Virus record (IMG/VR): IMGVR_UViG_3300037722_000335
Span: 1-34,450 of that record
Direction: 5' to 3' (one strand)
Length of the DNA: 34,450 nt
Source: a virus
Lineage: Duplodnaviria; Caudoviricetes
This document shows positions 1 to 34,450 of the stretch, in pieces (the stretch's first letter is position 1; every line of letters begins with the position of its first letter). Below the pieces are notes generated by a model, which saw only the letters and a program-made list of their open reading frames with translations, was not told the origin of the DNA and did not search any database. The position numbers and the translations under genes were made by a program.

Positions 1-627
1 CTGATCGATTTTATCATCGATTTCGGTTTGTGTGTAAAAATCCACATTAGCCCATTCGTAAGACGCTGAGCCAACCGATTTAAGATATTGCAATGTGGTT
101 GTTGGCTGTGAGGTCAGGCCGTCACCTACGCTGCCGATATAAGCGATTATAGCATCACTGTCCGGAATATTTGAACCTGGAACAAGGGTATCCTCAACAT
201 TGCGGGTAATAACTGTGCCCGTTTCGGAATGCAGCACAGGTGGGTCGATGCCATTCAGAAAATTATAAGCCCATCCGCTTGATATAGGTTTTGTGTTCGA
301 TTCCGTAGGTTCGCTGTCAATGTCAGCCTGAACCAGTGGATTGGTGAGCGCTGTCTGAAAATAACTTGGCTCATTACCACCTAACAACACTGAATCTGGC
401 GCTGTTCCAGTGGCAAGCAACCAAGGAGCTTCGGAAAATGTCATAGAAGAAAGACGGTTGCCAGCCGTGTTCCCTGAGTTGACGGTGAGCATCTTATCTT
501 CTGGGGCGGGAGTTCCGAGCGTCGGAGCGTCGGAAATATCCACGGCTGCCGTGTCTTCAAGATACTGGTAGTCTTTTGCACATCCCAACAACAGGATCAG
601 CGCGAAGAGTATTGCGAGTTTTTTCAT
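1..627 (-). CDS. Predicted lipoprotein (C-terminus runs off the window) with tail-fibre-like motifs
   Basis: Not in ORF track. Manual translation from ATG at 627 gives MKKLAILFALILLLGC-AKDYQ..., open to base 1. Basic N-terminus, hydrophobic stretch and lipobox LLG-C; later APDSVLLGGNEPSYF and FYTQTEIDDKI motifs. Confidence 0.75.
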   Translation of the reverse strand, partial: MKKLAILFALILLLGCAKDYQYLEDTAAVDISDAPTLGTPAPEDKMLTVNSGNTAGNRLSSMTFSEAPWLLATGTAPDSVLLGGNEPSYFQTALTNPLVQADIDSEPTESNTKPISSGWAYNFLNGIDPPVLHSETGTVITRNVEDTLVPGSNIPDSDAIIAYIGSVGDGLTSQPTTTLQYLKSVGSASYEWANVDFYTQTEIDDKIDQ

Positions 628-628
628 G

Positions 629-991
629 TTAGACCATAAAAGTGAGGTTGATTTTTAACTGCTGGTCTATCTCTGTACCGTCCAGCATCTCGAAGTAATG
701 CACTGTTTTTGTATTGTCTATCACGCCAAGGACCGCATGACCCTTGATCTGTACCATGCAAACAGGCCAGTCAAATTCACACATCATAGCTACGGCAACG
801 ATGACGTTACGAGCGCAGTCTATTTTGTCTTTGACTATTCGTGGGTCGTGCAGTCGTCGTATTTCCCTTTCTTTGATACAGTCAGCAACCGCTTTTTTAA
901 TCTGCTCGATAGTCGGTAACATCCATCTTTTAGCAAAGAGCAGGTTGTCGGATTTAGGGAAAAGCGCCCTTACTTCATTCGATGTTATCAT
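629..991 (-). CDS. Hypothetical protein, possible papain/transglutaminase-like Cys-His fold
   Basis: 120-aa ORF packed between neighbours; KIDC...GHAV spacing resembles a Cys-His dyad (weak). Confidence 0.55.
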   Translation of the reverse strand: MITSNEVRALFPKSDNLLFAKRWMLPTIEQIKKAVADCIKEREIRRLHDPRIVKDKIDCARNVIVAVAMMCEFDWPVCMVQIKGHAVLGVIDNTKTVHYFEMLDGTEIDQQLKINLTFMV

Positions 992-3900
992 TATCTTTCC
1001 TGTTCATATCATTGGCTATTTCTCGCATTACAATTGCCACCTTTTCTTTTGAGGTGGCACCGGCAAGCGCCTTGGTAAATGCAGTGTTTTTCGCAAGTAG
1101 CCCCTGTTTGACAATCCGATCTTTTAATTTCGGGGCAATCCCGGCTACAACCATTTTTTCTTCCTGTGTCATCTTTGACAGGGATTTATCAATCGCGACA
1201 TTCTGTTTAGTTTTTTCCAGATCAATCGCTCGAAATTCGTCATATATTTTCTCGGTAACACCCCTGTCTGAAATCTGGATATATGCCCCGATTGCATTAA
1301 CGCCCCATAGGTTTAAAACTATCTCGGCAGTAGAACGCTCCCTTTTAATGTCGTCATATTCCGGTTTATATAAAGTCCCGCCGCCGGTGTCGCGCCAGAC
1401 GTTTTTGACAACTTCTTCGGCCAGCATTAATCCGCCTAAATCCATGGCCGCGTCACTGTTCTTGTTCCGGCCCATATAATCGTCAACTGGATTAATGCCT
1501 TTTACATAAACGTCACGGACATATAGCGCCGATGCTGGCACAGGATGCAATTGATACGGGAAGAAGTTGTATGCTTCCGACAAAGCGGTTCCTTTCCCGA
1601 CAAACTTACCCTTCATCATTTTCCAGGCAATCGCGCCAAAGGTCTGTCCCTCGTAATCTCTGGGTATTTGCAACCAAACACTTTTGCCGTCTTTGGTTAA
1701 AAACAAAGGAATACAAGTATAATGCGACATATTGTATTCAGGGATTCCGGCGTAAATCCTTTTGATATAACCGCCTCCGGTGATTGTCCCATCGTCTTCA
1801 CCGTCATCGTAGACTCCCTTTGCGGCAAGAAACATCATCACAGTAGGCACCACATTAAGGGCCATGGTTTTCCAGATATAATCAGCAGGACTCTCTTTTA
1901 TCGCTTCGATATGGGACTTGATCCCCTGTACCGCGACATTGGAAAACATGGCAATAGAGTTGGTATATTTGTGCAGTTTGCCCCGCTCTTTAAAGTTCGG
2001 TGTTCCTATCCTGCCGTTTCTCACTCGGTTAAGGACTTCTTGTTTTGAAAGACCACGCTTTAAAAGATACTGTGCCCCGGCAATCTTGCTGACTATCTCC
2101 ATTGACCGGCCAACGTTATCAACGTTTCTGTTTAATCCGGTCCATGCTTTTCGCCACTTGCCTACATTCTGGTCTGCCTTGGTGGAAAGTTTATAATTAG
2201 CCTGCAAGCGGTGCAATTCGCCGTCTGTGGAAATATCCCGACCATCATAAACTCTGTCTTCAGTCAGGGCTCTGTTGGTCATCAGCCAGTCTACGGTGTC
2301 ACTCCGTTTTCTTTTCCATGCCTCATTAAAAGCTTCCGGGGTAGCTTTTAAATAGGTCAACAGCAGTCCCGGTATATGACGCAAGCCGATCTCTTTATTC
2401 TTCGTGACCGTGCCAAAGAAGTCGCGGGTTGCGTTTTTTGCCATCCATGCTGGATTCTTTGAAATAAACAACTGTCTGGTGAAAGACGATATCATTTGCC
2501 ACGCTTCGGATACCTGATTGGCGGTGTACGGGTCGGATTCGTAAGCCTCGGCAATATGCTGAGAAACATAATAGTTTTCTGCATTACCGTTTATCATCAC
2601 CGTGAATATTTTCTCGTTGGCCTCGCTTGATTCGGCGGCCACCATAAACTTGCCGTTAAATTTGACGCTTGCCGGTTTGAGTTCGCCTACTTCTTGCAAC
2701 AATGGGAGTATCGAGCGTTTTGATTTGTTTATCCGTGCAGCCCGGATAAGAGAAATATCCTGAATGATTGTCGCTGTTACCGGGGAGTTGACTTCTGACA
2801 AAGTGCCAAGTGCTTTGTAAACTCTGCCGCCGGCACCTTCACCGAACTTCTTATTCAGATGATGGGTAACAGAGACTTTGGTATAATCGGTTGTCTCGTT
2901 CATAAACTTAACGAGTTCGTCAGAATATAAACCGGATTCTTCCATCAATGGGTATATTCGTTTATCCCTAATGCTTCTGAACTTGTCGAGCAGGGCGTTT
3001 ACCATATCGTATTTCTCTGCGCCCCAATCTGCCTTTAATACTCCAAGGTCTTTAGCTGCTGTTTCCGGGGTATATCCTTTAGTGGAAAAAACATCTTTCC
3101 TGTTGGCGGCGATATGTTTTCTCAAAGCTACTACGTCAAGGTCGTGGACGGTCAGGTTGTTATCGTCCATTTCCTTTTGCAGCCCGTTTATTTCGAACAG
3201 GTAAGCGTCAACCTCGGAAGGGATGTAGGGAAGTTCCTTGAGTTCGTTAATGGCCGCCGTAGCTTTTGTCTTATCGGTGCTTTGCTTGAGTGCCTTGTTT
3301 ATAAAGTGGTGCTTGTCGCTTAGATTTTCAGCCAAGGTATCAATAAATCCCTGGCTATCGTCAATCTTGGCCAGTTCTGCCCGAACACCTTCACCGCGCT
3401 GGAGCATTTCGTAATCGCTTTGGATTCTGGCTCTCGAAACCTCAACAGGTCCACGCCCTATCCTTTTAGCAATATCGCCCCATATCTCGGAGGCTTCCGG
3501 CTTGTTGTCGATGTAGTTAAAAAATCCCTTATAAAATTCAGGTGCTACCCGCTGGACCATTTGCGGATTAACCAAGATTCCAGACAACGCATCGGCGTAA
3601 AGTTCTTCAGATGAAAAACGATACTTGGTATATTTGGCATTGCCCCAAACATTGAACGGCTTCCACAGTTGGGTAAACAGTTTCAGTTCTTCGGTAATGA
3701 CTTCCTTGGAAATCAGGTTGCGTTTCAGGATCTCTTCCTTGACCAGTTCCTTGAACTTATTGTAAACGTCCTTGTTGGTCGGTTTCGGCTGTTCTATCTG
3801 GTTGCCGGTTTTAACTTCAATGTATGTTTTAAGGTGGGCCATTTCCGCGGGAGAAAGCCCTTTCATGGCCTGTAGCCCGATAGACTTTTTCACGGCGGTC

Positions 3901-6900
3901 GACGCGGTGAAGATAAAACTTATTACATCGGCGGTCGGTTCTGGATCTGTTTCCATGCCTTTTAAGACGGCAAGGACTTGTTCAGGGGTAACCGGAGTTT
4001 CTGTGGTGATAACCTCGTCGATTAACTCACTGGCTTCGCGTTTGGTTAAGAGTCGTGCTTCTTTCATTAACCGTTTGCGGTCGGCCTCGGTGATAACTCC
4101 CGGCGCTCCGGGTTTTTCTTCGATGTAATGCTTTAAATATCCCTTAATAGAAGCTATCCGGCCAAGGATATTACCTCGCGCCATGGTGTCAGCATCTTTG
4201 TAGTCGATCAAGTGGCCTATTTCGTGGGCCATGGTCTTTAATGCCTGGTGAAAGTCTGCGCCTAATTCTTTGAGTATTTTAATCCCGCCCAGGCCGGATG
4301 GCATAAACTGACCTTTTACTCCTGCTTTGCGGAATTTGTCTACCAGTAGTGGACGGTTGCCATTCATTAACTCGGTTGCCAGCTCGACCAGTTCGGGCAT
4401 TTCCATAATAACCGGCGTGTCGGAAAACTCGCCCATGGAATACAGACCGTAGCTTTTGGCTTTATCGGCGTTCATCGGTTCGCCTTGTGCTGGCATTACC
4501 GCAGCGATAAATTCACCTTCGTTATAGCCAAACACCACACCATCAGGAGATATCCGGTATTCAACATCCGGATAGATCGATTCAACTATATTCAGCTTGC
4601 CTTGTGACACGTTAAACCGTTTGTTGGTTATGGTGTCCATGATGATAGCCTGTGCGTTTAACTCGCCCATCTGCAATACAGGCCCTTTGGCTACCACTGT
4701 ATCTGTTTCGCCACTGGTGTAATATCTTATCTCGGCTGGATTGGCTTTCTCGGCCATCTGCTGATACGAAACAAGAGCCGTATCAAAGGAGCTATTTTCT
4801 TCGGTAGGTCTGTTCGGCGGCTTAAATCCCCTAACCGCCATGGTACTGTCACTCACCCATTCACCATGAGTGATAGTTTTCTCCGCCCAGTCGAAAGTCT
4901 TCTTCGCCTTATTGGTCGGATTGACATTGGTCGAGCTTTTACGGATTGCCGGAGCAGGAGTGTAAATTCTGCTGACCAGTTTCTTGAAAGAACGGAGCGC
5001 GGTCTTGTTATTCAGTACGGTGTATTCAGTACCGTCTGGCAGGATAAACCGAACCGCCTTCACCTCTTCGGATATTCGCGGGACCGCTGCTTCAACTACC
5101 CGCTGGACCTCTTCGATCTTTTTCTTTTTCGGACCTTCGGCTTCGTCTATGGCTACGATGTGGATTTTATCGGTCGGCTGCCAAGGTACTGGACTGTTCT
5201 TTGAAACTTTCCACTTTTCCCCGACAATCGATTCAGACAAGGTGTAATTCTTGTGACTGCTGATTAACTTCGGCTTTGCCAGTTCTGCCAGCTTCTTTTC
5301 TTCCTTGGCTATTGCGTCTTTGACTTTCTTCGGCCCGTACTCTTTTAAAAAGTCGGTCAGGTCTTCAAGTAGTTCAAGGTCTGCAACGTCGATGTTTTCC
5401 AGTTCTTTATCGGTGCGCTTTTTAACCAGTTTTTGGGCTGACTCGTTGAAGTCGGCTTTTACTTTTGCGGAATCAAACTTGCCTAATAGTTCGTTGCTGG
5501 CAAGACCTTCACTAACCATGTCCGATAGGATAGCCCTTGCCGCGCGGGTTAAGGGTATGTCCTTTATGTTGTCCGATAGAATTGCAGTCGATATGGTATC
5601 AAACTCAATCTCGTCTATGTGGGGGCGGGATTGCTTGATCTTGAGTATTTTGGCTGTGTCGCTGCCTGTGGTGGTAATCGTTTCTTTTGGTTTGGTTGGT
5701 TCGCTTTGAAGTGCTACCGTCTCGGCCTTTGGCCCGGATGGTTCATTGGTTTCTTTGATTGTTTCTCCGCCTGACGCATCACCCCACTTTCTCCTTCTAA
5801 TTATCAATGGGGTTAATTCTTTGTTTATTTCGTCGAACCCCACCTCTCCATAAGAAACATTTCTTGCTTGTTTTGCCAGTTCGTTATATCTGCCTACCTC
5901 TTCTCCACTTAAAGGACCTTCTCCTTTTTTATACTCTACTGCTTTTATATTGGTAGATTTTTTTTCTGGAGGGCTAAAATTACCGATCTCACCGACAAAC
6001 GACGCATCAGACAAAACAGCCTCGCCGCTATCATTAAAAACCTCGTCAGTGTTTATTGATCCTGTTACTATTCTTACGCCGTATCCCCAGTCGTAACTTC
6101 GAGCAAGGTCATAGGCTTCTTTGAGATTTTCTACTTTTTGACTATATGAATCATAATCCCATGAACCAGAAACAAGAGCAACAGAAGTGCCATTAAGTTC
6201 TCTCCAAAGTTCTTGGTCTATGTTTTCTGGTGAGTCCCAAGATTTTTTTGGTTTACCTGTGACATTTTCTTCTTCTGTAATGGATCTAATACCAACAACT
6301 CCAGTCTTGGTATTGTTGTCTATGTGGTTTATTAATTTGGAAAGAGATTTTTCAGACTTAACATTAAAAACACTTTCATTGACCTTGACAACAGCCTCTT
6401 TCTTTGATGTGTCATCGCTTATTTGCTCTTTCTTCGCCGCATACTCAGCCTTTTTAAGCACGTTCAACCTAAATTTTGCATCGGCAAGTTCAGCCTTCAA
6501 TGCAGCAATAGGATTGCTTTTAATTTGTGCGTTGAGTTTGGTTATCTCTTGACGGACTGATTTAACCGTTGGCTTTTTGGCCTGTGGTTTCAGTTCACCT
6601 TTAGCCGGACCATCACCAACCACCCATTCTTTAAACTCGACAACAGGCATAGAAACAACTGACTTGCCGCCTGTCCAGCCTTTTTCATAGTTGGAGTTAT
6701 AGAGGTCGAGCGCTTCTTTTTTTGAGCCAACACCCAACACGCTCTTATGTTCATCGAAGGAACCGTCTTTATTGTGCTGATTGACCACATAAACAGTATC
6801 AGCGTTGCCTTTGTACCCCGGTGCAATAAAGATATCCACATGATCTTTGTCATATCCTTTGCTGCCAAGGATTCGCCCGTAGTCGTTCTTCATTTTGATT

Positions 6901-9206
6901 GACCACTGACGACCGCTATTGTCGGTTCCTGATCTGGTTGATCCTGCGGGGTTTTCGATTGAAAGGTTTAGTCCATCAATTGATACTTTAGCCGTTTTGT
7001 AATTCTCTGCTTCTTTCTGTTTTTCGCTTGGATTGGTGTTGACTTCCTGACCATTTACTATAGATTTTGGATTTTCAACAACACCTCCGGACGGTGCGCT
7101 TGCTGTCGCTTCGGTCGTCGGAGCTATTCCAGAGGCTTCCGGAGGTGTTTCCTGCGCCGTGCTGTCCTGCTTGGTGCTTTCTACCTTGTCGGGGATAGAC
7201 TCTTGAACCGCTTTACCTGTCGGCTCCACAGGAGATATTTGACCACTTCCTTTTATTTCTGCACTCTCTTGAGCCCGAATATCGACATTAGACAATCCGA
7301 CATTGCCAGATTCTGTGGCTTTGGTTTCAGTTGAAGTTGGCTCATTTGGTTCAGTCGGCAAATCTCTTTTTGCTTCTCGGTTTTCTCCATTTGGATAAAC
7401 CTTACCCCCTTTATTATCCGTTGTTCTTTGGTATGGGGGTAGAGTTCCTTCACCTGTTCGGGTGTAATCCAGATTTTCTCCATTAGTCGTTCCTCCTTCT
7501 GGATTTACAGGTGATGGCTGCAACTCGGCATTGCCGGTTTCTGCAATTGTTCCATTGTCAGGCTGGACCTGTTCTGCCGCCGCCTGTCTGACTTCGACCC
7601 TTCCTTCAGGTATCGCTGATTTCGGAGTAGTTTGATTTCCAATATTTTGAACAGGACCATTTGGCTCTCCTTGTATTGGATCGGATACTGGCTCATCAGC
7701 TGGCAAAACAATTTTCTCGTAAAGTTTATTCTCACTCGGAATAATGCTCAGCGGTCCGGCTGGTAAATCATTGACACGTTCTGCATTTCCTTCATTCGCC
7801 TTAGGTAAAGGGATCTCAGTTCTTGGTGATAAAAGTCCCGTTGCTCTTTCAAGGTCAACTGTGGCTTCGGCTTCGGTAATATCCGGATTTCCACCTTTTT
7901 GAAGAATATCATTCTGCGCTCCCTGGAGTATCCCTGTACCCTGTTGGAATTTAGATATAGCCTCGTCAACATTCTTGGCCTGTAATATGTCAACCGATAC
8001 GGCTCGTTTCAGATTGAGCATACTTGAGCCGGTCATCATTGCCCCGCCCTGTCCTGCACCGACTACAAGGCCAATTCCGGCGGCCTCGGCGTTACCTTCG
8101 CGCCATGGTCTGCCGAGAGCCACATTGGTTAAGGCGTTTTCATTATACGACTGAAGAGTCTCTTCAAGACCTTCCTTTACCGTACCTTTAAGAATATTAG
8201 GAACGGCTTGTTTAGCAGCGATACGTCCACCGAGGCCAGCGGTAGCAAGAGAGGCTTCAGCGTCACGCAGGCCGGGAATCTTTGAAGTGAGTCCACCAAT
8301 TGCAGCAGTGCCTATCCCTGCGGCTGTGGCTGGCAGAATGGTATCGCTCCAATCTCTTCCGGCCTGTCTGCCTTGTTCCTGAATTAGTCCGGCGGTCTGT
8401 GCACCCTCTGCGCCAGCCCCAGCCATGACTATCTTTGATTGTACTGATGGATTTAAAAAGAATTTAGCGGCGAAGTCTTTAGCTGCGGCTGATCCGGCGG
8501 TAATGCCGTTTTTCGCCAAAGCGGAACCGAGCAACTTTACTGCGGCGAATCTGGCTACCGCGGCTCCTGAAGCGGTAAGGGCGGAGGATTCGACTATAGC
8601 GCCGAAAGCTACTGAAGGATTGTCGAGCAGAGCGTCGACCGTGCCGAGAAAACCTTTGGCTTCTGATACTTCCGTGTTGGCTTGCTTACGGCTGTCTGAA
8701 TAACCTTGAGCTAAAAGCCCTTTTGCTGCGGCTGGATCGTATCCAATTTTGGATAAACCTTTTCCAACCAGGTTGAAAGAAGCCATATCAGCAATACCGA
8801 CCCCAGCCTCACCTAAACCAATTACGCTGTTGGCGGCATCGATTGCCGTGTCTTTGGCCGCTTCACCCCATGTACGGTCTATCTTTCCTTCTCTTTCTGG
8901 ATCTTCGGGATATTCAACAGGAGCGTGAACACTTTTGGCAGGGCCAGCCGGAGTCAATCCTTCGAACATTGGATTGGGCTGTTTTGCGTCAACGAATGGT
9001 TGTTCTTTGAGAGCGTCGCCGTAAAAACGTGACATAAAGCCCGACCTAACTTTTTCTTTGTCCTCGTCAGGCAGTAAAACATAAGACTTGTGAGTTTCGT
9101 ATTTCGACCATTCTCGGTTGATATAATTCTTAATAACCGTCGCTTGATCTTCAGGATTCAAAGACTGAAATTTAGGATGTTGCCTGATTTTGTCTAAGCG
9201 CATCAC
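975..9206 (-). CDS. Giant polyvalent / internal virion (ejection) protein with InPase, zincin metallopeptidase and LPD38-like modules
   Basis: 2743 aa, at the end of the ejection-gene block. InPase motif (IENPAGSTRSG...DYGRI...DKDHVD...FDEHK), AHEIGH zincin motif, C-terminal IPEY...WLQIPRDYE LPD38-like segment, N-terminal Ala/Gly-rich region. Confidence 0.85.
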   Translation of the reverse strand: MMRLDKIRQHPKFQSLNPEDQATVIKNYINREWSKYETHKSYVLLPDEDKEKVRSGFMSRFYGDALKEQPFVDAKQPNPMFEGLTPAGPAKSVHAPVEYPEDPEREGKIDRTWGEAAKDTAIDAANSVIGLGEAGVGIADMASFNLVGKGLSKIGYDPAAAKGLLAQGYSDSRKQANTEVSEAKGFLGTVDALLDNPSVAFGAIVESSALTASGAAVARFAAVKLLGSALAKNGITAGSAAAKDFAAKFFLNPSVQSKIVMAGAGAEGAQTAGLIQEQGRQAGRDWSDTILPATAAGIGTAAIGGLTSKIPGLRDAEASLATAGLGGRIAAKQAVPNILKGTVKEGLEETLQSYNENALTNVALGRPWREGNAEAAGIGLVVGAGQGGAMMTGSSMLNLKRAVSVDILQAKNVDEAISKFQQGTGILQGAQNDILQKGGNPDITEAEATVDLERATGLLSPRTEIPLPKANEGNAERVNDLPAGPLSIIPSENKLYEKIVLPADEPVSDPIQGEPNGPVQNIGNQTTPKSAIPEGRVEVRQAAAEQVQPDNGTIAETGNAELQPSPVNPEGGTTNGENLDYTRTGEGTLPPYQRTTDNKGGKVYPNGENREAKRDLPTEPNEPTSTETKATESGNVGLSNVDIRAQESAEIKGSGQISPVEPTGKAVQESIPDKVESTKQDSTAQETPPEASGIAPTTEATASAPSGGVVENPKSIVNGQEVNTNPSEKQKEAENYKTAKVSIDGLNLSIENPAGSTRSGTDNSGRQWSIKMKNDYGRILGSKGYDKDHVDIFIAPGYKGNADTVYVVNQHNKDGSFDEHKSVLGVGSKKEALDLYNSNYEKGWTGGKSVVSMPVVEFKEWVVGDGPAKGELKPQAKKPTVKSVRQEITKLNAQIKSNPIAALKAELADAKFRLNVLKKAEYAAKKEQISDDTSKKEAVVKVNESVFNVKSEKSLSKLINHIDNNTKTGVVGIRSITEEENVTGKPKKSWDSPENIDQELWRELNGTSVALVSGSWDYDSYSQKVENLKEAYDLARSYDWGYGVRIVTGSINTDEVFNDSGEAVLSDASFVGEIGNFSPPEKKSTNIKAVEYKKGEGPLSGEEVGRYNELAKQARNVSYGEVGFDEINKELTPLIIRRRKWGDASGGETIKETNEPSGPKAETVALQSEPTKPKETITTTGSDTAKILKIKQSRPHIDEIEFDTISTAILSDNIKDIPLTRAARAILSDMVSEGLASNELLGKFDSAKVKADFNESAQKLVKKRTDKELENIDVADLELLEDLTDFLKEYGPKKVKDAIAKEEKKLAELAKPKLISSHKNYTLSESIVGEKWKVSKNSPVPWQPTDKIHIVAIDEAEGPKKKKIEEVQRVVEAAVPRISEEVKAVRFILPDGTEYTVLNNKTALRSFKKLVSRIYTPAPAIRKSSTNVNPTNKAKKTFDWAEKTITHGEWVSDSTMAVRGFKPPNRPTEENSSFDTALVSYQQMAEKANPAEIRYYTSGETDTVVAKGPVLQMGELNAQAIIMDTITNKRFNVSQGKLNIVESIYPDVEYRISPDGVVFGYNEGEFIAAVMPAQGEPMNADKAKSYGLYSMGEFSDTPVIMEMPELVELATELMNGNRPLLVDKFRKAGVKGQFMPSGLGGIKILKELGADFHQALKTMAHEIGHLIDYKDADTMARGNILGRIASIKGYLKHYIEEKPGAPGVITEADRKRLMKEARLLTKREASELIDEVITTETPVTPEQVLAVLKGMETDPEPTADVISFIFTASTAVKKSIGLQAMKGLSPAEMAHLKTYIEVKTGNQIEQPKPTNKDVYNKFKELVKEEILKRNLISKEVITEELKLFTQLWKPFNVWGNAKYTKYRFSSEELYADALSGILVNPQMVQRVAPEFYKGFFNYIDNKPEASEIWGDIAKRIGRGPVEVSRARIQSDYEMLQRGEGVRAELAKIDDSQGFIDTLAENLSDKHHFINKALKQSTDKTKATAAINELKELPYIPSEVDAYLFEINGLQKEMDDNNLTVHDLDVVALRKHIAANRKDVFSTKGYTPETAAKDLGVLKADWGAEKYDMVNALLDKFRSIRDKRIYPLMEESGLYSDELVKFMNETTDYTKVSVTHHLNKKFGEGAGGRVYKALGTLSEVNSPVTATIIQDISLIRAARINKSKRSILPLLQEVGELKPASVKFNGKFMVAAESSEANEKIFTVMINGNAENYYVSQHIAEAYESDPYTANQVSEAWQMISSFTRQLFISKNPAWMAKNATRDFFGTVTKNKEIGLRHIPGLLLTYLKATPEAFNEAWKRKRSDTVDWLMTNRALTEDRVYDGRDISTDGELHRLQANYKLSTKADQNVGKWRKAWTGLNRNVDNVGRSMEIVSKIAGAQYLLKRGLSKQEVLNRVRNGRIGTPNFKERGKLHKYTNSIAMFSNVAVQGIKSHIEAIKESPADYIWKTMALNVVPTVMMFLAAKGVYDDGEDDGTITGGGYIKRIYAGIPEYNMSHYTCIPLFLTKDGKSVWLQIPRDYEGQTFGAIAWKMMKGKFVGKGTALSEAYNFFPYQLHPVPASALYVRDVYVKGINPVDDYMGRNKNSDAAMDLGGLMLAEEVVKNVWRDTGGGTLYKPEYDDIKRERSTAEIVLNLWGVNAIGAYIQISDRGVTEKIYDEFRAIDLEKTKQNVAIDKSLSKMTQEEKMVVAGIAPKLKDRIVKQGLLAKNTAFTKALAGATSKEKVAIVMREIANDMNRKDNDNIE

Positions 9207-9928
9207 TCACCGAGGAGGGAATTAATGTCTAACTCAATATCGTCTACATCCGAATCTTCATCTTCACTTGACATTATACCACTCTTTTCTTCAGGAATAA
9301 ACCTTGAAAGATAGTTTCTATACCTCGTTAAACTATTTATTACCTTTTCTTTATCTTCCGGTGACATTTCGGCCTTGGTGTTGATAAATGGGGCCAACTC
9401 AGGCATTTTTTCAAGTATGCCGCTCATCCCATCTTCGGTTAGCATGTTGCCTTTCCTGATGTTTCCTATCTGTGTGTCGATAGTGGCAATTTCTTTTAAT
9501 GCTGTTCCGGGTTTTATTTCAGGCTTTGCCAATCCTTTCATGCCCATTAATTCTTTACGGCTGGAAATCTGCTTGTCTGCCAGTTTGTCTGCTGCCGACA
9601 TTCTCATCCCAAGAAGTCCTTTTTCTCTTTCGTATTGTGTTTCTGAGTCGAGCCGCTTATCTTCGGTCATTTTTTCGTAATCTGACGCACTAGCGGAGCG
9701 GTCCCTGACATACTTTTCGAAATCGTCTTCTTTCGCATTAGTTCGGTTTGTCGCGTCACGTTCGGTTGAGAGTTTATTACCGAACTCCATATTATCGCGC
9801 CCGTATTGCTGCATGAGTGCGGCAAAAGATTGTTTTCGTTTTTCGTCGGCCTGTTTCTGAAGTTCGGTAAGGTTGGCAGAGGCACCACCGGCAATCCCGC
9901 CTAAAACTGCATGAGCTAATAATCCCAT
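9203..9928 (-). CDS. Putative internal virion / DNA ejection protein
   Basis: Hydrophobic Gly/Ala N-terminus (MGLLAHAVLGGIAGG) followed by coiled coil; directly upstream of the giant protein with a 4-bp overlap. Confidence 0.6.
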   Translation of the reverse strand: MGLLAHAVLGGIAGGASANLTELQKQADEKRKQSFAALMQQYGRDNMEFGNKLSTERDATNRTNAKEDDFEKYVRDRSASASDYEKMTEDKRLDSETQYEREKGLLGMRMSAADKLADKQISSRKELMGMKGLAKPEIKPGTALKEIATIDTQIGNIRKGNMLTEDGMSGILEKMPELAPFINTKAEMSPEDKEKVINSLTRYRNYLSRFIPEEKSGIMSSEDEDSDVDDIELDINSLLGE

Positions 9929-9929
9929 T

Positions 9930-10436
9930 TTAGAACCCCTCTTGAGGTGGAGCTTCTTGCATCGGCTGCTGTGGTTGCATCATACCTTGACCTTGTTGCA
10001 TAGGATCAGCCTGCCCCTGTTGCTGTCCCTTCTGGCCGCTTTCTATTAAAGAGCCGGCTATCCCCGCTGCTTGTTTGCGCTCTTCCGGGGTGGATTTAAT
10101 CCCCGCTATCTCAGCCATTTTCGACACTTCTAGCACCGTCATCTTGATCGACTTAAGAATCAACTGGAGATGCGGCTTACGTCCTGATTGTTTCTTGACC
10201 CGCTCAAGCATCGAGGTTATTATCTGCGATACCACGTTGCCGATACGAACAGGTACAGGCACTTGCTCGTTCATTAACTGCTGCATTATCTGGTCTCGGA
10301 TTCCATCGTCATGTATCGACGTAATGACACCTGCGACAAATTTATCAACTTCGTTTTTATCTTTTGGATAAACTCCGCCTTGTGTCCCCGGCTGTTGCTG
10401 TTGTGCCTGTGGAGCTATCATGCCCTGATCTTCCAT
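9930..10436 (-). CDS. Hypothetical virion-associated protein (Gln-rich termini)
   Basis: 168-aa ORF in the structural operon; AAGGA RBS upstream. Confidence 0.6.
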   Translation of the reverse strand: MEDQGMIAPQAQQQQPGTQGGVYPKDKNEVDKFVAGVITSIHDDGIRDQIMQQLMNEQVPVPVRIGNVVSQIITSMLERVKKQSGRKPHLQLILKSIKMTVLEVSKMAEIAGIKSTPEERKQAAGIAGSLIESGQKGQQQGQADPMQQGQGMMQPQQPMQEAPPQEGF

Positions 10437-10453
10437 ATCTTATCCTTTTAAAG

Positions 10454-11293
10454 TTACCAAGATTCGCCGCCTTTACCCATGTCACCACCGCCGAAACCGC
10501 CCATGCCTGTACCGGATGAACTTGAGTCAGAGTCGTTGCCTCCTCTATCTCCATACCCGCCGTCACCGCCGTTATACCCTCCGGATTCGCTATATCCACC
10601 GTATGACTTTGCACCGAGGCTTTCTGTATCGTCGAGCGAGTAAGAGCCGTATTTGTCCATAGATGACAACCCTGGACTAAGCCCGTATCCGCTTGAGCCA
10701 AGGCCGGGGTCAAGGCCGCCATATGCACCAGCATCGACACCGAAGCCTCTCGCCGTATCGCCGACCGAGAATCCATCGTTTTCTGCCCTGTCCCTTGCAC
10801 CTTCTCTTGCCCTTGTGCCGAGCGCGTCACCGATATAGCCGTCATCAAAAGACTGAGAAGCCATATCGCCGAGAACACTCGCACCTATTGAACCAGCTAA
10901 CGATCCAAGCGGACCAAGGGCAGAGCCAAGCATAGCCCCGGCAACCTGTGAAGCAGATCGTGTAGCGCTCTTTGCCGCACCTTTTAATCCATCAGTTGCT
11001 GCGCCGTAACCTACGCTCATGGCAGGACCGATCAAACCACCGTACCCGCCGAGTGCCCTTGAAAGACCTTCTGTTGCCGCATTTATCCCGGTTTTGGTAG
11101 CTGAAAAAGATCCGTCTTCAGCGTCATCCAATACCCCCGCTACCGTAGGACTTGACAGCCCTGTCACGCCAAGTGCGGCACGAATACCAAAATCGGTAAC
11201 AGCCTCGGTCAGTGCGCTCTGGTCGTATCCGGTCGTTCCGGTGAAGCCTTGATTAGACTGGGAGTTCTGCCCGTTTGGATTAAGGATTCCCAT
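10454..11293 (-). CDS. Gly/Ser-rich putative ejection (pilot) protein
   Basis: Glycine-zipper-like segment (AMLGSALGPLGSLAGSIGASVLG) and low-complexity G/S/D tail; location among internal virion genes. Confidence 0.6.
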   Translation of the reverse strand: MGILNPNGQNSQSNQGFTGTTGYDQSALTEAVTDFGIRAALGVTGLSSPTVAGVLDDAEDGSFSATKTGINAATEGLSRALGGYGGLIGPAMSVGYGAATDGLKGAAKSATRSASQVAGAMLGSALGPLGSLAGSIGASVLGDMASQSFDDGYIGDALGTRAREGARDRAENDGFSVGDTARGFGVDAGAYGGLDPGLGSSGYGLSPGLSSMDKYGSYSLDDTESLGAKSYGGYSESGGYNGGDGGYGDRGGNDSDSSSSGTGMGGFGGGDMGKGGESW

Positions 11294-11633
11294 GATATTT
11301 CGCTCTTTTCGCTGCGGTAAAAGGTACAGAAATAGACTGGTTGTGTTCGTCCCTTATCCGGCGTTGCTCTTCGGTTGTACGGTTGGCTGCTTTCTCTGCT
11401 GCCTTTATGCTACTTTGGTTGGATATATAGCCGAGAGCTCCTTGAGCGGCCCCGACGAGCAGGCCTGAACCAACAGGGGTGTTAATTGCGCTTCCCACTT
11501 TATCCCAAAAACTTGTATCAGCTGCGGTGTTGGTTGTTCCGGGCAATTCAAAAGAGGTATTAAAAGTATCATCCCATTCTGAATCAGAAAAAAATGAATA
11601 ATCGTTAACGTCTAAACTCATATCGTGCTCCAA
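11280..11633 (-). CDS. Putative small internal virion protein
   Basis: Hydrophobic GSGLLVGAAQGALG segment then basic helix; synteny. Start may be the second Met. Confidence 0.5.
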   Translation of the reverse strand: MEHDMSLDVNDYSFFSDSEWDDTFNTSFELPGTTNTAADTSFWDKVGSAINTPVGSGLLVGAAQGALGYISNQSSIKAAEKAANRTTEEQRRIRDEHNQSISVPFTAAKRAKYHGNP

Positions 11634-11665
11634 TAACTAATGATTTACATCTTATATATGAACCG

Positions 11666-12421
11666 TTAAACAACTTCGATTTCAAGGTTGTATAACGACG
11701 CTGTGGTACTCCAACTCTTGTACATCCAGTCGCTCAACCAAGTGGTGACCTCTTCGCTCATTACAATATCAGTGTTGTTGAGCAATGACCCCATCACTCC
11801 TATCATCGTGTTTGTTTGCGCCGCGATAGCGTCTTGAGCTGATTTTCGCTCTGCTGCGCTTATTCCCAGGTCGACCAGCTGTTTATCGAAGTCGAATGTA
11901 AATTGTTTGTAATCCTTCGCAATTTCAGCCTGTAGATACTGCGTACTCTGATTGACTTTCTGAGTATTGCCGTAGTTCTGTTCAGCCAGTGAGCCGGTTA
12001 TTTCTGCGTCATTCTGTTTCTGCTGACTTTCTAGTGCGGCGGTCTGATTGTTGATTAATCCCTGATTCTCAACTGCCTGATTCGCTTTACCGAAATCGGC
12101 GTAAGTGGCAGCATCTGGAGAAGCAATTTCAACAGCCTTGCCAATCATGGCTTCTGTTCCGGCCTGTGCCGTTCCCCTGGTGTTAAGCAAACCCCTTGAG
12201 TTTCCTGTTCTCAATGTTTGCTGTTGTGCCTGTTCCAGCATGGGATTGCCACTCGCCAATAATCCTGTGGCTCTTCCTTCGACCGTGGCCTTGGCCGGAT
12301 CGATATAGCTTTCCACGTCTTTAGTCTGGCCGAGAATAGCATTTGGATCGGTCAGGGTTGGCGCTTTGTATTCGGTGGCCTCGGCATAGACAGGCTGCAA
12401 TGGATCGTAATTGAGGGTCAT
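11666..12421 (-). CDS. Putative internal virion protein
   Basis: Q/A/N-rich helical protein with NSRGLLNT motif, as often seen in podovirus core proteins; synteny. Confidence 0.6.
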   Translation of the reverse strand: MTLNYDPLQPVYAEATEYKAPTLTDPNAILGQTKDVESYIDPAKATVEGRATGLLASGNPMLEQAQQQTLRTGNSRGLLNTRGTAQAGTEAMIGKAVEIASPDAATYADFGKANQAVENQGLINNQTAALESQQKQNDAEITGSLAEQNYGNTQKVNQSTQYLQAEIAKDYKQFTFDFDKQLVDLGISAAERKSAQDAIAAQTNTMIGVMGSLLNNTDIVMSEEVTTWLSDWMYKSWSTTASLYNLEIEVV

Positions 12422-12681
12422 CTGTTTACCTTTTCGTTAATCCTTTTTTGCTCTTGCGCGACATAGTCCGGCATTGTTTCAAAAAACCAGCCAAGGGGAA
12501 TCCACTTGATATTGTCGTCTTTAGTTCTTACCCCCCAATAAACAGGAGGGCCGAAAACATAACCTTCTTTCGAGCGCTGTTCCTGTGAGGCCATATCATC
12601 TAACCAGTGACTTGTTACATTTTTGACTTTCTTGGCGAATAACCATCCGGGGGCTTTGAATTTAATTGTATACATTACCAT
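12418..12681 (-). CDS. Hypothetical protein (possible tail-fibre-associated)
   Basis: 87-aa ORF overlapping both neighbours, right after the tail fibre gene. Confidence 0.55.
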   Translation of the reverse strand: MVMYTIKFKAPGWLFAKKVKNVTSHWLDDMASQEQRSKEGYVFGPPVYWGVRTKDDNIKWIPLGWFFETMPDYVAQEQKRINEKVNR

Positions 12682-13658
12682 GCCTTTACGTATGCAATGC
12701 CTTTAATAAAAAGTGGACGTTTGTCGGATACGCTTGTTACTCCACTATTTGTAATTGATGCCTCTCCGCTGTTGGCTGATGCACCTTCGCTTGTTGGCCT
12801 GTTAGATAATCCAGTTCCACCATGGTTATGGGGAACACCACTTCCTGACGATGCTGTGTTTCCTCCTGTACCTTTAGCGACAGTGAGGAAATTCCCACCG
12901 TAATAATATGTTGTATCTGTTGGTATCCCACCATGAACATGTGGCCCGTTGTGTGCCTCGGTCAGGGCAAAATCTCCCGTAGTATGGGCGTGGTCTATAA
13001 AGTGAGTATGGGCGTTAGCGTGTGTGTGGTCTACATTATGGACGTGAGTATCGGTATTAGAACCACCAACCGCGCCACACGAACTTGACCCCATGAAAAA
13101 ACGGTCGTCGTCTATTTTTGGGAGATACCGACCGGTTGCGTTCCAATATGGCGAAAGAGGATGATTTAACGCTGCGCCGTTGGCAGCATATAAGCCGATT
13201 GAGTTATATAAAGCGTTAAACGCCGCAGGGGTGGTTGTTACCCCGACAAACCCGCCATTGTTTGCATCGGTGTAATACCCGCCGATAAACATCGAAACTG
13301 TGCCAACAGGGATGTCGCTTCGCAGGGCGATAGTTCCTGATCTGTCCTGATATGTGTATTCTCTCTCTGAGGTGTTGATGTTCGATAGTTGTGAAACTAT
13401 CGAACCGGCCTCGTTTGGAAACTGTACCTTGTTTGCCAATAACCCTACAGCCTTGAGTAAGGCAAGTGCCTCTTCTGTGGTTCGAACTTCCAGTTTAGAT
13501 CCGGCGGGGTTGACAAAAACAGGCAGATTTCCGCTACTGTCTAAAACTGGCATCTTATCAAAAGCCTGTCCAATGACTGCAAGTTCGTTGCGGATTATGG
13601 AGGAATTTAATTTAGATCCAGTTGACGGAACACCAGTAGGAGTATAATAATCGTTCAT
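12675..13658 (-). CDS. Tail fibre protein with collar-like region and His-x-His metal-binding repeats
   Basis: N-terminal anchor (MNDYYT...IRNEL...AFDK), IPVGTV collar-like start, multiple HxH motifs (THVHNVDHTHANAHTHFIDHAH, HVH, HNH). Confidence 0.75.
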   Translation of the reverse strand: MNDYYTPTGVPSTGSKLNSSIIRNELAVIGQAFDKMPVLDSSGNLPVFVNPAGSKLEVRTTEEALALLKAVGLLANKVQFPNEAGSIVSQLSNINTSEREYTYQDRSGTIALRSDIPVGTVSMFIGGYYTDANNGGFVGVTTTPAAFNALYNSIGLYAANGAALNHPLSPYWNATGRYLPKIDDDRFFMGSSSCGAVGGSNTDTHVHNVDHTHANAHTHFIDHAHTTGDFALTEAHNGPHVHGGIPTDTTYYYGGNFLTVAKGTGGNTASSGSGVPHNHGGTGLSNRPTSEGASANSGEASITNSGVTSVSDKRPLFIKGIAYVKAW

Positions 13659-15811
13659 CTCATTTCCCTTGTCGCTTTAAATTGTACTAAAGCCCCCGAC
13701 ATTTTTAACTGACTGCAATAGTCGCTTGATCCCGATAGTTTCAAAGAAATGTTCTCCCCGGTTCCGTATAGTTTAAAATATGATGGAGTAAGTGTTTTAC
13801 CATCCCATATCCCGACATCCCAATTGCCATTATCCCAACTACCGACCGCGAACGTCAGTTCCTTGGTTGTCTCGTTTGGTTGGATAACGTTGGCATCGCC
13901 ATATGACAGTTCGTATGATGAATAGAATTTAGAATATCCTGTGCCTTTGGCTTCTATGGTCAGCTTGTGGAATTTCTTTTTTATTGTTGGGCTACCAAAA
14001 TTATCAAAAGTGAAATCGGCAAACCAGTCGATATTCTCACCGTCAAAACTTTGGCCCTTATTCATTTGCCGGACAAATCCATCATCACAGCCGAACATGA
14101 TTACCTCTTTGCCTGTTGAGTCTTCAATCGAGCAGACACACGACACCTGGTGGGCTAAGCGCATAGGCATGAAAGCGGCAATCTCTCCGTTTTTAATTGT
14201 GGCGCATAAGGCGGTTTTGTCGGCAAAGAATATCCAGTATTGATTTTTCTCCCTGACAATACACGATGCGACAACTTGTGTTTTCTTGGTAGTTAGCCAG
14301 CTGTGGATGTTCTGACTAACTGTTGCGTCGGCAAAGTTGCCGTAGCTTTGGGTGGTGCTTAACTTGGTCACTCCCCGATCGTCGAGAGAAAAGGTGTTGC
14401 CAAGAATCTGCGGAGTCCAATCGATCGCCCCGGCTTTACTTTTCCGCTGATGCACTAAAACGCGATCATCTTTTGATGTGCCGTAAAGGACACCGAAAGA
14501 ATTTCGTGTGAAAATTGCTAAAGCGTTACCTGAATCGTTACCTATCTGTGGCACGAAGCCTGTTATATCATCACCAAGAGCTATTTCATCTTCTCCCCCG
14601 GCGGTCGGAGAAAACTTGTAAGGAAAACCGATTGCCGATACCTGCACCGAAGGACCGAAGGAATAGAACAGTGAATATGTATGCTCAACAACATGATCCG
14701 GAGCGTCGGGAATCATCCATGTATTTATTGGCACGAAAGTCGTTCCGTCGAACTCAAAGCCCCTGTTTTTCCCATCAACACCATACATGCGTTTGGTTGA
14801 TGTGCTGCCGGTAAAGTTGGAGTTGTCAAAATCAAACCTGCCGGCGGGAAGATCAAACGCTATGTTCAAACTATTCCCGGCTATGTCTGCAATGTTTATT
14901 GCCGAGCCAAGATTTAGAGTCTCTGCTACAAAACTGCCTGTTTGATCTTTTAGAATAAACCGCCCTTCTGCCGTCCCGGCGAGAAAATTACCATCCTCCA
15001 GAACAACTCTGGCTATTTGGGCCGACGCTCCACTTGCCGCCCCGACAATTATAGAATCTTCCAAGGGCTCGAAACTACCTGAAGTAAATAAAAGCTCCTT
15101 GCCCAAATCAACCGGTACCCATCCGGTAACAGAATGGCTGTACATAACCCCGGCATTTCCGGCCTCATTATCCCTGAATGCATACCAGACATCATTAAAT
15201 AACCAAATACCTCTAATGGGTCCTGATCCAGGCACAGCCTCAATGCGGCTGCGGTAAATATCCTCAGCCATGTTTTTATAAATTGCGTCCAGTTCGGGCG
15301 TGTCCGCACTGCCGACTGTTCTGGCCAATCCGATACAAACTCCGACCGGTTCACCGTTTACGTACAGGGCTCCGTCTTCTCCCGGCTCACCGTCCTGTAA
15401 ATCTGACTCACCGTCGATAATACTGTCCGTACCATCGACCAGATACGACCCAACATCTGGGGCGTATTCTTTGAAAACACCGAATGTATCAACGAGGATA
15501 AGTAACTCAGTATCAAATCCGGCTATTGTGGCATACACATTACCGTCGATATTGGTTATCAGGTCACCGACATTGACGGTACTGTTGACTATCGCCGGGA
15601 GGACGATATAATAAGCCGACGACGGTGCAGGCAGTCCGCTGAATGCCTCATATCCATTTAGCGTTGAATATCCACTATTTACCTCTTGGTACAAATTCTC
15701 CGAATCACGAACCCGACCAGAGATAGATTCCATTTCCGGCGTCTCGGTATCCAACCCGCCCTGAAAGGAAATCTTTCTGGTGTGCATGGTGATTCTGGGC
15801 AGTTTCAACAC
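13655..15811 (-). CDS. Tail nozzle / DNA stabilization protein (P22 gp10 / tail tubular B-like)
   Basis: 718 aa, beta-rich, N-terminal SFQGGLD motif; follows the adaptor gene. Confidence 0.7.
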   Translation of the reverse strand: MLKLPRITMHTRKISFQGGLDTETPEMESISGRVRDSENLYQEVNSGYSTLNGYEAFSGLPAPSSAYYIVLPAIVNSTVNVGDLITNIDGNVYATIAGFDTELLILVDTFGVFKEYAPDVGSYLVDGTDSIIDGESDLQDGEPGEDGALYVNGEPVGVCIGLARTVGSADTPELDAIYKNMAEDIYRSRIEAVPGSGPIRGIWLFNDVWYAFRDNEAGNAGVMYSHSVTGWVPVDLGKELLFTSGSFEPLEDSIIVGAASGASAQIARVVLEDGNFLAGTAEGRFILKDQTGSFVAETLNLGSAINIADIAGNSLNIAFDLPAGRFDFDNSNFTGSTSTKRMYGVDGKNRGFEFDGTTFVPINTWMIPDAPDHVVEHTYSLFYSFGPSVQVSAIGFPYKFSPTAGGEDEIALGDDITGFVPQIGNDSGNALAIFTRNSFGVLYGTSKDDRVLVHQRKSKAGAIDWTPQILGNTFSLDDRGVTKLSTTQSYGNFADATVSQNIHSWLTTKKTQVVASCIVREKNQYWIFFADKTALCATIKNGEIAAFMPMRLAHQVSCVCSIEDSTGKEVIMFGCDDGFVRQMNKGQSFDGENIDWFADFTFDNFGSPTIKKKFHKLTIEAKGTGYSKFYSSYELSYGDANVIQPNETTKELTFAVGSWDNGNWDVGIWDGKTLTPSYFKLYGTGENISLKLSGSSDYCSQLKMSGALVQFKATREMR

Positions 15812-16473
15812 AAAGGCGCTCCACGCTGTAAGGTTGGAAGTTCGTTGTATTCCATATTGCCTTTTATCCTTTTGTACTCCCCGGCGGCAAAGGTGAACTT
15901 ATCAGCCTCCACATAGTCAGCCCCGTAATAAACGATTGCTCGCCAGACTATCAGCCAGTGGTAATCGCTATCGAAGACCGGCTCGCTATCGTCAGCCGTG
16001 AGGTCAAGCCCTTTTTTGTACTTGTTGCCGTAAATCGTAAAGGCATCGTCAGGAGTGGGCCATATAACAATACTCCTGTCTGGTTTGACCGTAAACTCGC
16101 ACGGCTGACCTGTTTGAGTTCTGGCACTGCCGAACAGATTAACCCGTTTAAAGTACTCCCACTCGGTGAAAATGAGGTCGTGTTCGTTCGGTAATTCTTT
16201 CCACCACCGGACGTCTTCGGTGATCCAATTTTTAAAATCAGTCTGACCCGCTTCATCCGGGGTGTATTGCGACTTGCCGGAAGTAGTCTGGAAAGTGAAG
16301 TCACCATACAGAAATTGCCAGTCATCATGCATGGCCAAAATATCCCGGTACGACATATCCAGCCAGTCGATTATCTTAGCCTCTTCACCGGACACGTTGA
16401 CCGTGGAAACAGGGCCGCTGTCAGACATGCCGGAATGAAAGGCTATCTTTTGTGCAATAGTTAACTTGTTCAA
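15805..16473 (-). CDS. Head-tail adaptor (tail tubular protein A-like)
   Basis: 222 aa with W.FL...F.T..GK..Y and IWPTPD motifs; synteny after the capsid genes. Confidence 0.7.
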   Translation of the reverse strand: MNKLTIAQKIAFHSGMSDSGPVSTVNVSGEEAKIIDWLDMSYRDILAMHDDWQFLYGDFTFQTTSGKSQYTPDEAGQTDFKNWITEDVRWWKELPNEHDLIFTEWEYFKRVNLFGSARTQTGQPCEFTVKPDRSIVIWPTPDDAFTIYGNKYKKGLDLTADDSEPVFDSDYHWLIVWRAIVYYGADYVEADKFTFAAGEYKRIKGNMEYNELPTLQRGAPLC

Positions 16474-16475
16474 TA

Positions 16476-17024
16476 CTATGCCCCTTTAAAGCTAGGCCAA
16501 AACGACCTGATGGCTTTTGTTAACTCGCCCCTGTGATCACACGTCCAATAAGGGCAATTTACCTCAGCCGTGTATCTTGCTAAGGCTGCATCCAGTTTAT
16601 CTTTGTAGTAGCCAATGAAGTAAGTTTTACCTCTTATTTTCATATATGCTGACCACATCTTGTGACGTTTTGCCCAAGATATTCCTGGAAACCCTGATGT
16701 ATTTCTACGGTCAATAGTCTTATTTTGCATATTACAACTAGCCGTCACGTGTCTTAAATTTTCAAGTATGTTGTTGTCTCTAACTCCGTCTATATGATCT
16801 ATGTCGTTTTCAGGAAAATAACCATAAACATACAACCAAACTAAACGGTGAGCTGCGTAATCAATGTAGTTAATCTTAATTCGCACATACCCTAACCGTA
16901 AAGATCCAGTTATATCGCCAATCTTAACCTTGTTGTTATTGCTTACACGCCTCTTAAATATTCCAGTTTTAGGGTCGTAGTAAAGTTGCCGTTTAAGTTC
17001 TTTTTGTGTCAATTTTTCTTTCAT
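16476..17024 (-). CDS. HNH homing endonuclease with C-terminal AP2-like DNA-binding domain
   Basis: YDPKTGIF...AHRLVW...IDHIDGVRDNNILENLR...N HNH signature, then NTSGFPGISW...W.A...IGYY AP2-like domain; visibly lower GC than flanks. Confidence 0.92.
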   Translation of the reverse strand: MKEKLTQKELKRQLYYDPKTGIFKRRVSNNNKVKIGDITGSLRLGYVRIKINYIDYAAHRLVWLYVYGYFPENDIDHIDGVRDNNILENLRHVTASCNMQNKTIDRRNTSGFPGISWAKRHKMWSAYMKIRGKTYFIGYYKDKLDAALARYTAEVNCPYWTCDHRGELTKAIRSFWPSFKGA

Positions 17025-17055
17025 CTCAAACCTTACAAGAGAAACCTATAATAAA

Positions 17056-17104
17056 AAATGGCAGACGTTAGGTTGACGCTTTTCGGGAGCTACCCTAGCC
17101 ATTT
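17056..17104 (-). ncRNA. Structured leader RNA (three-way junction candidate) upstream of HNH gene
   Basis: Minus strand AAATGGC-TA-GGGTAGCTCCC-GAAAA-GCGT-CAACCTA-ACGT-CT-GCCATTT: closing 7-bp stem plus two inner hairpins. Confidence 0.55.
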
Positions 17105-17116
17105 CTATTTTTGTCT

Positions 17117-17125
17117 ATTATACCA
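17117..17125 (-). promoter_or_regulatory. Extended -10 promoter for the HNH gene
   Basis: TGGTATAAT (TGn plus consensus TATAAT) just upstream of the structured leader. Confidence 0.6.
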
Positions 17126-17133
17126 TACTTTTA

Positions 17134-17562
17134 TCATGGCTGCGCTAGTATTTGTTCAAGCCATTCGCGCCCCCGTGGGTGCGGGTCACGTATAACCACA
17201 AAGTCTGCGGTCAGTGTCGTTGTCGGGATCATCTGAATATTAGAAGGGTCCATTGGATTCTGCACCAGTTGCTCGTAATCGGTGATTCTTGAACGGGCCA
17301 TTGCTTCGACATATTTCCTCTTCACGTCCTGGTTGATACCCCTGATTATATTCTGTCGAACCGAATTGACCGCCGGGGCTATCGTTGGCAGAGACCCGGG
17401 TGTTTTATCGTGCTGTACCCTGATGGTAAGTACCTGTTCCATAAAGGCCGATAAATCAATATCACCCTCAACTACCTTCTCAATCGGCCCGTTTGTGCCA
17501 ATTTCAGGCAAAGTCTTTGCTTTATCTTGCCCTACGCTATTCGCTATTGTTTCTCTTCCCAT
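17134..17562 (-). CDS. Conserved capsid-operon hypothetical protein
   Basis: FMEQ.LTIR...VN...I.RG....VKRKYVE..AR pattern, of the kind seen downstream of N4-gp56-type capsid genes; GAGG RBS. Confidence 0.65.
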   Translation of the reverse strand: MGRETIANSVGQDKAKTLPEIGTNGPIEKVVEGDIDLSAFMEQVLTIRVQHDKTPGSLPTIAPAVNSVRQNIIRGINQDVKRKYVEAMARSRITDYEQLVQNPMDPSNIQMIPTTTLTADFVVIRDPHPRGREWLEQILAQP

Positions 17563-17571
17563 GTTTACCTC

Positions 17572-17591
17572 AAAGGGGGATTGCTCCCCCT
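17572..17591 (-). terminator. GNRA-capped hairpin / weak intrinsic terminator after the capsid genes
   Basis: AGGGGGA-GCAA-TCCCCCT followed by a short U run on the minus strand. Confidence 0.55.
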
Positions 17592-17611
17592 GTCTGAATT
17601 ATCTGTCTGAC

Positions 17612-18085
17612 CTACACCAATAAAGGCTCAATCGGTGGAGTGAACACATCGATATAAGTTTCTGTTACGTTAGCCGCATCGAGTGCCGTGGTGCCTGGCG
17701 TAAAGTTAGCGGTTGACGCGGTATCGACTCGGACATAACCGAGAACACAATAATCGGCAGGAGCAAGCGGCCAATCAAGTACGGCTGCGCCAGCTACCAT
17801 GTCGGCAGTTAAAACAGGATTACCCTGGACGCTTAGTCTGGTCCCGGCTGCATTTATGCAAATCGCATACAGGCAAGATGTCAGCAGTCCTTGCGCTGGT
17901 GCTGCGGTTAACGGAATATTATCGGCTGCGTCGGCCAGATGATAAACAATACCTTTAATGCAATAGTCTACCCCTGCACCGTTGGGCGCAGCGGTAGCGG
18001 TTCCGGTTTTTGTACCGTCACCCAGGACAAGGCCAGCTTTGCAAAGGCAAGCCGTTAATCCGCGTGGATCGTTATTTAAATTCAT
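17612..18085 (-). CDS. Putative capsid decoration/cement protein (paralog 2)
   Basis: Ala/Gly/Thr-rich; shares F..xTTALDA...T..YI motif with the upstream gene. Confidence 0.55.
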   Translation of the reverse strand: MNLNNDPRGLTACLCKAGLVLGDGTKTGTATAAPNGAGVDYCIKGIVYHLADAADNIPLTAAPAQGLLTSCLYAICINAAGTRLSVQGNPVLTADMVAGAAVLDWPLAPADYCVLGYVRVDTASTANFTPGTTALDAANVTETYIDVFTPPIEPLLV

Positions 18086-18088
18086 GTT

Positions 18089-18682
18089 TTAAATCTCCAA
18101 AGATAGTGCGGCGAGAGTCGCCGGAGTTGCCGGGGCCAAAGTCGGGCCAACGGTGCTAATATAAAGATCGGTAGCCGTACCAGCGTCAAGTGCTGTGGTA
18201 TTGCCGACAAAGGTTGCGCCTGAAGTTGAGACTACCAGAAAGCCGATTAATGCATTGCCGTCAGGAACAGCTACCGCGTTAATCAGTACAAAGGCCGCGT
18301 CGGCATCGTCAGCGTCGGCGGTTTTGGCACTGGTGGTAATAGTCCCGGCATCATCGATAAAAAACGCCCATCCAGCTGACTTGCCATCGGCTATTGTCCC
18401 GGCCAAAACCGACATATCACCGGCTGCCTTGTATCCTGTTACGCCCCCGGCGGTATAGATAAAACCGTTGGCCGCTGTGGGTTTGAGTTTTGAACCACCG
18501 GCTATCGTCAAACCGGCGCCTGAAGACAGGAAGTTACTTGCCCTGCCGGAGAAATCCCCGACCATAAGCAATCCTGCATCTCGCAACATAGCAAGATCGG
18601 CAAGCACGGACTCAAGAAGCCCCCGCACTGCCTTTTTGTTCTGCGACCCTTGCATGGCCGCTGTTGCTGTTTTTATTCCCAT
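18089..18682 (-). CDS. Putative capsid decoration/cement protein (paralog 1)
   Basis: Immediately after the major capsid gene; Ala/Gly/Thr-rich; FVGNTTALDAGTATDLYI. Confidence 0.55.
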   Translation of the reverse strand: MGIKTATAAMQGSQNKKAVRGLLESVLADLAMLRDAGLLMVGDFSGRASNFLSSGAGLTIAGGSKLKPTAANGFIYTAGGVTGYKAAGDMSVLAGTIADGKSAGWAFFIDDAGTITTSAKTADADDADAAFVLINAVAVPDGNALIGFLVVSTSGATFVGNTTALDAGTATDLYISTVGPTLAPATPATLAALSLEI

Positions 18683-18738
18683 GGTTCACCTTATGTTGCG
18701 CTCGATGCGTTGAGCGCTTTGTTATTCAGGACGTTCTT

Positions 18739-19770
18739 TTATGCGAGAGAAGAAGCACACGACTCAATCCTCACCATGAAATTATCATTCAACCTCATGG
18801 AATTACAGTAGAAATCAGCACCGACAAAACCGTGTGACCGGCCGGGATTAGCATGATTAGCTGTCTGGCTGGAAATGATTGTCGGCTTGATCCCGCTATA
18901 ACCTTTACCCTTCAGGCTGATGTGTCCTATTGCGTCCTGACCGATAACGACAGATGTGAACACATCGTTATTGGCACTTCCGGCGCTGATCATTGTTCCG
19001 TTGTCAGCGGCACCGGCGGCGAGAATTGGGGTGAAGAGAGAAGACATTACGAAACGGTACTCATTGATCGCGCCGAACTCATTGGGATGAACAGGGGCAA
19101 TTGCACTGCCGTATTCTACCCGTTTAACAAAGCCGTCGATCTTTTGAACATCTGATTTCATATCGGTCGAAACGAAAATAACATATCCCGGCTCGACAGG
19201 TGCGGTATCAAAGTTGGGACCTGCGGCGATAGTTTTAGTAACTCGCTTAGCTCTGGCGTTGTAAAGTCCCCGGGCAGCAAGATCCAAGGTGTTCAGACCC
19301 ATAACACTATTCAGACCAACGCGAGTAGTTCCATTGGTGTAGTTGACCGCACTACCAGCTTTATACTGGCCGTATGCCACTAACTCAGCAATCTCGGCAA
19401 TTGTCTCTCCGGTAAGAGTTGCCATGTCAGACGGGATGTCGTCCTCATACATCAACTCGGACTTGTCGGAGAACTTAAACAGTACGGAGTAATGATTGAG
19501 TGTAACAGACACGTCAGTATAACTGATAGTGTTCGCGGTCGGAGTCGTGCCCTCTGCCGTGATAAATGCATTGGGATTGATGTTCGGCGCGCCGACTGCG
19601 TTCATGTTGAACGGGTTCAGCCGTCTGAACACGCGGGTGTCGGTTTTACGCTGTGGTTGGGACTTGTGATCGCCAAACATTCCGAGAACGGATTCAGTCT
19701 CGGCGTGGGCGAGCATTTTCATTTCTGCATCAATTAGATTACGTGATGCAACGGTGCTATAATTTTGCAT
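18739..19770 (-). CDS. Major capsid protein, N4-gp56-like family
   Basis: 343 aa; FRR..P, EG.TP, E.G.I..YRF and N...R.HGFVG..F motifs; follows the scaffold gene. Confidence 0.88.
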   Translation of the reverse strand: MQNYSTVASRNLIDAEMKMLAHAETESVLGMFGDHKSQPQRKTDTRVFRRLNPFNMNAVGAPNINPNAFITAEGTTPTANTISYTDVSVTLNHYSVLFKFSDKSELMYEDDIPSDMATLTGETIAEIAELVAYGQYKAGSAVNYTNGTTRVGLNSVMGLNTLDLAARGLYNARAKRVTKTIAAGPNFDTAPVEPGYVIFVSTDMKSDVQKIDGFVKRVEYGSAIAPVHPNEFGAINEYRFVMSSLFTPILAAGAADNGTMISAGSANNDVFTSVVIGQDAIGHISLKGKGYSGIKPTIISSQTANHANPGRSHGFVGADFYCNSMRLNDNFMVRIESCASSLA

Positions 19771-19773
19771 TTG

Positions 19774-20601
19774 CTACCTCTTCCATATTTTTGCCGCCGC
19801 TATGTTTCGATATTCTTCATCGGTCATATCGGCGATTGTTTTAGTTTTCTGGCTTGCTCCGCTCCGTGGTGGCTCGGTGGCTCGTTCCAGTCTTTCTGCT
19901 CGTTCTTTGGTTATTGTTGGCTTTTCTTTCGGCTTCTTTGACAGCAGGTAGTTATCGATTACTTCAACAGCGTCCAGTGCATCATTAGAGTTATATGCTT
20001 TGTCCTGAATTTCCGGCGGCTGGCTTAATATCCATGCTCCATATTCAGGCTCGGCAACAATCGATTCCCAGTTTTTGTGGTGGCTTTTGAGTAACTTCAA
20101 TTCAAAAGTTTTTTGAACCTCACTCAACTTAGTGGAAAAATTGGTTTCCAGTTCGGCCCTGATCTTCGCCACATCGGGGATATCAATCTTGCTGGCTTCC
20201 GAAAAGACCTCTTCCATTACATTAAACTTATCCTCGTCCTCCGGGTACTCGGCTCTGAGCTTTTCCCACTTGGCGTTCTTGACCGGCTCCGGTTTTACTT
20301 CCGGTGGCGGTTCAGGTTTTTTCCTGTTCTGAAGATCGTTCTGTAATGAGCCGACTCTTTTCTCTGCTTGGCTTAACCGATACTTGAGGTTGTTCACTTC
20401 GCCAAGTTGTGATTCGATATACGCTTTAACGGCGGGGTCAATTTCGACCTCGGCGGGCTTCTCGATTTCAACTGTTGGTTTTTCAACCTCTGGCTCAAGT
20501 TCCTGTTCAACCTCTTTGGGTGCTTCGAGCAACTCAGTCTTGCCACCCCAGATGTTTTGCGCTGCCTGTGCTCGATACTCTTCGTCTGTCAAATCGTCCA
20601 T
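19774..20601 (-). CDS. Capsid scaffolding protein
   Basis: Acidic, coiled-coil, between portal and capsid genes; the DxTDEEYR..AA..IW motif occurs at both termini. Confidence 0.75.
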   Translation of the reverse strand: MDDLTDEEYRAQAAQNIWGGKTELLEAPKEVEQELEPEVEKPTVEIEKPAEVEIDPAVKAYIESQLGEVNNLKYRLSQAEKRVGSLQNDLQNRKKPEPPPEVKPEPVKNAKWEKLRAEYPEDEDKFNVMEEVFSEASKIDIPDVAKIRAELETNFSTKLSEVQKTFELKLLKSHHKNWESIVAEPEYGAWILSQPPEIQDKAYNSNDALDAVEVIDNYLLSKKPKEKPTITKERAERLERATEPPRSGASQKTKTIADMTDEEYRNIAAAKIWKR

Positions 20602-20888
20602 GGTTTTTCCTCCCCGGCGTTTAGGCGGGTTTCTTTAGGGCGGGACGCTTCCCGGCCAAGTTCTTCAAGATCCTTTAGTGCTTGGATCTTTCCTCTTATA
20701 AATGCAGTCTCAACAGCGTCCCGGCGTAGCGCGTCGTTCTTCTCGCGTTCGGCGGTTATCTGTTCTTGCTGCCATTTTTCTATATATCGCCAAGTCTTCG
20801 AATAAACATCCAGCTCGGCATCATCGCCTTCCTGTTTCAGCTTTGCTTCGAAAGGAAGGATTTTTTCTTTTTTAGTGAACCATTTCAT
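20589..20888 (-). CDS. Conserved small protein between portal and scaffold
   Basis: TW..I...R.KND......TAFIRGKIQALK.L pattern; overlaps both neighbours. Confidence 0.65.
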   Translation of the reverse strand: MKWFTKKEKILPFEAKLKQEGDDAELDVYSKTWRYIEKWQQEQITAEREKNDALRRDAVETAFIRGKIQALKDLEELGREASRPKETRLNAGEEKPWTI

Positions 20889-23080
20889 TTTTGGTACGCC
20901 TCCCCCGTCGGTGCTTTCCCGCTCGGTTCCACGATCGGAGTTGCCACTTGCGGGGCCTTACCCCCTTGAGCGCTTAATGCCAGTTGCACCTTTAACTTAT
21001 CGAGTGACATTCCAGACTTTTCGGCGTACTCCATTTGTTTCATCTGGAAATCAATAGCCTTCATTTCGTTTTCGTGGGCGCGGTCGAGTTCGGCCTGCTG
21101 CGCTTTAAACTCAAGTTCTCTCATTACCGCTTCTTGTCTGACCTTCTCTTTTTCTAACTCCCCTTGTGCTTTTAATTTGGCAAGTTGCACGTCAGGCGGT
21201 TCGGGCGGTTGCTGTTTCTTTTTCTCTTCATCGTATTGTGCTAAAGCGTCTTCAGACTTAAGAATATCCAAACGTTTAGACTTGACCGCCATCTCAGCAG
21301 CTTTATTCCAATCGATGATTCGGTCAAAGTGTGGATCATGCTTGAGTGCGTAAACTTCGAGAATTGCCCTGCCCTGCTGGTCACGTTCAAGAAGAACGGA
21401 AGTACCACGGCTGATAACCTTGAAATCACCCTTGATCTCCGGCTTATCGGAGTACTGCATGTTGTAATGATAATAGCGGGTGATGTGCTTATCGGTGATG
21501 TCGTCGTCGTAATGTTTCGTGCGGTGGCGAAGTCCAACGTTAGATGAATCTACCGCTATATTGGTCTGTCCAAGGGTGTCCGGGAGTTTTTGAGCCTCGC
21601 CTTGAAATACAGTAGGTAGCGCTGTTTCAAGATCGGCAAAACGGAGGACCAGTTCGATTATTGCCTGATAGTGTGGCTGGTTATTTGGGACCGTGAAAAC
21701 CTGAAAGGCTTTTCGTGCATCCTCCATATCGTCTTTGTTGATAAATACCGATCCGAGCTGCCATAATTGCCCTGGTGCCGGCTGAAGAGTTTTGTTGGCT
21801 ACGATAGTTGATTTAGCCGATTCGCCGCTGTTATCCATCATTGCCCGCCACGCAGCTTTCAATATCCTGTGCAGCCATGACAGCATACGAGGAATGCCGA
21901 TACCATATGGAGAGTTTATGTCTATCTCAGCCCATCGGAATACGTCATAAGGGATACCGCCTGAATCAAGCGTATTCAGTTCAACCCGTACTGGCCGGTC
22001 GTTTATCATCACCACATTAGCGGTGATTTTGCGGAAATCGTTCTTGATGTTGCAGCCGATAGCTTCAAGGTGTTCGCGGGGAATGTCTATTACTCCCTGC
22101 CATATCTCATATGCGCTACCTATCTCGGCTTCTGTAACTTTTTCTCCGTCCCTGCCGGTATTGGCCCATGATGTTCGTTTGGGCGGTTCAAGCAAGATAG
22201 ACTTTAACTGATCGTCGAAATAACCTTTGACTCCGATCAAATCGATTATAGCCCTTGGAAGGATAGTGTCATGTTCCCAAACATATTCACAGGTCTTTTG
22301 AATGTTGCTGGTTGTGCCTGGGGAAAAGTAAACCTTCCAGCAATCAACAAAACTCGTAGATGGGTTATGTTTTTCGACCATCTGCATGACGTGGACTATT
22401 GACCCATCTTCCTGCTGTTCCGGTACCCATTTCTTTGTAACGGCCTTAATGACGTTTGGGCCTTTGATAATCCCTGCACCCAACCGCACAGCCTGTTTAA
22501 TGAGCTTGCGCTGCTCGGCATTATAGTCACATTCGGATAATTGGTCGTCAATCTCGACCTCCATTAACTTCATGGCCTTTCGAGCTTTTTCGATCTTGTC
22601 TATTGCCACTGCCGACATCGGTGCTTTGTTGCCCTGTTCGTCGGTTATCGGCTGGCCGTTCTGTAACGCTGGCCGTTCGTCTTTGCGCTGCTCATCAAGC
22701 TCCGGATTCGGGGTGATATCGATTCCCCAATTCCTGCCGTCTGTGGGAAGCTGGATGTCGGCGAACCTGGCCTCTGCTACTTCGGCACGGCCACGAATGA
22801 TGTTGACGACAACAGAGGATCTGGTGTTTTGCTTGTTGAGCTGCCTATTGCCGATACCTTGCGCGTAGTCTGTTACACTGTCACCACCGGGGGAGACTTC
22901 GGTACCTTCTTTGAAAATCTTTTCATCTTCGGCCCATTGACGTTCAATACCGGAATTGCGCCGATAAGTAACGGCTTCGTCGCGAGTCTTGATGCAGATG
23001 TCGGCAAGGGCCATGAGTGCGCGGCGCTTGCGGGTGTCTTGCTCGTCTTCTTTCGTTGTCTCTTCTGCTTCTTCGATCAA
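20885..23080 (-). CDS. Portal protein (P22-like, with C-terminal coiled-coil barrel)
   Basis: 731 aa after the terminase; LG.GIIKGP, YG.GIP..L, AWR..MDN and IKGDFKV..RG motifs; long C-terminal coiled coil. Confidence 0.88.
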   Translation of the reverse strand: MIEEAEETTKEDEQDTRKRRALMALADICIKTRDEAVTYRRNSGIERQWAEDEKIFKEGTEVSPGGDSVTDYAQGIGNRQLNKQNTRSSVVVNIIRGRAEVAEARFADIQLPTDGRNWGIDITPNPELDEQRKDERPALQNGQPITDEQGNKAPMSAVAIDKIEKARKAMKLMEVEIDDQLSECDYNAEQRKLIKQAVRLGAGIIKGPNVIKAVTKKWVPEQQEDGSIVHVMQMVEKHNPSTSFVDCWKVYFSPGTTSNIQKTCEYVWEHDTILPRAIIDLIGVKGYFDDQLKSILLEPPKRTSWANTGRDGEKVTEAEIGSAYEIWQGVIDIPREHLEAIGCNIKNDFRKITANVVMINDRPVRVELNTLDSGGIPYDVFRWAEIDINSPYGIGIPRMLSWLHRILKAAWRAMMDNSGESAKSTIVANKTLQPAPGQLWQLGSVFINKDDMEDARKAFQVFTVPNNQPHYQAIIELVLRFADLETALPTVFQGEAQKLPDTLGQTNIAVDSSNVGLRHRTKHYDDDITDKHITRYYHYNMQYSDKPEIKGDFKVISRGTSVLLERDQQGRAILEVYALKHDPHFDRIIDWNKAAEMAVKSKRLDILKSEDALAQYDEEKKKQQPPEPPDVQLAKLKAQGELEKEKVRQEAVMRELEFKAQQAELDRAHENEMKAIDFQMKQMEYAEKSGMSLDKLKVQLALSAQGGKAPQVATPIVEPSGKAPTGEAYQK

Positions 23081-23091
23081 AGTATCAGCCT

Positions 23092-23295
23092 TTACGCTAA
23101 CTCAAGATTGTCTTCAAAGTACTTCCTGGCAACATACCATTGGTCTGCGTGATTCTTTGGATTCCTGGCTATCATCCCCATATCAGTTAAGGGGTTATCA
23201 ACAGCAGCAACAGATATATTACTGAGGTCTTCACCCAAGACATATGGGCGCATCTCCGACAGTCCTTTTCTTTTGTATTGCTTAAACTCTTCCAT
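23092..23295 (-). CDS. Small conserved phage hypothetical protein
   Basis: 67 aa with GGAG RBS; MRPY..GEDL...GMIARNPKNHADQWYVA. Confidence 0.65.
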   Translation of the reverse strand: MEEFKQYKRKGLSEMRPYVLGEDLSNISVAAVDNPLTDMGMIARNPKNHADQWYVARKYFEDNLELA

Positions 23296-23331
23296 TTTGC
23301 TCCATTCGCCCTTTTACAGTAAAAATACTTT

Positions 23332-23853
23332 TTATTGTCTCACTGAGTGTTTTAATGCTTTCTGGAACATCTCTTCTTCGTTCCACTTGTGGCAGTTAAG
23401 TGGTGGGTTGTGGTAAACGATGTTCGCCATTTCAAACGTATCTACAATGGTTTTATCTACACTCTTGCAAAAGACTAAGTTAAAACTCTTATTAGTCAGG
23501 TGTTGCGATATTCTCCCAGTAATGTTCATTGACTGGCCTATATAAGCCAACTCATTATCGTTAAATAAAAAGTATACAACTTGATCGCATTTGAAAGGAA
23601 TCGTATCAGATGGCGTCATGTCGTCCTCAAGAACGACCATGCTTTCAATTTCTTCTTTCCTTTCACGCAATAATTGATAAATTTCCAGAGTGGTGTAGAC
23701 ATTAACTCCACCATCGCTGGCTAATATTTTACTGTTTATCTTATTCCCATGATCTAGCATAAGTTTTCTTGCTACACCGGGAGGTATGTTGAATAAATCA
23801 GCTATTTTTTTTATGTCTACAATATCGGTACATTGTGATAACAATGGTGTCAT
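23332..23853 (-). CDS. GIY-YIG-like nuclease domain protein with N-terminal putative HTH
   Basis: VVYFL...AYIGQS.NI..RI.QH...E....HNPPLN GIY-YIG signature in the C-terminal half; low GC; inserted between terL and portal. Confidence 0.7.
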   Translation of the reverse strand: MTPLLSQCTDIVDIKKIADLFNIPPGVARKLMLDHGNKINSKILASDGGVNVYTTLEIYQLLRERKEEIESMVVLEDDMTPSDTIPFKCDQVVYFLFNDNELAYIGQSMNITGRISQHLTNKSFNLVFCKSVDKTIVDTFEMANIVYHNPPLNCHKWNEEEMFQKALKHSVRQ

Positions 23854-23901
23854 TCCTTCCTAATGGTTTACCTAACAAAATATCTACGCTTTGACCTAAC
23901 A

Positions 23902-25191
23902 TCAGTATCCGGCCCCCGCGTCATACGGCATTGACAATGGGACTTGTACCGGCTCGTAAACGTTCTCATTATGGTTGTGCATATTCTCAGCGTTACAGCA
24001 GATGTATCGAAAATTATCTCCACCATGAGACCAGATATCCCCAACAGGGCGGCCCTCTGCTTGTGTTGCCCTGTTGACAGTCCTCTTGTATCGCTTCAAT
24101 GCTTCAATGAGTGGATCGGCAAGCGTTTTATCAAAGTAGAACTGGCTAAACATCATCCTGGCATTTCTGATACCTGTTTCAATCCCCATCTCTACTATGT
24201 CGTCACGACTCGGCACGTCCCATCCAAGCGCACGAAAGACTTCTGCGTCGGTGTTGCCAGTCTGTCTACTTGTGCTAAATCCGTCATGAGGGAGAAAAAC
24301 CTTGCCCCAATTATAGTTAAGCGTTCGCATATAACCAGAATAGCCAGGGATATCTCTGAATCCTCCCTGAATAGCCCGAATAACCCTAATCTCTGATGAT
24401 TTCTTTTGGACGAAAGACAGGAACATATGGTCGAGGTTGCCAAGATCGGCAATGACATGGACCCTTAACATTGGATCGTAAGGGACGTTGCAGATTCTGC
24501 CCTGCCTGTTTGCTGTTTCAATTTCCTTATAGAAAATAGCACCATCGGCAGCCGGACGACACACACCCTCCCAGACATTATCGTAGTCGTCGGGGTATTT
24601 CTTCTGGCACTCAATCCGCTCTTGTTCCAAAACTGCATTAAACCACGGATTGTCGGAGTAATTCATGTGGGCCAGAACACAGTCGTCAGGTGGTTCTATC
24701 GCGAAACGTTGGTGCGTTGGGTCTGTCTCTAGGTCAGGGTTGTAGGTAAACCATATTTCTGAACCGTCCTTACGAATAGTCGGCAGTAGAATTTTCCATG
24801 AACGATCTGAGATAGACTGTGCTTCCTCCACCCACGCAATATCATAACCTTCAAAAGATTTGATAGAGTCTACTGTTTGACCTGAGAGTCCGGTAAAAGA
24901 TATCTTCGTGCCGTTGTTCCCTCTTATCTCGTCGCGGAGAGTATTGTAGAAGGGACCAAGGCCCATCATTTGAATCTGGTCTTTTAATAACTGGTAAACT
25001 GAATCGTCCAGAGACTTTTGAACCTCACGTGCGCACAAAATCCGCACCTTCTTTGCCCTGCCCATCACCAACAATGCCCTGGCAAACGACCACGACTTAG
25101 CAGATCCTCTACCACCCTTCGCGCCCTTATACCGATGTGGCTCATAAAGGAACGCTAGCTTGTTTGGTATCTGGATGGAGAGTTTAGCCAT
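23902..25191 (-). CDS. terL: Terminase large subunit (PBSX/XtmB-like)
   Basis: Walker A GGRGSAKS, CAREVQKSL, Walker B WVEEAQ, TYNP, C-terminal nuclease (DLG, LPHDG, SHGGDNFRY). Confidence 0.95.
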   Translation of the reverse strand: MAKLSIQIPNKLAFLYEPHRYKGAKGGRGSAKSWSFARALLVMGRAKKVRILCAREVQKSLDDSVYQLLKDQIQMMGLGPFYNTLRDEIRGNNGTKISFTGLSGQTVDSIKSFEGYDIAWVEEAQSISDRSWKILLPTIRKDGSEIWFTYNPDLETDPTHQRFAIEPPDDCVLAHMNYSDNPWFNAVLEQERIECQKKYPDDYDNVWEGVCRPAADGAIFYKEIETANRQGRICNVPYDPMLRVHVIADLGNLDHMFLSFVQKKSSEIRVIRAIQGGFRDIPGYSGYMRTLNYNWGKVFLPHDGFSTSRQTGNTDAEVFRALGWDVPSRDDIVEMGIETGIRNARMMFSQFYFDKTLADPLIEALKRYKRTVNRATQAEGRPVGDIWSHGGDNFRYICCNAENMHNHNENVYEPVQVPLSMPYDAGAGY

Positions 25192-25780
25192 TCGCTTTCA
25201 CAAACATTATTTCTATTTCGTCAAATTCTGGATCGATGTCATGCAATTTAAAGACCTTTGCCTCAAGATCAAAAAGTATCCTGATTGTTTCTACCAGTTT
25301 CTTTCCACTGTCTATTCTACCCTCAAACGAAATAACCCGTTGATACGCAGCCTGCATTCTGTCCACTGTGACATTGGGGTTCGCCATCATTTCCCCAAGT
25401 TTCGACAAATCTTCCTGCTGATCACACAGCTGGCCGAACTCTAGAAACATCGACCTGAACCGTTCGCGAATAGCAATCAGGTCTTTTCTTTCTCGGTAAT
25501 GTATTTGCGCTATCTGTGTGGAATCGAAATCAACCCGTTGCGCCTCGGTTAGTTTCCCCTCAACACTAACTCCTTCACTAACCTCAAGCTCGCTAACCTT
25601 TTTTTCTGCTAACGCCTGAATCTTTCCTTTGAGGTTTCTTGTCCACTTAAAACGCTTGGCGTGTTTGATTATCCCTGCATCTGACACGCTAAACTCTTCA
25701 CCGATATCTTTTAGGGATCTTATCCCTGCTCGGTAGTGGGGTTCAATTGCATCCCAATCTATTTTAGGTTTCGTGGTCAA
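25184..25780 (-). CDS. terS: Terminase small subunit
   Basis: N-terminal HTH (DWDAIE..YRAG..SL..IG..F.VS...I.K.AK...W.R), overlapping terL; TTG start. Confidence 0.8.
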   Translation of the reverse strand: MTTKPKIDWDAIEPHYRAGIRSLKDIGEEFSVSDAGIIKHAKRFKWTRNLKGKIQALAEKKVSELEVSEGVSVEGKLTEAQRVDFDSTQIAQIHYRERKDLIAIRERFRSMFLEFGQLCDQQEDLSKLGEMMANPNVTVDRMQAAYQRVISFEGRIDSGKKLVETIRILFDLEAKVFKLHDIDPEFDEIEIMFVKANG

Positions 25781-25827
25781 GATTATCTACCGCCGAACAT
25801 CTGTTGTTTGTTGGTTAATGCTCTCAC

Positions 25828-25965
25828 TTACTTGGTTGCCCTTTGTTTCTTCTTGCGTTCAGCTATTGGCTGATCTTGCCGCTTTCGGTCTTTACCGAAT
25901 ATCCGGTCCAAACCCTCTCGGTATTTATCATTCGGTATATGACATCTGGAATTACCTTTTGACAT
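25828..25965 (-). CDS. Small basic phage protein (45 aa)
   Basis: Manual translation MSKGNSRCHIPNDKYREGLDRIFGKDRKRQDQPIAERKKKQRATK; TAATG coupling to the upstream gene; MSKG...DRIFG resembles a recurrent small phage protein. Confidence 0.55.
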   Translation of the reverse strand: MSKGNSRCHIPNDKYREGLDRIFGKDRKRQDQPIAERKKKQRATK

Positions 25966-26156
25966 TAAAATGCCTTTATCCGTTCGCTGAGAACATTTGA
26001 GTATGCTTCCATGAATACCATCTGCCGTATTAACCTGTGCTGTTCTTCTGGCGTTGTATCCAGTATTTTGTCTGAATTAAGAAAACTACTCAATTTATGG
26101 AACTTGTCGTTTAGTTCTTTCTGTTCCTCTATCACTCTTAATTGATACTCTTTCAT
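25965..26156 (-). CDS. crAss001_48-like helical hairpin protein (63 aa)
   Basis: MKEYQLRVIEEQKEL..K..KL..FL...RL..Q...M..Y..VL.ERI; GGAG RBS at 26161-26164 supports a start at 26156 rather than 26300. Confidence 0.7.
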   Translation of the reverse strand: MKEYQLRVIEEQKELNDKFHKLSSFLNSDKILDTTPEEQHRLIRQMVFMEAYSNVLSERIKAF

Positions 26157-26170
26157 GTTGCTCCAAAACG

Positions 26171-26214
26171 AAAAAAGGCCGCAAAGATACATTTCAGTAT
26201 TCCTTGCGGCCTTT
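26171..26214 (-). terminator. Intrinsic terminator
   Basis: AAAGGCCGCAA...TTGCGGCCTTT 11-bp inverted repeat running into TTTTTT on the minus strand. Confidence 0.7.
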
Positions 26215-26275
26215 AACTTGGCGTGTGGTTCAGTAGGTTGCGCCTGTACGGGTGGCCTACTGGTATGTGATACTT

Positions 26276-26394
26276 CTACTGTGGTGGGATTCGAACCCAC
26301 GGAGCCCGTAGCACTAAAACTGATATTGGCCAGGCTCTAGTTTTTTAGGGCTATAATCTCCCATCTACCCGTTGAGCCTCTCCGGCACACAGAC
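26276..26394 (-). ncRNA. tRNA-like RNA / pseudo-tRNA with expanded central region
   Basis: Perfect T-arm GTGGG-TTCGAAT-CCCAC, Ser-type D-arm TG-CCG-GAGAGGCTCAA-CGG, 5-bp acceptor pairing CTGTG/CACAG; about 68 nt between the D and T arms; no CCA. Confidence 0.6.
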
Positions 26395-26425
26395 TGTCAT
26401 CAGCGAATATCCGAATCTCGCGTAA

Positions 26426-26596
26426 TCACAGGACACATCTTTGCAAATAACCCTTAACCAATTCCTTATCAACCAGATAACATTCTGTATCGGTGATTAT
26501 ATCAATAGCCGCTTTCTTGCTTTTGGAAACAGCCTTTGACAACTTGCCTTGCTCGGTTGTGGTCATTGATGCTATTGCTTTTTTCCAGTTCTTCAT
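26426..26596 (-). CDS. Small hypothetical protein (56 aa)
   Basis: Manual translation MKNWKKAIASMTTTEQGKLSKAV...YLQRCVL; ATGA overlap with the upstream ORF. Confidence 0.5.
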   Translation of the reverse strand: MKNWKKAIASMTTTEQGKLSKAVSKSKKAAIDIITDTECYLVDKELVKGYLQRCVL

Positions 26597-26862
26597 AATA
26601 GTTCCGGGGCTGTTGCCAGTTGACTAAGAAGATCTTCCTTGGCTTCGGCAATGGTAAACCGTGTTCTACCCACGGTTACAGTGTCAGATCCACTTTTGGG
26701 ATACTCCATAATATCGTTTGCCACTTCGTCCATTAACTTCAGTGCTCCAAAACTAGGCAAAATCAGCGAATGAAAAACAACAGACTTTCCTATGCTGATA
26801 AAAAAAGACTTATCTTTGTTTTGTTGTATCGTGTATTTATATTTGAGTTGTTCCTGTTCCAT
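26593..26862 (-). CDS. Hypothetical protein (89 aa)
   Basis: AAGGAG RBS; TAATG coupling to the upstream ORF. Confidence 0.65.
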   Translation of the reverse strand: MEQEQLKYKYTIQQNKDKSFFISIGKSVVFHSLILPSFGALKLMDEVANDIMEYPKSGSDTVTVGRTRFTIAEAKEDLLSQLATAPELL

Positions 26863-26975
26863 TACTTGAGCTCCTTTGCCAGAAGGTCAACCAACATCTT
26901 CAACACCCGATACAAAATCTCCTGCATCTTCCTCGCCGGGATCGCCGGTTTAGCAATCGGCTGATATTCTTTCAT
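26862..26975 (-). CDS. Small hypothetical protein (37 aa)
   Basis: Manual translation MKEYQPIAKPAIPARKMQEILYRVLKMLVDLLAKELK; exactly fills the gap with TGATG and TAATG overlaps. Confidence 0.6.
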   Translation of the reverse strand: MKEYQPIAKPAIPARKMQEILYRVLKMLVDLLAKELK

Positions 26976-27295
26976 CAATTCTGGCATGACAATCCGAGTA
27001 ATTGGTCACAAATTTGTTTCCGAGTAATCACACCGGAGTCCAATTCATCTTTCAAAACAAACAATCCGTCATCCTGTGTATCCCGCACGGAAAAGAGTAC
27101 CGCTTTACGACCGTCATTGAGGACAACTTCCTCTTCGTGAATGTCGGCCTGTTCAAATTTATCAACAACTTCAGTGATTACACGGAGTCTCCGCGCCTTT
27201 TCGGTGATTTCTGCGATTCTGTTGGACTTAGCTCTTTCGAGTGAAAGTTGCCTGAACGATGGTGGTTGAACAAAATTGACGATGTTTTTTGCCAT
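26975..27295 (-). CDS. Hypothetical protein (106 aa), first gene after the CRISPR-repeat-like leader
   Basis: AGGAG RBS directly following the repeat-like unit. Confidence 0.7.
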   Translation of the reverse strand: MAKNIVNFVQPPSFRQLSLERAKSNRIAEITEKARRLRVITEVVDKFEQADIHEEEVVLNDGRKAVLFSVRDTQDDGLFVLKDELDSGVITRKQICDQLLGLSCQN

Positions 27296-27305
27296 TGATG
27301 CTCCT

Positions 27306-27338
27306 GTTTCAATTCACGCCCTGACTAAACAGGACGAA
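27306..27338 (-). CRISPR. Solitary type I-C CRISPR repeat-like unit (not an array)
   Basis: TTCGTCCTGTTTAGTCAGGGCGTGAATTGAAAC: 7-bp stem CGTCCTG/CAGGGCG then the 11-nt tail TGAATTGAAAC, matching the I-C architecture GTCGC...GCGTGGATTGAAAC. Confidence 0.65.
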
Positions 27339-27355
27339 AAATTATAATTTTACTT

Positions 27356-27384
27356 ATTATATCACGTTTTCGAGTGGTGTACAA
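27356..27384 (-). promoter_or_regulatory. Sigma70-type promoter
   Basis: TTGTAC, 17-bp spacer, TATAAT with extended TG (TGATATAAT). Confidence 0.7.
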
Positions 27385-27441
27385 TGTTTTTATCTAACAA
27401 CTTATAACGGTTTAACAGTGCAGACCGCACCGTTAATCTTT

Positions 27442-27492
27442 TCACATGAGCAAAACTAAAAGCATACCAATGACCATAATAAATTCTTCCAT
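27442..27492 (-). CDS. Putative 16-aa hydrophobic peptide
   Basis: MEEFIMVIGMLLVLLM with GAGGTGA RBS. Confidence 0.4.
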   Translation of the reverse strand: MEEFIMVIGMLLVLLM

Positions 27493-27510
27493 GGTGTCAC
27501 CTCGCTAAAT

Positions 27511-27711
27511 TCACCAGTCAAAATCTGGAAAACACCCAACCGATTCAAGTTTAAAAACGTGAATAATTTTGCGTTTTATTACCATGTAATCTATCACCCA
27601 CAATCTATAAATATCGCCCCTGTCTTTGATAATTTTCGATCTATCAAGAACAGTGTATGTTAAAAATTGTTGCCTCGTGTTTTCTGGATATTCTCTCTCT
27701 ATTGTTGTCAT
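27511..27711 (-). CDS. Hypothetical protein
   Basis: AGGTGA RBS; in operon. Confidence 0.55.
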   Translation of the reverse strand: MTTIEREYPENTRQQFLTYTVLDRSKIIKDRGDIYRLWVIDYMVIKRKIIHVFKLESVGCFPDFDW

Positions 27712-27719
27712 GCTGTCAC

Positions 27720-27923
27720 CTATACCACATCAACCCATATTCCGTTGACGCGCTCTTGAAGGATTTTGTGTTGACCTGACGTAACTGTTTTAGCACCCCA
27801 TTGACCATACCCTAAAGGCTTTTCGTAATCTGGCTCATAATGACTATGGACCCACTCAAATCTATATCTCAACCTCGGCTCATCCCTAATCATTCCTCGT
27901 TTCGGTCTTGGTCTTGTCGGCAT
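27720..27923 (-). CDS. Hypothetical protein
   Basis: GAG RBS; tight packing. Confidence 0.55.
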   Translation of the reverse strand: MPTRPRPKRGMIRDEPRLRYRFEWVHSHYEPDYEKPLGYGQWGAKTVTSGQHKILQERVNGIWVDVV

Positions 27924-27925
27924 GA

Positions 27926-28330
27926 TTACTCTTTAGTCTGATTTTTTGCTTTAAATACCGGCATGTCATTTCTTTTTTCACTGGTCAACTCAAAAGCCAT
28001 TGGTATCTCTGTCAGTTCAGATGTGTCCCACGACAACACTGGAGCCATAGTAAACACGATATCAATTCCTTTGTTTATCCATGCCTCCTTGGTCCAGCCC
28101 ATCATGTCAAACAGAGCCTTTTCTTTAATCCGCACCGGCTTTTTAGGCTCCGCAATCGGGCCCAACCATTCATCAAACGCCACGGCTGATGATTTCGACT
28201 TGTCTCCAGGTTTCGCCACAAGTGACCCGTCAAATTGCACTAAAACAAGTTCACCTTCGCCGCCTTTTTCATCTTTGGTTCTCGCCCAATAGTAACCGGG
28301 GCGTTTTGGTGTTTCTGTTGACCATTCCAT
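27926..28330 (-). CDS. Hypothetical phage protein (W...P..PGYYW N-terminal motif)
   Basis: Recurrent phage N-terminal motif; GAGG RBS and TAATG coupling. Confidence 0.65.
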   Translation of the reverse strand: MEWSTETPKRPGYYWARTKDEKGGEGELVLVQFDGSLVAKPGDKSKSSAVAFDEWLGPIAEPKKPVRIKEKALFDMMGWTKEAWINKGIDIVFTMAPVLSWDTSELTEIPMAFELTSEKRNDMPVFKAKNQTKE

Positions 28331-28662
28331 TATTCAGCCTCTTCTGTTCGTTTACTCATTTGGTCACATATTTTAAATGTATCATCAATTATTTTTGTGA
28401 AGACAACCTTTTCCCTTTGCTCTTCTCTTTTTTCCCAATTATCGGCTATCCACCCATTGGTTAATTCTTGGCTTGTTGAAATTTGATTGCGAGGTCCGCT
28501 TAAAAATTCATCCGTCCTTTGACAGGCCACGCCTTCCGTTAAAACGACCGTGTTATGGTCTACGGTCGCCTCACAGTGCGGGTGGCAATTTTCGTTGAGC
28601 CACTTGATTAGAGGTTTTGCGGCCTCAAGCATTTCTTTTCTTTGTTCTGGTGTGAGTATCAT
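28330..28662 (-). CDS. Hypothetical phage protein (AAKPLIKWLNENCHPH family)
   Basis: Recurrent motif; probable start at MILTPEQ (AGGA upstream), whereas the ORF track starts at 28701. Confidence 0.6.
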   Translation of the reverse strand: MILTPEQRKEMLEAAKPLIKWLNENCHPHCEATVDHNTVVLTEGVACQRTDEFLSGPRNQISTSQELTNGWIADNWEKREEQREKVVFTKIIDDTFKICDQMSKRTEEAE

Positions 28663-28807
28663 TGCTGATCCTAAAATAGTTTTCAGCATCCCGCCGCACA
28701 ACTACATTGTCGCTCAAAACCTCCAGCGTTCCGTCAGGCTTCCGTATGGCGTATACTGTTATGTCGTTTTGTCTTGATATGTCTATGCCTATTATAATCT
28801 TATCCAT
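28625..28807 (-). CDS. Hypothetical protein
   Basis: 60-aa ORF filling the gap between neighbours; overlaps the next gene. Confidence 0.4.
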   Translation of the reverse strand: MDKIIIGIDISRQNDITVYAIRKPDGTLEVLSDNVVVRRDAENYFRISNDTHTRTKKRNA

Positions 28808-28815
28808 AACTACAA

Positions 28816-29070
28816 TTAGTGCCTATAGTTTCCTGTTAACTGCACGAGTTCAGGAGGGAAGCAACCACTGTCGGTTGTCTCGGCGTTATCCTCGTCAGTG
28901 AGTTCAAGTATAGTCAAGTCAGCTGAAGTGATTCCGTAGTTTAGAGAGATATCCAGCCAGAATGATTCCGGCGATCCCTCACCTAACCTATGGCCCTCGT
29001 CAATCAGTTTATCACCGATATACAGGCCTTCCCAATCTCCCTCTTGTGTCCTTAAAAGCAATGCTTTCAT
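28816..29070 (-). CDS. Hypothetical acidic protein (GDWEGLY..DKL..EGH motif)
   Basis: AAGGTGAG RBS; recurrent small phage protein motif. Confidence 0.65.
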   Translation of the reverse strand: MKALLLRTQEGDWEGLYIGDKLIDEGHRLGEGSPESFWLDISLNYGITSADLTILELTDEDNAETTDSGCFPPELVQLTGNYRH

Positions 29071-29079
29071 AACTCACCT

Positions 29080-29394
29080 TTAGTTTAAAAGTTTACCAAA
29101 CAAATTATTCTCTTCCTCAACCTTCCGAGCGTCGTAAACATTCCCGCCGCTACACAACAACACCAGCGCCACCGTCCCGCTCTGCCTTTCATTCTTGATC
29201 CGGTGTAAAATATAATGCAAAATCACCCGCGCTTTATCCGGATCGTGAATACCCTTGATTTTCGATTTAGTGCATATCCCGCCCAGGCAATGAACTATTG
29301 ATATGTCCGTAATGCCTCCGTTACTGCAATGAAACGAGATTGTCACGGTTTGGGTATGCTGCGTTACCCTGGATAGTGCCTGCTCGAACTGCAT
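29080..29394 (-). CDS. Hypothetical protein
   Basis: 104-aa ORF with an apparent internal duplication (two [TS]V...xHC/LC-S-xGG-I/V-xD units). Confidence 0.55.
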   Translation of the reverse strand: MQFEQALSRVTQHTQTVTISFHCSNGGITDISIVHCLGGICTKSKIKGIHDPDKARVILHYILHRIKNERQSGTVALVLLCSGGNVYDARKVEEENNLFGKLLN

Positions 29395-29564
29395 AGCACT
29401 TCTTGCACAGGTGACACAACTGACAAATCGGCCAGCTCCCTATCCTTTAGTCCTGCTAGATACCTACGTGCCTCTAGCAAGCCTTGGTCGGCTTCTTCAA
29501 GGGTGACAATGCGTTTTAGGCCGTTTATTGTGCTGCCTATGTATCTTATGCGGACTTTCTTCAT
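29364..29564 (-). CDS. Hypothetical protein
   Basis: In operon, AGGG RBS. Confidence 0.5.
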   Translation of the reverse strand: MKKVRIRYIGSTINGLKRIVTLEEADQGLLEARRYLAGLKDRELADLSVVSPVQEVLCSSSRHYPG

Positions 29565-29572
29565 TTGTGCCC

Positions 29573-30205
29573 CTATATTTCAAAAAGCGTTTGTTGCCGT
29601 CCCGGGTGAGTCTGTTTCATCGCTGCGTTTAAAATATACAAACCGACTTCGGGATTAACCATGTTTCGCAGTATCTGGTCTTTTCTTTTTTGCACCTTGA
29701 ATTTGCTTATATCAAATCCAAAAATTTCCTGCGATCCGTTTGTGTGGATAAGGGGGGTTTCCTTTCTCTTAAATTTATGCTGCGGCGCCAGAAAAGAAGC
29801 CCAGAAATAATGCCGGTCCAACTTGAAAGTGGGCTCAACAATCGGCTCGTAATATGGCTTGACGTTTTCTACCACCCACGCAACATCTTTTGTATAATGC
29901 TTTAAAAAAGTTATCTCCTGCCACAGTCTGAAATCAGGGTACATCGGCGGGTATTGCCCTCGTTTTGATCCACAAACCCTTATCTCGCTGTGAGTCGGGC
30001 ATGGTGGGCTGGACCAGATGAAATCAAACTCCCGATAGTGGTCCAGCAAATACTGGTGAGCGTCGGCAACTATTACTGTGTCGTCAGGGAAAAACGATTG
30101 ATATATCGCAGCTATTTCATAATCATATTCGACTGCTGTAACTTCGACGTTTTCCCAACATTTTCTGTTGCCGCCGATACCGGAGAAAAGGTTTAGAACC
30201 TTCAC
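29573..30205 (-). CDS. Compact C5-cytosine DNA methyltransferase
   Basis: Motif I LFSGIGG, motif IV SPPC, motif VI VENV, motif X-like RNMVNP; GAGG RBS before a GTG start. Confidence 0.88.
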   Translation of the reverse strand: MKVLNLFSGIGGNRKCWENVEVTAVEYDYEIAAIYQSFFPDDTVIVADAHQYLLDHYREFDFIWSSPPCPTHSEIRVCGSKRGQYPPMYPDFRLWQEITFLKHYTKDVAWVVENVKPYYEPIVEPTFKLDRHYFWASFLAPQHKFKRKETPLIHTNGSQEIFGFDISKFKVQKRKDQILRNMVNPEVGLYILNAAMKQTHPGRQQTLFEI

Positions 30206-30558
30206 AAGCCAGCCTCGTAACTACCAACCGAAATATCAGCCAGCTTTTTAAGCCGTGGCCGGCAACCCAACTTACTCACGTCACATGTATCGATAATTGA
30301 TATTTCCTTCGCTCTCGGCAAATGCCCTTCTCGGAAAATATCTTTATGCTGCCAGCCTTTATCGCGTACCCGTTCGTAAATCTGCTTTGGATTGAATCCC
30401 GCCTGTTGCATTTCCGCGCTGGTCATATCGCCTATGTCGGTGTGGAATATTTTCATGCGGGTGCTGCCTGTTTTTACTATGGATATTTCGGTTGTTAATT
30501 TTGTTGGTTTTACTTTGTCGTCATTTAAGCATGACACTCTTTCACCCTTGCCTTTCAT
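30202..30558 (-). CDS. Hypothetical protein (possible small DNA-binding domain)
   Basis: Coupled to both neighbours; GFNPKQIYERVRDKGW resembles HTH-like modules. Confidence 0.55.
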   Translation of the reverse strand: MKGKGERVSCLNDDKVKPTKLTTEISIVKTGSTRMKIFHTDIGDMTSAEMQQAGFNPKQIYERVRDKGWQHKDIFREGHLPRAKEISIIDTCDVSKLGCRPRLKKLADISVGSYEAGL

Positions 30559-31301
30559 TTGCCCTCCTGCGTAATTTTCAGTTGAGAAGAAGGAATAAGC
30601 GTTTTCCCTATCAATCCAGCAAAGGACTCAATCTGCTGTTTTGCATATTTGTAGATTTCCTTGTAGTGCAACCCTTGTGACATGCCATCAAGCAATGCTT
30701 TCATAACTATCATATCCGCTGCCTTTACTGTTGATAGTTGGTGAATATCCAAAGCATCACGCAGGTTTTTGTATCTCTGTTCGAGAAGGAATAGTGCTTT
30801 GTTTTCCATCTTTGAAATGTTGGCATAATATGTAATAGCATTTTTACTGCCCTGCTCAGTGGCGTAGTCAATGAATTTCTCTATAGTATCTGTTGCGATT
30901 CGCCGTGTCTCTTTCCCTGCGTTGCGAGTTTCGAGCCATTGAGCGTTTTGTGGCTGTGAAGCTACCCGAATAAGTTCTTTCCTCATTTTGGTAAACTTTC
31001 TTACGAGCTCTTTTTTGTATCTGACAACCTCTGGAGTGTTTCTAAATAGAGTACCAAGGAAAAGGGCTTGCTCCTCGTTTAACAAAAGAGCCTTTATTGG
31101 TCGACCTCCATCTTTGCCAACAGGTTGTTGCCGGTGGGTGGCAATAACCCCAAACTCTTCGAAGTCTTTTTTGTACTTCTCAACCATACGGATTAAATAC
31201 CGATGGTCGTTGTTAAATCCAAACCCGTCTTTAATATCCCAGGTACTAACTCTCAACTCGCCTTTGTGAATAATTATTTCGTTTTTCATAACAGCCTCCA
31301 T
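30555..31301 (-). CDS. rha: Rha-family phage regulatory protein
   Basis: VSTWDI..GF...H.....V...GGRP....LLNEEQA.FL.T..RNT..V..YK..LV..F..MR Rha domain plus a C-terminal WLETR..GK..RR..TD domain. Confidence 0.85.
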   Translation of the reverse strand: MEAVMKNEIIIHKGELRVSTWDIKDGFGFNNDHRYLIRMVEKYKKDFEEFGVIATHRQQPVGKDGGRPIKALLLNEEQALFLGTLFRNTPEVVRYKKELVRKFTKMRKELIRVASQPQNAQWLETRNAGKETRRIATDTIEKFIDYATEQGSKNAITYYANISKMENKALFLLEQRYKNLRDALDIHQLSTVKAADMIVMKALLDGMSQGLHYKEIYKYAKQQIESFAGLIGKTLIPSSQLKITQEGK

Positions 31302-31310
31302 AGCTGGTTA

Positions 31311-31358
31311 ATAGTTATGCTTATGTTAACCGTTAATGAAAAACAATGCAATAACTAT
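31311..31358 (-). promoter_or_regulatory. Promoter for rha flanked by an 8-bp inverted repeat
   Basis: TTGCAT(31351-31346), 17-bp spacer, TAACAT(31328-31323); ATAGTTAT(31311-18) / ATAACTAT(31351-58) inverted pair. Confidence 0.5.
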
Positions 31359-31588
31359 CATTGTTTAACAGCTTTAAAAAAGAACGCAGGCTCCACTCCA
31401 TAAACATTGCACAAAACAGCAATCTTTTCAACACTGGCCCGATGTTTCTTTTGGACATAGTTGTGGATGAGCTGGCGGTTTATCCCGGCGTGATCGGCAA
31501 ATTCAGCCGGTGACATTTCCAGCCTGAAAATTAAGTTTGGTATTGCGTCGTAGTCGTATTCTATTTTCTTCATATAATTTTGAACCAT
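31358..31588 (-). CDS. XRE/Cro-family HTH transcriptional regulator
   Basis: MSPAEFADHAGINRQLIHNY.....ASVEKIAVLCNVYGV HTH_3 pattern. Confidence 0.85.
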   Translation of the reverse strand: MVQNYMKKIEYDYDAIPNLIFRLEMSPAEFADHAGINRQLIHNYVQKKHRASVEKIAVLCNVYGVEPAFFFKAVKQ

Positions 31589-31866
31589 TTTAATATATCT
31601 TCAGCGCAGCAGGCGTATATCCTTGCCCCGGTAAAGGTTTTATCTAAAAGTTTTTGTGAATCCTTTTTGCAGCTTTCGAGGAGTTCTCCTGTTTTTTTAC
31701 TGTAACAATCCTCTGTTTTCACTTCGACCCAAACAGTCCGGCCATTAAAACCGCAAATAATGTCGTCATACCCAACAGCTACTGACATGCCGGGGATTGA
31801 TAAGAGTTCTTTGACAATTATCGGCTGGTTGCTGTCAATTTTTTTCTTACGGCGCGGGTGGCTCAT
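31570..31866 (-). CDS. VRR-NUC / PD-(D/E)xK nuclease (resolvase-like)
   Basis: K.DSNQ..IV..L...DIICGFNGRTVWVEVKT...Q; start at 31866 from the GGTGG RBS and ATGA overlap. Confidence 0.75.
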   Translation of the reverse strand: MSHPRRKKKIDSNQPIIVKELLSIPGMSVAVGYDDIICGFNGRTVWVEVKTEDCYSKKTGELLESCKKDSQKLLDKTFTGARIYACCAEDILKWFKII

Positions 31867-32075
31867 ATTCCACCACGGCAATTCATAACTGTAGCGTGAG
31901 CAAGAATTTTAGAAATACAATCACCCTGCAACTTTGCTATTTCTTCGGCACAGGCGTGTCTTGTGTCGCGGTCTTGCTCTTTAAGTGCTGCTCTGAAAAC
32001 CTCTAGGCTATGTGAAACGTTTTGCCGTTTTAATTTAGTAAGCATTTCCCAAGCTTTCTCTTCTATTGTTTTCAT
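31863..32075 (-). CDS. Hypothetical protein (EQDRDTRHACAE motif)
   Basis: GAGG RBS; recurrent phage motif. Confidence 0.6.
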   Translation of the reverse strand: MKTIEEKAWEMLTKLKRQNVSHSLEVFRAALKEQDRDTRHACAEEIAKLQGDCISKILAHATVMNCRGGI

Positions 32076-32138
32076 TTACCCAACCTCAAAACAAAATAAT
32101 ATTTACCTTCTTCCGCGCCCCATTCCGGCCTACCTGTG

Positions 32139-32423
32139 TCAATTGTGATTTCCTTGAGCGGTATTATGAACGTTGGGGCATCTTTGGCGCCACCATTTAG
32201 TAAAAACAGAATCAGGGTACTCCTTTGCCACTTCGTCGGCTATGGTGTTAACGGCATCATCAATACTACCGCTTCCGGTTGACTCTACCTGGCGGTCTGA
32301 AAGATAGCTCAAGTCCTTGCCAATTGTGTAATCAACTCCACCGTCCCACATCCAGCCGATTGAAAGGTGGATCTCTGAATCATATATTTTTTGTAGTATT
32401 TCTCCGACTGTTTTTTCCATCAT
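32139..32423 (-). CDS. Hypothetical protein
   Basis: AGGAG RBS; LQKIYDSEI..SI.W.WDGG motif. Confidence 0.65.
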   Translation of the reverse strand: MMEKTVGEILQKIYDSEIHLSIGWMWDGGVDYTIGKDLSYLSDRQVESTGSGSIDDAVNTIADEVAKEYPDSVFTKWWRQRCPNVHNTAQGNHN

Positions 32424-32450
32424 GTCTCTCCTAATTTTTTACCTCCTTTA

Positions 32451-32478
32451 AAATTCCCCCACCCGAAGGCAGGGGATT
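32451..32478 (-). terminator. cUUCGg hairpin / terminator after the tRNA
   Basis: TCCCCTGCC-TTCG-GGTGGGGGA then ATTTT on the minus strand. Confidence 0.55.
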
Positions 32479-32586
32479 ATCTGAACACAGTGGCAATTTG
32501 CCGGTTACATTTAATTGGGTTTAGAAGTCATATTTCATGGCGGCCTCCATTTGGTTTGAATTGAATATGTGTAATGTCCTTTAAAG

Positions 32587-32661
32587 TGGTGGGCGCGAAA
32601 GGATTCGAACCTTCAACTGGCCGGTTATGGGCCGACTGCTCTACCATTGAACTACACGCCC
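32587..32661 (-). tRNA. tRNA with CAT anticodon (Ile2-lysidine or elongator Met type), encoded CCA
   Basis: GGGCGTG-TA-GTTC-AATGGTA-GAGC-A-GTCGG-CCCATAA-CCGGC-CAGTT-GAAGG-TTCGAAT-CCTTT-CGCGCCC-A-CCA. Full cloverleaf; G1-C72 is paired so not an initiator; C4-G69 favours Ile2. Confidence 0.92.
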
Positions 32662-32676
32662 TTAACTATAGACAAC

Positions 32677-32705
32677 AGAATAACACCACCAAAACCGCCT
32701 GTCAA
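32677..32705 (-). promoter_or_regulatory. Leftward sigma70 promoter
   Basis: TTGACA(32705-32700), 17-bp spacer, TATTCT(32682-32677) with extended TG; just upstream of the tRNA. Confidence 0.75.
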
Positions 32706-32713
32706 TAAAATAA

Positions 32714-32731
32714 TCAACAAAATATTGTTGA
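32714..32731. promoter_or_regulatory. Operator-like palindrome between the divergent -35 boxes
   Basis: TCAACAA-AATA-TTGTTGA perfect 7-bp inverted repeat overlapping the rightward -35. Confidence 0.55.
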
Positions 32732-32756
32732 CAAGGATAAATAAAAGAGTTATTTT
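32728..32756 (+). promoter_or_regulatory. Rightward sigma70 promoter
   Basis: TTGACA(32728-33), 17-bp spacer, TATTTT(32751-56). Confidence 0.65.
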
Positions 32757-32905
32757 GCGGTCAAGATAAAAATTCAACTTGAGGCGGTTATGAACATAGC
32801 AAAAATCAAAGAAACAGCCAAACTTATCGCATCGCTTGCAACGCTCGGCCTGTTTATCCTCGTCGCTGAGTATTTCTTTTTGAGCCAATGGGCTGAGGCG
32901 TTAAA

Positions 32906-33124
32906 ATGATAATCTTCGCCCACGCAAAACAAAACCTGCTCGACGCAATCGAAGCCGAGCAAGTACAAACAGTCATTGAAGAGTCAAGGCGGGAATTTGA
33001 CCAATTGCATAGCTTATATTGGGAGATTTACCACGAAGTAACCTTTGCCGGAATTGAGAACACCTTGGCTAAGTTTTTGTTGAAATTCAAGGGTGAGACT
33101 TCACTCGGAGACCATTTGCCATGA
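32906..33124 (+). CDS. Hypothetical protein
   Basis: GAGG RBS; ATGA overlap with the radical SAM gene. Confidence 0.6.
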   Translation: MIIFAHAKQNLLDAIEAEQVQTVIEESRREFDQLHSLYWEIYHEVTFAGIENTLAKFLLKFKGETSLGDHLP

Positions 33125-33963
33125 AAATTATCAGAGTCTTTCCAAGAAAAACAGCGGCAACTCCGAAAGATCGTTTGTCACGGATTCTCTGCCCTCCATT
33201 AATGGGTGACGAGGCCGACGAGGTGCATATATCTGTATCTTTTACTTACGATCTGCCTATCACGGAAAGACTTGAAAAACTCTGGTCAGCAGTTGCCCCG
33301 GTTAAAGTAGGCGGTCCTGCCCTTAATGATCGCGGTGGAGATTTTATACCAGGAAGATATGTAAAGCTTGGTTACGTGATGACCAGCCGTGGTTGCCCTA
33401 ATTCATGCTGGTTCTGCGACGCATGGAAAAGAGAAGGACGAACAGTTAGGGAGTTGCCTATTACTGAGGGATACAACCTCCTTGATTCAAACATACTAGC
33501 CTGCTCTGACGATCACGTTAAAGCGGTTTTTAAAATGCTAACCGAAGGAAAGAAGAAGTTCCACAAACCTGTTGAGTTTACCGGAGGCCTTGAGGCGGCA
33601 AGATTAAAGCAATGGCACGTTGACGAGTTGCGAAAATTGCGACCGAAGCAACTGTTTTTTGCTTATGACACACCGGATGATCTTGAACCACTACAACATG
33701 CGGGGAAAATGCTTCTTGCAGCAGGATGGACAACATCGAGCCATACATTAAGAGCCTATGTTTTATGCGGTTTTAAAGGCGATACAATTAATGAGGCATA
33801 TAAAAGAATGGCGCAAACTGCTCAATCCGGTTTTTTACCAATGGCTATGCTTTACCGTGATAAAAAGGGTGAAATTGACAGCGAGTGGCAGAAATGGGGC
33901 CGACAATATTCACGACCGGCTATCGCTGTTTCCATGTTGAAAGAATTTAATCATTTACCATAA
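33121..33963 (+). CDS. Radical SAM superfamily protein
   Basis: TSRGCPNSCWFC (CxxxCxxC), LLDSNILA, F.GGLEA, FFAYD and YVLCGF motifs; GGAG RBS. Confidence 0.88.
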   Translation: MKIIRVFPRKTAATPKDRLSRILCPPLMGDEADEVHISVSFTYDLPITERLEKLWSAVAPVKVGGPALNDRGGDFIPGRYVKLGYVMTSRGCPNSCWFCDAWKREGRTVRELPITEGYNLLDSNILACSDDHVKAVFKMLTEGKKKFHKPVEFTGGLEAARLKQWHVDELRKLRPKQLFFAYDTPDDLEPLQHAGKMLLAAGWTTSSHTLRAYVLCGFKGDTINEAYKRMAQTAQSGFLPMAMLYRDKKGEIDSEWQKWGRQYSRPAIAVSMLKEFNHLP

Positions 33964-33973
33964 GGAGAAAACA

Positions 33974-34168
33974 ATGGGAGACACGAAAGTGGGCGATTGG
34001 ACTATCTCATACAACCCCAAACCGATACCGGATAGACGGTTTGATTATGACGTAACCCATGATGATTATGATCTGGACCGGACAGAGTTGTATTTTTGCG
34101 CTGGCTCTGTTGATGAAGCAATTATTTCATTGATTCAGAAAGAAATAGAAGAACGTGAAAAGCCATGA
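33974..34168 (+). CDS. Hypothetical acidic protein
   Basis: TAAGGAG RBS; I.YNPKPIPDRRFDY motif. Confidence 0.7.
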   Translation: MGDTKVGDWTISYNPKPIPDRRFDYDVTHDDYDLDRTELYFCAGSVDEAIISLIQKEIEEREKP

Positions 34169-34450
34169 AAACTGTAACAATCAAAAAACCAGACGACCTT
34201 GACGCTGCAATGTGGGCCATCCGTGAACAGTTCGACGCTCACGGGCCTTGCGAAATTGTCATCCACAAAGAAGGCTCAGAAGCCGATAAGAAGCGCACTC
34301 TCACCCAAAACGCCTCGTTACATAAGTATTGCGCCAATATATCCGAAAAAATGAATGATGCGGGTTTTACACAGCGGCAACTTATCGGCTCGTTTAAAGA
34401 AGGCTTCGAGCTGCCAGTTACACCAGTTATGATAAAAGACATATTTCGTG
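34165..34450 (+). CDS. NinB/Orf-like recombination-associated protein (partial)
   Basis: Manual translation MKTVTIKK...EIVI...KRTLTQNASLHKYCANISEKMNDAG..., containing the R[ST]..QN..[LM]H NinB-like motif; runs off the window. Confidence 0.65.
   Translation, partial: MKTVTIKKPDDLDAAMWAIREQFDAHGPCEIVIHKEGSEADKKRTLTQNASLHKYCANISEKMNDAGFTQRQLIGSFKEGFELPVTPVMIKDIFR

Follow-up and report, generated by a model that had tools for sequence, protein, structure and literature searches.

A solitary type I-C-like CRISPR repeat in the 5' leader of a phage gene cassette: a candidate RNA decoy

The predicted 5' leader of a small phage gene cassette carries a 33-mer (27306..27338, minus strand) that, judged by its sequence and layout, is a slightly degenerate, solitary copy of a type I-C CRISPR repeat. 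It lies directly in front of the ribosome-binding site (RBS) of the first cassette gene, and by analogy with known elements it most plausibly works like an RNA anti-CRISPR (Racr) built into the 5' end of an mRNA. Promoter-proximal viral solitary repeats are described in the available part of PMC10651486. The mainly open-access literature that was searched gave no description of the RBS-fused layout, and, in contrast to RacrIF1, the piece predicted to be active is the downstream mRNA.

The phage, the leader, and the cassette

The window analyzed here is the whole stretch of 34,450 bases, a partial phage record that is itself a whole assembly. The source is an uncultured phage from sediment, and at least half of the 25-29 kb stretch is present in three sediment metagenome runs, one of which may be its source. 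The window encodes terminase subunits, a head-tail adaptor/portal-like protein, an N4-gp56-type major capsid protein, a 2,743-aa DarB-like protein, a DNA methylase, a Rha-like regulator, and a tRNA-Met, with nearly every gene on the minus strand. Homologs of the capsid protein include one at 62% identity, and another at 59% identity that is labelled as a Desulfobacteraceae MAG gives a weak host hint. Every capsid match among annotated phages was below 35%, and none of the 522 spacers from the fetched arrays matched the three phage records, which are the window and its two relatives, G001 and G002.

Several other features of the record were observed. The DarB-like protein (975-9206, minus strand) contains an inorganic pyrophosphatase domain (InPase, PF18823) at 728-862, and the 5668-7073 part of its gene is largely unaligned in G001 and G002. 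An Rfam int-alpA RNA (17044-17105, minus strand; 39.6 bits against a gathering score of 35.8) lies immediately upstream of a gene for an HNH endonuclease; G001 does not have this gene there. Just behind the cassette, a tRNA-like T-arm (26280-26400, minus strand) was found as an Rfam tmRNA fragment (E 0.003) and is present in G001. ARAGORN calls no tRNA at this position, and a D-arm-like stretch can be seen by eye about 90 nt upstream; together they are possibly an interrupted or decayed tRNA gene.

The promoter, repeat, RBS, and start codon of the leader are all on the minus strand. As the earlier note on this DNA had proposed, a near-consensus promoter-like site precedes the repeat: a predicted -35 hexamer TTGTAC (27379..27384; TTGTGC in G002) is separated by 17 nt from TATAAT (27361-27356), which is part of a predicted extended -10 element, TG-N-TATAAT (27356..27364), that is the same in G001 and G002. 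The promoter listing scores this site as TGTACA-16-TATAAT with a 10/12 match, and the window holds 21 promoter-like sites where 22.7 are expected, so the promoter match alone is not above chance. Transcription is predicted to start near 27349. The predicted start is covered by a 14-bp perfect A/T palindrome (27338..27351), the only perfect 14-bp palindrome in the window, which is kept in G002 and is a possible repressor operator. A promoter-like site on the plus strand that overlaps the repeat (27321-27348) was treated as chance.

The 33-mer lies about 11 nt behind the TTGTAC-17-TATAAT site and consists of 2 nt, a 7-bp stem (arms at 27336-27330 and 27323-27317), a 6-nt loop, and an 11-nt tail (27316-27306). 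The stem and tail described in the earlier note are confirmed by folding, with a minimum free energy of -10.8 kcal/mol and a z of -3.1; only 1 of 200 shuffles folded equally well, and the tail is free in the fold of the 33-mer. In a 100-nt transcript the stem pairs with probabilities of 0.83-1.0 in the window and G002 variants alike, and in both variants the 11-nt handle is predicted to be mostly base-paired in naked RNA. The tail abuts the RBS, AGGAG (27305-27301), which is followed after 5 nt by the start ATG at 27295, so that the RBS and start codon do follow immediately, as had been noted. The position that a spacer would occupy is thus a 34-nt pseudo-spacer (27272..27305, minus strand) made of AGGAG, 5 nt, and the first 8 codons of a 106-aa gene.

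The repeat is single. Its 14-nt tail motif with up to 2 mismatches matches once in the window, none of the repeat families listed covers the 33-mer, and a second repeat 60-75 nt away, as in a mini-array, is absent. G001 and G002 each have one copy. The window, a partial phage contig, has no cas gene among the 46 ORFs scanned against PHROGs and Pfam. The earlier note's claim of a lone repeat away from cas genes therefore stands, and the 33-mer is also intergenic with no partial repeat within 100 bp, two features that SRUFinder uses as criteria. Four of eight DNA runs were compared. Contigs from runs X2 and X3 span the leader with no listed difference, and the leader is therefore not an artefact of this assembly; contigs from X4 do not lie over the repeat, and X5 gave no contig.

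The first gene of the cassette (26975..27295, minus strand) encodes a 106-aa protein of an unnamed small family that is 97% identical in G001 and 94% in G002. It is predicted to have a long N-terminal helix and a small beta/alpha domain (model pLDDT of 73.5, against 55 for a first model). Eight distant homologs of like length share 28-46% identity with it, all of them unnamed or 'hypothetical', and one of these may lie in a related phage; two more hits, to long proteins, appear to be spurious. For this protein, no match to a family, a PDB entry, or a fold was obtained. A word search returned only the protein itself, Foldseek searches of PDB (first model) and BFVD (second model) gave nothing with E <0.001, and the ESM Atlas held no usable match for it or for the 56-aa protein at the end of the cassette. 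VIA matched only the N-terminal helix of the model (Z <5), which leaves the fold of the C-terminal domain barely probed. The gene end is overlapped by a 41-aa ORF (26862..26987, minus strand) that is conserved in G001 and G002, followed by an 89-aa ORF (26593..26862, minus strand) that is absent here in both relatives. The last ORF (26426..26596, minus strand) encodes 56 aa, or 54 aa in G002, with no family match. Family, PDB, and fold searches, run without a dedicated Acr library, found no likeness between the cassette neighbors and known Acr or Aca proteins, whose genes are frequent though not obligatory companions of Racrs. A promoter and palindrome followed by small ORFs of unassigned family is a layout that we take to be like that of acr-aca operons, as a resemblance only.

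Kinship with type I-C repeats and conservation

According to the available text of PMC8524198, type I-C repeats have a conserved layout of a 2-nt overhang, a 7-nt stem, a 5-nt loop, and an 11-nt overhang. The window repeat follows this layout with a 6-nt loop, which is also found in 33-nt array repeats. The 3' end of such repeats, GCG-TG(G/A)ATTGAAA(C/T), is matched exactly; the window has the TGA variant of the tail, which also occurs in the 9-copy arrays L173 and L174, and G002 has the G variant. When 185,579 genomes were scanned for the stem arms of the window repeat together with its tail, six matches resulted: one array repeat, four in long ORFs as called by a crude ORF picker, and one lone intergenic copy. 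The array match belongs to a degenerate 5-copy array beside cas5c, cas8c, and cas7 in a Fuerstiella MAG, where the cas genes score above the cut-offs of TIGR01876, TIGR01863, and TIGR02589. Its repeat shares both stem arms and is identical to the window copy in 27 of 33 columns and to the G002 copy in 28 of 33. At the level of sequence this likeness shows kinship, not host identity. Together with the published layout, the shared stem arms uphold the assignment of the element to type I-C made in the earlier note. In the I-C array at L333:5200-5520, from a Fuerstiella MAG, all five repeats differ in the stem and the tail is kept exactly.

The window repeat departs from array repeats by G1U, by C5U (kept as a U-G pair), in the loop, and by a G-to-A change in the tail. 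Cas5c recognizes the cut site plus the downstream handle and tolerates changes in the loop and 5' overhang (PMC8524198, available text), so that G1U, C5U, and the loop fall where change is tolerated. The same text states that Bacillus halodurans Cas5c reads U-G-G in the handle, and the window tail has A in place of G at the third handle position. The window repeat is 82-85% identical to the closest of about 34 repeats compared, against the SRUFinder rule of at least 90% identity and at least 90% coverage to a known repeat with a bit score of at least 41.1. Its 5' end, TTCGT, is found in none of the at least 101 other viral copies listed, a set partly selected for the consensus head.

How often such a pattern arises by chance was estimated by shuffling and simulation. 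The exact tail occurs in 1 of 100 shuffles, and a tail with at most one mismatch occurs 0.015-0.025 times per simulated window. The tail with a 7-bp stem in register occurred in none of 800 simulated windows, and from the stem rate in the window (18/22940) it is expected about 1-2e-5 times per window, for a pattern that was picked after the sequence was seen. A covariance model built from 28 array repeats, which is narrow and roughly calibrated, ranks the repeat first in the window at 15.2 bits, with an E of 0.21 that is not significant, and scores the G002 copy at 17.9 bits (E 0.09). The second match of the model (12.8 bits; 24176-24186, minus strand) is a tail-only match in the terminase gene and was rejected as chance since it has no stem. 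Rfam CRISPR-DR32 and DR2 score about 14.6 bits on the leader, far under their gathering scores, and no CRISPR family came near threshold over the window or over 181 nt.

Two relatives carry the leader. They were recovered from a viral scan with the 106-aa protein (2 of 22 stretches), and a 10-sequence profile gave the same two among 6. A viral scan with the homolog P0127 found further homologous loci in none of 35 stretches, and 3 of 103 stretches from a metagenome scan were set aside on inspection as short and spurious: two contain an in-frame stop, and one falls within an unrelated gene. Annotated phages and plasmids gave no meaningful match to the leader or the 106-aa protein. The G001 leader is identical to that of the window. 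In G002, 612 of 1543 four-fold sites (40%) have diverged over 11 shared genes, and the repeat has changed at 0/14 positions of the stem, 3/6 of the loop, and 1/11 of the tail; the tail change gives the exact consensus, making the 14-nt consensus end exact in G002. Stem and loop differ in their rate of change (Fisher p 0.018). Compared with the rest of the aligned intergenic DNA (169/993, 17% diverged) the stem is only marginally more conserved (p 0.07), and the promoter stretch adjoining the repeat is equally conserved, with 0/28 changes. Stem covariation, which the earlier note had proposed to look for in related phages, did not appear, as no compensatory stem change separates the phage copies with one informative relative; the stem and tail themselves are kept in the diverged G002. 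This conservation, from one informative genome, is suggestive of selection at the sequence level.

The surroundings of the repeat are conserved as a block. G002 keeps the promoter, palindrome, repeat, and the 106-, 41-, and 54/56-aa ORFs, although the upstream neighbor and the terminase differ. The pseudo-spacer has one difference (33/34 kept), and the first 11 codons of the 106-aa gene have 1/11 synonymous changes, against 33/89 beyond (p 0.09). In G002, a tRNA-Ser(GCT) at L343:11971-12056 replaces the 66-aa ORF that lies directly before the promoter in the window.

Solitary I-C repeats in viral contigs

Viral solitary repeat units (SRUs) were reportedly described by Faure et al. in 2019. Lone viral I-C repeats are already known and common, with about 1,000 catalogued and RacrIC1 validated. 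The published SRU table has 2,090 'I-C' occurrences over two columns, or about 1,000 rows, and I-C is its largest class. The 18-mers of the window element and the contig ids of its relatives are absent from the SRUFinder catalogue, and the element probably lies below the 90% identity rule.

A targeted scan for the tail followed by RBS and ATG gave 34 viral loci, 27 of them distinct. These comprise 15 solitary repeats (one belonging to a relative of this element), 7 loci with a tail only or a weak stem, and 5 arrays. The genes behind the RBS-fused repeats are unrelated to one another and include those for a major capsid protein, a serine integrase, and a tail-associated protein. Of 20 downstream genes scanned, 13 are without a PHROG match. 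A search of mainly open-access literature turned up no paper that describes a natural viral repeat with an RBS fused to it.

Three scans without the RBS term listed at least 125, at least 45, and at least 122 loci. After removal of 95 array loci, of near-duplicates, and of matches lying too near the end of a locus, the class set comprises at least 101 distinct solitary repeats and at least 62 tail-only controls among the matches listed. Exact-tail matches without a stem make up 70 of 125 among the viral matches listed. An RBS and start lie within 25 nt downstream of 9/101 repeats among the matches listed, against 1/101 at the mirror position (p 0.02) and 10/703 at shifted positions. Within 45 nt the contrast with the mirror position no longer holds (13 vs 7, p 0.26, among the matches listed). 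The orientation test used 69 listed repeats with flanks of at least 600 nt. Between co-oriented genes, repeats lie on the mRNA strand in 27 cases against 6 (p 3e-4), or in 21 against 8 with a stricter gene length, and the tail-only controls divide 4 against 4 (all among the matches listed). Among the co-oriented cases listed, 10/27 repeats lie within 30 nt behind an upstream stop and 11/27 within 30 nt before a downstream start. These class-level counts are rough because the gene caller is a crude ORF picker, which called 26 of the 69 listed repeats inside ORFs. Sense orientation is a property of the class, and RBS fusion may partly reflect tight gene packing.

Short direct repeats (at least 12/14 nt) flank 10/101 of the listed solitary repeats on both sides, compared to 7/595 shifted controls (p 2e-5). 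The ten loci are L094, L160, L172, L194, L197, L204, L243, L256, L309, and L314, and L160 has a perfect 15-nt flanking duplication. The flanking repeats look like target-site duplications, recombination via overlapping spacers, or assembly chimeras, and they may show the route by which lone repeats originate. No such flanking repeat was found at the window repeat, where the best match is 8/14.

Two further groups were observed among the viral loci. Degenerate or two-copy I-C repeats lie directly before the RBS of the next gene in L011, L016 (1501), L009, and L036; this gene encodes a serine integrase in L011 and L016 and is an integrase-like ORF, by eye, in L009. Rather than serving as decoys, these repeats could provide attachment sites for integrating into CRISPR arrays. 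Shortened I-C-like repeats with a short stem and an exact tail, classed as tail-only by the filter, recur as a family in the related viral contigs L059, L063, L073, L128, L129, L143, L153, and L157.

A possible mRNA decoy and competing explanations

The leader repeat is read here, tentatively but ahead of the other explanations, as a Racr-like RNA decoy for host type I-C Cas proteins. Transcription would begin near 27349, and host Cas5c would cut at the stem's base (27317/27316), freeing only a piece of about 33 nt (based on the available text of PMC8524198). The remaining mRNA would then start with the 11-nt crRNA handle and be bound by Cas5c, and Cas8c and Cas7 would load on the next ~34 nt, which hold the RBS and the first 8 codons. 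The resulting non-targeting complex would divert Cas proteins from real crRNAs. Loaded transcripts would stay untranslated, likely as a side effect. Any decoy action would have to come from the mRNA side because the upstream piece is too short and Cas5c grips the downstream side. A repeat in a 5' leader thus predicts that the decoy is the mRNA, given that Cas5c holds the piece downstream of the cut, and that loading competes with ribosomes. The type I-C PAM is TTC (PMC8406640, available text), and at its own locus the pseudo-spacer is preceded by AAC. Since the pseudo-spacer also has no TTC-flanked match of more than 6 seed bases in the window or G002, self-attack is not expected.

The decoy reading is favored by the layout of the repeat, its kinship with the repeat beside cas5c, cas8c, and cas7, its single copy, its position between the promoter-like site and the RBS, the kept stem and tail, and the mRNA-strand bias of the class. 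It is opposed by the covariance E values of 0.21 and 0.09, the 82-85% identity, the marginal stem conservation next to an equally conserved promoter stretch, the lack of a compensatory stem change in the one informative relative, the A at the third handle position, the lack of likeness to known Acr or Aca proteins among the neighbors searched, and the paired handle, which in naked RNA could, according to the folding model, slow Cas5c.

Known systems provide precedents. RacrIC1, from a Bifidobacterium pseudocatenulatum prophage, is a solitary I-C repeat in an mRNA and inhibits type I-C (PMC10651486, available text), which means that an mRNA-borne I-C repeat can inhibit immunity. The same source reports that even a non-targeting crRNA lowered type I-F interference. 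Like the window element, RacrIC1 as described there is a solitary phage mimic of an I-C repeat in the mRNA of small genes, with no cas genes nearby. It differs in lying 11 nt downstream of acrIC5, on the 3' side of its transcript, whereas the window element occupies the 5' end, directly against the RBS. The handle-bearing product predicted here is the mRNA itself, none of the adjacent genes is a known acr, and the sequence is more degenerate. RacrIF1 resembles the window element in having its own promoter and a cut predicted at the stem base by a host processing nuclease, and it acts via a 70-76-nt product upstream of the cut with Cas6f and a Cas7f filament (PMC10651486, available text). That mechanism cannot be copied here because the upstream piece is only ~33 nt and Cas5c holds the downstream handle. 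Viral SRUs in general are, like the window element, intergenic, single, and just downstream of a predicted promoter (available parts of PMC10651486 and PMC11656645). No class of viral solitary repeats is larger than I-C, and in the literature searched, as far as the available texts go, only RacrIC1 has been tested and its mechanism has not been worked out. With its two natural variants the present locus offers a compact test case, in which a negative outcome would mean that many catalogued 'Racr candidates' are relics; as a single locus it is a modest addition.

An unlikely explanation, and the one that holds up best after the decoy, is that the repeat is a relic or an exapted hairpin that was captured by recombination from a host array and is now neutral or a plain 5' stabilizing hairpin. 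Solitary I-C repeats abound in viral contigs (at least 101 distinct copies listed) and precede unrelated genes, and the direct repeats that flank 10/101 of those listed (7/595 in controls) are the footprint expected of recombinational insertion or chimeric assembly. The window repeat has also drifted to about 82-85% of the closest repeat compared, and a change confined to the loop fits any selected hairpin. However, the single-stranded tail is kept, with its 1/11 change going towards the consensus, and a mere hairpin would not need a tail. The window repeat has no flanking direct repeat, and the sense-strand bias does not follow from neutral insertion alone.

That the main purpose is Cas-coupled expression control is somewhat more doubtful. 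Either Cascade would cover the RBS, or trimming by Cas5c would leave a stabler 5'-OH mRNA; in the first version, the cassette would be off when Cas proteins are free and on once they are saturated or absent. Because the handle runs straight into the RBS, Cas7 could not load without covering the RBS together with the start codon. Further points in favor are the excess of RBS and start within 25 nt of the listed repeats (9/101 vs 1/101 mirror, 10/703 shifted), the 15 of 27 distinct loci in which a solitary repeat is fused to an RBS, and the little-changed first 11 codons (p 0.09). In the available text of PMC10651486, the 5'-OH processing product of RacrIF1 is also the stabler one. In contrast, the excess over the mirror position disappears at 45 nt, and among the matches listed stop adjacency (10/27) equals start adjacency (11/27), so that the RBS adjacency is explicable by compact intergenic space. 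No conformational switch is predicted either: with the handle blocked, the energy for opening the RBS goes from 7.9 to 7.1 kcal/mol in the window and from 9.6 to 7.9 kcal/mol in G002, a shift of only 0.8-1.7 kcal/mol. The start region of the window is fairly structured, its 7.9 kcal/mol ranking 35th of 38 starts. The Cas-sensing switch that the earlier note had raised is thus not supported so far. Its broadest form, in which phages repeatedly fuse an I-C repeat to an RBS so that the mRNA becomes a crRNA, Cascade is soaked up, and translation is held until the pool is saturated, is improbable. If true, such a Cas-gated switch would be natural and present here and at 14 other distinct viral loci, before unrelated genes that include those for a major capsid protein and an integrase, and phage translation would be naturally controlled by CRISPR effector proteins.

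A guide function is very improbable. Cracr/crlRNA guides resemble the window element in being a viral single repeat with a pseudo-spacer that competes for Cas proteins, and type I-C candidates are predicted among them (bioRxiv 10.1101/2024.10.29.618823, available text). Here, the processed RNA would steer Cascade to a host cas or toxin promoter. Cracrs differ in that they have a non-coding spacer matching such a promoter and a terminator or second repeat (same source and extent), whereas the window spacer is the RBS and coding start, which explains why 33/34 of the pseudo-spacer is kept. No second repeat is present, and no terminator-like site is listed behind the repeat. No target was found in about 0.7 Mb of loci, the host genome not among them, and the phage genomes: the best TTC-flanked seed match in the loci is 9 nt (11/34 overall), where a Cracr would need at least 9 PAM-proximal matches to a host cas or toxin promoter, and in the phage genomes none exceeds 6 nt. 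The least probable explanation, chance likeness, with an ordinary hairpin in the leader and, behind it, an A/T-rich run resembling a CRISPR tail, fits the weak covariance and Rfam scores and the roughly half of listed exact-tail viral matches that are stemless (70/125), but it is opposed by the tail and in-register 7-bp stem in 0/800 simulated windows (~1-2e-5 per window), by the exact 14-nt consensus end of the G002 copy, and by the intergenic, sense-oriented position that the element shares with its class.
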